64,000 nucleotides of DNA, from the NCBI GenBank assembly GCA_029838195.1, contig JALGVJ010000003.1, forward strand, positions 32,001-96,000. The letters run 5' to 3'. A model generated the notes under the pieces. It searched no databases. It was not told the origin of the DNA and saw only the letters and a program-made list of their open reading frames with translations. The translations under genes were made by a program, and so were the position numbers. Positions 1 to 64,000 of this stretch are shown here, one piece after another (the first letter of the stretch is position 1; each line of letters opens with the position of its first letter). This DNA comes from Promethearchaeota archaeon. Its GTDB lineage: Archaea; Asgardarchaeota; Lokiarchaeia; Sigyniarchaeales; SOKP01.

Positions 1-201
1 TTCTTAGATTCCTATTCAAAACTTGATTTTGAAACCACTGAATTAATTTTACCTGATAAAGAGAGAGCAAGCCCTATAGAAATTTTTTCACAATTTGTAG
101 ATTCGTTAATCGCTAGGGAAGAAAATGAGAATTTTAAAAAAATTCTAATTGATGCCAAAAAAATAAGCTTAGAAAAGCTTGAAAAATTTGGGGTGAAATA
201 A
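1..201 (+). CDS. 3' end of a gene running in from the window edge, possibly an Mre11/SbcD/YhaO-like nuclease
   Basis: Open frame 1-201 (...PIEIFSQFVDSLIAREENENFKKILIDAKKISLEKLEKFGVK*) abuts the Rad50-like gene. Identity is inferred from position only. Confidence 0.45.
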   Translation, partial: FLDSYSKLDFETTELILPDKERASPIEIFSQFVDSLIAREENENFKKILIDAKKISLEKLEKFGVK

Positions 202-3200
202 AAATAGAATTAAAATCTTTAAAATTAAGAAATTTCATGGTAATTAAAAAGGCTACTATTAATTTCATTCATGGGATAATGGCGATCATAGGGCCAAATG
301 AAGCAGGAAAATCCACTATTATAGAGGGCGTCTTATTCAGCTTATTCGGCAAACGAGCATTTAGAGATTATGAACATTTAATCCATTTTGAATCAAATCA
401 TGCTAAAATTTCCCTAATCTTTTCCGTTAGGGATAATATTTATCGAGTAAATCGAGAATTAAGAAAGAGCAAATCAGGTTCAACAAGTCAAATAAATGCT
501 GTACTTTCAGAGTTAACCAATGGAGAAGAGCATTTTATTATAGCTAAAGGGGTATCAAACGTTGATTCTCAAATTGAACGAATCATTGGATTTTCTTATA
601 ATGAACTCACGGCTTCAAATATTATCGCTCAGAAGAAATTAAACAAGATAAGTAAAATGACACCTCAAGAATGGAAGGAATTATTTAATGAATTTCTAAA
701 CCTAAAAGGATTCGGAGATAGTATTTCAGAATTAAAAGAAGAGAAAAAAGAAAAACAAAATCAATTAAATAATGATGAGATTAGATTAGATGAATTGAAA
801 AATAAAAAGGATGATTATTGGTCTCGATTCAAGGAATTAATTAGATTATCTAAAAATCATTATCGTAAAGCTAGAACTCACAGAAAACTCTCTAAAGAAG
901 TAGAAATTTTATCAAAATATTTGAAAATTGTAAAAGATTACATAGAAAAAAGAGATCTAAAAATGAGACTTCAAGATGAGATGGCCTCTAAAGAGAAATT
1001 TTTAAACCAGTATAATGAACGTTTAGCTGAGATCGAGGCCTTAGAAGAAGAAACAGCACAATTAAAACATCAATTGGAAATTTATAAGGGATTAAATGAT
1101 GATGAAAAAAATTTTCTTAATATCAAAAACCATTTTGAGAATTATCAAAAAACACTAAAAAGAATAGAAGAATTAAAAGAAAAATTAAGATATATTATAG
1201 AATTAGAGGGAAAACTAGAAAATAAGAAAGAAAAATTTATAGAATACAAAGATATGCCTAATCAATTGAAACATTTCAGGGATTTAGAATCCTCATACAA
1301 ATTTTTAGAAGTTAATGTAAAGGAGAGAAATTCGCTTGAAGAAGAATTGAATAAGGTTATTACAGCCGAGAAAGAAGTAGCGAATTTAAAAAAAGATTTA
1401 TTGAAGGTAGAAGAAGATCTCAGTTATAAAAATGATTATATAGAAGCTGAAAATAAATTTCGTGAATTTAAAGCCAAATATGATCAAATAAAATATGAAA
1501 GAGATAAAAAAGAAGAATTAAAATTTGAGATTACCAAAATTAAGAAAACTTGTCCGAAAGAAACTCCCGAAGAGCTTGGAAATTTAAAAGAATATAAGGA
1601 TAGTTTGGAAAATCTTGTTAAAAAAGGTTTATTAAATTATATCACCCACTCATTTAAGTGGAATCTCCCCATTCTGATTGGATTTATAATAATTAGCTTA
1701 ATACCTATTTTTTTTGGTCGAATATTATATTCATTCATAGGAATAGGAGCATTTGCCCTATTTTTTATCTATTTATATTATAAATACCTTTCGCTTCAAG
1801 CATTAGTTAAAAAATTGGAAAATTTGATTTTTTCATTAAAAAAACTACAAAAAATAAAAGAAGAATTAAAATCAGTTGAGAAAAGCCTGGAAAAAAAATA
1901 TATTTCAATAGCTGAAATAATTAAAAGTTTATCAGAATATTATAGTAGTTCTTTTCAAGCGACGGAGGGCCTAAAAGAACAAGTATATTCATTAAATCTC
2001 TATTTTCAAGAAATTAATAAGAAATTGAATAGTTCAGAAGCTCGAATGGAAAATTTAAATAAAAAAATCAAGGAATTAAAAAAGCTCATAAAAAAGAAAC
2101 CAAAATTAGAGTATGATTTAGAAAACTCAATCAAGAATATTCATGAGGATAAAAAGCAATTGGATGCCATTTTTTCTGATGGTTTAGAAGAAAAGTATAT
2201 CAAAGAAAGGATTGACAAAATCTACTATGATGATTACATTGATTTTTCTATAGTAAAGCAACAGTTAAAGCAGATAGAAAATATTATTCTTAAAGATTTT
2301 GATCAATATAATATTTTAAAGAGAGAGATTGAAGATTTAAAAACTAAAACTAAAGATAAATCAACAGTGATTGAGAATTTAAAAAAAAAACAAAAAGAAA
2401 AACAAACTATATTTAATACTTTAGTTGAATTAATTGAAAGAATTAACCAAAAATATATAAATTCCATTACAAGTGAATTAACTATACATGAACAAGTAGA
2501 AAAAGTAATTCCTTTTGAAAATTCCATTAAAAAGCTTAATTCTTTTATCCAAGAAGATAAAAACGCACGTGACAAATTAGAAGCCCAAATAAATACAAAT
2601 AGCGCTCAGATCAATAAAAAACCGGAAGTAATTAAAAACATTAACAATATTAAAGGAGAGATACAAGAGATAATTTCCAATATAAAATCTATAGTTTTTC
2701 CAATAATCCCTGAAGAGATTTCAAATATCTTTGATAAAAATAAACCTAAAGATTGTCAGAATACCTTGGAAAATGAAATTATTGACTTAGATGAAAAAAG
2801 AAATCAAATTTATGGTGAAATGAAATCTATAAATACATCTAGAACAAAGATTCGTAATTATCTGAAAGATAATGAGCAAATTATTCATGATTTTTTTAAA
2901 ATGAAAAAAAAAGTTGAGAATTTAGAAAGAGAAATAAAAATATATAGTAAATCCATAGATTTGCTTGAACAAGTTAATAGAAAGATTTGGGATCTCCAAA
3001 TGCCCTATATCTATAGTTATATCAAGGAATTTTTACCTAAAATCACAATGGGGAGATATAGAAATATGATCATAACGCAGCCCGAATCACGTAGGAAGAA
3101 AAAATATGAATTTAAAGTATTTGAGGAAACTATAGAAACATATATAGATAAAAAATATTTATCAGGGGGTACTGATGATCAAATTTTACTAGTTATACGT

Positions 3201-3464
3201 GTTGCTGTTGCCATGTCTTTATTACCGCAATCTAAAGGACATTATCCTAAATTCATCTTTATTGACGAAGCATTCGCTTCAAGCGATGCTCAAAGAAGGA
3301 TGGAAATCTTAAATTGGTTAAAAAAAGATCTCTCCTCCATTTTTACACAGATCATTATCATCTCGCATCAAAAAGAAATTATTGAAGAAATACCCTATTA
3401 TTATAAACTCAATAGAGGAGATTTAATTGATAAATTTTTACCTGATCGAGAAATCATAAATTAA
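198..3464 (+). CDS. Rad50/SbcC (YhaN-like) SMC-family ATPase with an internal transmembrane hairpin
   Basis: Walker A GPNEAGKS, Q-loop IAQ, long coiled coils, signature LSGGT, Walker B FIDEAF, H-loop ISHQ. The typical N-terminal strand IELKSLKLRNF lies upstream of ATG 237, implying an ATA start at 198 or 204. Confidence 0.9.
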   Translation: MKIELKSLKLRNFMVIKKATINFIHGIMAIIGPNEAGKSTIIEGVLFSLFGKRAFRDYEHLIHFESNHAKISLIFSVRDNIYRVNRELRKSKSGSTSQINAVLSELTNGEEHFIIAKGVSNVDSQIERIIGFSYNELTASNIIAQKKLNKISKMTPQEWKELFNEFLNLKGFGDSISELKEEKKEKQNQLNNDEIRLDELKNKKDDYWSRFKELIRLSKNHYRKARTHRKLSKEVEILSKYLKIVKDYIEKRDLKMRLQDEMASKEKFLNQYNERLAEIEALEEETAQLKHQLEIYKGLNDDEKNFLNIKNHFENYQKTLKRIEELKEKLRYIIELEGKLENKKEKFIEYKDMPNQLKHFRDLESSYKFLEVNVKERNSLEEELNKVITAEKEVANLKKDLLKVEEDLSYKNDYIEAENKFREFKAKYDQIKYERDKKEELKFEITKIKKTCPKETPEELGNLKEYKDSLENLVKKGLLNYITHSFKWNLPILIGFIIISLIPIFFGRILYSFIGIGAFALFFIYLYYKYLSLQALVKKLENLIFSLKKLQKIKEELKSVEKSLEKKYISIAEIIKSLSEYYSSSFQATEGLKEQVYSLNLYFQEINKKLNSSEARMENLNKKIKELKKLIKKKPKLEYDLENSIKNIHEDKKQLDAIFSDGLEEKYIKERIDKIYYDDYIDFSIVKQQLKQIENIILKDFDQYNILKREIEDLKTKTKDKSTVIENLKKKQKEKQTIFNTLVELIERINQKYINSITSELTIHEQVEKVIPFENSIKKLNSFIQEDKNARDKLEAQINTNSAQINKKPEVIKNINNIKGEIQEIISNIKSIVFPIIPEEISNIFDKNKPKDCQNTLENEIIDLDEKRNQIYGEMKSINTSRTKIRNYLKDNEQIIHDFFKMKKKVENLEREIKIYSKSIDLLEQVNRKIWDLQMPYIYSYIKEFLPKITMGRYRNMIITQPESRRKKKYEFKVFEETIETYIDKKYLSGGTDDQILLVIRVAVAMSLLPQSKGHYPKFIFIDEAFASSDAQRRMEILNWLKKDLSSIFTQIIIISHQKEIIEEIPYYYKLNRGDLIDKFLPDREIIN

Positions 3465-3697
3465 AAAAAAAAGGAAGAAGTTTAATTAAACGTGACAATG
3501 CGACAACAAATGTTTTTCCCTTGAAAATATTTATTAATTTCATTCTAATATAAATAAAAGAAAAATAGATCTTTGAAATTCACTTTTTTAATAAATTTGA
3601 ATTTAAATTTATTAATTAAAGATTACAGAATAAAGTAATTAATAACATCATTTCAGCAAATAAAATGTATCAATAACTTTAAGAAATAAAATTTTCA

Positions 3698-4102
3698 TTA
3701 TTTTATATCTTTAATATGAGTAAAAAAGATAATTTTCTCTTTTAAAGGTGTCTCTTGAAGCAATCTTTTGTAAAGTGAATGGAATCGACCGGGATTGTAA
3801 TAAAACCATATCTCATCATATTGTTGAAGTTTTTTAGTGAAATTTTCCAAAAGATAATGGTACTCTTTTTCAGTTACTTTATTAGGATGTTTATCATAAT
3901 AACAATATTTTTCTTCTGGAAACCATACACCATATAAATCAGAAAAAATTGCCCATTTAACTCTTTTTTCTTTGCATTTTCTAATAAATCGTTGTATTGG
4001 GGTCGCTAAATATAAAATATCTGGTGTTACTTCTATATTAGTGTTTTTTAATTTTTCATTCTTTTTAGCTGAACAATGAGTTATATATATTCTCATCTTC
4101 AA
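3698..4102 (-). CDS. DUF6884/YaaA-like small protein
   Basis: ITHCSAKK...LY...WAIFSDLYG...YD pattern. Confidence 0.6.
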   Translation of the reverse strand: MKMRIYITHCSAKKNEKLKNTNIEVTPDILYLATPIQRFIRKCKEKRVKWAIFSDLYGVWFPEEKYCYYDKHPNKVTEKEYHYLLENFTKKLQQYDEIWFYYNPGRFHSLYKRLLQETPLKEKIIFFTHIKDIK

Positions 4103-4316
4103 ATTTATTGTATATTCTTTTATTATTTCCTAAAAAATATAACATTATTGTAATTAATTATAAAAAAATCTATATCTTTCCCCCAAAGGTTTATAAAAGT
4201 ATTTTTAATTTTATAATTACTACTTATGAGATACATTTAACATTTAAATAAGCTCTTAAAAACCTTATGGTATTAAAATTGTGATTATTTATTTCTTCTC
4301 TATTTAAAACGGTTAA

Positions 4317-4721
4317 TTATTTTATCATTTCATTTATTTTTTTTTCAATATGAACCGAAATAGTCCCTTTAGATGCTATTTCGATTAATGCCTCCCTAAT
4401 TACCCCATATTCTTCTTTAGAAAGGTTTCTTAAAAGAACATTTCCATATTTTGAATATAAAGAGCCGATTAATCCATTATAACCTTCATTATCGCAAATT
4501 ATTTTTGGAATTAAGCATTCACGACAATAAATTTTGCTCTTATTTTTTAATATTTCAATACAAAATGGGCAAGGGGACAATAAGCTTTTAAGATTTTTAG
4601 ATTGGTCTTGTATCCATTTGTCATCTAAGCTCTTTTTCGCTAATTTTTTTAATTTATTATCACTTGAAAAAATATTATTATTTTTCTCATTTATATTATT
4701 TTTCTTTTTAGATATATCCAT
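4317..4721 (-). CDS. Hypothetical Cys-rich (putative Zn-binding) protein
   Basis: CPFC...CREC...C cluster, 134 aa. Confidence 0.6.
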   Translation of the reverse strand: MDISKKKNNINEKNNNIFSSDNKLKKLAKKSLDDKWIQDQSKNLKSLLSPCPFCIEILKNKSKIYCRECLIPKIICDNEGYNGLIGSLYSKYGNVLLRNLSKEEYGVIREALIEIASKGTISVHIEKKINEMIK

Positions 4722-4891
4722 GATTTTGAGTTTTTTTAATTTTTTAGATCAATAATATTGAAAATATTTAAACAAAAATTCTTCAAAATTGAATTATTTA
4801 AAATCCATTCATTATAAACGGGGATTTTTATTTCTTTAAATAGAACAAACCTTTTTTTTAACTTCCACAAAAATTATTATTAGAAATTATA

Positions 4892-5572
4892 ATGTCAATT
4901 GACGAGTTAATTAGGAAGAAAGGAAATTATGAAATATTAAAACAGCTCAAAATTAAAGGTCAAAATTATAATTCAATAAAACAAAAATTAAAAGAAAATA
5001 TTTCGGCAAGAACTTTGGATTATCGTCTACGAAAACTAATGGAATTAGGATTTTTAGAATCTACTAATATAATACTTGACGGTTCAGCAAAAACTAAAAC
5101 TAAAAAAAAGTATTTTTTAACTTATAAAGGTCTCTTTTTATTAACATGTTTTGAGACCTTGGAATATGTTATAATAAATAATTCTATTTTGCCACAAGAT
5201 TATTTGAAAAAGTTTAAATCAATTTTATTGAAAAATATAAATTTAAATTTCAAAAGAGTTTGGAAGCAATTAAAAATTCAAATATCTAAAAATAACACAA
5301 TTTATACCTTAAAAAAGAAAAAACCAAACAAAATTGTTAAATTTAATGATAATGGGATCATCGTAGAAACTGAGAAAGGAAAAGATTTCATCTCTTATTC
5401 TAAATTGGAAGAAGCATGGGCTAAATTTGTTAAAAACGGATATTTATTTCACAATAATTATATAGAAACATCTTATCGTAGTTCTTTCATGATGGCTCTT
5501 TTTTCACTATTACCTTATGTTAAAGTTAATGAAGGGCCTCCACTCCAAATAAAATTAGAGATTGGATGTTAA
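4892..5572 (+). CDS. HxlR-like winged-helix protein with a second, uncharacterised C-terminal domain
   Basis: ISARTLDYRLRKLMELGFL...YFLTYKG wHTH; C-terminal domain TIYTL..KKPN...AW...RSSF..ALF..LP. Confidence 0.7.
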   Translation: MSIDELIRKKGNYEILKQLKIKGQNYNSIKQKLKENISARTLDYRLRKLMELGFLESTNIILDGSAKTKTKKKYFLTYKGLFLLTCFETLEYVIINNSILPQDYLKKFKSILLKNINLNFKRVWKQLKIQISKNNTIYTLKKKKPNKIVKFNDNGIIVETEKGKDFISYSKLEEAWAKFVKNGYLFHNNYIETSYRSSFMMALFSLLPYVKVNEGPPLQIKLEIGC

Positions 5573-5602
5573 ATCTCTTAATTTTTTCTACATTTTCTTA
5601 AA

Positions 5603-6982
5603 TTAACGCCCTTGTTTGTTGATTAGTATATTTGGAAAGAGCATTCTTGCTAAAGAAATAAGAAGTGTTTCTAATTCTGGTGTAAAGAGTCCAATTTGAT
5701 TAGAAAAGTTTATATTAAATGGAAACCACGGTTTTATCTGAAAATATATGGGAATTTTAAGTTGGGGAATGCCTTCTTTCCTTTTATCATCATCAAACAT
5801 TATTTTTATCCAAGATTCATAATCTGTACTTTGATAAGGATTTTCAACATTAAAAAAACAAGAGCTTAATCCACCAATATGTCTTGCCTTATCATGACCC
5901 CATCTTGCAAAATATTGACGATTTTTTCCTGCTGATACCCCCTTTAAATTAGCTGAAAAATTTCCATTTCTCCCAAGAGTTTCTGTTTTACCTATATAGA
6001 GGGGAATAAATTTAGAGGGAAGAGATTCTTGGGAAAAATCAGGTAGAGTTTTAATATCAGAACGAAGAACATAAACCATATAAATTAATCCATCAGTAAA
6101 AAAGGGAACTTGTTCCTCATAATCACCAAATGCATTGTTATTATCTATTTGACTATAATAATTATAAGATTCTTCTATTATCATCGCTGCTTTAATTACC
6201 TGGTCAATCATAAAAGGGTGCCTTTTTAATATTTTTAATCCATTTATATCTTCAAATTTTACTCTATAGGATTTTTCATCATAATCAAAAAGAGGAATTA
6301 AATTTATTTTATTAGATAAAGGTGGAAAAGGTATATTTTCTTCTTTTAAGAACCACGTATTAAACCATTCGTTCCATAAAGAAATTGAATCATTTCCTAA
6401 GATTTCAATTAAATACTCTTTTTTTGAAAGCGTTTTTAACTTAAAATTTAAGAGGTTTGAAAAAAATTTTGAATTCTGCCATTTTTGTCTACTAATAAAA
6501 TTATGATTTATTAATGCCCTTGGAAATCTTAATGCAAAATAGGATATTAAGATCGCTTCAGCATTCGAAAGATTAGAATGAAGTTCAAAAGGAAGAATAT
6601 TTTTAATTATCCGTTCTTTATTCCAAAAAAATAAAACAAGAAAAAGTGGAAGTTTTTTATCTTTTTTGAAAAAATGAGCATGCATTCGTATATAGAAGTT
6701 ATCTTCTAATAGAGACAATCCTTTGAAATGTTGTTTTAAGCGATTTATATTTTTAGTTGTTGATTTTCCGATATATATACTTTTTACTAAGGAACCGTCA
6801 TATTTAATGAAAATATAAAGAAATTTTTTCCCGGAAATCTCACTTTTTAAAGATTCAAATACATTATTCCATGATTCTGGTTCAAATTTTATAGTTTCTT
6901 CTTGTAATAATACAATTTTATCAGGAAATAATAAGAAATATTTAAATATTTCTTCTATTTTTTGAAATTGGTGATTATCCAC
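5603..6982 (-). CDS. Nuclease with two tandem GIY-YIG domains
   Basis: Domain 1: FLYIF...IYIGKS...RLKQH...EAILI...LIN. Domain 2: GLIYM...LYIGKT...ETLLI...LINKQG. Confidence 0.75.
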   Translation of the reverse strand: MDNHQFQKIEEIFKYFLLFPDKIVLLQEETIKFEPESWNNVFESLKSEISGKKFLYIFIKYDGSLVKSIYIGKSTTKNINRLKQHFKGLSLLEDNFYIRMHAHFFKKDKKLPLFLVLFFWNKERIIKNILPFELHSNLSNAEAILISYFALRFPRALINHNFISRQKWQNSKFFSNLLNFKLKTLSKKEYLIEILGNDSISLWNEWFNTWFLKEENIPFPPLSNKINLIPLFDYDEKSYRVKFEDINGLKILKRHPFMIDQVIKAAMIIEESYNYYSQIDNNNAFGDYEEQVPFFTDGLIYMVYVLRSDIKTLPDFSQESLPSKFIPLYIGKTETLGRNGNFSANLKGVSAGKNRQYFARWGHDKARHIGGLSSCFFNVENPYQSTDYESWIKIMFDDDKRKEGIPQLKIPIYFQIKPWFPFNINFSNQIGLFTPELETLLISLARMLFPNILINKQGR

Positions 6983-7338
6983 ATTTTTTAAAATTAAAAT
7001 TTCTTTTAATAATAAAAAGCGAAAAAAAATGCGCTAATCAAATTAAAAGTTAGGAGAGCATATTCTGTGAAGATAATCAGAATATATTATTATCAAATAT
7101 GGTAAAAAAATAGTTTAAATTTAAAAAATATCATTTGAATGAGATTATGAATAAGAAATTTAAAAAATTAACTAAAGAAATACGCGCTTTTTAAAATTCT
7201 TCTATTATATATATTTTTCTATTCGAAGAGGGAGAAATAATTAATTGCTAAATAAATATAGAATACAGATATTCACTTTTATATTCAATTAATCTTATAT
7301 TAATATAATTTATTTGATTTTATTAAGATGATTAAAGA

Positions 7339-8412
7339 ATGGAATCTCAAATAGATTTCGATATTAATGGAATTCAAAATATTTATGAAATTGTTGAAAA
7401 ACAGGTTAAACGCTTTCAACAACTACGACAATTAGTAAGAGAATTAAAATTTATTCCTGTAGACCCCATTGCGACTTATTCATCAGTTACTTATAAGTCT
7501 ATTGATGGTGGAAAAATGGGGATTTCATTTCATCCCTTTGAATTTGATTTTATTGTAATAGCAAATTCAATGGGTAGTGAATTGTTGAAATATTTAGTTC
7601 CAAAATCTGATTTTCTTAGTTCTTCAGATTTTCTTTATATGAATGGTTTTAAACAAATTAAATATTTACTAAATATTTTGGATTTAAACACGGTTTCAGA
7701 ATTATCTGATTTATTAATAAATCCGCAAATGGCAATGGAATTAACTGAATATGCTTGTATTTTCGAGAGATTAGGAAGAGATAAAAATGATCCAATAATT
7801 GTAATGAAAGATGGTCTTTTAAGGACAAAAGCGATTAAATATCAAATCATACCGAAAATGATCTCTTTTCTTAAAACTAATCCCAAGAGAAAATTAATTG
7901 GTGTTGCTAAAAGTTCACAGGTAATAAATCTAATATCGACAGCATTATATCTTGAAAAAGTAGTTCCTAAGAATTGCACAGGATTTATTGAGATTCCTTG
8001 GGAAATTGAAAAATTAGCATATAGGCAAAGTAAAATGAAATATCATTTGTATTATTCTTTTGGAAAGCTTTACGTGGCAAAATTATGTAAGAGATCAAAT
8101 CTATTAATCACTATTGAAATTCCTTATGATTTTAAAAATGATCAACCTGTTTATACTAAGTATGAAATTTTTGAAATTATTGGCCATTTAATCAAGGATT
8201 CAAGTGGATCCTATCCCATATTAGGATATCCCCAAACAATCATGAGAGCTCATGAAAAAGCTGTTAGGACTGGATTTTCCGCTTCTATTTGGAGAGATAA
8301 AATAATTAATTATTTATTAGAAAAACTTGGAGATAGAAAAATTAGGATTTTAATCCAAGAGAGTCATTTTCTTAAAGAATATGTACAAAAAGAAATATTA
8401 GGGGGGATATAA
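7339..8412 (+). CDS. nurA: NurA-family 5'-3' nuclease
   Basis: SIDGG, MKDGLL, GVAKSS and GYP..I..AHE motifs; directly upstream of herA. Confidence 0.85.
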   Translation: MESQIDFDINGIQNIYEIVEKQVKRFQQLRQLVRELKFIPVDPIATYSSVTYKSIDGGKMGISFHPFEFDFIVIANSMGSELLKYLVPKSDFLSSSDFLYMNGFKQIKYLLNILDLNTVSELSDLLINPQMAMELTEYACIFERLGRDKNDPIIVMKDGLLRTKAIKYQIIPKMISFLKTNPKRKLIGVAKSSQVINLISTALYLEKVVPKNCTGFIEIPWEIEKLAYRQSKMKYHLYYSFGKLYVAKLCKRSNLLITIEIPYDFKNDQPVYTKYEIFEIIGHLIKDSSGSYPILGYPQTIMRAHEKAVRTGFSASIWRDKIINYLLEKLGDRKIRILIQESHFLKEYVQKEILGGI

Positions 8413-8415
8413 TTA

Positions 8416-10593
8416 ATGGAAATGAATATTGGAGAACCTATAGGAATATTTTTGGGGATTGAAAGTACGACTTTTGAATATTTAGCAAGCATTATTACTC
8501 CATATCAATTAGATTATTCTCCAACAATTGGAACTTTTATACTAATCGATAATTTTGATGAGTATATTGTTGCTCGTGTAATGGAATATATCCCGCAAGG
8601 AGAAATGATTTCTTTTTATGGTAAAAAATGGTTATCTGAAGTAGCATTGACACCTGAAGTAATTGGGCAAGATATTAAAACAAGTAAGATAAGCTATTCA
8701 GTTAAAATAAAATTATTAGGGCGATTGAGTAAAAATTTAAGGACATTTATTCCTGGTATAAAAAGAATTCCTCACCTTACAAGTAAAGTTATTCAACCTA
8801 ACTCGAAAATCGTGAAAATCATATGTAATAAAGCATTGAAAGAAATGGAACAAGGAATAGAAATAGGGAATTATTGGAGTGATGAAAATATTAAGATACA
8901 TTTTGATATGAAAAGCTTAATTGGAAAAAGGACTTTCATATTCGCCCGAGCAGGTTACGGAAAAAGCAATTTAATGAAAATTATTGCTTCTAATTGGAAG
9001 GAAGAGTTTGGAAGTTTAATTATTTTTGATCCCGAGGGAGAATATTCAATTACAGATAAAAAAGAGCGCCCTGGAATAATGGATCAAATTCCCGCATTAT
9101 TAATAACTAATCGTATTGGAATTCAAGAAGGATTAGGTAATAATGTTTATAATAAATTAAAATTTGATTTTAGGAAGTTTCATCCAAAATTTATTATACC
9201 TATTATTGTTTCAGAGAGTAAATATGAATTTGTTTTTTTCAACAAGTTAATGAGCCTTACAAAGGAACAATGGTGTAATTTAATTGATTATTTATATGAA
9301 AATAGGTACAATGGAGAATATCACGAAATTGCGGAAATTATGGGAATAAAATATGAAAAACCTGTTGATGTTACTCCAATAATGAATAACATTATTCCTC
9401 CAATGGATCAATTACATGACCCAGAATCAAAACTTTTCTCAATATTAGAAAAAGCGGTAAAAAAAAATCTGATTATAATTATTGATATCTCATTATTAGC
9501 TTCAAATAATGCACTGAATTTATCTTCATTAATAATAAGTAAATTTTTCCGTAAAAATCAAAAAGAATTCACTATGAAAGGAAGGGATTTAAATAAAATT
9601 ACTTTTGTAATTGAAGAAGCTCAATCAGTAATAGGGGGCACGAATAATGTAAGTAAATTCGTTGAACTTGCTAAAGAAGGCCGGAAATATCAATTAGGGG
9701 CTATATTTATAACACAACAGCCAGGAAGTATTTCAATGGACATATTAAGTCAAGGAGATAATTTCTTTGTTTTTCATCTTTTAAGTAAAGATGATTTAAG
9801 AGCACTTCAAAAAGCTAATGCTCATTTTTCAAATGATATTCTAACTCAAATCTTGAGTGAACCTATTCCCGGTAAAGCATATATGTGGACCTCTCATCAG
9901 CCATTCGTAATTCCGCTTCAAATAAAAAATTTTGAATTAGAAGCAACACCAAATAAAGCTAAAGAAATACAAGCTCAAAATGATCTTTTAATGCCTATTT
10001 TAAACGAAATTGTTGAAATTTCCGAAATTGAAGAAAAAATAATAGAAAAATTCCAAACCATTTTAATAAATAATCAAATTGACATTCGGGATAAAGTTTC
10101 AATATTTAATAATACCTTAAAAAAAAAAATTACGGTTCAAACTTTTAAATTACTTTCCGAAAAAGAAATTAAATTCTTAGAAGAAAAAGATCTTTTAGCT
10201 AAAAATACAGAGACAAATAAACCTTATGCAGTAAGTTATAATTATCTCAGTGAGTTATATCAGAAAGCTCTTATGAAACATTCATTAAAAATAAAAAAAA
10301 ATATTCCTATTGAAGCAAATAGTACCGATTTGAAAATGATTATAGATGATTATTCTGTTAATATAAAAAACAATCCGAAAGATGGTAATTATGTAGAAAA
10401 TTTATATTATAGTTTTGAAACGGAAAAAGCAATAAAATTCAGACGTAAAAAAGACGATAAAATTCTTTGGATACCTAAATCTGCTATAAAAAATAAATGG
10501 GTTAAAGATAACAGTCTCTCTCAAAAAATTATTTTAAATTATATTCCCTCAGATTTCCAATGGAGTAAAGATAGAGAATTTAATGATAGGTAA
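8416..10593 (+). CDS. herA: HerA/FtsK-family helicase (DUF87) with a C-terminal extension
   Basis: HAS-barrel-like N-terminus, Walker A ARAGYGKS, FDPEGEY, Walker B VIEEAQ, KEGRKY, ITQQP. Confidence 0.85.
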   Translation: MEMNIGEPIGIFLGIESTTFEYLASIITPYQLDYSPTIGTFILIDNFDEYIVARVMEYIPQGEMISFYGKKWLSEVALTPEVIGQDIKTSKISYSVKIKLLGRLSKNLRTFIPGIKRIPHLTSKVIQPNSKIVKIICNKALKEMEQGIEIGNYWSDENIKIHFDMKSLIGKRTFIFARAGYGKSNLMKIIASNWKEEFGSLIIFDPEGEYSITDKKERPGIMDQIPALLITNRIGIQEGLGNNVYNKLKFDFRKFHPKFIIPIIVSESKYEFVFFNKLMSLTKEQWCNLIDYLYENRYNGEYHEIAEIMGIKYEKPVDVTPIMNNIIPPMDQLHDPESKLFSILEKAVKKNLIIIIDISLLASNNALNLSSLIISKFFRKNQKEFTMKGRDLNKITFVIEEAQSVIGGTNNVSKFVELAKEGRKYQLGAIFITQQPGSISMDILSQGDNFFVFHLLSKDDLRALQKANAHFSNDILTQILSEPIPGKAYMWTSHQPFVIPLQIKNFELEATPNKAKEIQAQNDLLMPILNEIVEISEIEEKIIEKFQTILINNQIDIRDKVSIFNNTLKKKITVQTFKLLSEKEIKFLEEKDLLAKNTETNKPYAVSYNYLSELYQKALMKHSLKIKKNIPIEANSTDLKMIIDDYSVNIKNNPKDGNYVENLYYSFETEKAIKFRRKKDDKILWIPKSAIKNKWVKDNSLSQKIILNYIPSDFQWSKDREFNDR

Positions 10594-10615
10594 AAAAGAT
10601 TTTAAATCATAAGAA

Positions 10616-11860
10616 ATGACATTAGTCAAATTAATTAACAGCATTTTAGAAATAGCGCGTAAAACTACGACTTATAAATTTGCAACCTTACTTTCTATTT
10701 TTGATTATGTTATAGATCATCCTGAAGAAGAGCCGATTAATAATTTTCATTTTATTCCAATAATCTATTTAGCAAGGCAATTCTTTTCCTATTATTATCC
10801 TCTTTCTTATTATGATTTTTCTCAAGGAACATCTACCGGGCTTGCGATTTATTCTCAAATCAATAAAAAATTAAAAAATAATGATAAGATAAATGACAAA
10901 TTATTATTAAAAGCCTTGAAGTCTCGAGCAGAGGGAATTGTTTGGATCAATCAATTGTATGATTCTCCCGATATGCTTCCAGAAATCCTTGTTAAGTTAC
11001 TTTGGGACATTCGAGGTAAGATTATTGATCAACCCTTGCATTATATTTCAAATATAGCAGGGACAAAACGAAGGTTTTTCGGCATAATAAATAAAACCCT
11101 TCAATTTGATTCTACTTATGAGGTTCATCGAGAAAAAGCAAGAAAGCAGCTTCCTCCCAACGAGCCCATGAATTGGTTGCAAATATTCATGTATGATCAA
11201 ACTTCTCTAATAATTGATGATCTTACTTATAAGGAATTAGCCCGATTTAGATTTTGGATTCGTGATGTGATTTTAAAGAAATGGTTTGAATTTTCACATG
11301 AAATTGACAAGAACAAGGGAAATATTTCTTATGATTATGGGGAATTTTTTAATATCTTGAATTTAGCCTATAAAAAAGAGATTTCTCGTGATTCATATTT
11401 GATATCTCGTTATAGAGATTTCTATATTCATATAGGAGCTCTTATTTCAATTTTTTCGGGGAAACGCTTCAATTCTAATGATAATTTTCAAATAGATCAT
11501 TTATTACCTTGGTCCTATTATCGCGTCAATCGTTTTTGGAATCTTTTTCCTCTTGAACCCGATATAAATCGAGAGAAATCAAATTATCTTCCGCGTCTCA
11601 CGGAAGAAATAGAGAAGAGAATTGCTCACCATTTAGAAGCGTGTATAAATAATTTAGACAACTCTTTAATAAAGAATGATTTGACTTATTTTTATTGGAT
11701 TCTTCAGAAGGATTTTACTTTTACTATTGAAGAATGTCATGCGGATGAAGTCGTGGAGCAATTATTGGTAGCAATTAAGAAAGATCTAAAGAATTTAAGA
11801 AGAATCATTCCGGGAAAAGAATATATTAAAGATACCTCATCAATCAAGGAGGGCAAATAA
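10616..11860 (+). CDS. HNH endonuclease, modification-dependent restriction enzyme-like
   Basis: N-terminal TTTYKFA...LARQFFSYYY; C-terminal IDHLLPWS...WNL...INREKSN HNH motif. Confidence 0.8.
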   Translation: MTLVKLINSILEIARKTTTYKFATLLSIFDYVIDHPEEEPINNFHFIPIIYLARQFFSYYYPLSYYDFSQGTSTGLAIYSQINKKLKNNDKINDKLLLKALKSRAEGIVWINQLYDSPDMLPEILVKLLWDIRGKIIDQPLHYISNIAGTKRRFFGIINKTLQFDSTYEVHREKARKQLPPNEPMNWLQIFMYDQTSLIIDDLTYKELARFRFWIRDVILKKWFEFSHEIDKNKGNISYDYGEFFNILNLAYKKEISRDSYLISRYRDFYIHIGALISIFSGKRFNSNDNFQIDHLLPWSYYRVNRFWNLFPLEPDINREKSNYLPRLTEEIEKRIAHHLEACINNLDNSLIKNDLTYFYWILQKDFTFTIEECHADEVVEQLLVAIKKDLKNLRRIIPGKEYIKDTSSIKEGK

Positions 11861-12044
11861 AGGAGTTTTGAAGGCATATAATTTTATTTTCTATAAATTT
11901 TAAATCAGTTTTATGGTTAATGGAAATTTAATGGAAAAAAGAAGTAATCTAAAAAAATTAATTTCTAACTATTCATATTAGGGGGGTCATGTTTTTATAG
12001 GCATACTGCATTATTTTGTTTAATAACAAAAAAAATGAGGACCA

Positions 12045-13709
12045 ATGGAATTTGAAAATAGAATTTCTCCAGCGGTGGTTGATGAGACCTCATGGAAGGA
12101 GAATGAGGAGCAGGTTTCGGTCAAGCCTGAATTGGAGGTGGCCACGGTTCTTTCTTATTTTGAGGAGCAGCGGGATCCTGTTGGCAAAATAAAGAAAAAG
12201 TCGAAGGAGCAATATCAGAGCTTATTGAAGCTTTATTGGCCTTATTATTTGATTCCGCTGAGCGAGGAAAATAGTGCAATTGGGATTGACGGCATGGCCT
12301 TAAGTTCTCTGGAGCTATTCAAAGGTCTGGCGATTAGGGAAGAGCAGATAAGGAACGAATTAAAAAACTTGGAAGATGCTGCGTTGCTTGAAGGGCTGGC
12401 AAATTTACAAGAAGCTTATAAAAGTTTAGGGGAGAAAGAGAAAGTAAAAGGCCTATTGTCTCCCGAATTCACGAAAGCCTTAATTGATTTAAGCAATTAT
12501 AGCTTGAAAGAGGGGTATTTGGGAATCTCCATCACGCCAGTTGTAGATGAGGATAAAGCTACAGAGATTTTTGAGAAAGTGGACATTTACGTGAAGACTA
12601 TAGCGGAAATAAAAGGTGATATTGATAAGAAGAATCAAATGATTGAAGAGGCGCTTAAACAAAAGAAAGAGGAAATAAATGGAGAAATCAAGGCGTTAGA
12701 AGCGGAGTATGACCAAAAAATAAATGAAATGACTCCTATCATCGAGGAAAATAAGCGAAACATTAATTCTAAGAGACAAGGCGAGATTGCGCATTTAAAG
12801 GAAGAGCGGAACAAGGAAATCGTCCAGACCATGAATTTAATCAAGGAATCTTTCAAGCCTATAGAAGCGAAAGTGGCATTTCTCAATGATTTATGGGAAA
12901 AAGACAAGAATACGGTGTTGAATATAAACGAGTCGGGAGAATTAATATCAGAAATCGAAGGGAGCATTGACCGGTTCAAGAATAGGATAAAAGAATTTGA
13001 TACTGAATTGACTAATATCCGTCAAGAAATCAATAAGATTGCTGAGCGTTTCACTCAAATTAATCAAAAATATGATAATGAGGAAAATATTGTTAATTCA
13101 AAATATGATAAACAAATTCAAGAAGAGGAGGCAAAAATCTCGGCTTTAGAAAACGAGAAAAGCGGAAAAATTAAAGAACGGCAAGAGATGGCAAATAAAT
13201 TAGACCAGCAATTAGCTCACCTCCAAGAATTAACGGATTCATTCAAAGAGCAATTAGACCAATCTGTTTCAGATTTAGATGAATATATTGCGAGAAATAC
13301 GGAATTAGGAAAACCTCTTAAATTAGAAGTGCCCATTTGGGTGGCTAAATTTTTTCATGTTAAAGAAGGTAGTCGTCAAATAGTTTTACCTCCGGTTTTT
13401 CTCCCAAGAATCATGCCGAAGAAAATAAAAGATGATGGATTAGGGCAAAATGATATACCGGTCATGATTTACAATGAATTATTCATTCCACATCTCAAGG
13501 AAACCTTTCAGAAATTTCTACAAGAAGAATCTGCCGCGAAAAAGCAAATGGAGGAAGATATAGGCGAGCAAGATTATCTTAAAATTAAAGAAATTCGAAA
13601 TCGTTTTATTGACGGGATTGACATGCTCTTGGGAAGGCAATTGATCTCTGCCAAAGCAAAAGAGATCATCCAAGCTAACGTGCTGGCAGCCTTCAAATCA
13701 TTTGAATAA
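12045..13709 (+). CDS. Long coiled-coil hypothetical protein
   Basis: About 250 aa of heptad-rich sequence between globular YWPYY and VPIWV segments; higher GC than its neighbours. Confidence 0.75.
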   Translation: MEFENRISPAVVDETSWKENEEQVSVKPELEVATVLSYFEEQRDPVGKIKKKSKEQYQSLLKLYWPYYLIPLSEENSAIGIDGMALSSLELFKGLAIREEQIRNELKNLEDAALLEGLANLQEAYKSLGEKEKVKGLLSPEFTKALIDLSNYSLKEGYLGISITPVVDEDKATEIFEKVDIYVKTIAEIKGDIDKKNQMIEEALKQKKEEINGEIKALEAEYDQKINEMTPIIEENKRNINSKRQGEIAHLKEERNKEIVQTMNLIKESFKPIEAKVAFLNDLWEKDKNTVLNINESGELISEIEGSIDRFKNRIKEFDTELTNIRQEINKIAERFTQINQKYDNEENIVNSKYDKQIQEEEAKISALENEKSGKIKERQEMANKLDQQLAHLQELTDSFKEQLDQSVSDLDEYIARNTELGKPLKLEVPIWVAKFFHVKEGSRQIVLPPVFLPRIMPKKIKDDGLGQNDIPVMIYNELFIPHLKETFQKFLQEESAAKKQMEEDIGEQDYLKIKEIRNRFIDGIDMLLGRQLISAKAKEIIQANVLAAFKSFE

Positions 13710-13896
13710 CTCCACTATTTTTTATTATTTTAAATATTTGTTAGCAGAGAGAAATAGTTAGTAATGGTAAAATCAATTCATATTATTTTTAAAGGAGGTA
13801 ATCAAGTTCGTTTTTAAAAACAAATCTTAAAAAAGGTTCAATAAGAGAATTTTTTTCCATGAAACGGAACATTTTATCAATTTAAAAGTAAATCGA

Positions 13897-14550
13897 TTAT
13901 TTTGACTTGTGAGTTCTAACTAAATCTACTATAGATTCTTCTGCTTTAAGGGTAAGAAGGCGATCTTTTTCTATCAAATGTAATTTTCTGGCCTTTTCAT
14001 TAATCAACCACAATTCAGAATGAATGTTTTCTTCGTCTTGTTTATTTTGATTTTTCCCTGGTAAGCGAATAGAACAAGATTGTAAATTGTCTATAATGCC
14101 ATAGATATAATCTCGAGAAATAATAGCATATTTGTCATGGATTTTTAATAATTTGAAGTACTCTTGAGGCTGATATTGGTCGCATTTATATTTAAAATGA
14201 AATTCCTTATTTTTATTAACATAAATGGGCATGCCACAAAAAATACATCTTCTTAAAGATCCTTGCACTTTTAAGAATCTTGGTTCTTCTGATAGATAAT
14301 ATTTAAATTTTGTATGACCATATCTTGTTTTATAACCTGAAAGACTTTGGAATTTGAAGATCTCATTATCTTCTTTAGCCCTTTTTTCCAAATGGTATTT
14401 AATTTTAGAAAGAGTCCAATCTTGAGCGGTAAAATAACCTTTTTGATAAAAAAAATCAGAATGTACATAATCAAGAATCTCCAATGGAGCACAAGGCCCA
14501 AATTCGGATACAATGTTTTTAATGAAATCCATTTTAGAATATAAAACCAT
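13897..14550 (-). CDS. Hypothetical protein with putative wHTH and Zn finger (CxxC...H...C)
   Basis: RRCIFCG...HFKYKC; starts about 50 bp after the SMC-NYN stop on the same strand. Confidence 0.65.
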   Translation of the reverse strand: MVLYSKMDFIKNIVSEFGPCAPLEILDYVHSDFFYQKGYFTAQDWTLSKIKYHLEKRAKEDNEIFKFQSLSGYKTRYGHTKFKYYLSEEPRFLKVQGSLRRCIFCGMPIYVNKNKEFHFKYKCDQYQPQEYFKLLKIHDKYAIISRDYIYGIIDNLQSCSIRLPGKNQNKQDEENIHSELWLINEKARKLHLIEKDRLLTLKAEESIVDLVRTHKSK

Positions 14551-14602
14551 GAACTTTATTTTTTTTTAAAATCTTCCCCTTTCTGAATAAAAATTTAAAA
14601 TT

Positions 14603-17600
14603 TTATAGTTTACCATCCATTATTTTTTTAATTTTTTCTTCGAAACCTTCTTCAAATTGAATTCTATTTACTAATATGTTATAACGTATGGAGTGTTCCT
14701 CAAGAAATTGATTATATTGAGGATATTTTTCTCGATAATCCAAATATCTATCATTAGTAATAATATAAGAATTGTTTTTCCGTGCAAAATCTATGATGAA
14801 CCAATCATCATCTCTTCCTGCTGGTGCTTGAGAGATGGTTGGTTCATTAATTAATTTTTCAAATAACATTAGTTCTCCTTCAGAAATTTTATGTCTGATT
14901 CCCGAACCAAAAAGAATTAAAATATTTTTTTCTGGTACTCCCAAATTAATAAGTTTCTTCTTACAATTAAGTACATTTCTAATTGAAGGTTTATTTGAAA
15001 TGGGATTACTATAAGCGATATTAGATCCATCCAGAATGAATGAAAATTCAAGAGAATCTTCTAAACCATCGTCAATTCCAAGAATGGGTCGTTTTTGAGA
15101 AATCGTAGATTCAGAGAAATTCCCATTATTATTAATTAAAGGTATCTTTCCTACATTAAAATCTAAAATTTTACGTTCTGAATTAGGAAAATTAATCTCT
15201 TGATAATATCCTTGAGTAGCCACTTCTTTTTGGAAATCATTAAGAATTTTAAGTTGAGAATTTAGACTATCGATATTAGAAGTAATCCCCCTCTTTTTTT
15301 CTTCATCAATAGTTCTTTCTACGAGTTCTGCGATGGTATCTAAATCCTCTTTTAAAGGCAGTAAATTGATAAATTTGGTAATATATCCTTTTTGAACCAT
15401 TTCTTCTTGAAATTGGTATAAATTTTGACCATGCTCGTGATCTAATAATGCATACGATTCATCAAGGACGACAATATTATATTTAGCAATTTTTGCACTC
15501 ATGGAGATAATGGAGCGACAATAAGCATAAGTCTTCTCGCCGCTTGAAAATTCTTCCAAATCTCTGGTTTCTTGTAACCCTGCTTTTGTTTCAAATATTA
15601 TTGTTTTATTTTTAATATCAAATTGTAAAATTTGAGAATAATCTTTAAACACGTATTCGAAAAATTCCTTTTTACCATAGATATCTTTAAAAATTTTATC
15701 AAATTGTTCAGTTATAATTTTTAAATGAGCTTCATTTTTAGGTTTCTTCCCTTCAATGACCTTTTCTATATCATCTTTAAGAATTTTCAATCGTTTTTGG
15801 AGTTCTTTTGTAGAATTAATATATTTATTTAGTTTTTCGACATGATTATTATAATAATCAATGAATTTTCCCATTTCCAAAAACCCGAATTTCCGTGCAA
15901 CCTCTTTTATTTTTGATGTTAATGGTTCTAATTTTTTTTTAAGATCTTCTACTGATGCTTTGATTTTTTCCTCCTCATATTCCATTTTATTTAATTCTTG
16001 TTTATCTAATTCAAGCTTTTGATTAAGTTCAACAATTTTTTGTGTAAGAGCCTTTGGATTTGGATGTGGTTGATTCCTGTTTAGCCCTAATTTATTAATA
16101 AGGGATAATTTAGAAGGGATTTCATTAATTCGATTTAATAAATTCTCAATATCTTCGATTTTTTTCTTACGGGAATCAATTTCACGCTCTAAATTTTCAA
16201 TATTTTTCGTTTTTTCTGTTATTTTTTCTTTTAAATTCTTAATTCTTGTGTTGAGATTAATATAATCATCGATTTTAGAACTCTTACCCATCAATTGCTT
16301 TTTTAAATTCATCAAACTTTTTTGATTCTTGCTATATTTTTTTAAAATTTCAAGAATTTCTTTATTTTTTTTAATTTTTTCATTTAAACCTTGAACGGTA
16401 TTTTTATATTGTTTCAATTTCTCATTTTCCTTAAAAACAAGATTATTCTCCTCAAAAATCTCATGAAGCTTTTTAAAAGAAAAATAGAGTTCATTTCCAT
16501 TCTCTAATTTAAATTTAATGAGGTTTTCTTTACCAAAATCATGAGAACTAGCTTTGCTACAAGTATCCCGTAATTGGGTTAGAAATTTATTTATTTCAAT
16601 AATTCTTTCATTCTTTTTATTTAATTGTTCAATAATGCTTTTAGAATCAGTTAATTCCTCTTCATATTTATTTATTTTTTGTCCAATTTCTTTAATAATC
16701 AAGTTTGATTCTTTTTCATGTAAACTCTCTAAATTCAAGTTGAAGTCATGAATTAATCGTTTTTCTAATTTATCCCTTTCTTTTTCCTTTTTTCCTATCT
16801 TTTTTAATAAGTTTTTGGTTTTTGTATCAAATTGATTTTGAAAATCTTCATATTTTTTTTGATAGTCAATTAATTTCTTATAATCTACTTCTTTTTTTTC
16901 TTTAAGCTGCTCAAGCTTCGATTCCTCTTCTTGTTTTTGCAGAGTTAAGCTTTCTTCGTCATTCTCACATATAAATAATAATTTTTTAAATAATCCAATT
17001 TGTTTTTCTATTTTTTCTATTTTCGATTTTCTATTTAAATTACTGTTCTTAAATTGATTGATTCTATTTAATTGGTCACTATATTGTTCTTGTAATTTAA
17101 TATAGGAAGTAATTGTATTACCTGTCATAGATTCAGATATCCATTCTTGATATTGATTTAGAAACTCTAATTTTTTCTCTAAATTTTTTATTTTTTGTTC
17201 TATTTTTGCTACAAACACATCCTTAAAGAATAGAATTTGCTGTTTAAGAGATTCATCTCCCCTAATGGTTCGAATATTGAAGCAATCACGAAATTTTTCA
17301 TGGCTGATTTCTCTCTCTCCTCTGTTATCTATTTCATAAAAATTTCCAAGACTCAATGGATTAATCCGATTTAAGCTATTATCAAATTTCCATAAATGGG
17401 GTATTAATTTCACTTTATATTTGAGATTTTTATTAATTTCAAATATAATTTCACATGATTCAATGGCTTTAATAAATTTTGTAAAGTTAGCTTCATTTTT
17501 GAAAATATAATTATCTGAAGCAATTTCAAGGAGTGTAGCGGCCATGGATTTACCAATTCCATTTTTACCATGAATAGTGATGATACTCTGAGGTGCGATA

Positions 17601-17671
17601 TAAGGAATAACGTTTCTTCCTCTTGCATTAATATTAATGCTAATGTATTGAGCTGGTTTCATATCAAGCAT
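14603..17671 (-). CDS. SMC/Rad50-like ABC ATPase fused to a C-terminal Zc3h12a/Regnase-type NYN (PIN-fold) ribonuclease
   Basis: Walker A GKNGIGKS, coiled coils, signature FSSGE, Walker B VVLDES/YALLD; C-terminal ILDGSNIA...DDDWFII...IITNDRYLD. Confidence 0.85.
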   Translation of the reverse strand: MLDMKPAQYISININARGRNVIPYIAPQSIITIHGKNGIGKSMAATLLEIASDNYIFKNEANFTKFIKAIESCEIIFEINKNLKYKVKLIPHLWKFDNSLNRINPLSLGNFYEIDNRGEREISHEKFRDCFNIRTIRGDESLKQQILFFKDVFVAKIEQKIKNLEKKLEFLNQYQEWISESMTGNTITSYIKLQEQYSDQLNRINQFKNSNLNRKSKIEKIEKQIGLFKKLLFICENDEESLTLQKQEEESKLEQLKEKKEVDYKKLIDYQKKYEDFQNQFDTKTKNLLKKIGKKEKERDKLEKRLIHDFNLNLESLHEKESNLIIKEIGQKINKYEEELTDSKSIIEQLNKKNERIIEINKFLTQLRDTCSKASSHDFGKENLIKFKLENGNELYFSFKKLHEIFEENNLVFKENEKLKQYKNTVQGLNEKIKKNKEILEILKKYSKNQKSLMNLKKQLMGKSSKIDDYINLNTRIKNLKEKITEKTKNIENLEREIDSRKKKIEDIENLLNRINEIPSKLSLINKLGLNRNQPHPNPKALTQKIVELNQKLELDKQELNKMEYEEEKIKASVEDLKKKLEPLTSKIKEVARKFGFLEMGKFIDYYNNHVEKLNKYINSTKELQKRLKILKDDIEKVIEGKKPKNEAHLKIITEQFDKIFKDIYGKKEFFEYVFKDYSQILQFDIKNKTIIFETKAGLQETRDLEEFSSGEKTYAYCRSIISMSAKIAKYNIVVLDESYALLDHEHGQNLYQFQEEMVQKGYITKFINLLPLKEDLDTIAELVERTIDEEKKRGITSNIDSLNSQLKILNDFQKEVATQGYYQEINFPNSERKILDFNVGKIPLINNNGNFSESTISQKRPILGIDDGLEDSLEFSFILDGSNIAYSNPISNKPSIRNVLNCKKKLINLGVPEKNILILFGSGIRHKISEGELMLFEKLINEPTISQAPAGRDDDWFIIDFARKNNSYIITNDRYLDYREKYPQYNQFLEEHSIRYNILVNRIQFEEGFEEKIKKIMDGKL

Positions 17672-17685
17672 TTTTCTTTCCCTCT

Positions 17686-18160
17686 TTATATTTTATTTCT
17701 ATTATCAAGGTATTTTCGGAACTCTTCATTAGAAAAATTTTCAAAATTATTACATTTAATGAGGGAATCCAGGAATTCTTGATAAACATCTTCTAAATTA
17801 AACGTCTCAACAATCTTCTGAATTAATGATTCTGTAATCATCTCATAATCCATAATTATTTCACGTAAAATATTTTTGCAGTTTTCCAATAAATACATGT
17901 GTTTTTTAGAAATTTATATCTTTCTAAAAATATAAAATTAGAAAATTTAAAAAATTCGAATCTCGCTTCATCACCATAACGACAATAAAAATTAAAAAAA
18001 TGTTATCATCCAATTCTCTAATAAACCACATTAATATAAATTTTTTTTTTGGTAATTGAGATAAATTAAATAATATCATCAAGAAGATTACATAAGAAAT
18101 GGTAGATTCAAAGAATTTAATATTATTAAGATTAATCTTTAAATGAGTATCAATAAGCAA
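17686..18160 (-). pseudogene. Small ORF or fragmented gene upstream of SMC-NYN
   Basis: 70-aa ORF 17686-17898 with protein-like open stretches in other frames upstream (e.g. FYCRYGDEARFEFF), separated by A/T homopolymers. Confidence 0.35.
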
Positions 18161-18185
18161 AAAAAGGAAAAAGGTATGTAAAATC

Positions 18186-19310
18186 GTGTCAGAGAAAGAA
18201 AAAGAAGAAGGGATATATTATATTGATGCCAAGCAATTAGAAAGCTTTATGAGGGACGTTTTCATAGCGTTAGGCGTGCCCGAAGAGGATGCGAAGATCA
18301 TAGCAGATGTCTTAATCACGTCTGATTTGCGGGGGATAGAGTCTCACGGCGTTCAGCGTTTCAAGATGTATTATGATAGAATTCGTGCGGGCATTTATGA
18401 AACTAAAACCAAGATTGATGTCATAAAAGATGGCCCCACCACGGCGTTATGGGATGGTAATAACGGAATGGGGCACGTCATTGCGTATAAAGCCATGAAA
18501 ACAGCCATAGAAAAGGCAAAGAAGTACGGATTAGGCGCCGTGGCGGTCAGGAATTCCACGCATTTTGGGATTGCCGGCTATTATTCCTTGATGGCGATAA
18601 AAGAAGGCATGATTGGCATTACAACCACGAATGCGAGACCGTCGATTCCTCCGACTTTTGGGTGCGAACCGATGTTAGGTACGAATCCCTTGACAGTGGG
18701 AGCTCCAACAGATGAAGAATTTCCTTTTCTCTTGGATTGCGCGACTTCTATCATCCAGCGGGGAAAAGTAGAGCTATATGCTCGGTTAAACAAGAAACTT
18801 CCGAAAAATACGGTAATTGATGACAAAGGAGAAGAATTAAGAGATCCTCAAGAAATTTTAGATAAGATGTTAGAAAGGAAAGCTTGTTTATTGCCATTAG
18901 GGGGGAAGGGAGAAGAAACTGCTGGTTATAAAGGATATGGATATGCTACAGTGGTCGAGCTGTTATCTGCTGCCTTGCAAGAGGGGATATATTTAAGGGA
19001 TACCTTAGGGATCAAGGAAAATGGACAAAAACGATTAAAAGTAGGGCATTTCTTCTTGGCAATTAATATAGAGAATTTTGCCGGTTTAGAATCATTTAAA
19101 AGAACCGCAGGTAATATCATGAGAGATTTGCGAAGTTCTCGAAAGATACCCGGCAAAGAAAGAATTTATACTGCCGGTGAAAAGGAGCACGAGATGAGCA
19201 AGAAACGAGAAAAAACGGGAATCCCCCTTAATAAGAGCATTCAAGAAGATCTTTTAACCATGCAAAAAGAATTAGGATTAACTCAATATAAATTTCCTTT
19301 TAAATCATGA
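18186..19310 (+). CDS. Ldh_2 family (malate/L-lactate/L-sulfolactate) oxidoreductase
   Basis: DLRGIESHG, NSTHFGIAG, GTNP, GYKGYG motifs. Confidence 0.9.
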   Translation: MSEKEKEEGIYYIDAKQLESFMRDVFIALGVPEEDAKIIADVLITSDLRGIESHGVQRFKMYYDRIRAGIYETKTKIDVIKDGPTTALWDGNNGMGHVIAYKAMKTAIEKAKKYGLGAVAVRNSTHFGIAGYYSLMAIKEGMIGITTTNARPSIPPTFGCEPMLGTNPLTVGAPTDEEFPFLLDCATSIIQRGKVELYARLNKKLPKNTVIDDKGEELRDPQEILDKMLERKACLLPLGGKGEETAGYKGYGYATVVELLSAALQEGIYLRDTLGIKENGQKRLKVGHFFLAINIENFAGLESFKRTAGNIMRDLRSSRKIPGKERIYTAGEKEHEMSKKREKTGIPLNKSIQEDLLTMQKELGLTQYKFPFKS

Positions 19311-19343
19311 AATTAAAACCAAGAAATTCAATTTATCTAAATT

Positions 19344-20813
19344 TCACAATTTTTTATTTCTTTCTTGCTTATTTTTGAAAATGGTTCCATTCGTTCGACC
19401 AATAATCGGTTCGGAATGAATGATGACTTCCAAACTCTTTTCCAAGTTTAACCTTTCTTTTATTTCAAGTTCCAAACGGGACACGAGATTATGTACTTGG
19501 AAAATATTTAACGAGCCATCAAAAAAAACGTGAATTTCTAATATTAAATGATCCAAGGTTTTCCAGAATTCTAATCCATGATATCCTCGTATAGCTTCAT
19601 ATTTTTTTAGAATTTCCTCAATTTCTGCTTTAAGTTCCAATTTTTTTTCCTTATCTTTCAATGCAAAATCCACGGGTTCCATACCTTTTTCTACATGTTC
19701 AATTTGAGGCTCAATATGAGTAATGATGCGGGTGAGTTCAGGCGCTAATTTTTTAATGTCTCGTTCAAATCTCGTAGAAATGTCATGAGCTTGTTGGAGC
19801 GACAAATTAGGAATCATCACGATGGTGAAGGAGAAAAACAATTTATCTTTAAAAGAAAACAAGTTGCATTCTTTAAGTTCCGTTATTTCTGGATATTCTG
19901 GTTTTAAAGAATACACGATATTCATGAGATTATCCTTATAAATTAATTCGCTTCCTAAAGGATTCATTTCAATAATCATTTCTAACTCGTGAGCGGGGAA
20001 CAATCGTTTCCCAATAGCTTTTATTGCTAAATTAATTTCATTTGCTCGCGCCACGGAGATATGATCTTCAACAAATAAAACGATTTCTATGAATAATCTA
20101 TTCTTAATAACTCGTAATTTTATATCTTGAATCCCATTTACGTGCTTGAGATTAAAAATTTCTCGTCGAAATTGTTCCATGATGTATTGATTAACGGGAT
20201 TCACGTCCATTAATGCATTAATTCCGCCCCTTAATAATTTAAGAGCTCCAACGATTATCCAACCGGATAAAATGATGCTGATGATGGGATCCATGAAAGT
20301 GATGCCTACGAGGGATAAAATAAAACTTGCCAGTACTAATAAAGCCCGTAGCGAATCTTGAAATAAATTTAATCCTTGTAATTCCAAGGATAAACTCCTG
20401 TTCTTTTTTCCTTGCCAAATCAAAATCCTCGAATAAGCCATGTTAATCATGAAAGAAATTATCAAAAAGATCATTCCGGTTTCTGGATTTTTAATTTCAA
20501 ACACGCCTGTTAAAAGCGTGCGAAGTGCATTAAAAACTAAAAACATGTAAATAGCGATTAGAATGACGCTTTGAATTAATGCTCCAATTTCATCAATCTT
20601 AGAATGTCCATACATGTGTTCATGGTCAGCAGGTTTTCCGCTTTGATATAAAAAATATAAAGTAATGGATATGAACACGATATCTACTAACGTATCTATA
20701 GTTTCAGATAAAAAACTCAAGCTATTAGTAATTAATACTCCAATGATTTTCAAACACGATTGAATCAAGATGATGAAAAGAGTTATAACGCCAAATTTCA
20801 TTTTATCGTTCAT
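19344..20813 (-). CDS. Cation diffusion facilitator transporter with three C-terminal ZT-dimer domains
   Basis: Six TM segments, KPADHEHMYGHSK; three repeats ending IEMNP / THIEP / IHSEP. Confidence 0.88.
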   Translation of the reverse strand: MNDKMKFGVITLFIILIQSCLKIIGVLITNSLSFLSETIDTLVDIVFISITLYFLYQSGKPADHEHMYGHSKIDEIGALIQSVILIAIYMFLVFNALRTLLTGVFEIKNPETGMIFLIISFMINMAYSRILIWQGKKNRSLSLELQGLNLFQDSLRALLVLASFILSLVGITFMDPIISIILSGWIIVGALKLLRGGINALMDVNPVNQYIMEQFRREIFNLKHVNGIQDIKLRVIKNRLFIEIVLFVEDHISVARANEINLAIKAIGKRLFPAHELEMIIEMNPLGSELIYKDNLMNIVYSLKPEYPEITELKECNLFSFKDKLFFSFTIVMIPNLSLQQAHDISTRFERDIKKLAPELTRIITHIEPQIEHVEKGMEPVDFALKDKEKKLELKAEIEEILKKYEAIRGYHGLEFWKTLDHLILEIHVFFDGSLNIFQVHNLVSRLELEIKERLNLEKSLEVIIHSEPIIGRTNGTIFKNKQERNKKL

Positions 20814-20903
20814 GTCTTTCTCTGCCTTTAATTTATTAGAATTAATGTAAAAAATAGAAATAAAAAAATAAAGAATAACTTTTGAACTTTTTGGATTTAA
20901 CGG

Positions 20904-22139
20904 TTATAATGCTTCTCGAGGAATTATTACTTCTAAATCTGAGATGGGATAAGAGCAGCATGGATGGAAATAATTAAATTTTTTATCTCCTTCTCTTCGC
21001 CAATCAGAGAGCGGATTAACGTACACATTTCCTGATACCAAAAGTGAACGGCAGAATCCGCATTCTCCTGAGCGACATTTTGAAGGCGGAGCAAGATTGG
21101 CTCTTTCTAAAGCCACTAATACGGATTCCGTGGCAATAGCAGGAATTTCTTTCGTTAGAGTACCAATAGTCGCCTTGATTTTAAAGGTTTTTTCTGCAAC
21201 TGTTTGAGGATAGCCAGGCAACGCCAACACGTTTTTTGGTTCTCCAAAAGCTTCTCTCCGCACTCTTTTTGGAGGTAGATTGAATTTTTTGAGTTGCTCT
21301 TCCACAAAATTATACATGACTTGAGGACCGCAGATAAAAAATGAACTATTATTTACGTCGGTGTATTTTTCAATGATCTCAGAGGTAATAAAACCCGTTT
21401 CACATCCTGTAAGGGTGACTTCTTCAGAACTCAATACGATGACCATTTTAAATTTGTCTGGATGCTCGCTTTCCATTTTTTTAAGCTCATCATGGAAGAT
21501 GATATCTTCCTCATCACTACAACCATAAATTAATGTCAGCTTTGCATCGCAATTCCCTTCAATGATATCTTTAGCAATAGATCGAAACGGCGTAATGCCT
21601 GAGCCACCTGCGAGCCCCACGATGTGTTGCTTATCCCTCAACGGTTCGTAATAAAAGAAACCTTCGGGTCCGGAGGTCTCGATTTTCGTGCCTACTGTCC
21701 AATTATCCCATATATAATGGGTTAAAAATCCCTCTTCTTCCCTTTTAATCGTAAGGTCATAAAACCCTTTTAAAGCTTCGGATGGGGAAGAAGAGATGGA
21801 ATAAGGTCGGGTAATCCTCACGCCATTTACGTTAACTTTCACGCTTAAATATTGTCCGGCTCGAAAGTAAGCTAACTCTTTAGTGGGTGAATCGGGATTG
21901 GGTACTAACCGGAATGTTTTTGTTGATTTAGTTTCATCTTTAATTTCATTGATTTTCAGGTACTGGCGTTTCGGATGCAATTTTTTAGCCAATTCATTCA
22001 TGGGGTCAGATTTTATGGGTTTGCTTGGCGCTTTTTCAAACCTTTTTTTCCGCTCTGGTACCAACTTAGTAAATGCAAGCAAATCCTTTGTATTACTTCT
22101 AACCGTGATGGTCAAGTCTTTATCTTGTTTTCCACTCAT
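20904..22139 (-). CDS. FNR-type FAD/NAD-binding reductase with C-terminal [2Fe-2S] ferredoxin
   Basis: RPYSISS, AGGSGITP, ICGP, CRSGECGFC...C. Confidence 0.88.
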   Translation of the reverse strand: MSGKQDKDLTITVRSNTKDLLAFTKLVPERKKRFEKAPSKPIKSDPMNELAKKLHPKRQYLKINEIKDETKSTKTFRLVPNPDSPTKELAYFRAGQYLSVKVNVNGVRITRPYSISSSPSEALKGFYDLTIKREEEGFLTHYIWDNWTVGTKIETSGPEGFFYYEPLRDKQHIVGLAGGSGITPFRSIAKDIIEGNCDAKLTLIYGCSDEEDIIFHDELKKMESEHPDKFKMVIVLSSEEVTLTGCETGFITSEIIEKYTDVNNSSFFICGPQVMYNFVEEQLKKFNLPPKRVRREAFGEPKNVLALPGYPQTVAEKTFKIKATIGTLTKEIPAIATESVLVALERANLAPPSKCRSGECGFCRSLLVSGNVYVNPLSDWRREGDKKFNYFHPCCSYPISDLEVIIPREAL

Positions 22140-23707
22140 TTTATCACGCCCTCCTTTATTAATTCTTGTAAAGTCAACAATCCCGCAGTTTCTCCATCCT
22201 TCATGGCGCTACTGTACCCGTGGCAGCGTTTTCCAAACCCTCCGCAGAATTCTAATCCTTGAATGTGTTTCTCATCATTCATGTTCATTAACCGTGCGAT
22301 AAAAGAATCCCAAGAATCGGGTTCATATCCATACACGACGCCGTTATATGTTCCCGTATATCTGGCAAATGTTTGAGGGGTTGCTATTTCAATTTCTTCT
22401 ATGTGGTCCATGATATTGGTTCCCGTAGCTTTTTCAAAATTTCGGATTAATCCTTCGGCAATCTTATTTTTCAATTTAAAATATTCTTCCGGCTTGACAT
22501 TATCCCACACTCCCGGAAGGAACGCGGAGGTTATGGAAAGAATGCTTGTTCCTGGAGGGGAACAATCAGGAATGGCTGCATTCAAGCATATGGTAGCTTG
22601 GACTTTAGGAATCTCTAATTTACCTAAAGATTCATAAAGAACATCGGTATCTGAGGTTTCGTTGATAAAATAACTATATTCTGTTAAACCCAACTCTTCT
22701 GCGGATGCATCTAATCCCATGTACACAACAAACGTCGAAATGGCGTGCCGCCGAGCATTGATTTCCTTTAATGCGATTTCCGGGACTTCACTTTTTGGAT
22801 AAATGAGTTTATTATATACAAGAGTAGGGGATGCATTGGAAACCACGTGGTTAGTTTTGATTTTATCGCCATTTGATGTTTCAACACCCACGACCCTGCC
22901 ATCTTCTACTAATATTTTGTCAACCCTGGTATTGTATTCTATTTTTCCTCCAAATTCTCTTATTTTAGCATCTAAGGCGGTTGTAAATTCATTTGAGCGA
23001 TATTTGGGTATGTATGCCCCTCTACGGATGTATAGATATGTCATGATAGTATATATCGTGGAATTCATTCTGCTTTCTGGTAGGCCTAAATAGACCCAAT
23101 AAGCATTTAATATTTTTCGTGCTTGTTCAGGGATACCTAAAGCATCTTGAACTTCTTTAAGAGAATAAGCTGAAGTTTTTAAAAAATTGGAGTGTTCTTG
23201 TAATAAAACTTTTTGATCTGGATTTCCTTTGGTTTGCCCAATGTAGGTTGTCGCTCGCAGGATGTCCTCCCCTAATTTGAAGAATTTCTCCACGGATTCT
23301 TTACTCCCCGGTACTTCTTTTTCGAGCGCTTCAATGAATTCATTTATTCCAAAGGGCATTGTAACATCGAGTTTCTCCTTAGGATCTGTTAAAATGAGCC
23401 TATATGCTTCTGGAACCCTAATGAATTCCGCATCTAAATTAAATTTATCTTCAAATAATACTCGAATGCCACCTTTATCATCTGGTGGCCCAAAATCGCA
23501 CAATTCGTGTAAAGATGTTTCAAATTCAAATCGTCCCCTAACAAAACTTGATGCAAATCCACCGGGTAAATTATGTTGCTCTAAAAGTAGAACTTTCGCT
23601 CCTTTCATGGCTAATTGAGTTGCTGCCACTAATCCGCCGTTTCCCGCTCCTATAATCACCGCATCATAAGCAGCATCATATTTTTCTTGCGTTATTTGTT
23701 CTGTCAT
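22136..23707 (-). CDS. Phytoene desaturase (CrtI)/retinol-saturase-like FAD oxidoreductase
   Basis: IIGAGNGG, LEQHNLPGG..SSF.RG, ATPQTFARY. Confidence 0.85.
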   Translation of the reverse strand: MTEQITQEKYDAAYDAVIIGAGNGGLVAATQLAMKGAKVLLLEQHNLPGGFASSFVRGRFEFETSLHELCDFGPPDDKGGIRVLFEDKFNLDAEFIRVPEAYRLILTDPKEKLDVTMPFGINEFIEALEKEVPGSKESVEKFFKLGEDILRATTYIGQTKGNPDQKVLLQEHSNFLKTSAYSLKEVQDALGIPEQARKILNAYWVYLGLPESRMNSTIYTIMTYLYIRRGAYIPKYRSNEFTTALDAKIREFGGKIEYNTRVDKILVEDGRVVGVETSNGDKIKTNHVVSNASPTLVYNKLIYPKSEVPEIALKEINARRHAISTFVVYMGLDASAEELGLTEYSYFINETSDTDVLYESLGKLEIPKVQATICLNAAIPDCSPPGTSILSITSAFLPGVWDNVKPEEYFKLKNKIAEGLIRNFEKATGTNIMDHIEEIEIATPQTFARYTGTYNGVVYGYEPDSWDSFIARLMNMNDEKHIQGLEFCGGFGKRCHGYSSAMKDGETAGLLTLQELIKEGVIK

Positions 23708-23962
23708 GATTTTTTCTCTTTCTTTAATTTGGATTATTAAATTATATGATTATCAGAAACTATTAAAGTCTTTTTCATTTAAAAATCCAAAATTTTACAT
23801 GATTGGAAAAAAGCTCGGTTCTGAATTAATTTCAAATAATAAGCATCCATGGGCGTCCTTATTAATCGAATTTCCTTAATAAATGAATCTTAAGCTTAAA
23901 ATTTTCCTCATGAATAAAATATTATTTAAATGCGGAAGTAGGCTTTTAATAGAGCAAATTCA

Positions 23963-25429
23963 TCATCCTAAAAATCGACGAATATTGGCTGCCATTAATA
24001 CTTGCTCTTCGATGTTCACGTTTTTAATTTTCTTGAGAGATGAAGAAATAAAAGTGGTAATACTTTCATGCTCTTCATTAATTTCATGGTCAATATTTAA
24101 TTCATTTATTTTTTCTATTAATGGTTCAGGTAAGTAATCTTGGTGGGGATTATAATATTGTAAAGCATCTTTAAGGTCTTTTCGAAAATTTACATAAACC
24201 TCCTCCACTTGTTCTAAATCTTTATCGGAAAGAGCGTTAAGCCCTAAAATTTCGGGAGGAATCCCGATGGAGTAAAGTGCAGCCGTAAAGGTGATGGCTC
24301 TTGGTAGCTGAATACCGTTGACACTTCGAGAATAGCCGAATAGACCAATGTGTAGTTTTCTTTTCCTGCGTTTTGGAACAAATCTAGCAATTTTGTTGAT
24401 GAAAGGGGCGAGAAGTTTAATTTGTCTTGAATATTCTTCAATATATTTGTCTAAGATTGGTAGAATTTTTTCTTCTTCTACCTTACGGGGAGGAGAACGT
24501 TTTCGCTCTTTAATTTGATTTATAGCCCGTGTTACCTTCTCCGGTGGATTATCATATTTAAATGCGGATTGAATGGTGAAGGTATGCACGCTCGGATATT
24601 CATTTGATACCCGCTCTACTGTATCTGGGCAAAGATTTCCTCTAAAGGGGGGTGATCCTACGCCAATAATGGGAAATAATTCTATGTTTATTTTTTCAGC
24701 TAAGTTATAAATTTTCTGAAGGGCAATTTTGTTGAATAATACAGCTGATAATAAGCCATAGTTCATCGCAGGATCTGATCTCGCTAAAAATACACGTTGA
24801 TATTCAAAATCTTTATCAATTAAATATTCTCGCAAGATCTCGTGAGCAGATAACATGTGTTCTTTATCCTCAAAAAGAGGAATGACATTAATTTGTTCTG
24901 GCTTGAATTTTCCAATCCATTCTGCAATGGTAATATCTCCCCCTTGAAAAGCAAAATTCTGCTTGCCAACCACAAAATCCTTGTAATATTTATAGATCCT
25001 TTCAATACTTTGAACAGACGTTGTCATGGGAAGAATTATTTCAAATATTGGCGCTATATCATCATTAAATAGTAAATTAGAGGCATCAAAAGATCGAGGA
25101 ATGCTCTCTAAGGTCTCTAAAAGTATCTTTGCTTCTGCTCTTTCAATTAAAGGATTAGGAACACGCAAGGTAAGGAACACGTCTCTTCCCAGCCGCTTTT
25201 CCTCAAAAAACGTTTTATAGCGCGTTATTAATTTTTTCACGACATAATTATCAATTTCTTTTCCTTCACAATCCCACATCTGCTCATCGCATCCCAAATG
25301 AGAAAAAGCATAATAAGCTTCCATTATCTCGTCTTCACCCCCAATTTCAGAACTCTCTGTAAAAAAAGGGGAATTAACGTTATCGGGATGCTGTGTGGAC
25401 ATGCATTTTGGAATATTCATGCGGATCAT
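23963..25429 (-). CDS. ppcA: Archaeal-type phosphoenolpyruvate carboxylase
   Basis: IPKCMSTQHPDN, MWDCEGK, ARSDPAMNYG, GSPPFRG, LPRAITFTA. Confidence 0.95.
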   Translation of the reverse strand: MIRMNIPKCMSTQHPDNVNSPFFTESSEIGGEDEIMEAYYAFSHLGCDEQMWDCEGKEIDNYVVKKLITRYKTFFEEKRLGRDVFLTLRVPNPLIERAEAKILLETLESIPRSFDASNLLFNDDIAPIFEIILPMTTSVQSIERIYKYYKDFVVGKQNFAFQGGDITIAEWIGKFKPEQINVIPLFEDKEHMLSAHEILREYLIDKDFEYQRVFLARSDPAMNYGLLSAVLFNKIALQKIYNLAEKINIELFPIIGVGSPPFRGNLCPDTVERVSNEYPSVHTFTIQSAFKYDNPPEKVTRAINQIKERKRSPPRKVEEEKILPILDKYIEEYSRQIKLLAPFINKIARFVPKRRKRKLHIGLFGYSRSVNGIQLPRAITFTAALYSIGIPPEILGLNALSDKDLEQVEEVYVNFRKDLKDALQYYNPHQDYLPEPLIEKINELNIDHEINEEHESITTFISSSLKKIKNVNIEEQVLMAANIRRFLG

Positions 25430-25740
25430 CGTTCTCCTTTTATTAAAATAAATAAGGTAAAATAAAGGGATTAATTTACTTCTTATTCTTTAATGGTTCT
25501 AAAAATCTATTTTTATTTGACGAATTTTTTAAAAACCTTATTTGGCTAACTACAGGAAAATAAGTCAAAACGAAAACATCCATTTTTATCAAATTTCTTA
25601 AAGCTTTGCTAATGATTCTTAATTCTGAGAAATAAAAGCATGAATATCTAATAAAATTATCTTTAATTGATATATAACAAGTTATTGTTCCATTCAATGT
25701 GGTTAGAAAATATTTAATTACATAAGGAAATCCAACTCAA

Positions 25741-26613
25741 TCATTTTCGAGAGGGGGAGGCATAGCAATAATCACAATCATGCTTGCATTTGAAAATCCC
25801 CGTATATCCCCCAATATCTTTTGATTTGTGACAATTACAATTCTTTCTCTGGCCTGTATCGCGAATTTTTGGAATGGTTTCTCCCGCTAATGCTTCGATT
25901 TTAGTCGCATCAATACAACATGCTTGTTCAATTCCCGAAATTCTTAACAAATCAGGTTGACAACACGCCTTCATCACTACATCATGTTTTTTACATGTCG
26001 AGAGTAATTTTATTACAATTTCTTTTTTTTCCTGGAATGACAAGGTAACGGGATGTTTTCCTCGAGCAATCATTCTTTTTTTTACTTTTGGATAAATGGT
26101 AACAAAAGAAAAGATCATTTCTTCAAGTCCTAAAGAAGAGATGGTCTCGATGATGTATTCAAAATGAGTTAAATTATCATGAATTTTTTTTCCTTTCTTG
26201 TAAAAAACAATTGGATCAAATCTAAAATTTACCGCTAATTTGCCGAAAGTCTTGATTAACCATTTTAATTGCTCGAATCTTTCCTCTAAAGAGATGGTCA
26301 CATTAGGCTCTAATTCCGAGGGAGAATTAATGGTAAAATGAAAATAATGGGCTTTATATTGATTAAATAGTGGACGGTTCTGATGGTAGCATTTAATAAA
26401 AGGACCAAAATCTTTTGACCACCATACCCAGCATTTTACATCCTCCGGCAAGAGAGATACTCGATATACTTGCTTTGGATTAAAGGGATTGCGCACGTCC
26501 ACGTATCCCATATTAATTTTATCCATGACCCAATCCATCAAAAAAGCCGGAATATCACACCTTCTGGAACAGGATAGGATGGGAGATTTTACAAAAGGAA
26601 TGGTCGCATCCAC
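25741..26613 (-). CDS. DUF1848 family protein
   Basis: SCSRRCDIPAF, NPFN, WWSKD, RFDPI, C-terminal DIGGY..CKHDCDYCYA. Confidence 0.85.
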   Translation of the reverse strand: MDATIPFVKSPILSCSRRCDIPAFLMDWVMDKINMGYVDVRNPFNPKQVYRVSLLPEDVKCWVWWSKDFGPFIKCYHQNRPLFNQYKAHYFHFTINSPSELEPNVTISLEERFEQLKWLIKTFGKLAVNFRFDPIVFYKKGKKIHDNLTHFEYIIETISSLGLEEMIFSFVTIYPKVKKRMIARGKHPVTLSFQEKKEIVIKLLSTCKKHDVVMKACCQPDLLRISGIEQACCIDATKIEALAGETIPKIRDTGQRKNCNCHKSKDIGGYTGIFKCKHDCDYCYASPSRK

Positions 26614-26983
26614 GCATGTTCCCTCTGAATTAATCGCATTACTTTAATTCATTTCAATTAACTGAATAAAAAATATTCTAAGAAAAAAATAAATTAAACA
26701 ATAAATAATTAATTGAAAAGTTTTAACAAGAGGATTACAATAAAATGATTTTATCAGGTAAGCGGTCGTTTTCTTTAAAATTTATCCTTTTTTTTATTCA
26801 CCTTCCATTGTTTCTTTACTCTGCGGAGGTAGGATTTCTCATTTCCTAAAAAGAATTAAAAATTTTACTTTTTGTAATTATTTTATTAAGGTCATTTATT
26901 TTCAAGGATAAACTATTAATATCTTTTTGAATCTTTAAAAATTATACATGAAATTACAAATCATTTCAAGTTGGATTTAAATC

Positions 26984-28006
26984 ATGATTCCTTCAATAGA
27001 ATGGGTGGACAATAAGGTAAAAATGATTGACCAAACGGTATTACCGTTTGAGCTGAAATTTCTCGAATTTACCGATTATCGTGATGTGGCACGCTCTATC
27101 AAGGTAATGAACATAAGAGGCGCTCCCGCAATCGGCGTGGCAGCAGCTATGGGTATGGCACTGGCAACAATTGAGTATAAAGAATTACCCAAAGCCCAAT
27201 TCTTAGAAAAAGTAAAAGAAGCTGCTGAAGTCATTAAAAACACGCGGCCTACAGCTTCTAATCTCTTTTGGGCTGTTAATCGCATGTTGAATCTCATTCA
27301 TTCCCTTCCCGACAATCCTGAAGAAATATCAGAATTGGTCATCGAAGAGGCTAAATTAATGGCTCAAGAAGATATAAACGTCAATAAAAGTATTGGCAAG
27401 CATGGTGCCACGATTTTAGAAGATGGAGATACGGTTCTCACGCATTGTAATGCAGGTTCCTTGGCCACGGTTCAATATGGAACAGCTTTAGCTCCCATAA
27501 GATCGGCTATCGAACAAGGAAAAAAAATCAGCGTGATTGCGGATGAAACAAGGCCTCGACTACAAGGAGCTCGATTAACTGCTTATGAATTGCATTATGA
27601 TAATATCCCCGTAAAGGTCATTTCAGATACCTCTTCTGGATTATTAATGCGATTAGGAAAAATTGATAAAGTTATCGTGGGAACAGACCGAGTTACTACT
27701 GATGCCGTGTTCAACAAAATTGGAACCTATTTGGTGGCGTTAGCAGCAAAAGATAATAATATACCATTTTACGTGGCAGCACCCACATCCACTTTGTCTC
27801 TTCACGAAACCATTGAGGATGTTACCATCGAACAGAGAGATAGTTCCGAAGTTTGTACCGTGTTAGGTAAAGTACGCATCGTACCGGAAGGAGTGGAGTG
27901 CTTGAATTATGCGTTTGATATTACTCCATTCCGGCTTGTTACAGGGATAATTACAGAAGATGGGATTTTTACGCCGGAAGAATTGTTAAAAAAATATAAA
28001 ATTTAA
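26984..28006 (+). CDS. mtnA: S-methyl-5-thioribose-1-phosphate isomerase
   Basis: IRGAPAIG, TRPTA.NL, THCNAGSLAT, ETRPRLQGARLT, FDITP. Confidence 0.92.
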   Translation: MIPSIEWVDNKVKMIDQTVLPFELKFLEFTDYRDVARSIKVMNIRGAPAIGVAAAMGMALATIEYKELPKAQFLEKVKEAAEVIKNTRPTASNLFWAVNRMLNLIHSLPDNPEEISELVIEEAKLMAQEDINVNKSIGKHGATILEDGDTVLTHCNAGSLATVQYGTALAPIRSAIEQGKKISVIADETRPRLQGARLTAYELHYDNIPVKVISDTSSGLLMRLGKIDKVIVGTDRVTTDAVFNKIGTYLVALAAKDNNIPFYVAAPTSTLSLHETIEDVTIEQRDSSEVCTVLGKVRIVPEGVECLNYAFDITPFRLVTGIITEDGIFTPEELLKKYKI

Positions 28007-28093
28007 TCTTTTATCTTTTAATTTTTCTGTAGGTCTCGAATTTTTTAATATCAAATAGATTTGAGCATTTTCATCTTAATTTTTCGCATGAAA

Positions 28094-29083
28094 TTAATTA
28101 GAAAATAATCCGTTTAACACGCTTCTTAATTGATGTAAATTCTTGGTATTACTAAGAGCCATTCGAATATTTGTAGAATTTTCTATATCTTTTGTTAACC
28201 AAATGGAATTTCGTTTCAATTCAATGAATTTAAAAGATTCTTTATTATAAGGTAATTCAATATTTTCTAAGAATTGATCAATTATTTTTTCATATAATTC
28301 TAAATTCTTCTGCATGAGTTTTAAACCATTTTCATGGGGAATCCAATTCCCTGTTTTCAAGAATTGGTCTACTTGTTCGAATATTGCGGGATTACCCATG
28401 GAGGCTCTTCCAATCATTAATGCATCCACTTTTACGTGTTCAAGATAATACCTTGCCATTTTTCCGTTAAAAATATCTCCATTTCCCACTATCGGCAAAT
28501 TCAATCGTTCCTTAAGTTTCTTAATGGTTTCTAAATCAAGATTTTCTCTCTCGAATCGATGTTTTACCGTTCTTCCATGAACTGTTAAAAATTCAATATC
28601 TAAATCGTTAATGAATCCACAAAATTCCTCGACATTTAAAGGTTCTTCAAAACCCGTTCTAATTTTTAATGAAACCGGAACAGATGAATATTTTAAGGCC
28701 GTTTCCACTATTTTTTTTAATTTATCTAAATTTTTAAGCAAGAATCCTCCATATCCCGCTTTAAGAGCTCTCTTTGAAGGACAGCCTGCATTAATGTCTA
28801 AAATGTCGTAGCTATAACTTTCTAAGTGATCGAGTGCTTTCTTTAGCGCTTCGGCATCCTCCCCGATTATTTGAATGCTAATTGGTTTTTCTTCTTTAAT
28901 TTTCATGAGAGGTAATTGAACGGATTTCGGATTTGAAGCAATTCGTTTAGCATAAATCATGGGAACGCTCACTAATCCAATGGGATAAAAATAACGACAA
29001 AATCGCCTATAGGGTGCAGTTGTCACGTTTTGCATTGGTGCCAGCATGAGGTTGTTCTTTAATGCCAAACGACCCAACTTCAT
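28094..29083 (-). CDS. tRNA-dihydrouridine synthase (Dus family)
   Basis: LAPM, DINAGCP, SLKIRTG, VHGRT, GNGDI, MIGRA. Confidence 0.92.
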   Translation of the reverse strand: MKLGRLALKNNLMLAPMQNVTTAPYRRFCRYFYPIGLVSVPMIYAKRIASNPKSVQLPLMKIKEEKPISIQIIGEDAEALKKALDHLESYSYDILDINAGCPSKRALKAGYGGFLLKNLDKLKKIVETALKYSSVPVSLKIRTGFEEPLNVEEFCGFINDLDIEFLTVHGRTVKHRFERENLDLETIKKLKERLNLPIVGNGDIFNGKMARYYLEHVKVDALMIGRASMGNPAIFEQVDQFLKTGNWIPHENGLKLMQKNLELYEKIIDQFLENIELPYNKESFKFIELKRNSIWLTKDIENSTNIRMALSNTKNLHQLRSVLNGLFSN

Positions 29084-29222
29084 TTTTATCCCGCTTCAAT
29101 TATAATACTATCGAATTGACGATTGAGAATGAATGATCGAGAGATTTTTTACAAAACATTTCCTTTTTTCATTAAGAAGGAATTAATAATCTCAAAAGAA
29201 TCTTATCAAGCAGGAAAAAGCC

Positions 29223-29738
29223 ATGAGCAGATACTTAAATAAATTTGAATTTCAACCTACCGAAGTAGAAATCAACTACTTGGAAGGGGAACCCCTAAAA
29301 TTAACCGAAAAATTCTCATTTTATCATAATAAAAATTTCTTTCGAAATAAGATCACCCCCCTTCAGATTCTCATGAAAAATTACGTTAAAACCCCTTTAA
29401 CCGCCGCAGGCATTCGGGATTCTTATTTAGACGAAAAATACACGCAAAAATATTTAATCGTAATATTTACTGATAATGAGACCATTAAAAAAACAAATGA
29501 AATCCTTGCGTCAAAAGAAACCCTCCCGATTTCTCCCTCATGTTATTACATGGAATCTACTGCTGAATATTTCTTATTGCTTGCCCGAGACTTAGATGGC
29601 TTGAAATATGGTCTCCAAACAATGGAACTTTTTCTAAAACAAGTTTTAGATCATTATTTCAAGCAGCAAAATTTTGATGATTACATAAAAATTAGGCCCT
29701 TTCAACTGAAGGCGTGTCAACCGTTAAAAGAACCATGA
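29223..29738 (+). CDS. Hypothetical protein resembling the non-catalytic N-terminal domain of GH20 hexosaminidases
   Basis: CYYMES...LLLARDLDGLKYGLQT matches the pattern in the GH20 at 54704 (CYNLEV...IEGTSEKAVFHGLQT). Confidence 0.55.
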   Translation: MSRYLNKFEFQPTEVEINYLEGEPLKLTEKFSFYHNKNFFRNKITPLQILMKNYVKTPLTAAGIRDSYLDEKYTQKYLIVIFTDNETIKKTNEILASKETLPISPSCYYMESTAEYFLLLARDLDGLKYGLQTMELFLKQVLDHYFKQQNFDDYIKIRPFQLKACQPLKEP

Positions 29739-29760
29739 AAAGAAAAAAATTCCTTTTTCT

Positions 29761-31512
29761 TCATTTTATAAATTTCCAAGGTTTTTGTCTCTTTAATTTA
29801 TATGCTTTTTCAGCATATTCTTCGATCATGCGATGCGTGTTGAAATAAGCCACTAACGAAATCGCGTTTTTTTGCCGAAAAATCCATTCCGATTGATTCA
29901 AATAAGTTGGAATGATATCATTTTCTAAGATATCATAAATCGCCATGGAATCAATGGTCCAATCATTAGAAATGCGTGGATCGTTTGGATTCGAATCGTC
30001 CGGGCCAATAGCCCATCCGGAGAGGGGATTCATTTTATAGCCTTCCAACCACCATCCATCTTGCACGCTGAAATTAGGCACGCCATTCAATGCTGCTTTC
30101 ATGCCGGAAGTTCCGCTGGCTTCTCGATATCGCTCGGGCGTGTTAAGCCATAAATCCACGCCGCTTGTTAACAAATGAGCGAGGTCCATCCCATAATTTT
30201 CCATCAAGACTACTTTTACGCCAAATTTATCAAATAAATATTCTCCGGCTTCATATATCTTTTTAATGTATTCTTTTCCTGCAATATCTTTAGGATGCGC
30301 TTTACCGGCAAAAATGAATTGAACGCGATCTTTACAAATTCTCCCCAACCTATCGATATCATAAAAAATTAAAATAGCCCGTTTATAGGTTGCGAAGCGT
30401 CTAGCGAATCCTATGGTTAATAATTCCTCATCCAACAGATTCCAAGAATGTGCTTTTTGATACTTTATCAAACTCCATTTATTTTCTAAATGGGCGTCAA
30501 ACAAGTCTAAATCATCAATTTCGAGTGCATTTTGAAAAATAATAGGATTAGCTTTCCAATTTGGCCACATTCTGTCATAGATTTTTTTCATGGGAGCAGA
30601 TACCCAAAAGGGCAAATGTATTCCGTTTGTAATATAATCTATCTCGAAATTAGGAAACATCTTTTTCGTTATTTCTCCGTGCTTTTTTGATACGGCATTT
30701 CGATATCGGGATAAATTCATGGCTAAATAAGTCATGTTCAACTCTCCATTGTCATCTCCTAATTTCCTCAATTCTGGAGGAAAACGATCCATGAATACTT
30801 TTTTTACTAAATCATCTTTAAATCGGTCATGGCCTGCCGGAACGGGAGTGTGCGTGGTAAATGCAACGTGTTCTCTAATTTTTTCGATATCTCCACCAAA
30901 TTGTTCATGAAGCTCTAAGGTGGCAAAAACCCCGTGCCCCTCATTAATGTGGTATGTTTTTATATTGTTGTACCCCAACGACTTTAATAATTTGACGCCT
31001 CCAATCCCTAAAATCATTTCTTGTACGATGCGATTCCATCGAGATGTTGAATCATAAAGAGACCCCGTCATTTTTTTCATCCACGGTTCGTTTCCTTCCA
31101 CGTCTGTTGTCAATAAATATATAGGAAGGACGTGCCCCGAATGCCCCACCACATTATATTGCCACGCTGAAACTAATACATCTTTATCTTCGATTTTTAC
31201 AGTAATGGGTTTCTCTACTTTATCAAATTCGTAATAAAAACTCCATTGAATCTCTTTTTCCACTTGTTCTCCTCGTTCATTAAAAAGCTGGTAAAAATAT
31301 CCCGCACTATAGCATAAGCAAATCCCAACCATTGGGATTTCCAAATCTGCGGCGGATCTTACCGTATCTCCGCTCAACACCCCAAGACCTCCACTATACG
31401 TTGGAATGTTGGAATCTAAACCAATCTCCATGGAAATATAAGCAACTAACGTATCATCTTTCCTTTCCTCTTCTAAATCCATGCTTAACCATCCCTGAGT
31501 ATTTTTATTCAA
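29761..31512 (-). CDS. glgP: Alpha-glucan (glycogen/maltodextrin) phosphorylase
   Basis: YSGGLGVL.GD, HINEGH, FARRFATYKR, EASGTSGMK (PLP lysine). Start may be the ATG at about 31482. Confidence 0.93.
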   Translation of the reverse strand: MNKNTQGWLSMDLEEERKDDTLVAYISMEIGLDSNIPTYSGGLGVLSGDTVRSAADLEIPMVGICLCYSAGYFYQLFNERGEQVEKEIQWSFYYEFDKVEKPITVKIEDKDVLVSAWQYNVVGHSGHVLPIYLLTTDVEGNEPWMKKMTGSLYDSTSRWNRIVQEMILGIGGVKLLKSLGYNNIKTYHINEGHGVFATLELHEQFGGDIEKIREHVAFTTHTPVPAGHDRFKDDLVKKVFMDRFPPELRKLGDDNGELNMTYLAMNLSRYRNAVSKKHGEITKKMFPNFEIDYITNGIHLPFWVSAPMKKIYDRMWPNWKANPIIFQNALEIDDLDLFDAHLENKWSLIKYQKAHSWNLLDEELLTIGFARRFATYKRAILIFYDIDRLGRICKDRVQFIFAGKAHPKDIAGKEYIKKIYEAGEYLFDKFGVKVVLMENYGMDLAHLLTSGVDLWLNTPERYREASGTSGMKAALNGVPNFSVQDGWWLEGYKMNPLSGWAIGPDDSNPNDPRISNDWTIDSMAIYDILENDIIPTYLNQSEWIFRQKNAISLVAYFNTHRMIEEYAEKAYKLKRQKPWKFIK

Positions 31513-31725
31513 ATAAAGTCAATTCATGTTAAATTAAAAAAATAAAAAACCATGGTTTGAGTTAATATTTTTATATGGTAATTTAAATTTAAATTTGAAC
31601 AATTTTTTTTATTAATTCCATCATGATATTTTTTCTGGCGGTGAATAATTTAAATAGTAACATGCATGCTTAAAACGCTAACAAGAGTTTTTTAATTAAA
31701 AGAAGAATGAAGAAAAATAATTAAT

Positions 31726-32361
31726 TTAAAGTTTAAGGGTTTTATTGGATAATATTTCTACTTTAATGTTAGGATCTTTTTTCGAAAGAATTTGCTGGTA
31801 TTCATTCAAATCCTTATCCCAATTATGCATGGGAACGACTATTTCAGGCCGGATGTCGACGGCAGCGTCGCTAGATTCTTCAAAGTCCATGGTATAAGTT
31901 CCTCCGCAAGGAAGAAGTGCTACGGTGATGCCTTCATTTGCTAACTCCTTCATTTCGGGGATTCTTTCTGTATCTCCTGCATGATATATTTTTTTCCCTT
32001 CTATTTCTAGAATAGTTCCCGCCCACTGATTACTTTTTGGATGAGTGGCTTTCTTAATGGTGTATGATGGAACTAAGGTAATATTTATACCTTTGATTTC
32101 CTTTTTTTCTCCAAGTTTTAATCCCATGCCGTTAAATTTTTTTAAATCTCTCGAAATGCTTTCAGGCCCTATAACAACCGTGTCATCCTTCATTAATTTC
32201 TTAATATCGTTTTTAGAAAAGTGGTCAAAATGATTATGAGAGGTAATGATGATGTCTGCTTTTTCTTCTCCATCTTTAATTTGATAGGGATCTAAATATA
32301 GAAGGAGACCTGAATTAGTAACGATTTTAAAAGCAGCATGTCCCAACCAACTAATTTCCAC
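31726..32361 (-). CDS. MBL-fold metallo-hydrolase
   Basis: WLGHA, SHNHFDH, YHAGDT, PMH. Confidence 0.9.
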   Translation of the reverse strand: MEISWLGHAAFKIVTNSGLLLYLDPYQIKDGEEKADIIITSHNHFDHFSKNDIKKLMKDDTVVIGPESISRDLKKFNGMGLKLGEKKEIKGINITLVPSYTIKKATHPKSNQWAGTILEIEGKKIYHAGDTERIPEMKELANEGITVALLPCGGTYTMDFEESSDAAVDIRPEIVVPMHNWDKDLNEYQQILSKKDPNIKVEILSNKTLKL

Positions 32362-32465
32362 TATTTTTTCACCTTTTTTTATTATTTTAAAGGAATTTTC
32401 ATGAGAATTAAATCAAGAACTAATTAATACATTTTCTTATAAATAAATTTTGATACATTTCCGAA

Positions 32466-34265
32466 TCATTCTGATTGCTTATCTATCAGTTTTCGTCGCA
32501 AATTAATAGCTTCATCATATTCCGGATCCAATTCTAAAGCTCGATTGATGATTTCCAACGCATTAGATAAGCGCCCCATATCAAAAAACAACAATGAGAG
32601 GTCATGCCACGTTCGGGGATTTTTAGGGTTAAACTCTATAGATTTTTTCAAGTATTCTTTTGCTTTTTCAAGTTCTCCTTTCCCGTGATGCGCGCGTCCA
32701 AAAATATTCCACGTTTCATCATCTTTTGGATTAAGTTTAAGTGAATTTTTACAAGCCTCAATTGCTTTATCAAATAATTTTTTATCGATATAGAGATTGC
32801 TAAGGGATTTCCAAGCTTCCAATAATGTGTCATCTAGTTCTAAAGCCTTTTGGAAAGAGGCAAGTGCCTCATCAAGATGCCCCAATTTTTTACTTGCTTT
32901 TCCTAAATACATCCAGGCTTCCACGTTCTCGGGCATTAGTTTAACGGCTTCTCGAAAAGCCTTCAATGCATCCTCGATCTTACCTTGCTTAAAGCATAAC
33001 ATTCCTAATTTATGCCACGCTGGAGCTGCATCCGGATTCAAGACTAAAAATTTGTTATAAATTTCTATTGCCTGATCAACTTCATTTAATTCCTCATGAA
33101 TCGATGCAATCGCCTCCAAACCTTCTAAAAATTCCGGATTGATTTCTAAAGCTCTTTGATAAGCGTTTAATGCTTGTTCCAATTCTTGTTTTTCCCGATA
33201 TATCCTAGCTATATTGGTCCATCCTTCAAAATATTCCGGATCCAATTTAACCGCAATCATGCTTGCCTCAAGTGCTTTTTCGAATTGATTTATTTTTATA
33301 TATAATTTTGCTAAATGTTTCCATGACTCAACCAAGGTTTTCTCTATTTTCGTTGCTTCAAGAAATGCTTTAATCGCTTTATCTACATCTCCTAACTTTT
33401 CTTGTAGCCTGCCTATTCGCACCCACCCTTCAGTAAAATAAGGGTTAAGTTGTACGGTTTTTTCATATATTTCTAAAGCTTTCTTGAGGTCGCCGCCCTT
33501 TTCATATAATTTTGCAAGCTCTTCAAGTGCTTTCACGTGCCCCTCGTCTATTTCCAAAATTTGATGAAATACCTTGATCGCTTTTTCTTGCTCGTTTAGT
33601 TCTTCGCAAACTAGGCCTAAATTAAACCAAGCATCTAAATAATAATGGTCAATTTTAATTGCTTTTTTTAGAGCCACTTTTGCTTGTTCATGATTGTTCA
33701 TGCTCCGGTAAGCTAAACCAAGATTATACCACGCATCCACTGAGTTTTCATTGGTGCTCACGGCTTCTTTAAAAGCTTCAATTGCTTTAGAAAAATCTTC
33801 CATTTTTTGATAGGTCTGACCAATTTTAATCCAAATCCACGTGGAGGAAGGTTCTAATTCAAGGATTTTAAGATAAGTATCTAATGCGTCCTTGAAGCGA
33901 GATGTTTTTAAAAACGCATCTCCCATCTTTTCTAAAGCTTCCATGGAATTGGGTTTTATTTTTAAAGCTTCCTTATAACTCTCAATTGCGTGTTCATAAT
34001 CTTCTTTATTAAATAAATAATTAGCTTTATCATAAATCAATTTGAAGCGGAGATAATTCGCCCGATTTCGGTATTCTTTCACTTTTTCTTTCGCTTTTTC
34101 AAGCAAAGAAGGATCTTGAGAATTATTAATCACTTTTAAAATTTTATCAACCGCACTCATGTATTTTGCAATAGCGAGTTTATATTCTCCCTTGGTATCA
34201 TGGGAGAGGGCTTGTTTAGCCTCTTCTAAAGCAATTTTCATGAGATTTAAGAGACCACTCGTGAT
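32466..34265 (-). CDS. MIT domain plus TPR-repeat protein
   Basis: N-terminal A..A...D..G.Y..A...Y......EY..RA..L MIT pattern followed by about 15 TPRs. ATG start at 34241, or ATC at 34265. Confidence 0.85.
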   Translation of the reverse strand: MTSGLLNLMKIALEEAKQALSHDTKGEYKLAIAKYMSAVDKILKVINNSQDPSLLEKAKEKVKEYRNRANYLRFKLIYDKANYLFNKEDYEHAIESYKEALKIKPNSMEALEKMGDAFLKTSRFKDALDTYLKILELEPSSTWIWIKIGQTYQKMEDFSKAIEAFKEAVSTNENSVDAWYNLGLAYRSMNNHEQAKVALKKAIKIDHYYLDAWFNLGLVCEELNEQEKAIKVFHQILEIDEGHVKALEELAKLYEKGGDLKKALEIYEKTVQLNPYFTEGWVRIGRLQEKLGDVDKAIKAFLEATKIEKTLVESWKHLAKLYIKINQFEKALEASMIAVKLDPEYFEGWTNIARIYREKQELEQALNAYQRALEINPEFLEGLEAIASIHEELNEVDQAIEIYNKFLVLNPDAAPAWHKLGMLCFKQGKIEDALKAFREAVKLMPENVEAWMYLGKASKKLGHLDEALASFQKALELDDTLLEAWKSLSNLYIDKKLFDKAIEACKNSLKLNPKDDETWNIFGRAHHGKGELEKAKEYLKKSIEFNPKNPRTWHDLSLLFFDMGRLSNALEIINRALELDPEYDEAINLRRKLIDKQSE

Positions 34266-34496
34266 ATCTTCCCCTTTATGATTTTTAACTATTTTCTTTA
34301 TACTCTATTAATTTACCCAAAACCAATTAAAGATATAAATGCATTTAATTCTTTCACGCTTTTATAAAAAACATGAAAAATGGTATTTAACTTTAAATTA
34401 GTCCAATTTTTTCAAAAATCGTTATTTCTTGGCATTCTACTACAAGTTTTAAGATAAAAGAAAATAATAAAATACAAAAGTTTTGTAAATAAAACT

Positions 34497-35831
34497 TCAT
34501 ATTTTATATTGATCTTTAAGGAAATTGAGAATGTATTTTTTTACTTTTTGTCGATTTGGCAAGCTGGCAATCATGCCATACATGGCAGCTTCACCTTTAT
34601 CAACCTTCTCGGGATTCTCTTTCACCTCTCTGACAGCATCTTTTAAATCTTTCAGAAATTTGTCAGCAATTTTAGAATGATGCGGATTCACGATCATGTG
34701 AAGAGCTGGGGGATATTGCAATCTATCGAGATGCCATCCTTTTGAATCCAAGAAATCGCCTAATTGAAAAATATTAAACTCATCAGAAGTAAACGAAAAA
34801 ACGCTCATTACAGGTTCTCCTAAGATATAGAGAGAATCCATGGCATTAATCTCGTTGATTATTTTTTTTGATGTATTCATGACTTCCTCTGCTAATTTTA
34901 AATATTTCTCTTTTCCAAGAGCTTTAATGCCTGCCCAAGCAGCGGCAATGGGCCCTCCCGCTCTCGTCCCTCGCATGGTTGGAGCAATATACACGCCTCC
35001 AGACCAGTCTGCATACACGTATAATTGGTGTTTCCAAATTTTTTCAGTGCGATAAATGATAGTAGAAGTCCCTTTCGGTCCATAACCATATTTATGAATA
35101 TCAGCAGAAATGGACGTCACGCCTGGTACAGAAAAATCAAACTCGGGAACGGGATATCCTAATTCTTTAACAAAAGGAAGCATGAAGCCTCCAAGACAAG
35201 CATCAACGTGCATGCCAATTCCACGCTCTTGTGCAAGAGCAGCTATTTCTGAAATGGGATCTACGACTCCTCGGGGATAATCGCACGCAGATGCTATCAA
35301 GAGAATCGTATTTTCTGAGATCGCTTTTTTCATGGCTTTTACATCAGCACGATGAGTTTTTTCGTCAACGGGAACTCTTATCGATTTGACTTTGAAATAT
35401 TCTGCACTTTTTTCAAAAGCAGGATGAGCGGAGCTAGGCATTACCATTTCTGGATTCTTAATGTGAGGGAATTTCTTTTCCGCCCATTCACGATATGTTA
35501 AAACTGCCGTCATGATTGATTCAGTCCCGCCAGAAGTCATGCTTCCACAACATTTTTTATCGCCATTAAGAAGATCTGCAACCATGGAAACTACTTCCGT
35601 TTCGAATTTCCTTAAACTCGGAAATGCTAACGGACTAAGTGCATTCTTAGAGAAAAACTTATCATGAGCTTTTTTCAAAAATGTGGCATGCTCCTCCGTA
35701 GCGTGATATACCAAACTCCAGAGTTTGCCTTCTTCCCATTTTACATCTTCACTTGCGATGGAATCCATCTCTTCCAAGATTTTTTCATGAGGAAGCCCTT
35801 TTTCAGGCATTTGAATTGTGGGTCTTACCAT
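34497..35831 (-). CDS. PLP-dependent group II decarboxylase/sphingosine-1-phosphate lyase-like enzyme
   Basis: TSGGTESI, AHPAF.K, HVDACLGG, ADIHKYG, C-terminal AAMYGM. Confidence 0.85.
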   Translation of the reverse strand: MVRPTIQMPEKGLPHEKILEEMDSIASEDVKWEEGKLWSLVYHATEEHATFLKKAHDKFFSKNALSPLAFPSLRKFETEVVSMVADLLNGDKKCCGSMTSGGTESIMTAVLTYREWAEKKFPHIKNPEMVMPSSAHPAFEKSAEYFKVKSIRVPVDEKTHRADVKAMKKAISENTILLIASACDYPRGVVDPISEIAALAQERGIGMHVDACLGGFMLPFVKELGYPVPEFDFSVPGVTSISADIHKYGYGPKGTSTIIYRTEKIWKHQLYVYADWSGGVYIAPTMRGTRAGGPIAAAWAGIKALGKEKYLKLAEEVMNTSKKIINEINAMDSLYILGEPVMSVFSFTSDEFNIFQLGDFLDSKGWHLDRLQYPPALHMIVNPHHSKIADKFLKDLKDAVREVKENPEKVDKGEAAMYGMIASLPNRQKVKKYILNFLKDQYKI

Positions 35832-36215
35832 TTTTTTTCTATCCCCTTCTAAAAATATTTATCTCATGAACATTCATATTATTAAATGAATAAATGATCG
35901 AGCCCTAGTAATATTTATTGCATGTCCCAGCAATTACTAAGCTTTTAAATCATGAAAATAAAAATTGGGAGAAAATACCCTTCATGTCAATTTGGTTTCG
36001 TTTTTCTTCTTTTCTCTTTTCGAGAATTACTTTATTGGGTTTTACAATTCAAAATATTAGCGTGATCTGACCCATTATAAGAATTAGTTTTTAGAAAAAC
36101 TTTTTCTATTTAGATCAATGTCTATCTAAGTGCGCGCAGATAAGGTTATAAAAGATATTTCAGACTATCCCTATATTAATCTTTATTTCCATCGATTTAA
36201 CAAGAAAAAAAAGCA

Positions 36216-36596
36216 TTAATTCTTTCTTTCTTCCTCCTCATCAAGATGAAGTTCCGGCTTGAGAAGCGTGATCTTATTTAACATGCCGTGGATATCCGAT
36301 TTAGAAATATCAATTTCAGATAACCGTTCTTCAAACATTTTATTTCGATATTGTGGTATCTTTATTAGTAAATTTGGGGTATTTAAAAGATCAAAAGGAA
36401 AAGGGTTTAGATTCTGAACACGTAATGAAATCCCGTTGTTAAACGAGTTTCTTTTTTTAGGGGTTCTTATAATGAGAGGAAGATTTAATTCTAAATCCTT
36501 ATATAATCTTTCCTTCGCCTGTTTTGGAAAAGAATGGGTTAATATTCTGCACGTGGGGCAATCTTCCTCAAATCCATGAATGCACGGCATGAGCAT
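36216..36596 (-). CDS. Hypothetical protein with N-terminal CxH...CxxC
   Basis: MPCIHGFEEDCPTC. Confidence 0.65.
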   Translation of the reverse strand: MLMPCIHGFEEDCPTCRILTHSFPKQAKERLYKDLELNLPLIIRTPKKRNSFNNGISLRVQNLNPFPFDLLNTPNLLIKIPQYRNKMFEERLSEIDISKSDIHGMLNKITLLKPELHLDEEEERKN

Positions 36597-36885
36597 TAAT
36601 AAATTTTGATATTTATTTGATTATCTTGAATTAATGCTGTTATATATTCTTTTTTATTATCATTCATTAAAGATTCTTGAAAACACATGTCAAACGGCAT
36701 AGTAAAATGATCATTGAATGAGAATCATTTTTTACTAAACTATCATTTAATAAAAGTATTGTGAGGCTTCTCATTTTGCATCCAAGAGTTTCACGAAAAA
36801 TCTTGATGAAATTTGATCTTTTTCTTCATTTATTCTTATTAAAACCAGCAATCATGAATTAAAAAATAAATTATACTCCGATAAA

Positions 36886-38028
36886 ATGACAAGAGCAATC
36901 ATTCTCTCTGGAGGTTGGGGCACGCGATTGCGGCCCTTAACGTGTACGATTCCCAAAACCATGATTCCCGTTGTAAATCGGCCCGTAATAGAACGACAAA
37001 TGTTATTGTTAAAAAAAGCGGGAATTAAGGAGATCGTGCTAGCCGTCAGTGTAATGGCAGATGCCCTAAAACAATACTTTAAAGATGGAGCTTCCTTGGG
37101 ATTAAACATTCTTTATACGGAAGAAACACGACCAATGGGCACGGCGGGCGCCATAAAATTAGCAGAAGAACTGTTAGAAGGAGAAAACTTTTTCATGCTT
37201 AATGGTGATGTCATTCTCAATTTTGATTTTAAAGAAATGCTAAAAAATCACGAAGATCATGGAGGAATCGGAACTATTGCCAGTAAATCAGTAGACGACC
37301 CCTCTAGATATGGAGTTTTAATAATTAATGAACAAACAATGCAGATTGAGAAATTTCTTGAAAAAGATGAGTATTCACCTCCGGAAGGTGAACCTATCCC
37401 CATGCCCATTAACGCCGGCGTATACGTGCTGGAACCAGAAGTATTCAAGTACATTCCGACAAAGAAAAAAGTTTCTATTGAACGAGAAGTATTTCCCATC
37501 TTAGCTGAGGAAAAACGCTTATATCATTATCCCATAACGGGTATCTGGAAAGATATAGGGAAACCTACGGAACTATTAGACGGAAATATCTTATTACTAC
37601 ATGATATATTAAAAAATCATGTTATTAAAAGAGATAATCTCATTGATAATAGTTTAAACGTGGAAGGAAAGGTCATTATTTATCCTCCGTGTGCCATTGG
37701 CGAAAATGTTATAATCCGTAAAAATTGCATTATTGGTCCTAATGTAATTATCGGCGATAATGTGTATATCGATTCAGGAACGGAAATTAAAGATACACTC
37801 ATTTATAATGAAACATTTATCTCAAAAAACGTGAAAATTGAAAGATCCATCATCTCGAATGATTGTCATGTCAAAAATGGCGTCATTTTAAAAGGAAATA
37901 AAAAGGGCTTGGTAATCTTAGCATCTAATGTTGAAATCAAGGAAAACCTTCGCCTTATCAATAAATCACGTGATGACATCACGGTTTGTCATCACGAAGT
38001 AATTAAAGAGAATATTGAATATTATTAA
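36886..38028 (+). CDS. NDP-sugar pyrophosphorylase (mannose-1-phosphate guanylyltransferase-like) with LbH domain
   Basis: ILSGGWGTRLRPLT..PK, GTAG, NGDV, INAGVY, W.DIG; hexapeptide repeats. Confidence 0.9.
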   Translation: MTRAIILSGGWGTRLRPLTCTIPKTMIPVVNRPVIERQMLLLKKAGIKEIVLAVSVMADALKQYFKDGASLGLNILYTEETRPMGTAGAIKLAEELLEGENFFMLNGDVILNFDFKEMLKNHEDHGGIGTIASKSVDDPSRYGVLIINEQTMQIEKFLEKDEYSPPEGEPIPMPINAGVYVLEPEVFKYIPTKKKVSIEREVFPILAEEKRLYHYPITGIWKDIGKPTELLDGNILLLHDILKNHVIKRDNLIDNSLNVEGKVIIYPPCAIGENVIIRKNCIIGPNVIIGDNVYIDSGTEIKDTLIYNETFISKNVKIERSIISNDCHVKNGVILKGNKKGLVILASNVEIKENLRLINKSRDDITVCHHEVIKENIEYY

Positions 38029-38301
38029 CTTAAGTTTTGTAAATTTATAATTTATCATTATTTCCACTTTTTTAGAATATTATCGATTAATGGGCTGTTT
38101 TGGACGCCATTTTGGCAAGTACACGCTTCTGAATACCAAGGGAAAAGAAGTGCGTGCGTACCAGCCTCTCCTGTTTGAACGCTTTACCATCTGGGTCTAC
38201 GAGTAATGTTCAAGAGGGCGGGAAATTCAAGACCTCTCGTGGTAATTCTGTGTAAGAAATTCCTAAAATCATGAGCTCATTCCATTTACGTGTTAGGGCA
38301 C

Positions 38302-38436
38302 GCAATTATTGTTGATGTCCGAATCCGCATGATGTTTAAGGCCCTCTTATTCATGAAATAGAGAAGCATTAAAAGGAGGAAATAGAAGATCCAACAAACA
38401 AGCAATAAAAAAATACAAGACTTAAGTTATTAAATT
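38302..38436. repeat. ~135-bp direct repeat, copy 1
   Basis: Ungapped match to 43404-43538 with 16 mismatches counted by hand (about 88% identity). Confidence 0.9.
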
Positions 38437-38477
38437 AATAGTTTGCTTATTTGAATTTGGTAAAATAAGAAATGATG

Positions 38478-40028
38478 TTAATTTTCAAGTAAAGTTGATT
38501 CATCCATGTGCTCCCTTGCAAATCTCAATCTATCCTGAATTATTTCCTTTCTAGTGATAATATCATTACATTTCTGACGCCATTCCACTAAACGACGTTT
38601 TAAATCATTCAATATCATTTCATAATGATTATTTCCAATAAGATTATTCATTTCAAAAGGATCTTCCTTTAAATCATATAACTCGTCCTTGTCCTTATCA
38701 TTAAAAATGTATTTATATCGTTCTGTAACGAGCATCCTCCCAATATTAATCGTAAAATGTCCATTCGATTCACACATTAAATCTTCTCTCCAAGTATTCA
38801 TATCATCAGTGAACATGGATAATAGGCTCTGCCCATGAACATTATGTGGAAATGAAGAACCCGTTGCATCTAAAATAGTTAGAGGAATATCTAAGTTACT
38901 CACGAGAAGATCTGATTTTTTTCCTGCCGGAATGACGCCTGGAAACCGTAATCCCAGTGGAATGCGCACCATCTCCTCGGGCATGTAAGCATCCTTATCA
39001 AAATGACCTCCATGACATCCTACTGCATCTCCATGATCTGCCGCTAAAATAATTAACGTGTTTTTTTCAAAACCCAGCTTATCCAAGGTATCTATTATTA
39101 ATCCCGCTGCTTCATCTATCAATGTTTGTTGGGCATAATTTAATGCTAAAATTTTTTGCCATTCTGACCAAGGTAAAGGATTTGGAAATATTATTTTACC
39201 ATTCTTGTTCAATGGATAATTTCTCTCAAATTTATAAAGTCTAGGTTTATTTTTTAAGTCATCTCTAAAACTTGGATGCTCAGGTATTTTTTCTGGGGGA
39301 TAAAGGTTTAAATATTCCTGGGTTGCATAATAAGGTTGGTGAGGTCCCCAAAAATCTACCCGCAAGTGAAAGGGTTCTTGGTTGCCTCGTTCTGCAATCT
39401 CTATCAATTTCTCACATGCTAAATGTGCTAAAAAAAAGGCTTCATGCGTTTCTTTAGGACTTGTCATTATTCCGATTGTGTCTTCATTACTAGCAGCACG
39501 ATTAAGGAAATGAGGCTCACCCTTTAATATTTTAGCTTGTAATTCTTTTCCTAATTTCGAGGAGGGCGGTACGAAACTTCTCTGAAGTTTCAATTGAAAA
39601 TCGGGCAAATTGTTCTTTTTTAAATAGTCCTTATATTCGGGTTTCGTATATGGATTATTATAATCAGGATAACTAAAGCCTTCACAATGGTGATCGTGAG
39701 CCGTGCCATCGCCCGCATGCCATTTACCATAATAATAATTATGATATCCTTCCTCTGCTAATATATCTAAATACGTCTTAAATTTAAAAGGAACAAAGGA
39801 AAAATTAGAAAGAACACCGTGCGTGTGAGGAAAAACTCCCGTCAACATGGAACGCCGAGCGGGAGCACATAGTGGGCAACAAGTATATGCTCGAAGAAAT
39901 TCAACGCCTTGTGATACCAGTTTTTCGAACGTAGGTCTCTGAATTTTCGGACCACCCACGCTTTCTCCATGACCATAAAATGCTTGATGATCATTTAATA
40001 AAAACACGATATTAGGTTTTTCTGTCAT
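38478..40028 (-). CDS. Cys-type formylglycine sulfatase
   Basis: PNIVFLLND, CAPARRSMLTG, GKWH, ADHG, ELYDL..DP.E. Confidence 0.92.
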   Translation of the reverse strand: MTEKPNIVFLLNDHQAFYGHGESVGGPKIQRPTFEKLVSQGVEFLRAYTCCPLCAPARRSMLTGVFPHTHGVLSNFSFVPFKFKTYLDILAEEGYHNYYYGKWHAGDGTAHDHHCEGFSYPDYNNPYTKPEYKDYLKKNNLPDFQLKLQRSFVPPSSKLGKELQAKILKGEPHFLNRAASNEDTIGIMTSPKETHEAFFLAHLACEKLIEIAERGNQEPFHLRVDFWGPHQPYYATQEYLNLYPPEKIPEHPSFRDDLKNKPRLYKFERNYPLNKNGKIIFPNPLPWSEWQKILALNYAQQTLIDEAAGLIIDTLDKLGFEKNTLIILAADHGDAVGCHGGHFDKDAYMPEEMVRIPLGLRFPGVIPAGKKSDLLVSNLDIPLTILDATGSSFPHNVHGQSLLSMFTDDMNTWREDLMCESNGHFTINIGRMLVTERYKYIFNDKDKDELYDLKEDPFEMNNLIGNNHYEMILNDLKRRLVEWRQKCNDIITRKEIIQDRLRFAREHMDESTLLEN

Positions 40029-40192
40029 AATTTCTTAAACCCATTAAACATAAAATATCTTTTGAAACCGTTAAGGGAAATTAATTTATTTTTATAAGTA
40101 AGGTAAGGTAAAAAAAAAAGTAAAGTAAGAATAATTTAATAGTTTACTTTATTGTTCTCCAAGATTTTCTCTAAAGATAAACATTAACATTT

Positions 40193-41476
40193 CTACTTAG
40201 ATTCAACGGTTTCCTTATACTTGAAATCTTTCGCTATTATAACGGGTATTAAAGCCAATAGAATAAAGATCGCCCCAACAAAATATATTAAGGGAGGTGG
40301 AACAGTTCCCTCTACTCCTTCTATCACGATGGGCTTCCCATATTGCATGGAAATTATTCCTCCTATAAGAGGGCCAAAAATCATTCCAATTAGAACCTCA
40401 AAGATCAAACAATATCCGCTAAATTGACCATACTTTTCGGGAGGATATAAATCCTTGATCCACGTTTGAACGGAAATGCGCCATGAAGTCATGAAAAGTA
40501 CCCATAGAACGCCCGTAATTATCAAGAAAATAAGATCCCTTGCTAAAGCATATAAACATAAGAATATGGCTTGGCAAATAAGAGAAAGAATGGCTATTTT
40601 TTTCCTTCCAAATTTATCGGTTAAGATGCCTATAGGAACACCCAAAATGATTGAAACCAATATGGCAATAGAAACCACTAATGCAGCTATTTCAAGAGGT
40701 AATCCCACGTGATGCTGGAGATAAATCAACACGAAAGGAAAATATACGTTAAAACCCACTGCGAATACTCCCATTCCAATTAGAAGTATGAAATAATTCT
40801 TGTTATTTCTCAGCATCTCTTTATTGAACGAGCTCTTAATATGTTGAAATACGCTAACTTGTAATGGTTTGAGATCTTCAGAATCTGTAGCTAAATAGAC
40901 ACCGGGCAGCCCCAACACTCCCGTGACAATTCCGGCGAGAATGAAAAAGAGGTAATATCCAACAGCTGACACGATAAATCCAGTAATAGCGTAAATAATC
41001 ATAAAAGATATGAGAGTCGTGACTTCCATAATACTTACGGCTTTTCCCCGATTTTCTAACGTGGTAACATCCGTGACGTAAGCAGTAAAGGCAGCATCAT
41101 ATGCAGTTGCCCCAAAATATGTCATGATACAATCAAAAATAATTGCCATGGCCACTGCAAGAATCACAGGTTTAAAAAAAGCAGCAAACGGAAATATGGC
41201 TGTGGTGAAGATCCAACCAATATATCCAAATATCATGAAAGCTCTTCTCTTTCCTCGCACATCGGAGATCGCACCCATTACGATAGCAGTAATCGTGGAC
41301 ATTACGGCTGAAATAGAGACCATTAGTGAAACATAAATGGGCACGGGAGCAATTTCATTATATAAAAAGACATTAAAAAATTGATTTTCTATGGCCCAAG
41401 CGATATTTCCTCCTAATGAAATTAAAAGAATGATGATAGCAGTTCTCTTTTCTAATTTAATTTTATTAGTACTCAT
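40193..41476 (-). CDS. MFS transporter
   Basis: About 12 TM segments, GAISDVRGKRR and GILTDKFGRK loop motifs. Confidence 0.9.
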   Translation of the reverse strand: MSTNKIKLEKRTAIIILLISLGGNIAWAIENQFFNVFLYNEIAPVPIYVSLMVSISAVMSTITAIVMGAISDVRGKRRAFMIFGYIGWIFTTAIFPFAAFFKPVILAVAMAIIFDCIMTYFGATAYDAAFTAYVTDVTTLENRGKAVSIMEVTTLISFMIIYAITGFIVSAVGYYLFFILAGIVTGVLGLPGVYLATDSEDLKPLQVSVFQHIKSSFNKEMLRNNKNYFILLIGMGVFAVGFNVYFPFVLIYLQHHVGLPLEIAALVVSIAILVSIILGVPIGILTDKFGRKKIAILSLICQAIFLCLYALARDLIFLIITGVLWVLFMTSWRISVQTWIKDLYPPEKYGQFSGYCLIFEVLIGMIFGPLIGGIISMQYGKPIVIEGVEGTVPPPLIYFVGAIFILLALIPVIIAKDFKYKETVESK

Positions 41477-41739
41477 GCTATATCCACCTTATTGTTAAAG
41501 TTAAATTTCTAAATCTTTAATTTAATTAATAGTTGCATTTTTAAATTATTAAAAAGACTTGAATCAAAGACTATTTGTTTATCTTTCCCATGAACATTTT
41601 TTTTAAAATGTTTAAAATATATAATTAATTACACAATATACATTTTTTAATTGGAAGATTTTTCTCATGGCTCATTTTTGAATGGAATCAAGTAGAAATG
41701 AGTCAATATTTACAATTAACATCATAAAGGGGAAAAAGA

Positions 41740-43149
41740 TTGGAAAATGATAACTTGAAAATTGATAATTTCGAGATTACTCATTCAAAATTACACATGG
41801 TATCATATGGATTTGGAGCTACCATCAATCAATTTTTTCAAATGGCCTTCTCTGCTCTGGGATTTTATTTTTATGAAGTAGAAATAGGATTAAATGTTTG
41901 GCTTACCAGTTTGGGGTATATAATCTTTGCAATATGGAATGCCATCAATGATCCTCTTAGTGGGTACCTAACAGACCGTCCATTTAAATTTACTCAAAAA
42001 TGGGGTCGCAGATTTCCTTGGATGCTCATCGGAGGCATTCCTTGGCTCTTTAGCTATATTTTAATTTTTTTCCCTCCTGATGTGGATCCTGATTCTGGAG
42101 CATTAATTCTTTTCATTTGGCTAGTTTTTACTACTTGCCTATTTGACACGTTCAATTCTTTATGGTGGGTAAATTTTTATTCATTATATCCCGACAAATT
42201 TCGCAGTGCGAGAGAAAGAAGAATTGCTGCGGGTATCATCACTCCCGTTGGCATTTTAGGCGTCGCTTTAGGAGGCATTATCCCTCCCTTGCTGATATCA
42301 TATGGTTCTAAGCAAACTTTTTTATATCAAGCGTTTGTTGTTGTAATGTTTAATGTAGTTTTTTTTTGTTTAGCCATTCCCGGCTGGAGAGATGATAAAG
42401 TAAATGTTGAGCGTTATTTAAAAAAATATAGAGAAAGTCAAAAAAATCAATCATTCGTGGAAGCCATAAAACTGTCCTTGAAACATAAAAACTTTAGAGT
42501 CTATATTATATTGAATATATTTTTTAGTGCCATGGGATTTTGTATACAAGCTTCAATTCCCTATGTCGTACGCTACGTGCTAGGCGCCAGTTCTAGTTCT
42601 CAAATAATTCTTCAAATAGCATTTCTCACTGGTTCTTTGGTATCAACTCCCCTTTGGATAAAATTTGCGAATAAAGTGAATAATAATCGAAAGGTTTTGA
42701 TTTTTTCGACTGTAATGATGATTATTTTTACCTTTCCCCTTTCATTTTTTACTGGTTTAATTTCTCTTTTCATTACCTTATTTTTATGGGGGTTTGCCTA
42801 TGGAGGGATGTGGAGTCTCATGCGCGCGTGCATTGCAGATGTTATTAATGAATCTATCGTGATTTCTGGAAAACGACAAGAAGGAGTCTATAATGGGATA
42901 ATGCAATTTTTTAGTCGTTTTGCTTTAATTCTTCAAGCTCTTACTTTTGCGATTATACATGGTCTTACGAATTTTGATGAAGAGGCGCCTATTCAATCCT
43001 CTGAGGCAATATGGGGTATCCAGCTTCATTTTGGCATCATTCCCATGATTTACATGATTATTGGAATTGCAGTATTTTGGAAATGGTATACACTTACTCC
43101 TTCTAAATTAAATTATTGTGAAATTAAAATAAGGGAAATGGGGCTCTAA
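41740..43149 (+). CDS. GPH/MelB-family MFS sugar transporter
   Basis: WNAINDPL.G..TD, WGRRFPW, ADV.......GKRQEGVY. Confidence 0.9.
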   Translation: MENDNLKIDNFEITHSKLHMVSYGFGATINQFFQMAFSALGFYFYEVEIGLNVWLTSLGYIIFAIWNAINDPLSGYLTDRPFKFTQKWGRRFPWMLIGGIPWLFSYILIFFPPDVDPDSGALILFIWLVFTTCLFDTFNSLWWVNFYSLYPDKFRSARERRIAAGIITPVGILGVALGGIIPPLLISYGSKQTFLYQAFVVVMFNVVFFCLAIPGWRDDKVNVERYLKKYRESQKNQSFVEAIKLSLKHKNFRVYIILNIFFSAMGFCIQASIPYVVRYVLGASSSSQIILQIAFLTGSLVSTPLWIKFANKVNNNRKVLIFSTVMMIIFTFPLSFFTGLISLFITLFLWGFAYGGMWSLMRACIADVINESIVISGKRQEGVYNGIMQFFSRFALILQALTFAIIHGLTNFDEEAPIQSSEAIWGIQLHFGIIPMIYMIIGIAVFWKWYTLTPSKLNYCEIKIREMGL

Positions 43150-43403
43150 TTAAAGAACCAAGCTTCTTGTTTACATTATAAAGAGGCATGGATTTTTTTT
43201 CAAGTAAGAGACCATGTATTTTTAATATTTTTTTGTTCTTAGCTTAATTTTTGGGAGTTAAATCATGAAATAATAGTATAGCAAGAAAAGCAGAAAAATA
43301 AAGAATTAGAGGGATTGAAGCCATTAAAATTAGTATTTCAAAGAGTGCGAAGGGTGCTTGAGTAGGGGTTCCGGATTGATAATGCGTCAGCTCATGAATG
43401 AAG

Positions 43404-43538
43404 GCAATTATTGTTGATGTTCGAATCCGCATGATGCTCACGTCCCTCTTTTTTATGAAATAGAAAAGCATTAAAAGAAGGAAATAAAAGATCAAACAAA
43501 CAAACAATAAAAAAACACAAAACTTAAGTTGTTTAATT
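43404..43538. repeat. ~135-bp direct repeat, copy 2
   Basis: Matches 38302-38436 at an offset of 5,102 bp. Confidence 0.9.
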
Positions 43539-43582
43539 TAAAAAGGGTTCTTTAATGTAGATAGTGAATTTCACGTTTCAGT

Positions 43583-44185
43583 TTAACGCTTCTTTAATCT
43601 TTCAGCAATCAATTCGAGATATGATTTTCGAATGGATTGGTGTTCTTTAATCCCAAATTGAGCTAAGAAATTAAAAAGCATGGTACGTGCTTTTTCTAAT
43701 TCTTGTTCGTTTTCCACTAACATTTCAACTTCAATAAAATGTTCCTTTAAAATTGGAATATAATCAATTAAAACCTCAATTTTTTCTCCGTTAAAAATGA
43801 ATTCATAGAATTCTCGTTCTTTTTTTACCGTGAAAATCTCTCGAAAACCTAATGATTTAAGAATGGTTTTCATGATTTCTCCATCTTGTACTTGGGTTTC
43901 CCATTCATTTCTTGTTTTGGTCGTAGAGTCTATTTTTCTTCCTTTGTAAGTAATGAAAAAATTAATTTTTGGGGTGCTTTTACCCTCATTAGAGGGATCA
44001 AATTCCATTGACTTGCGAATTCTTAGAGCCTCATCGGTTTTTCTAAAATCCCTTAGCTTTAAAGGCATGTTAAAATAAGTATCTTCATGATAAAGCGTGA
44101 GAACATGTTTGCCATGGAAATTCCGAAATTTATTTTTCATTTCTTCTGGATCTGAGATTTTCACTTTTATCTCTGCTTCAATCAA
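43583..44185 (-). CDS. cyaB: CYTH-domain protein (class IV adenylate cyclase-like)
   Basis: EAEIK, DTYF, ALRIR, TYKG, EVE, SYLEL. Confidence 0.88.
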   Translation of the reverse strand: MIEAEIKVKISDPEEMKNKFRNFHGKHVLTLYHEDTYFNMPLKLRDFRKTDEALRIRKSMEFDPSNEGKSTPKINFFITYKGRKIDSTTKTRNEWETQVQDGEIMKTILKSLGFREIFTVKKEREFYEFIFNGEKIEVLIDYIPILKEHFIEVEMLVENEQELEKARTMLFNFLAQFGIKEHQSIRKSYLELIAERLKKR

Positions 44186-44303
44186 GGGGCATGTACTCTT
44201 ATTTTAATTTTTTATAATAAGTATGTAAGATTAATAAATATAAAAAATACTTTAGTTTCAAAAAACATTAGGATAAAGGGAAATTATCATTAATCTACGA
44301 GAG

Positions 44304-45239
44304 TTGGTTAAGAAATATGGGTATTTAGAGTATATGATTAAAAGATACATCGATTTTTTAGGGGAGCATGATACTTTAAAATTACTTGAAGCTAATGAAA
44401 CGCCTCTCACGCCATCCATCCGTGTAAATACCTTAAAAATAACACCAGAGCAATTAAAAACAAGACTGGAAAAAAAAGGGTTTCAATTGGAAAGGGTTGA
44501 ATGGATATCCCATGCATTTAAAGTAAAAAAAGAAACCCTTAATTTAGGCTCTACTCATGAATATTTAAAGGGTTATTATTACATTCAAAATGTAACATCG
44601 ATGCTTCCATCCTTAATTTTAAATCCACGACCCAATCAACTCGTGATTGATATGGCGGCAGCGCCAGGAGGAAAAGGAACTCACCTTGCTCAATTAATGA
44701 ATAATCAAGGAACTTTAATTTTGATAGATCGTAATAGAAAGAGAATTCTTTCCCTTGAAATGAATATTAGACGATTGGGAGTCACCAATGCCATGATTCT
44801 TCATCAAGATTCCATCCTATTATCAAAATTAAATGTTATGGCTGATAAGATCTTACTGGATGCACCTTGTACGGGAGAAGGGTTAATTAGAATTGACAAA
44901 ACTCGAAAAAAGAGTAAAAAAATGAGTCATCTTAAAAAAATGAACACTATTCAGAAAACATTATTAAAAGAAGGGCTATCCTGCTTAAAGAAGGGAGGGC
45001 ACTTAATATATAGCACGTGTTCCATTGCTCCCGAAGAAAATGAACTTGTCATTAATGCGATATTAAAAAATCAACCAAATTTTAAAATTGAAAAAATTTC
45101 CAAGCAATACGGGGTAGAAGGATTGACAAGCGTCTATGGAGAAACACTTTTACCGGATTTAAAACATGCTCAACGTTTTTATCCCCATGTTCATGATACG
45201 ATTGGTTTTTTTATTTGCTTAATTAGGAGGAGGTCATGA
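44304..45239 (+). CDS. RsmB/NOP2 family RNA m5C methyltransferase
   Basis: IRVNTLK, DMAAAPGGK, DAPCTG, YSTCS..PEENE. Confidence 0.92.
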   Translation: MVKKYGYLEYMIKRYIDFLGEHDTLKLLEANETPLTPSIRVNTLKITPEQLKTRLEKKGFQLERVEWISHAFKVKKETLNLGSTHEYLKGYYYIQNVTSMLPSLILNPRPNQLVIDMAAAPGGKGTHLAQLMNNQGTLILIDRNRKRILSLEMNIRRLGVTNAMILHQDSILLSKLNVMADKILLDAPCTGEGLIRIDKTRKKSKKMSHLKKMNTIQKTLLKEGLSCLKKGGHLIYSTCSIAPEENELVINAILKNQPNFKIEKISKQYGVEGLTSVYGETLLPDLKHAQRFYPHVHDTIGFFICLIRRRS

Positions 45240-45267
45240 ACGAAAAATATTAAATTAAGGTCGCATT

Positions 45268-45855
45268 CTACTTTTCTCGTCGAATATAATAGCCTTTATC
45301 AATTAGATTTAAAGCCACGATTTCATCTTTATTCGCAACCATGAAAGATGCGTGATCTTTCTTTAAGCGTGCCATTGCTAACAATTCATCGTTTTCATTT
45401 AAGACCAAGGCTATTTTAGTTTTCATTTTGGAATATTGAAGTTCCAGAATCATGCCTTTTTTAATGGGATTCCCATATAAAATCGATTTTTCTCCGTTTT
45501 CGGTAACTATTATCTTGTTTAAATGTCCGAATAGCTGACGCTGATACAAGAATTCCATTCCCTCTAAGCTCATGAAAAATTTACCCTTATTAATAAATCC
45601 AAAATAAATTCCGGAAGAAATTATTTCGCTTTTTTTACGAAAATCTTCTACTTTGGCTACTAAATCATGCGGAACTAAATAAACTCGAGGGGAATTTTTC
45701 TCGGTTCTAAGAGGAGATAGAGAAAAATATATCTTATACCCAAGATTTGAAATCGTTGATACAATATCATCAATGATATTGGAACTGGAGGTATTTAGTA
45801 TTTCTGCCTCAATTTTATTAAGAGGTCGAAAGGTGCTAGTCAAATACTCCACCAT
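45268..45855 (-). CDS. NIP7-like PUA-domain ribosome biogenesis protein
   Basis: FRPL, GIYFG, GEKSILYG, LIDKGYYIR; adjacent to NOP2. Confidence 0.8.
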   Translation of the reverse strand: MVEYLTSTFRPLNKIEAEILNTSSSNIIDDIVSTISNLGYKIYFSLSPLRTEKNSPRVYLVPHDLVAKVEDFRKKSEIISSGIYFGFINKGKFFMSLEGMEFLYQRQLFGHLNKIIVTENGEKSILYGNPIKKGMILELQYSKMKTKIALVLNENDELLAMARLKKDHASFMVANKDEIVALNLIDKGYYIRREK

Positions 45856-45927
45856 GATTTAAAATTAAATACATGAATTTTTATATTAATACTACATGAA
45901 ATAATAAAAAAATTTGAGATATGAACC

Positions 45928-46644
45928 ATGGGCTTAAAAAAAATTGATGATGAAATTGATTTCAAAGAAGCCATGCGAAAAAAAGCTGCTGAGTTAAAAA
46001 TAAAAGAGATTCAATCCAAAGCTAGAGTGGAAAATTTAACAAAAGAGCGGCTGGCTGAACTTGCTAAAAAGCATGGAGTCCTTCTTGCTCTTACCCCAGA
46101 ATTGAAGGAGGAGGTTAAATATCTACAAGAAAAATATAATATTCCTTCTTCAAGAATTATTACGGAACAACTTAAAGAAGAAGATGTCATTGGACGGTTT
46201 TCTCGCATTGATCATGAAAAATTAGGAATGCTGGCCTATCAGAGAGTTTTATTGCGGAAAGAAGAAATAGGAGTTGGCCTCATTCCCATATCAGAAGTTT
46301 ATGATTTGGTGAATACTGGCCCTCTAAAAGGGATCTTAGACATCAAGGATGTGATTAAAGCAATGAATACCTTAAAAAAGAATAAAGTAATCGAAGACGT
46401 GAAAAAATTGGAATCAGGAGTAATCATGGTGCAATTCTTTCCAATTCAATACACGAGCGATGAAGTCAAGGTAATAGAATTAGCAAGAGAAAAAGGTTAT
46501 TTATCTTTAGAAGAGGTATGTTCAACTTTAAACTGGTCGCAAGATAGGGCTTTACGGACGCTTCAATCATTGGAAAATAGTGGACTTGCGAAATTCAGAG
46601 ACCACATTATAAAAGGAAAACAATGGTATTTTCCCTCTATTTAG
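45928..46644 (+). CDS. ESCRT-II Vps22/Vps36 (EAP30-like) protein
   Basis: Tandem wH with DVIKAM..L and W..DRA...L..L...GLA...WYFP; located in the ESCRT cluster. Confidence 0.8.
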   Translation: MGLKKIDDEIDFKEAMRKKAAELKIKEIQSKARVENLTKERLAELAKKHGVLLALTPELKEEVKYLQEKYNIPSSRIITEQLKEEDVIGRFSRIDHEKLGMLAYQRVLLRKEEIGVGLIPISEVYDLVNTGPLKGILDIKDVIKAMNTLKKNKVIEDVKKLESGVIMVQFFPIQYTSDEVKVIELAREKGYLSLEEVCSTLNWSQDRALRTLQSLENSGLAKFRDHIIKGKQWYFPSI

Positions 46645-46665
46645 TTTTTGAAAAGAGTCTTTTTC

Positions 46666-47553
46666 TTAATCAATTTCTATTTTTAAAGCTTGACGGCCAC
46701 TCGCAAGCTTGATAATTACTGCTTTCTTGTTTTTTGCCAGCATTTTAAAGATTTCATTGATATCTTCTTGGGGAAGCGTGCTAAACTCCTTATTGGCTTC
46801 TCGAATTTCATGAATTAAAATGGGTTCTAGCTTTCCAAGTTCCAGCGCCCAATCGTAGATCTCCTCTGCCCAAGAATCGAGACTCTTCCAATATATTCGA
46901 ACTTTATCTCTCTTTTTAGAAAGCCATTTTGCAAGATCCTGGTCAATTAACTCTTCAATAATCTCATCAATCGCTTGCTTTCTATTTTGAAATTTGGAAA
47001 ATGGTTTTTCAGCATAAAGCTGTTTCAAATATAAAATATGAAGAACTGCGTATCTTGAATAATCAAATAATACCTTTGCCCATTCTTCTCGCCATGACTG
47101 ATAATCATTGGGATTTTTCTTCTTGTTTGGAATGGAGTACATGAATTCATATCTCGGCTCTTCCAACCACGGATAATCTCTTTTTAAAAACTCATAGGGT
47201 TCTAATTCTTTTTCTATTAACCCGGTCTCTCCAATAATTTCTTTTTCTAATGCATTTAACTCAGATTCCACGAAATCCGTATGCGGTTCATAAGTCTTTT
47301 GATCCTCCAGAACTAACTGCCCGCTTAACACGTTTTCAATTTTCTTTAAACGCCCCTCAATTTCTTCATAGCCCCCTGAGCTGCTCTCTTTCGGAGAAAT
47401 TTCATCTCGAGACTCCTGTTGCTTTAATAATTCTTTTTGCCTTTTAAGGGCTTTCAAGCGAGCAAGTTCTTCCCGCAATCGAGCAATTTCATTCTCAGTT
47501 TTTTCCCTTAAATCTTTAGAAATTACCTTAATTTGTTTTTTTTGCCTTTCCAT
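46666..47553 (-). CDS. ESCRT-II Vps25-like protein with an N-terminal coiled coil
   Basis: WREEW, YWKSLDSWAEEIYDWA, E...LP pattern; follows vps4. Confidence 0.8.
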   Translation of the reverse strand: MERQKKQIKVISKDLREKTENEIARLREELARLKALKRQKELLKQQESRDEISPKESSSGGYEEIEGRLKKIENVLSGQLVLEDQKTYEPHTDFVESELNALEKEIIGETGLIEKELEPYEFLKRDYPWLEEPRYEFMYSIPNKKKNPNDYQSWREEWAKVLFDYSRYAVLHILYLKQLYAEKPFSKFQNRKQAIDEIIEELIDQDLAKWLSKKRDKVRIYWKSLDSWAEEIYDWALELGKLEPILIHEIREANKEFSTLPQEDINEIFKMLAKNKKAVIIKLASGRQALKIEID

Positions 47554-47593
47554 TTTTCATTCCTTTTTTTAACATGATTTCTTTCAAATTCAG

Positions 47594-48811
47594 TTATTGC
47601 TCGCCAAACTCTTCAGCCCATTTTTCATATTCTTCTAAATCCTTCTTGGTGGTCATGGGCTTTACTTTTTTCATGGTGTTCAAGAAATCTTCTAAAACTA
47701 AATCCCTTACCTTAATTTCCTTACTCGAATCTTCTAAAAGCCCTTTCATGTCTAATTCTCGAATGGGAATCATTATTACTTCTCTACACACGTTTGAAAT
47801 ATCTCGTCCGCTGTATCCCTCTGATCTGACGGCTAATTCTATAAAATCATCGTCAGTTAACGCCATGTTAACGCCAGCCGTATGAATTCTAAAAATAGCG
47901 GCTCTGGCTTCTAAATCAGGAAGAGGAACGTATACTTTTTTCTGAAATCTACTTAGCATGGCATTATCTATATCCCATGGACGATTAGTGGCCCCTAATG
48001 TCAACAACACTTTCTCCGCAGTCGATTTTACTCCTTGAATTTCACTAAGTAATTGGGTTTTTACCCTCCTCTCTCCCCCACTTTCGGATCCCGTACCTCT
48101 CTTGGTCGCAATAGAGTCAATCTCATCAATAAAAATCAAGCTAGGGGCTTTGATTTTCGCCACTCTAAATAGGGCACTTATTAATTTCTCACTCTCTCCT
48201 AACCACTTGCTTAATAAATCTGCAGATGACACGCTGAAAAAGGTCGCTTTACATTCCGTTGCTGCGGCTTTTGCTAACAGTGTTTTTCCACAACCGGGAG
48301 GACCAAATAATAAAATACCGGACCATGGCTTTCTTGCACCGATAAATAATTCTGGTCGGATGATGGGCAATACGATGGCTTCTCGCAAATTTTGCTTCAC
48401 GTTTTCTAACCCCGCAATATCATTCCATCGGACGTTGGGTGATTCAGTGAGAATCGTACCAGAAATCATGTTAATGATTTCTTGCTGTTCCTCTGAATAC
48501 ATGCCCTCATCCGTAGCTAATTTATCATCTTCCGCCTTACCGGAAGCCGCCGCCGTACCGGAATGCCTGGCTTTCGGACCACTCAGTTTCATTTTAATCT
48601 GCTTGGCACGTTCCAAGTATTCTTGTATAGTAGCCTCACAACGCTTTCTCATGATGGGATTCTTATTATATTTGGTGAATTCTATGAGGATCTCGGCAGC
48701 ACGGAAATATTTATTCATTGCTTCCCTATACTGTCCTTTTGCATCCAAAGCCACCGCTGCATTTGCCTCCTGCTTGGCATATAACAACAATCTAGAGTCA
48801 GAACTGCTCAT
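47594..48811 (-). CDS. vps4: Vps4 AAA+ ATPase with MIT domain
   Basis: MIT N-terminus, PNVRWNDIAGL, GPPGCGKT, SKWLGESEK, FIDEID, C-terminal EEFG. Confidence 0.95.
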   Translation of the reverse strand: MSSSDSRLLLYAKQEANAAVALDAKGQYREAMNKYFRAAEILIEFTKYNKNPIMRKRCEATIQEYLERAKQIKMKLSGPKARHSGTAAASGKAEDDKLATDEGMYSEEQQEIINMISGTILTESPNVRWNDIAGLENVKQNLREAIVLPIIRPELFIGARKPWSGILLFGPPGCGKTLLAKAAATECKATFFSVSSADLLSKWLGESEKLISALFRVAKIKAPSLIFIDEIDSIATKRGTGSESGGERRVKTQLLSEIQGVKSTAEKVLLTLGATNRPWDIDNAMLSRFQKKVYVPLPDLEARAAIFRIHTAGVNMALTDDDFIELAVRSEGYSGRDISNVCREVIMIPIRELDMKGLLEDSSKEIKVRDLVLEDFLNTMKKVKPMTTKKDLEEYEKWAEEFGEQ

Positions 48812-49128
48812 TTTTAACCCTCAATTTGATTTTTTCCATTCCATACTTCTACTTATTTTAAATAAGAAAATCTTGATATTTATACCTATTTTTTGAAATA
48901 TTCATGTCAAGAAAGTTATACTTTACTAAGATCAAACTCTATTTCAAATTTATCTCCCCAAAACCCTCCTTTCTCACATGAAAATCGGACTCATTAAAAT
49001 TAAATATCTTAAATTTCTTCTTTTCTATAAATATATTTTAATAAAATACTTTATATTTTTAATAGAGTCATGAAATATTTTTTACACGTGCATATTAAAA
49101 ATAACCTTTACAATAATGGTGATGAGAT

Positions 49129-49758
49129 ATAGGATTTTTAAAAGATTTAAGCAATTGGCTCTCTGGAGGTAGAGGAAAAACCGATTCCGTCCGTTCCGCC
49201 GCCATCAAGTTAAAAGTGTTCAACAAGCGATTGGCTCGGCAAGCAAAAAAACTCGAAATGAGCGCAAAACTTGCAAGAGATAAAGCCGTCCGATTACGGC
49301 GAGAAGGAGATCTAGAAGGCTCTAAATTCCATGCCCGTAATTACCTGCAAGTCAAAAAACAGGCCAGAGCCATTGAAGTATTTAGAACTAACCTCGAAGG
49401 ACTTCAATTCAAGCTAGAACAAGCAAACGCCATTAGTGATGTCTCCCAAATCATGGGGGGTATCGCCCAATCCTTAGCTCGATTAAAAGCAAGCTTATCT
49501 CTCCCTCAACTCACGGAAATCATGAAAAATGTCCAGGTGGACATGGAAGATTTTGCGATCACTACTGATATCGCTAGTGAAGGCATGGACGAGATTACTT
49601 TGGACACGGCAGTTACGGATAGTGATGTGGACGAGGTTTTGGGTGAAATTGATGCGGAAATCGGCGTGGAAATGGGAACTGCCCTTCCAACAGTAAAAGG
49701 CGATGAAAAGATAGCTGATTTGGAAAAAGAATTAAACCGCTTGAAGTCAAGAGATTAG
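49129..49758 (+). CDS. ESCRT-III subunit, Vps2/24/46 class
   Basis: Snf7-like helices and a C-terminal MIM1-like DLEKELNRLK. An ATA start at 49129 after GGTGA adds MGFLKDLSNWLSGG; the ORF track starts at GTG 49216. Confidence 0.88.
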   Translation: MGFLKDLSNWLSGGRGKTDSVRSAAIKLKVFNKRLARQAKKLEMSAKLARDKAVRLRREGDLEGSKFHARNYLQVKKQARAIEVFRTNLEGLQFKLEQANAISDVSQIMGGIAQSLARLKASLSLPQLTEIMKNVQVDMEDFAITTDIASEGMDEITLDTAVTDSDVDEVLGEIDAEIGVEMGTALPTVKGDEKIADLEKELNRLKSRD

Positions 49759-49893
49759 AAACTTATTATGTTTTTGCTTACAATAAAGATACCATGCGCA
49801 ACTGGGTTAAAGACCAGAATTTTTTTAAATTAATTATTATTTGTTTTAATGCCCCGTATTCACTCATTTAATAGATAAATTGGAGAAAAAGGC

Positions 49894-50907
49894 ATGACAT
49901 TCGAGGTTGTCGCCATAGGAAGCTGCACGCTTGATTGCATCATTAAAGTGAGCGATATCTTGCGCTTTGAATTATTCGAGAAAAATATCACCAAAAAATA
50001 CACGGCAATAGAATATAGCCAAAAACTTAACTTGGAAAAAATTACTTTCATACCGGGAGGGTCGGGCGCAAATATCGCTTGTAATTGTGCCATGCTCGGA
50101 TTAAAAAGTGCATATATCGGCGTGCTTGGTAAGGATTTTTCCGCTCAAATCTGCCTTGAAGACATGAAAAAAAGAAGGGTCGATCTCTCACAAGTCAAAC
50201 AAGTAGAGAATGAAAAAACTGCTTTTTCTGTCATTTTAAAATCAGAATGGGGGAAAGATCGCAGCATTTTAGCCTATAAAGGGGCAAATAATTTACTCCA
50301 ACCCTCCGATATCAAGGACGAATTGTTTGCCGATATAAAAGCTTTTGCCTGGACCTCTCTCACGTCAGAAAATGGGTGTAAAGCAATTGATAAAGCCATC
50401 TCTCTTACTAAAAAATATGGTAGCAAAGTCTATGCGGCTCCCAGCATATCCATCATTAAAAATAATCCAAAATGGGCCCGCACGCTAATTTCTAAATCCG
50501 ATGTAGTATCATTTAATCTAGAAGAAGCCCGTGAATTTACCGGGGAAAAAGAATATCATGATATTATAAATCACGTGTTAAACCTGGGATCTCAATTAGT
50601 TTCAATTACCGATGGTTCGAATGGATCTTATCTTTCCAATGGAGAGGAAACCATCCGAAGCGGCGTGTATGAAGTGGAAGTGCAAGATACCACAGGAGCG
50701 GGGGATGCTTTTATGAGCGGCATCATTATCTCCACGCTAAATGGCTACCCCCTTAAAAAAATAGCTCAATTTGCCTCTGCAATGTCGGCTATGGAATGCC
50801 AAGAATTAGGTGTGAGAGAAGGAATTCCAAGCACCTTCGAGGAGTTAAAAAAATTCACGGAAACCCATGAATTAAAACAATACTCCCATCTAATCCATGA
50901 AGAATAG
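49894..50907 (+). CDS. PfkB-family carbohydrate kinase
   Basis: GGSGAN, N..EA, DTTGAGDAF. Confidence 0.92.
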   Translation: MTFEVVAIGSCTLDCIIKVSDILRFELFEKNITKKYTAIEYSQKLNLEKITFIPGGSGANIACNCAMLGLKSAYIGVLGKDFSAQICLEDMKKRRVDLSQVKQVENEKTAFSVILKSEWGKDRSILAYKGANNLLQPSDIKDELFADIKAFAWTSLTSENGCKAIDKAISLTKKYGSKVYAAPSISIIKNNPKWARTLISKSDVVSFNLEEAREFTGEKEYHDIINHVLNLGSQLVSITDGSNGSYLSNGEETIRSGVYEVEVQDTTGAGDAFMSGIIISTLNGYPLKKIAQFASAMSAMECQELGVREGIPSTFEELKKFTETHELKQYSHLIHEE

Positions 50908-51109
50908 TTTTCATGAAAAATCATTCTCACCTTTTCATCAAGTTTTACCATTAATAAGTACTCATGAAAAACTCTTCCTTAAATTATAATTCCATTTTAT
51001 TATACACCTTATTTGAAATGGGTTCTATTTTTCTCGCTATTCTTCTCGCCTTCCAAGAGGATAAATTTTATCTTTTTTCCTTCGTTTAATGATCATGTTG
51101 TAAAAAAAT

Positions 51110-51242
51110 GCGCTCTTAGTATAGTGATTAGCGAGCTCCTCGCTGATCATGGAATGGTTAGTATGCCAGGTTGCCAACCTGGCGACCCGGGTTCAATTCC
51201 GGAGGCTTTTTTCAAACATCGGTGAAAACCCCGGAGGGCGCA
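51110..51242 (+). tRNA. tRNA-Gly(GCC) with two introns: 51125-51154 (about position 15/16) and 51198-51228 (position 59/60)
   Basis: Acceptor GCGCTCT/AGGGCGC, anticodon arm CCAGG-TTGCCAA-CCTGG, T-arm CCGGG-TTCAATC-CCCGG after splicing; BHB-type motifs. Confidence 0.9.
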
Positions 51243-51426
51243 TTTTTTTCGTTTTTCTTACTAATTTTTCCTGAACTTCCCAAAGTAAAGGAAGGTTCCC
51301 TTATGAAGGTATTTTTAATCTTTAGAGCTCATTTATTCAAATGATTGGGAAAAGAGCGTAAAATTCAGGCGCAAATAACATGTAAATCTGATAAAGAGAA
51401 AAAAATAATAAGAATAGGCCTGCCCA

Positions 51427-52275
51427 TTAGAGAAAGCCAAGGAAATTTGACACTCTCGATTTTTTAGGAATTTCTTTTTCAAAATAATTTTCAATTATAT
51501 CGAGTAAAAATTCTAAAAAGGAGACCGAAATCTTTTCTTTGAAAGTTGCGTTCAAGTAATCGATCATCTTCTTCGAATTGAGAGTATCTTTATTCTTGGT
51601 GTTGTCAATGAAATCGATCAAGCTTTTAGTAAGTTCATGGATTTTCTTGATTTCATTTTTAAGGATGATGAGACACGTGTCCGGATCGGTTTCTTCATAG
51701 AATTTTTGAACCATTCGACGTTCCATGCTCCATTTATTTGTATCAATTAACTCTCCCTTATCATTAAAAACATCCTTTCCTTTCAAGATATATCTTCCCT
51801 TGAATTCATCTTTTTTTTGCCGATAGTCGTTCTCGCTAACATAGGTAAAATTGAATTCGAAATTATCTTCCGTTATAAACTCATGAAACGCTTGGAGATG
51901 TTTTTTAATGAATAAGTCCTCTAAAACAATCACTAGATTTTTTTTCATGAAGATCATGCGGATCAAAGGTAAAAGGAAGGAAGGAGTCATGTTCATTTTA
52001 ATGAGATCCACGTCCAACTGATCTTTCGGTGGAATTTTGCGCTTGACCTCTTCAGCAATAGGCTCGATTGAAGGAAGTTCAATTTGAAAGTCAGCAATAA
52101 AATAATCCCGTACCTGCATGTTTTTATCAATATAAGCAACGAATGAATGCTCGCACACGATCCCTTTAGCTATATTAACAGCGAGCAAACCCCGGGATAC
52201 GTTTTTAAGACTTTCTTCCGATACGTCAATTTTCCCTTGCTTTGAACAAGAAGGACAACGAATTTGTACGCGCAT
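51427..52275 (-). CDS. Hypothetical protein with an N-terminal Zn ribbon (CPxC...CEH)
   Basis: MRVQIRCPSC...VCEHSF..YID. Confidence 0.75.
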   Translation of the reverse strand: MRVQIRCPSCSKQGKIDVSEESLKNVSRGLLAVNIAKGIVCEHSFVAYIDKNMQVRDYFIADFQIELPSIEPIAEEVKRKIPPKDQLDVDLIKMNMTPSFLLPLIRMIFMKKNLVIVLEDLFIKKHLQAFHEFITEDNFEFNFTYVSENDYRQKKDEFKGRYILKGKDVFNDKGELIDTNKWSMERRMVQKFYEETDPDTCLIILKNEIKKIHELTKSLIDFIDNTKNKDTLNSKKMIDYLNATFKEKISVSFLEFLLDIIENYFEKEIPKKSRVSNFLGFL

Positions 52276-52436
52276 TTTTAATAATCTCTACTAACTATTC
52301 TCAATTGTTATGCAATATAATTAAATAATTAAAAATCATTTTAATATTTAAATCTACACGATTTAATGAAATCTTTTTGGTTCAAATATAAACATGCTCA
52401 AATACCTTACCATCTCGTAGGAAAAGTTTCTCTGCC

Positions 52437-52925
52437 TCACACTCTTTTCACCTTGGCATATGATTTTTCCAATAAATTCGCAAGAAGCAAGCATGTAATA
52501 GCCGAAAGATTCTCTGCAATCACGAATGAAAAGACATTATCTAAAAAAAGAATACAAATGGCATGCGTTATGAAAAAAGTAGGCAAGAATATAGAAAGAA
52601 GTACCAACAAGGGACGGGTAATGGGATAAAATAAAAGTTTCATGGCAAAAGTCCCGGATCTCCTCTCCGTGCGGTATCGGTCTTTTAATTTCTTTCTTCT
52701 TTCCACCTGTGCAAAACTTTCAAAAATAATCAAGGAAGAATAAAAGAGAGCGACGGATACTCCAATCGGTACTAAAATAACCACGAGATAATTCCCTATG
52801 CTCAAAAAATATTGGGCAATGAAGATAATGAATACTTGAATGAGTCCACAGAGCCCCAATAACATCAATGCAATTCCCAAGTATTCTCTTGACTCCTTGG
52901 ATGTCCAAGGTATTCGGATGGGCAT
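52437..52925 (-). CDS. Hypothetical membrane protein (about 4 TM)
   Basis: Four hydrophobic segments. Confidence 0.7.
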   Translation of the reverse strand: MPIRIPWTSKESREYLGIALMLLGLCGLIQVFIIFIAQYFLSIGNYLVVILVPIGVSVALFYSSLIIFESFAQVERRKKLKDRYRTERRSGTFAMKLLFYPITRPLLVLLSIFLPTFFITHAICILFLDNVFSFVIAENLSAITCLLLANLLEKSYAKVKRV

Positions 52926-52960
52926 GATTACTTGTTCGAATTTTTTTTAATTTTGAGAAA

Positions 52961-53076
52961 TGGGCCGAGGGAGATTCGAACTCCCGACCTTCCGCATTTT
53001 GAGCCGCCTCAACGGATTAGAGCCAAGATCTTCCGACACGTCAAGCGGACGTCATACCAAACTAGACCATCGGCCC
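52961..53076 (-). tRNA. tRNA-Val(GAC) with a canonical 37/38 intron (42 nt, 52997-53038)
   Basis: GGGCCGA/TCGGCCC acceptor, TCCGC-TTGACG|T-GCGGA anticodon arm, GGGAG-TTCGAAT-CTCCC T-arm; BHB central helix TTGA/TCAA. Confidence 0.93.
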
Positions 53077-53230
53077 TTTTAAAATCCAATGAAATTCTTA
53101 GGGCGCTAGTATGTAATGAATATCTTGAAAAGATAAATATTTTATGATTAAAAAATCATTCAACTCTTAACTTAAGAGGTCATTACATTAATTTAAAGAA
53201 AAAAATAAAATTATTTAATGGTAGATTGAT

Positions 53231-54460
53231 TTAGGGTCGTTTTTCTCTTAATGCTTTTACGAGCGGCACTTCATTTCCCGAGAGGATTTCTAGCATTGCA
53301 CCTCCTCCCGTAGAGATGAAAGAAACTTTATCGGCATCGCCTGACATTTCTGCAGCGGTACCCATTTCGCCACCTCCTATTACCGTGAGAGCTCCTTTTT
53401 CTTGAGTGGCCCTTGCCATGACTTTTGCCATTTTAAACGTGCCTTCTCTGAACACCTCTTTTTCAAAGATGCCGGGGGGGCCATTAGCGATAATGGTTTT
53501 GGAATTCATGATGTATTCTTCGAAAGTTTTTATAGTTTCAGGGCCGATATCGCCGGTAACAGCGTTATATTTTTCGAGCTCATCAAGTCCAATTACTTTT
53601 CTATTTCCATTTTCTTCAATGACTAAATCTTTGGGTAATATGATTTTATCCTTGAATTTTTCGTAGGTGGCTTTAATATCGTCGCGAGCTTTTTCCAAAT
53701 CTTTAGCAATTGATTTTCTATTGGGTTCTCCTGTTTTGATTCCAATGGCTTCCATGATTAAAATGGCCGTGAGGCCAGAGCATAAGGCGTGGTCTAATTT
53801 TCCGTTTTCGAAATTATATTTCATGGCCTTATACTTGTCGATGGCTTTTGCTCCTCCAATGAGCATGGTCATGGGACGTTCAGGATTTTCTAAAATTTTG
53901 GACATGACTTCAAATTCTTTTATTATGGTGGGTCCAGCCAGCATTTTTGGCCATCCAATAATGGAAGGTTGCGCTCGATGGGCGGCACCAAAAGCATCCG
54001 CAATGATATAATCAAAAAGAGGGGCTAATGTTTGTATCATTTCCGTTTTTTCTGCTTCTGAGAAATCTTTAAATGATTTATTTTCCGTTTCCCATTTACG
54101 GACGTTATCGAGAACTAATACTTCTCCCACTTTTAATTCTTTAATGGCATTAACGGCTTTTTCTCCGAAAATATCATCCACGTATTTGACGGGGCGATCA
54201 AGTAATTTTCTTATTTCTTCGGCGTGGAGTTCGAATGAGGTAAAATCTTTTTTGCCTGGTCTTGATTGATGTCCCATGACAACGACCGCGCAATCTTTTA
54301 GTTCATTTAAAGCGGGAATTAAGGCATGAATGCGGGGAGATTCTCTTATCCTATTATTCTCGACATCGATATTTGAATTTATATCGGGACGAATCAATAC
54401 TTTTTTTCCTTTTAAATCGACATCTTTATAAGACGTATATTCAAACATGATTTTCCTCAC
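53231..54460 (-). CDS. pgk: Phosphoglycerate kinase (archaeal type)
   Basis: RPDINS, HQSRPG, LDNVR, DAFGAAHRA, GGAK, NGPPGIFE, STGGGA. Confidence 0.95.
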   Translation of the reverse strand: MRKIMFEYTSYKDVDLKGKKVLIRPDINSNIDVENNRIRESPRIHALIPALNELKDCAVVVMGHQSRPGKKDFTSFELHAEEIRKLLDRPVKYVDDIFGEKAVNAIKELKVGEVLVLDNVRKWETENKSFKDFSEAEKTEMIQTLAPLFDYIIADAFGAAHRAQPSIIGWPKMLAGPTIIKEFEVMSKILENPERPMTMLIGGAKAIDKYKAMKYNFENGKLDHALCSGLTAILIMEAIGIKTGEPNRKSIAKDLEKARDDIKATYEKFKDKIILPKDLVIEENGNRKVIGLDELEKYNAVTGDIGPETIKTFEEYIMNSKTIIANGPPGIFEKEVFREGTFKMAKVMARATQEKGALTVIGGGEMGTAAEMSGDADKVSFISTGGGAMLEILSGNEVPLVKALREKRP

Positions 54461-54703
54461 GTTAATTTATGATTATTGATTCTAATTTAATTAGATTCAA
54501 ATTAAAAGAATTTAGACTTCTTATTATTTTTTTTTAAAAGTGATTTTTTCATGGGATTGCTGTCCCTTTTGCATTTCTCTCGCTTTAATCTCTTGAATTG
54601 GGTAAATTCTTAAAATAATGGTGAATTCCTTGTTATATTACAAAAAGAATTAATAAAGATTATAATTTTAAATTCATGAAACCATGGAGCGGTTATTTTA
54701 AAA

Positions 54704-57349
54704 ATGAAAACCATGATCATATCCAATCTTACTCATGTCGAACAATCTCTCGGTCATGAGTTAGTATTACTTCCTAGGCCAAAAAGAATGGAGTATTCAA
54801 GAGATAATAAAAACAATTTTCTCCTCACGGCGAATTCTTTCTTTCATGATCTTAATTTGGAGAATCCAGGACTCTTTTTAAACGAATTAAATGATTTTTT
54901 AATGGAAATGAAAGAATTTAAGATAAATGCAGCTAAATTACCGGAGGAACTAAATACTCGTATTGAGGGAATAAAAGAGTCTGAATTTTTAGATCCCCAC
55001 GATGAAGAGTGCTATAATCTTGAAGTAAAAAACCACCTGGTACTAATTGAGGGAACCTCCGAAAAAGCGGTATTTCATGGACTTCAAACATTCATTCAAA
55101 TATTAAAAAATTCAATCATCCAAACCCACGGTAAAGATGAATTCAGAAGTAATTTCAAGAGAAATGAGATCATCATTCCCCAAATTTCAATTAAAGATGT
55201 TCCGGACCTTAAAATACGAGGAATAGCACAAGATATTGCCCGAGGACAAGTTTTCACCTTAGAAAATGCCAAGAGATATTTGAAAATTATGAGTCATTAT
55301 AAAATGAATTTCTATTGTCTCTACATGGAAGATATGTTCACTCATCAAAAACATCCTGAAATTGGAAAAAATCGAGGCGCCTTGACTCATGAAGAAATTA
55401 AAGAGCTGGATGCTTTTGCCAAGGAACGATTCATTGAACTCGTCCCCATTTTCGAATGTTTAGGACACGTGGACAATATTTTACAACACGAGACTTATCA
55501 AGATTTAGGAGAATTTCCAGGTGCCCATTCCTTTGATATTTCCAATCCTCGCGTGTTAGATTTTGTAGAGGATTATATCTCTGAAATGAGCAAATGTTTT
55601 TCCACAAAATATTTTCATATGGGCTGTGATGAGAGCTTTGATGTGGGAAAATATCGTTCAAAAGATTTAATAGAAAAAATAGGGAAGAACAAGGCTTTAA
55701 TAGAGTATTATGAAAAGCTACATGCCATTGCGAAAAAGCATGGAAACGAATACGTTATCATGTATGATGATTTTGTTCGAAAAAATGAAGAAATCTTACA
55801 AGGATTAAGAAAAGACATTATCCTCATGTATTGGGATTATTCTCCCAAAAAGAGTTTCCCTGATTTAAAAAAATTATTAGATGCGGGCTATAAAGTTATT
55901 GTAAGTCCTTCCATGTTAAATTGGCAACGACATTTTCCCGACAATAAAAATGCAAGTAAAAATATCATTAATTTCATTAAAAATGCTTTTCGATATCGCA
56001 ACGAAGGGTGTTTAGGTGTTATAAATTCTACTTGGGGGGATATGCGATATTATTCTTTAAGAGAAAATGAAATTTTTGGAGGCATTTTATCAAATTCTAT
56101 AGCGTGGAACGTGAACGAGTTTAATTATGATCAATTTATCAAGGATCATGGGTTTCTTTTCCATGGCTTTTTGAAGGAGGATATAGAATTATACCATGAG
56201 ATGTTCAAGAAACTAAGCAATAGCGTTCATCTATATTATAGACTTTCCATTTCGTTTCCCCCTCTTTTTTTTACTTATTTTTTCAAGCATCCATTTCCAG
56301 TAAAAAAAATTGCGCCCTTATTCGAGAATTATAAAAAGCTCGGGCAAGTAGCAAGAGAATGTTTGGAAATACAAAAAAAACTTCAACCACGACTCTTATT
56401 AGAAAAAAATCATTTTGAATACCTTCAATTTAGTGCTAGATTAGCGCTTTTTTTAGAAAAGAAGATAGATCTTTCGGTAAAAACTTCCGAACTGTTGAAT
56501 GAATTATATATTCAAGAAGAAGAACTCGATATTTTAATTTTCAATTTAAATAAAATAAAAGAAGAACTCATTCAAATAAGGCACGATTATGAGAGGTTAT
56601 GGCTGAGAGCAGCTAAACGTCCATGCTTGGATAATATCCTAGATCTATTTGATTTTCTAATTAGGACATATGAGGAAAAAGTCACGCAAATCAAGAACGG
56701 CATCTATTTTGTAAATCCATACTTGGAATCAGAATGGATTTGGACAACGGAAAAACAGCACCCCTTGCATCCTCGGTATTTCCGGAAAAAATTCTCTACG
56801 GATAAACCAATTAAAAAAGCCATGATTCAATGCATCGCTCATAATTATATGAAAGTTCACGTGAATGGACATTTTATAGGGCAAGTTTTATCAAGATATT
56901 CGATGTCTATTTTGCCTATAATAAATCGCGTTAAAGTTTTTGATATAACCCCATATCTTAAAAAGGGTGAGAACATTCTTTCCGTAGAAGCGTATAATTT
57001 TGATGGATACAAAGGCGCAATAAACGTGTTTGGCCAAATTCAATTTGAAGATAATGAAGTCATGGAAATCCATTCTGATCCTTCTTGGAAATGTCATACT
57101 GGGATTGTTTTAAAGGAAAAAGACTGGACTACTTTAAAATTTAATGATGAGCAATGGAAATCCTCCTTCTCTCATGGCCCTCCTCCTAATTTAAATGGCG
57201 ATATTTTCAAACCAAATCTATTAAAAGGAGAAAAATCTTTCACTCAAGATTATTTTGGAATTGAAAGCTACCTTTCGAATTTTACAGGAGAAACGGATGA
57301 GAGAAAATTAGAAGAAATGATAAAACAATTCAATCCTTATGGAAATTGA
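54704..57349 (+). CDS. GH20 beta-N-acetylhexosaminidase with a C-terminal beta-sandwich domain
   Basis: D.P....RG...D..R, ECLGH, catalytic HMGCDE, YWDY. Confidence 0.88.
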   Translation: MKTMIISNLTHVEQSLGHELVLLPRPKRMEYSRDNKNNFLLTANSFFHDLNLENPGLFLNELNDFLMEMKEFKINAAKLPEELNTRIEGIKESEFLDPHDEECYNLEVKNHLVLIEGTSEKAVFHGLQTFIQILKNSIIQTHGKDEFRSNFKRNEIIIPQISIKDVPDLKIRGIAQDIARGQVFTLENAKRYLKIMSHYKMNFYCLYMEDMFTHQKHPEIGKNRGALTHEEIKELDAFAKERFIELVPIFECLGHVDNILQHETYQDLGEFPGAHSFDISNPRVLDFVEDYISEMSKCFSTKYFHMGCDESFDVGKYRSKDLIEKIGKNKALIEYYEKLHAIAKKHGNEYVIMYDDFVRKNEEILQGLRKDIILMYWDYSPKKSFPDLKKLLDAGYKVIVSPSMLNWQRHFPDNKNASKNIINFIKNAFRYRNEGCLGVINSTWGDMRYYSLRENEIFGGILSNSIAWNVNEFNYDQFIKDHGFLFHGFLKEDIELYHEMFKKLSNSVHLYYRLSISFPPLFFTYFFKHPFPVKKIAPLFENYKKLGQVARECLEIQKKLQPRLLLEKNHFEYLQFSARLALFLEKKIDLSVKTSELLNELYIQEEELDILIFNLNKIKEELIQIRHDYERLWLRAAKRPCLDNILDLFDFLIRTYEEKVTQIKNGIYFVNPYLESEWIWTTEKQHPLHPRYFRKKFSTDKPIKKAMIQCIAHNYMKVHVNGHFIGQVLSRYSMSILPIINRVKVFDITPYLKKGENILSVEAYNFDGYKGAINVFGQIQFEDNEVMEIHSDPSWKCHTGIVLKEKDWTTLKFNDEQWKSSFSHGPPPNLNGDIFKPNLLKGEKSFTQDYFGIESYLSNFTGETDERKLEEMIKQFNPYGN

Positions 57350-57352
57350 TCG

Positions 57353-58135
57353 ATGATGAATGGTATAAAAGAAACTTTAGAATTATTGAAAAACCAAAAA
57401 ATTTCGGTTGAAGAGGCTGAAAAATTATTAAAAGCGAATTTCATCGAAGAAGTGGGCGATCTTGCTAAATTGGATGTTAATCGGCACGTGAGAACGGGTA
57501 TTCCCGAAGTTATATATGCTAAGAATAAAGAAAAGAACATTTTAATAAATATCGTAAAATCTTTCCTCGAAAAAAAACAATTTGCCGTGATTTCCCGTTA
57601 TAATGAAGAACAAAAACAATATCTCATGGAAACCTTTTCCGGAAAAACTGATTTGGAAATGGAAATCAATGATCTTGCCAAGACCATGGTTATTAAAACT
57701 AAAACTTTTTCATTTCCGGAAAAAAAGGGGATAATTGGAATCATTACGGCGGGAAGTTCAGATATCCCGGTTGCAGAAGAGGCAAAAACCATCGCTAAAA
57801 TCATGGGTTGCAGGGTATTAACCAGCTATGATATCGGAATAGCCGGAATCCATCGTTTATTTAAACCTTTAAGCACTATGATTAAAAAAGGAGTCCATGT
57901 CATTATCGTGTGTGCTGGAATGGAGGGTACCTTGCCAGGCGTGGTTTCTGCATTGGTTGATGTTCCCGTCATTGGAGTACCCATATCCAGTGGCTATGGG
58001 ATTGGCGCTGATGGGAAAGGAGCATTAATCACGATGCTACAATCTTGCTCGCCCGGACTCTTGGTTGTAAATATCGATAATGGATTCGGAGCGGGAGCTT
58101 CAGCAGCTTTAATCGCAAATAAAATAGGAAAATAG
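57353..58135 (+). CDS. larB: Nickel pincer cofactor biosynthesis protein LarB
   Basis: R..RTGIPEVIY, AGSSDIPVAEEA, DIGIAGIHRL, AGMEGTLP, VVNIDNGFGA. Confidence 0.95.
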   Translation: MMNGIKETLELLKNQKISVEEAEKLLKANFIEEVGDLAKLDVNRHVRTGIPEVIYAKNKEKNILINIVKSFLEKKQFAVISRYNEEQKQYLMETFSGKTDLEMEINDLAKTMVIKTKTFSFPEKKGIIGIITAGSSDIPVAEEAKTIAKIMGCRVLTSYDIGIAGIHRLFKPLSTMIKKGVHVIIVCAGMEGTLPGVVSALVDVPVIGVPISSGYGIGADGKGALITMLQSCSPGLLVVNIDNGFGAGASAALIANKIGK

Positions 58136-58152
58136 GAAAATAGGAAAATAGG
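58121..58152. repeat. Tandem repeat (AAAATAGG)x4 overlapping the larB stop
   Basis: Seen directly in the sequence. Confidence 0.9.
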
Positions 58153-58452
58153 AAAAATAATCGTATTTTTTCCTCGGAATGGAGGAGAGAGTTTCTCCCT
58201 TTATATTGAATTCTTAATTAACTTCCTGCATGTTTTTAAAGAAAAATTTTACATTTTCAAAACATTCAAAATTTTTTCCTTCTTCATTTGATTTTTTTTT
58301 TCGTGTTATCGGTGGTAATTTTTTTTAAAATGCATAATTTTAAATATAACTTGTTTTTTCTTAAAGTAGAATGCATGATCGAGTAAATTCTTAAAAACAT
58401 TTTAATACTTTATTTAAAATCTTATAGTTAATAGAAGAGGGGAGACCAACTA

Positions 58453-59505
58453 ATGAAAATTCTTGATGAAAAAGATCTACGTAGTGATGTTTATTTTGAC
58501 TTGCTAAAAATTATCAATCAAAAAGTAATAATCACTCGAAAAGATATCATGAAAAAGTTATCTCATTATCCTCCCGTTGAATTGAAAAATAGATTAAAAG
58601 AACTTGAGAAAGAAGAAATAATTAAGAAAGAAAGATTATTTGAAAATTCCTTGTATTCTCTAACGCTAAAAGGAAAAGAGATATGGAATCAATATCAACA
58701 AAAAGACACAAATACTAATAAGTATATTCAATATAGGGAGGATATTCATGGCAACCCAGGAATCATTGAGGAATCGCATCAAATCCGGCACGCTCAACCA
58801 GAAGATCTCACGGATAACACTAAGATTCCTTCCTTTATTGGATGTTTCGTTGCAGATAAAGCGGGGAAATCTTTATTGGTGTTTGAAATATATGATGGTG
58901 CAATTGAAGATTTTTTAAAAATCCAAAACCTGGGAAAATTTGACAAGGATTTAATTCCCATGATGGTAAGTGCATTAGAACATTTTTCACGGGAAATCAA
59001 TATTGAAAATTTAACAAGCTTAACTTTAGATGGGGCTAATATTAAATTACAGACCTATAAATATGAAAAATTAACTGTAACATTCTTAATGAATCATAGA
59101 ATAAACATTCAAGCTATGAAAAAAATCATGAATGAATATTTTAACACGCTCTTCTCATCCTATAAAAAAGAGTTAGAATACAGCATGGAAACGGGATTGA
59201 TTGATAATATCTATCATTTAAACGAATTAGGAAGAGAAATGCTAAAAGAAATGAATAAATTTGTTTATTTAGCAGAATTTAAAAATATCATTAATAACTT
59301 AAAATATTTTGATATGTCATATGCGAAAACGTTATATAATAAATTGGACCAACTCCAAAACAAATTAACGTTTAAGTTTACAAAAACAATTGAAAAACTC
59401 AAACAATTAAAAATATATCTTTTAAAATCCATGTTGGATGAAAATTTAGATGAATTAAAATTTATTATCAATATCGCCCAAGAAATTGAAGCTGAATTCA
59501 ATTAA
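58453..59505 (+). CDS. wHTH protein fused to a putative longin/roadblock-like domain
   Basis: LKELEKEEII...YSLTLKG wHTH; FVADKAGKSL...LIPMMVSALEHFSREI...TVTFL longin-like pattern. Confidence 0.6.
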   Translation: MKILDEKDLRSDVYFDLLKIINQKVIITRKDIMKKLSHYPPVELKNRLKELEKEEIIKKERLFENSLYSLTLKGKEIWNQYQQKDTNTNKYIQYREDIHGNPGIIEESHQIRHAQPEDLTDNTKIPSFIGCFVADKAGKSLLVFEIYDGAIEDFLKIQNLGKFDKDLIPMMVSALEHFSREINIENLTSLTLDGANIKLQTYKYEKLTVTFLMNHRINIQAMKKIMNEYFNTLFSSYKKELEYSMETGLIDNIYHLNELGREMLKEMNKFVYLAEFKNIINNLKYFDMSYAKTLYNKLDQLQNKLTFKFTKTIEKLKQLKIYLLKSMLDENLDELKFIINIAQEIEAEFN

Positions 59506-59722
59506 TTATTAGCGATTGCCATTCACAGGAAAAATGTAGTTGATAAATTTCTTATATCTTTCTTTTACCGTGGATAGAAAAAAATCTGGTACAATTTGAT
59601 TTTAATTTTAAAAAATCCACTTTATTTTTGCTCAATTCTAAAGCTTTAATAGGAATTTATTAGATATTTACTTAATAATTATATTTCAAATATCTATATA
59701 TTCATAAAAGGTGTGAAATTAA

Positions 59723-60385
59723 ATGTTATTAATTACAGAAGCTTCAAGTCAAGCTCTCCAAGGCTTAAGAGACCTCTCCACTCTAGAATGGTATGTTATC
59801 CCCTTTCTTGCCATCGTGCTTTATATCTATAATGTTGAGGCTACAAAAGCTAAAAAATCAGGAAATTGGGATCCCATTTTTGCCGGCTTGACAATTTTCG
59901 GTATGGACTTTATTAATGAAACATGGAATGGAATCGTATTTGCTGCGACACAACATTCAGCGTTCTGGACTACTCCAGGTCCTACTGCTTTCAGGGTCAT
60001 GGTAGGCTGGAATATAGAAATCATCTTTTGGTTTCTCATTGCGGGTATCATTTACTATTACATGCTCCCTATTAATAAAGATGAGAAGATTCTTGGCTTA
60101 CCAAATCGATGGTTTATGGCCATTCTCTTTGCGGCTTTATGCGTGGTCGTTGAATGCATATTAAATATCGCAGGAATTTTAGTGTGGGAATATCCTTGGT
60201 GGAATTTGAGCATATCTGGGGTATGGCTCATTTTTTTAATAGGATACTTTATCTTTACCGCAGTAGCAAATATTGTAATGAGTTTAGAAACCATTCGTAA
60301 AAAATTGACGGCAGTTGGATTAATCTATTCCGTTGCCATAATCCTGAATATCATTTTTGGGGGAATTTTAGGCTGGGTATATTAA
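59723..60385 (+). CDS. Conserved-looking hypothetical membrane protein
   Basis: About 6 TM segments; D..NE.WN and GWNIEI motifs. Confidence 0.75.
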   Translation: MLLITEASSQALQGLRDLSTLEWYVIPFLAIVLYIYNVEATKAKKSGNWDPIFAGLTIFGMDFINETWNGIVFAATQHSAFWTTPGPTAFRVMVGWNIEIIFWFLIAGIIYYYMLPINKDEKILGLPNRWFMAILFAALCVVVECILNIAGILVWEYPWWNLSISGVWLIFLIGYFIFTAVANIVMSLETIRKKLTAVGLIYSVAIILNIIFGGILGWVY

Positions 60386-60758
60386 AAATTTTCCAAGGAG
60401 CCCTTGAAAAATCAAGCGATCATAATTAATCTTAATTTAATTTTTTTTTAAATAGTCTTGGTTCTAATTATATAGTAAAAATCGGTTCCATGAAGAACGT
60501 GAATTAATTTTCGAAATAATAAAAGTTTAAAATTATCATGCATTATATGAACAAAATCATGGTATCCCCTGAAATACTAATAATAAGTTTTTTTTTAAAA
60601 GAAATTTTATAAACAATTTTTAGTTTGTTAAATTTGATTAAATATATTTTTAATTAAATAAGCAAAATTTTATAAATAAGAGAGATCATATTTAGATTAG
60701 ATCCCGAAAACTTTTTTACTAATTTTTTGAATGAAATAAAAAGAAAGAGGTCACATAA

Positions 60759-61298
60759 TTGGTCGCAATTATGAAAAACGATCTTTTTGAGCAATCAAAA
60801 TCCTTTTTCAAGGATAAAAAAATTTCAGATGCACTTGATGCATTTGAAAAAGCGATAAGTGCAGTTAATCGGTCTAATGAAAACGACAAAACTAAATATA
60901 TTGAATACTTGAACAAACTTCTACGCTACTGCCAGGAAAATGGATTATACGAGCAAGAAGCACTCGTATTGAGGAATTTAGGACGCATCCATTCCATTTT
61001 TAAGAATTATGCGGAAAGCATGAAATATCATTATAAGGCATTAAAGATTCAGCACAAATATGGGAAAAAACTAGATGTAGCGGAGGGTCTGGTGTTTTTA
61101 GCTGAAGATTTAGAAATCTCCGGAAACTATAGCGAATGTATACGGGCGTATACTGATGCAGAGAAGCTTTTTAAGGAAATAGGTAAATTGAGGAAAGCTA
61201 AAGAAATTGCTAAAGAAATCAAGCGTTTAAAATCGTTCTCCAAGGAAATCATCGAAGATGAGTATTATTTGAGTAAATTTAATATTAAGGATTTCTAA
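60759..61298 (+). CDS. TPR-repeat protein
   Basis: LRNLGRIH...A...Y.KAL repeats. Confidence 0.75.
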   Translation: MVAIMKNDLFEQSKSFFKDKKISDALDAFEKAISAVNRSNENDKTKYIEYLNKLLRYCQENGLYEQEALVLRNLGRIHSIFKNYAESMKYHYKALKIQHKYGKKLDVAEGLVFLAEDLEISGNYSECIRAYTDAEKLFKEIGKLRKAKEIAKEIKRLKSFSKEIIEDEYYLSKFNIKDF

Positions 61299-61533
61299 AT
61301 TACCTTACTTCTTTTCCATTTTACTCATCTCATTTCCTTGCTTTTATTTTAAAATTTTCTTAATTAATAATTTTTTAATGTTATCCAATTATTTACCTCA
61401 TTTAATGGGGTAGGGAAGTATTTCATTTATATATCATTTTAAATGATTTTTTAAGGGAATAATTAAAACTTAGCATGGTGGTATAATAAAAATAAAAGAA
61501 ATTTCTTAAAAAATGAGTTTTTTTATTCCCCGT

Positions 61534-62835
61534 TTATGGCTCGTTTAAAAAATCTTCATCAGATACTTGTCTACTCAACAATCGTTGGAGTTTTTTAATT
61601 GGTATTTTTGTCGTGTTGCTTATCTTTTTTAAATCTTCATATTCAGGCTTCATGTTAATGGTTTTCTTTCCATTCTTGGTTTCTACAAATGAAATTTTAT
61701 GCCTAACTTGAAACTGAGTTTCATTAATCAGGATATTGTAGGGTCTTATTGTTCTATCAATGCAAACTCTCTCAATTATGTGAAACCTAACTCCTAGTGT
61801 ACCTAATTCTTCTATCATTTTTTCTATTATATCGAAGACATTATCGGGCTTGCATAATATTTTTATCACGTGAGAAGGTCTATTTTTTTTAGTCAAGGCA
61901 GGAATTACTTGAATATCCAGAATGTTTTCTTTTTCCATTATCTTGATGAAATTTCCAAGAATTTCACCGGTTATATCATCAACATCGGTTTCTAATTCAG
62001 CGATTTCTTCAATGTAATTTTTCAATCGTGCGAATTCGGGGTGTTCTAAGTTAGATTTTTCCATGATCCCGTGATATAAACGTAGAACGTTTAAAAATTC
62101 TTGAAATTTCTTTTGACCACACCCTTGACCTATTTTTTCAATTCTCATGCGGGGAAGGTGGTCTTTAAATTTTGGTTTTAAATTTGCAAGCAAGGCCGCT
62201 CCTGTAGGAGTCACGAGTTCTGAATCAATGGGGCCTCCTTCAACCCTTAATCCCGAATTTTCTATAATTTTAACCGTGGCTGGTGCCGGAACGGGTAGCA
62301 TGCCATGAGCTGTTTTTACAATTCCTCCTCCTAAGGGAAGGGTACTACAATAAATTTGAACCTCATTTTCAAATAGGTTCAAATCATCTAATGTTAAAGC
62401 CACGCCGGTAATATCTAATAATGTATCGATGGAACTTAATTCATGTAAATGAAGAGCCTCAATATTTTTTCCATGAACACTTGCCTCCGCATTAATTAAA
62501 CTAAGTAAAACTTTTTTAGCATAATGTTTTGCTTCTGCAGAAATTGGAACACTATTTAAGAACGCTTCTAAACTCTCTCGTAAAACATGAGCAGAGCGAT
62601 GATTTTTTTTTTCTTTAATTTTAACATCAAGTCGATTTACTATTAAACCCATGCGCTCCGTTTTTAATAAGTTAATCTCAAATTTAGACACGCCCGATAA
62701 AAATTGGGGCAATGTTCTCAACTGATTTAGAATCTTTTCTGAATTTGGTGTCAGCTCTAATAAGGAGGCTAAAAAAATGTCTCCCGAGATACCAGAATTT
62801 CTAGCATCGATATATAAACAATGGGTTTCCTTCAT
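61534..62835 (-). CDS. larC: Nickel insertion protein LarC
   Basis: SGISGD, EASVHG...HLHE...DT..D, AHG.LPVPAPAT, TPTGAA, ETDVDD, TLGVR, KPEYED. Confidence 0.93.
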   Translation of the reverse strand: MKETHCLYIDARNSGISGDIFLASLLELTPNSEKILNQLRTLPQFLSGVSKFEINLLKTERMGLIVNRLDVKIKEKKNHRSAHVLRESLEAFLNSVPISAEAKHYAKKVLLSLINAEASVHGKNIEALHLHELSSIDTLLDITGVALTLDDLNLFENEVQIYCSTLPLGGGIVKTAHGMLPVPAPATVKIIENSGLRVEGGPIDSELVTPTGAALLANLKPKFKDHLPRMRIEKIGQGCGQKKFQEFLNVLRLYHGIMEKSNLEHPEFARLKNYIEEIAELETDVDDITGEILGNFIKIMEKENILDIQVIPALTKKNRPSHVIKILCKPDNVFDIIEKMIEELGTLGVRFHIIERVCIDRTIRPYNILINETQFQVRHKISFVETKNGKKTINMKPEYEDLKKISNTTKIPIKKLQRLLSRQVSDEDFLNEP

Positions 62836-62985
62836 GGTTCATTAAATTGGTGGTAATGAGTTATATTATGAGTACATGTTTCCAATTCAAGATGACATGT
62901 ATAAAAATATTGTAAACTACTATAATATTATTAGCATGAATTATTATTTTTAATACATTAAAAAAATAAAAAAATTAAAAATCTC

Positions 62986-63720
62986 ATGTCTGAACTCCAA
63001 ACAATTAAGTGCTATTTGAATCAATTGCCCGCCACATTCCTAAAATTGCTTAACATCGAGCCTCCATTAGATATTATCCCAGCTCCCGTTAAGGATCTTT
63101 TAGATATATATCAAGGAATTAATAGAATTACCATTAACATGATTGATAATTTTGGCTTGTTTGAAATAACCTATCTCAAACCAGAATTTATGATCACCAA
63201 GTCTCAAGTCATGTTATTACTTTCTACCAAAAATCCATACACGCTTGGTGTTTTTCATCAGCTCATGTTTGGAGGGTTTGAAACGGAACCGAAGGGATTT
63301 CATTTTTTAAAATATCTTAATAAGAAAGGCAAGAAATCTTGCCTTATCATGAGAAAAAAGGATTTAGAGCGATATGATGGAGGAACTCTTTCGATTGCTA
63401 AAAATTCTGATATGGAAACGTGGGTAGAATCCGCAAAAATCATTAATAATTATGATCTCTCATGGATGCATTATTTAGATTTCGAAAATCTTCACAAAAC
63501 CCAACAAAAATTAATGCAAAGGACGCCTGAAGAATTAATACAAAAATTATTGATCCGAACAGATAAATGGATCTTGGGAAATTTCAAACAATTAAGAAAC
63601 AATTCCCTCATGGTAATCATTGGAACCCATGGAAGAGCTAAGATGGATTTTAAATATTCCGGAAAAATAGCTCAGTGGCGAGAAGCTAGCGTTCCAATTG
63701 CCATTTTCATTAAAAAATAA
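62986..63720 (+). CDS. Alkaline-phosphatase-superfamily-like protein, apparently degenerate
   Basis: LPAT...L, MIDNFG, HYLDFE..H, IIGTHG, VP pattern. Confidence 0.55.
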   Translation: MSELQTIKCYLNQLPATFLKLLNIEPPLDIIPAPVKDLLDIYQGINRITINMIDNFGLFEITYLKPEFMITKSQVMLLLSTKNPYTLGVFHQLMFGGFETEPKGFHFLKYLNKKGKKSCLIMRKKDLERYDGGTLSIAKNSDMETWVESAKIINNYDLSWMHYLDFENLHKTQQKLMQRTPEELIQKLLIRTDKWILGNFKQLRNNSLMVIIGTHGRAKMDFKYSGKIAQWREASVPIAIFIKK

Positions 63721-63768
63721 ATTTTGATAATATTTTTCATAATACGATTCCTATTTATTTTGAATAAG

Positions 63769-64000
63769 ATGGGAGAAAAAGAATACGAGCGGTTTACAGT
63801 CTCTCTTCCCAAAAAACTTTTCAAAGAATTTGAAACCTTTAGAAAAAAAATCAAACTTTCTCGCTCAGAAAGCATCCGAAAAGCAATGGGTATCTATATG
63901 GCAAATGAAGAGAAATATTTTAAATTCTCTGGAAATGTCGTAGGATGCATTACCCTGATATATCGTCATGAACATTTTCTCTTACGGGATGAGCACGAGC
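63769..64000 (+). CDS. nikR: NikR-like nickel-responsive regulator (partial, runs off the window)
   Basis: MGEKEYERFTVSLPKKLFKEFE...SRSESIRKAM ribbon-helix-helix, then VGCITLIYRH; close to larC. Not in the ORF track. Confidence 0.8.
   Translation, partial: MGEKEYERFTVSLPKKLFKEFETFRKKIKLSRSESIRKAMGIYMANEEKYFKFSGNVVGCITLIYRHEHFLLRDEHE

Follow-up and report, generated by a model that had tools for sequence, protein, structure and literature searches.

Does an SMC-like ATPase joined in one polypeptide to a Regnase-1-type RNase represent a genuine archaeal machine, and if so, what might it do? The question is raised by a locus of a Promethearchaeota archaeon (assembly GCA_029838195.1, contig JALGVJ010000003.1, positions 32,001-96,000 of the forward strand; this 64,000-nt stretch is referred to as the window), for which the original prediction proposed a defence system.

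A conserved three-gene unit

The unit consists of three genes, all on the reverse strand, whose products and domains are as follows (basis in parentheses):

17686..17853 (-), 55-aa three-helix protein (upstream conservation, alignments, complex prediction)
14603..17671 (-), 1022-aa SMC-superfamily ABC ATPase with C-terminal Regnase-type NYN domain (homologues, AF2 model, Foldseek and VIA)
17252..17650 (-), ABC head, N-terminal half (Walker A at aa 35-42; R137-G138 at the Q-loop)
15677..17248 (-), antiparallel coiled coil, aa ~142-665 (secondary structure of the model, CxxC scan of homologues)
16430..16546 (-), apex element, aa 376-414 (model and conservation)
15182..15676 (-), ABC head, C-terminal half, with C-terminal helical hairpin (invariance in 38/38; VIA head matches)
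15047..15181 (-), disordered linker, aa ~831-875 (pLDDT; bridging contig)
14618..15046 (-), NYN/PIN nuclease of the RNase_Zc3h12a family (PF11977, structure match, conservation)
13897..14550 (-), winged helix and C-terminal domain, ~201-217 aa, probable start 14532 (model, conservation, position)
17924..18160 (-), 78-aa ORF outside the unit, probably spurious (negative homologue search; AT-rich upstream region)

The "small or fragmented ORF" originally placed upstream of the ATPase proved to be one intact, conserved 55-aa gene, which lies directly 5' of the ATPase gene in all 32 loci having upstream sequence. Across loci the core order is the 55-aa gene followed by the ATPase gene, with the wHTH/Zn-finger gene on either side; the latter adjoins the unit wherever a locus has both its flanks. 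A conserved three-gene neighbourhood was thus found as anticipated, with a revised composition: the core is the small protein, the ATPase and the wHTH/Zn protein, and the NYN domain is exchangeable. We end the unit at 17853 because the 78-aa ORF has a homologue in no locus, and on the same ground we rejected that ORF as a member. Its surroundings have a GC content of 20%, and low-depth contigs from other runs carry single-base indels around it.

The ATPase-NYN fusion is real

With a contamination of 7.9% in the genome bin, an assembly chimera or chance fusion had to be considered, but this reading is refuted, and retains next to no probability, given 38 near-full-length homologues spread over many assemblies and a 604-bp contig of run X2 that spans 14688-15291, including the linker, with zero differences. 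The junction itself is modelled as disordered (pLDDT <50 at aa 839-873). Among proteins of 1442-4115 aa, the length range covered, no longer fused forms were found.

The nuclease lies where it had been predicted (about 14603-15050): PF11977 matches aa 879-1009 with an E value of 6.8e-12 and 45.8 bits against a cut-off of 23. The acidic motifs are indeed retained, since D881, D955, D956 and D974 are invariant in 38/38 homologues, and position 978 is D or E in 31 of them. The modelled domain matches MCPIP1/Regnase-1 with a Z score of 16.3 (rmsd 2.8 Å over 144 residues) and KHNYN with a Z score of 15.6, while its nearest relatives are stand-alone NYN proteins of Lokiarchaeia. Studied members of the Regnase/PRORP-type NYN group are RNA endonucleases (PMC5499597). 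By sequence and model the domain belongs to this RNA-cutting group with its acidic residues kept, and it is a predicted RNase.

A hingeless ATPase of the SMC superfamily

The three motifs of the proposed split ABC head were all located in ORF 14603-17671: GKNGIGKS at aa 35-42, FSSGE at aa 708-712, and VVLDES with Walker B residues D737-E738. The arrangement is that of the SMC superfamily, with an N-terminal Walker A, a C-terminal signature and Walker B, and between them the antiparallel coiled coil that the AF2 model (mean pLDDT 80 at full length) gives for the long coiled coils expected here. Structure prediction with Foldseek and VIA searches confirmed both the ABC head and the NYN domain. 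We identified 44 homologues, including the 38 near full length; those with names are all from Lokiarchaeia, and many share 49-57% identity over ~1000 aa.

In the C-terminal head the signature SSGE, the Walker B DE and D744 are invariant in 38/38, and NxLP stands in place of the H-switch. The Q-loop Gln and H-switch His are absent, being replaced by R137-G138 and L771-P772, which are likewise invariant in 38/38; ATP turnover may therefore be unusual. A Pro at the H-switch position is also found in Wadjet JetC, Smc5/6 and MukB. The model has no hinge domain, its apex comprising only ~40 residues, and a CxxC zinc hook occurs in 0/38 homologues. The apex (aa 376-414) folds as a helix, β hairpin and helix, and conservation is 0.64 for aa 361-420 versus 0.51-0.54 for the coils, making it a possible dimerisation or sensing tip.

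In VIA comparisons RecF, Rad50 and SMC heads tied at Z scores of 13-14 (14.1 for the Thermotoga Rad50 head), and searches with head profiles gave no significant match to the SMC-like proteins of the genome itself, to PDB sequences, to NCBIfam or to PADLOC. These comparisons did not place the ATPase with any of Rad50, SMC, ASRP, JetC or LmuB. The sole outside match to the ATPase was one Sph-like protein, with an E value of 2.8e-6 at only 3% coverage, and a head-to-head comparison with ClsN/Sph (ASRP) gave a probability of 0.3%. Rad50 and SMC genes are also present in the host genome.

Two small conserved partners

Complex prediction paired the 55-aa protein with the ATPase at a score of 0.64 (best control, 0.35), judged against a mark that 58 of 80 solved pairs and 2 of 110 mismatched pairs attained. 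The runs share at least 93% of their contacts, partner pLDDT is at least 81, and the contacts fall at ATPase aa 149-181 and 610-663, in the head-proximal coiled coil. The 55-aa protein is thus predicted to bind the coiled-coil neck, the same site that is used by the Rad50-binding domain of Mre11 and by the kleisin N-terminus. Profile comparison gave no support to a relationship with the local Mre11 C-terminus, and a PDB profile search with the 55-aa protein returned repeat-driven matches only.

The second partner was predicted as a 217-aa wHTH/CxxC-H-C protein encoded on the same strand, and both of its domains were recovered. Homologues begin at Met7 (nt 14532). The model (pLDDT 89) contains a winged helix that matches Fur with a Z score of 7.7 (rmsd 3.3 Å over 68 residues), followed by a C-terminal domain in which C102-x2-C105, H118 and C123 are invariant and likely form a Zn site. 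The fold of this domain found no match in the structure lists, which were filled by winged-helix matches. The protein may only regulate the operon, instead of aiding sensing, and an orphan wHTH gene with no ATPase nearby (genome G036) counts against reading the genes as an immune unit.

The nuclease slot is exchangeable

Five distant loci (L053, L054, L080, L081 and L082) keep the three-gene core without NYN and carry a separate β-CASP nuclease beside the ATPase; the nuclease slot is therefore exchangeable. A single nuclease accompanies the ATPase in all loci that are not truncated: it is either a fused NYN or an adjacent β-CASP, never both and never neither. The type with an upstream β-CASP gene has diverged to 23-28% identity to the other types, yet its three-gene core is still fixed; in L081 and L082 the order is β-CASP, small protein, ATPase.

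The β-CASP proteins are CPSF-like, having a HAHxDH motif and a His in the last motif, which is read as RNA-type. Judged by these motifs they belong to an RNA-cutting group and are predicted RNases. All five fall into a single clade that excludes three housekeeping paralogues (95/97), and their branching order matches that of their ATPases. Their C-terminus is an RMMBL motif of their own, and the one weak LmuA match is limited to the generic MBL start. Defence systems built on ABC ATPases typically keep the ATPase and exchange the effector (PMC12663957; 10.1101/2024.01.29.577857).

Distribution and genomic context

The unit was found in 8/161 Lokiarchaeia genomes (~5%) and in 1/40 of the high-quality ones, so that it is not syntenic core of the class; it was not found in a same-genus genome (96% complete) or in ~239 other Asgard genomes. 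The ATPase gene has a GC content of 26%, the 2nd percentile among 1785 long ORFs. The original description of an AT-rich nuclease island stands as to composition, but the unit lies outside the large nuclease island, from which it is separated by a gene for a 554-aa protein; this gene has an ordinary GC content (37%) and is also present in the same-genus genome.

Neighbouring genes vary between loci and include CRISPR-Cas, type II/III R-M, MNT-HEPN, TIR, OLD, GIY-YIG and NurA-HerA; at the present locus, a viperin and a CD-NTase-like gene lie ~20 kb from the unit. Most loci are near defence genes, a raw observation uncorrected for background. Two loci (L028 and L080) are surrounded by housekeeping genes, which counts against a defence role. 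No integrase, att repeat or tRNA marking the unit as mobile and no Rfam RNA were found at the unit, and a search of viral contigs and plasmids found no relative. A clean insertion site in the same-genus genome was considered and rejected: the flanking genes there are separated by 11.6 kb that contains unrelated genes, and one of the two flanking genes is inverted. The unit matches no named system among PADLOC families, solved structures or the literature searched (mostly open-access), and two recent papers on Asgard archaea make no mention of SMC or NYN.

A candidate ATP-gated RNase immune system

Sequence and model show an SMC-like ABC ATPase whose ATP motifs are intact, a nuclease that retains its active-site residues, and a pair of small proteins conserved beside them; the DNA sensing, ATP gating, RNA target and defence role of the unit are inferred. 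The 55-aa protein is predicted to clamp the coiled-coil neck beside the ATPase head. With ATP, two heads would pair and recognise a DNA structure that is foreign or damaged, possibly assisted by the wHTH/Zn protein, and the ATP cycle would free the tethered NYN or, in other lineages, the partnered β-CASP. The freed nuclease would then cut cellular RNA, so that the infected cell becomes dormant or dies. As a point against a DNA trigger, several ABC ATPases in defence systems respond to proteins instead. Patchiness, low GC, defence neighbours, a fixed core and swappable RNases favour an immune system, and we consider it reasonably probable that the unit is an accessory, RloC/Lamassu-like, ATP-gated RNase system of Lokiarchaeia. 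An SMC-like ATPase whose nuclease is a fused NYN in some members and a separate β-CASP in others is what one would expect of an antiviral system not yet described.

An unlikely alternative is that the unit is a new, Lokiarchaeia-specific, hingeless SMC-like complex that occupies DNA of extrachromosomal or foreign origin and keeps a tethered mRNA-cutting enzyme close to nascent transcripts, so that only invader RNA is cut and the invader is silenced without killing the cell. Regnase and CPSF-like β-CASP families act on mRNA or nascent RNA, the NYN domain hangs on a ~40-aa flexible linker, the wHTH partner could supply DNA contact, and the H-switch Pro is reminiscent of Smc5/6, MukB and JetC. 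However, the unit lacks the hinge and the kleisin-sized or tandem-wH KITE subunit of SMC complexes that sense extrachromosomal DNA (PMC10586767), and the β-CASP types encode their nuclease separately.

It is improbable that the nuclease instead attacks ATPase-bound DNA, as in a Mre11-Rad50- or Wadjet-like machine. The L081/L082 order mirrors Mre11(SbcD)-Rad50(SbcC), the site predicted for the small protein is that of Mre11, and some PIN and β-CASP enzymes cut DNA; nevertheless, the NYN domain is of the type whose studied members cut RNA, the β-CASP proteins cluster with paralogues of CPSF-like type and retain His in the last motif, and Rad50 and SMC are already encoded in the genome. We likewise give little credence to a stress or selfish module akin to toxin-antitoxin systems, in which an RNase toxin is restrained by the small protein and the ATPase, the wHTH protein acts as repressor of the operon, and antiviral function is absent. 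Although this logic would account for a toxin of the PIN family, the tiny gene upstream and a regulator with a wHTH, as well as for a wHTH gene that may stand on either side and once is solitary, the small protein is predicted to bind the neck of the ATPase and persists where the nuclease has been replaced, and a conserved 830-aa ATPase is unnecessary for simple addiction. A housekeeping complex for RNA processing or chromosome organisation, suggested by the high identity among many members and by L028 and L080, is very improbable, being largely refuted by the distribution and opposed by the varying neighbours, the low GC and closed genomes without the unit, such as G016 (only a stand-alone NYN found), which argue against an essential role.

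Should the unit prove to act in defence, an SMC-type immune sensor not described before would stand beside Wadjet, Lamassu and RloC, one that has a subunit set of its own and uses effectors from RNase families only. Eukaryotic Regnase-family RNases are immune enzymes, and the function of the Zc3h12a-type NYN domain in bacteria is listed as unknown (PMC5499597); the immune-system reading would, if true, supply a prokaryotic function for it in the archaea closest to eukaryotes. Were the unit instead to silence invaders, it would combine in one Asgard machine two strands of innate immunity known from eukaryotes, namely Smc5/6-type restriction of episomes and RNA decay of the Regnase/N4BP1/KHNYN kind. 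Because PADLOC models are blind to the unit, model-based surveys of the Asgard defensome would miss it. The compact three-gene fused form has clear mutable residues, and gating and target are therefore directly testable.

Comparison with known systems

With no hinge, zinc hook, HEPN, LmuA or Toprim part, the unit is distinct from RloC, Lamassu and Wadjet. RloC is similar in combining a split ABC ATPase, a coiled-coil insert and a C-terminal RNase in a single polypeptide, but it has a zinc hook, its C-terminal anticodon nuclease is HEPN-type rather than NYN/PIN or a separate β-CASP, and it is a lone gene, whereas the unit has two conserved partner genes. It offers a precedent for the proposed gating, since its Rad50-like ATPase switches on the fused RNase in a DNA-dependent manner, and an internal ATPase switch has been proposed (PMC3458546).

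Lamassu/ABC-3C (LmuABC) shares a hingeless Rad50/SMC-like ATPase, a small partner just upstream and exchangeable effectors. Its LmuA effectors, however, have a shared C-terminal domain, in contrast to an ATPase-fused NYN or plain β-CASP, and the unit ATPase keeps the Walker B DE, unlike LmuB, which generally has an E-to-Q change (PMC10586767). PADLOC LmuB models match the full-length ATPase with E values of 1e-6 to 1e-3, mostly over the coiled coil; in head-only scans LmuB matched 1/13 members (E 0.004) and the N-terminal head matched nothing. LmuC models match neither partner, LmuC diversity being too high for exclusion (PMC12663957). By analogy, two LmuC-like roles seem split between the 55-aa neck binder and the wHTH/Zn protein.

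Wadjet (JetABCD) and Smc5/6 resemble the unit in their SMC-type ATPase, winged-helix partner, neck-binding helical partner and, in some forms, separate nuclease. Unlike Wadjet, the unit has no hinge, no kleisin-sized subunit and no Toprim DNase JetD, the nuclease slot being NYN or β-CASP in all loci and never Toprim. JetB is a tandem-wH KITE protein, whereas the ~201-aa partner has one wH and a Zn domain; JetA and JetB models matched neither partner, and the ATPase has ~830 aa versus 1100-1470 for JetC models. Mre11-Rad50/SbcCD is similar in head fold, in the predicted neck-binding helical partner and in the nuclease-partner-ATPase order of L081/L082; the unit differs in having no zinc hook, no adjacent calcineurin-like nuclease and no H-switch His, and in being accessory, not core.

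HEC-03 also pairs an ABC ATPase with a PIN-superfamily RNase, both genes being required for phage defence (10.1101/2024.01.29.577857), but these are two separate genes with a VapC-type PIN, and the ATPase and NYN domains of the unit have no PADLOC match. Regnase-1/ZC3H12, KHNYN and N4BP1 share the NYN fold and acidic active site at only ~19% identity, and the NYN protein described here carries neither their CCCH nor their KH domains.

A split-ABC ATPase fused to an NYN domain

The original prediction described a 1022-aa split-ABC protein with long coiled coils, a linker and an NYN domain, and each of these parts was located in G000, the Lokiarchaeia genome of the window (4.5 Mb; completeness 96.6%, contamination 7.9%).

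14603-17671, minus strand: ATPase-NYN ORF, 1022 aa
Beginning at 17853, directly upstream of the ATPase gene: small gene

Walker A occupies aa 35-42, and the signature and Walker B follow at 708-712 and 737-738, respectively. With E 6.8e-12, Pfam assigned aa 879-1009 to RNase_Zc3h12a (PF11977). In the AlphaFold2 model (mean pLDDT 80), a split head carries an antiparallel coiled coil of ~520 residues with an apex of 40 residues. The final strand of the head is followed by a helical hairpin, then by a disordered linker (839-873) and lastly by a PIN fold. Foldseek matched the long part to Rad50, Smc5/6, condensin, MukB, JetC and LmuB, and the C-terminal tail to ZC3H12/KHNYN. Likewise, VIA structural comparison gave Z 16.3 for the NYN tail against MCPIP1, and Z 13-14 for the head against RecF, Rad50 and SMC heads.

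The fusion is real. Of 44 relatives returned by a protein search (the named ones all from Lokiarchaeia), 38 were near full length, and 38/38 carried PF11977. A contig from another sequencing run (X2) spans 14688-15291, and thus the linker, with zero differences. Together, these fused relatives and the bridging contig rule out an assembly chimera, a possibility raised at the outset. All 38 relatives share an unchanged signature, Walker B and D744, together with D881, D955, D956 and D974 of the NYN domain, and K41 and S42 are retained in all 36 that have the N-terminus. The Regnase active site contains five Asp (PMC5499597); the fifth acidic position is D or E in 31/38. Three invariant features are unusual, namely R137-G138 in place of the Q-loop Gln, P772 in place of the H-switch His, and the lack of any CxxC throughout the 38 proteins.

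A conserved three-gene unit

The unit consists of three genes. An ORF of 52-64 aa immediately precedes the ATPase gene in 32/32 homologous loci with upstream sequence (some of which are close kin). The predicted "small or fragmented" upstream ORF is this single conserved gene; a 78-aa ORF further upstream lacks a homologue in the homologous loci and was ruled out as a member. Every locus with both flanks also has a gene of 200-230 aa, located either after the ATPase gene or before the small gene. Its model (pLDDT 89) bears an N-terminal winged helix (structural match Z 7.7, though the fold is common), and C102, C105, H118 and C123 are invariant down to ~20% identity, bearing out the proposed wHTH/CxxC-H-C partner.

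In complex prediction, the small protein docked onto the part of the coiled coil nearest the head (ATPase aa 149-181 and 610-663) with a score of 0.64, compared to 0.35 for the best control; the calibration mark is reached by 58/80 solved and 2/110 mismatched pairs, is only rough for the alignments used here, and the score was possibly raised by likeness to Mre11-Rad50 or kleisin-SMC complexes. Runs agreed in at least 93% of contacts, with partner pLDDT of at least 81. These predictions support binding of the small protein to the coiled-coil neck of the ATPase.

The nuclease is exchangeable

The nuclease slot is exchangeable: across all loci it holds either a fused NYN or an adjacent beta-CASP, and never both. 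In metagenome loci L053 and L054 the ATPase ends at ~aa 826 and a beta-CASP gene follows immediately. Distant unit members were retrieved when the wHTH protein served as a profile query. Gene orders at their loci were as follows.

L080: wHTH, small, ATPase (830 aa), beta-CASP
L081, L082: beta-CASP, small, ATPase (783 aa; two ORFs in L081), wHTH, 327-aa unknown

Seven more NYN-less ATPases were found (781-809 aa or partial; neighbours visible for a minority only). All five beta-CASPs retain their metal motifs and form one clade against three housekeeping G000 paralogues (95/97; small outgroup), with a branching order that mirrors that of their ATPases. In the ATPase tree, the group formed by the downstream-beta-CASP and main NYN forms excludes P0042, an NYN form on a long branch. 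Either the NYN was gained twice or lost again, or P0042 is misplaced. Three free-standing NYN proteins of Lokiarchaeia, one of them bearing an FHA domain, join the fused NYNs in one group (100/100), so the effector was drawn from a native pool.

Regnase-type NYN proteins that stand alone occur commonly in Lokiarchaeia (L001 7329-8474; L063 1852-2682; L077 174-842; L013-L023); among them are an FHA-NYN of Ca. Lokiarchaeum ossiferum and, as a distinct family, proteins of 345-526 aa. The conserved 327-aa gene, of unknown family and 3' of the wHTH gene (L081 8625-9608; L082 8627-9610; 46% identical), is possibly a fifth component of the upstream-beta-CASP type. The L081 ATPase (5641-7989) comprises 220-aa and 444-aa ORFs, with its cluster mates intact at 782 aa, and is either a pseudogene or an assembly error. 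P0090, an NYN-less ATPase clustering with P0081, lies on a 75-kb contig labelled Patescibacteria, which may reflect mis-binning or transfer.

Distribution and neighbourhood

[quoted passage not shown] The ATPase is present in just 1/40 high-quality Lokiarchaeia genomes, and none turned up in the same-genus genome; core status in all Lokiarchaeia, which would have counted against the original prediction, is not borne out. An orphan wHTH/Zn gene lies at L074 9537-10142 in G036, a 99%-complete genome without an ATPase match.

Neighbours seen at other loci, with no enrichment implied, include Cas1/2/4/6 and Cas3, type II and III R-M, NucS, MNT-HEPN, TIR, PRTase-CE, OLD, GIY-YIG and NurA-HerA; L028 and L080 are without neighbours of these kinds. 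The G000 unit had been placed inside an AT-rich nuclease island. The island is indeed near and the GC of the ATPase gene is 26% (median 36%), but a single ordinary-GC gene separates the two. The island includes HNH, NurA-HerA, Mre11-Rad50-like, viperin and CD-NTase-like genes.

237-3464 (+), 7339-10593 (+), L065 8002-12202 (+; L065 part just upstream of the window): NurA, HerA, Mre11-like, 1075-aa Rad50-like; second NurA-HerA pair 4 kb on
L065 3548-7751 (G000 C87 ~23.5-27.8 kb): a single gene cluster with a CD-NTase-like cyclase (PADLOC E 3e-23), a viperin (pVip E 2e-85) and two HTH-containing or putative regulator genes
5603-6982 (-): 459-aa protein, two YIGK[ST] motifs; no PADLOC match
10616-11860 (+): HNH endonuclease (PF13395) after HerA; no PADLOC match
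12045-13709 (+): 554-aa coiled-coil protein without ATPase motifs
L053 4686-7588, L041 6855-9680, L074 420-3452: small gene (SAP domain in L053), then 740-820-aa P-loop ATPase

The motifs of the 459-aa protein suggest tandem GIY-YIG-like domains. The 554-aa protein has a homologue in the same-genus genome (66% identity) and was not found in four other family members searched. A hydrophobic stretch (~aa 465-510) occupies the position expected for the hook in the 1075-aa protein, and G000 carries additional Rad50/SMC-like genes. The small gene-P-loop ATPase pair, recurring near the unit at three loci, is possibly another accessory system.

Proposed mechanism

The unit has its parts, with intact motifs, a fixed core and effector exchange. 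The small protein is predicted to sit on the ATPase neck. The heads would pair in an ATP-dependent manner, foreign or damaged DNA would be recognised with help from the wHTH/Zn protein, and the RNase would then be released, leading to dormancy or death. There is precedent in RloC, where a Rad50-like ATPase that depends on DNA activates the fused RNase (PMC3458546), and in Lamassu, which pairs a hingeless SMC-like sensor of DNA ends with a small partner and with effectors that can be exchanged (PMC12663957). Taken together, we consider it reasonably probable that the unit is an ATP-gated RNase that senses foreign or damaged DNA and ends in dormancy or death. Tethered silencing of invader transcripts is an unlikely alternative, a DNase role or a TA-like module is each somewhat less likely again, and a housekeeping role is very improbable.

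Comparison with known systems

Consistent with the proposed novelty, PADLOC matched no named system beyond the level of the coiled coil; the N-head, NYN, small protein and wHTH/Zn partner matched nothing. The ATPase head is too divergent for placement. No description of the three-gene unit was found in the literature library searched. In its proposed working mode the unit resembles RloC and Lamassu, but it lacks defining features of each, as it does of Wadjet and of Rad50. It is a real, undescribed system-level variant among ATPase-gated nucleases, its own gating being presumed.
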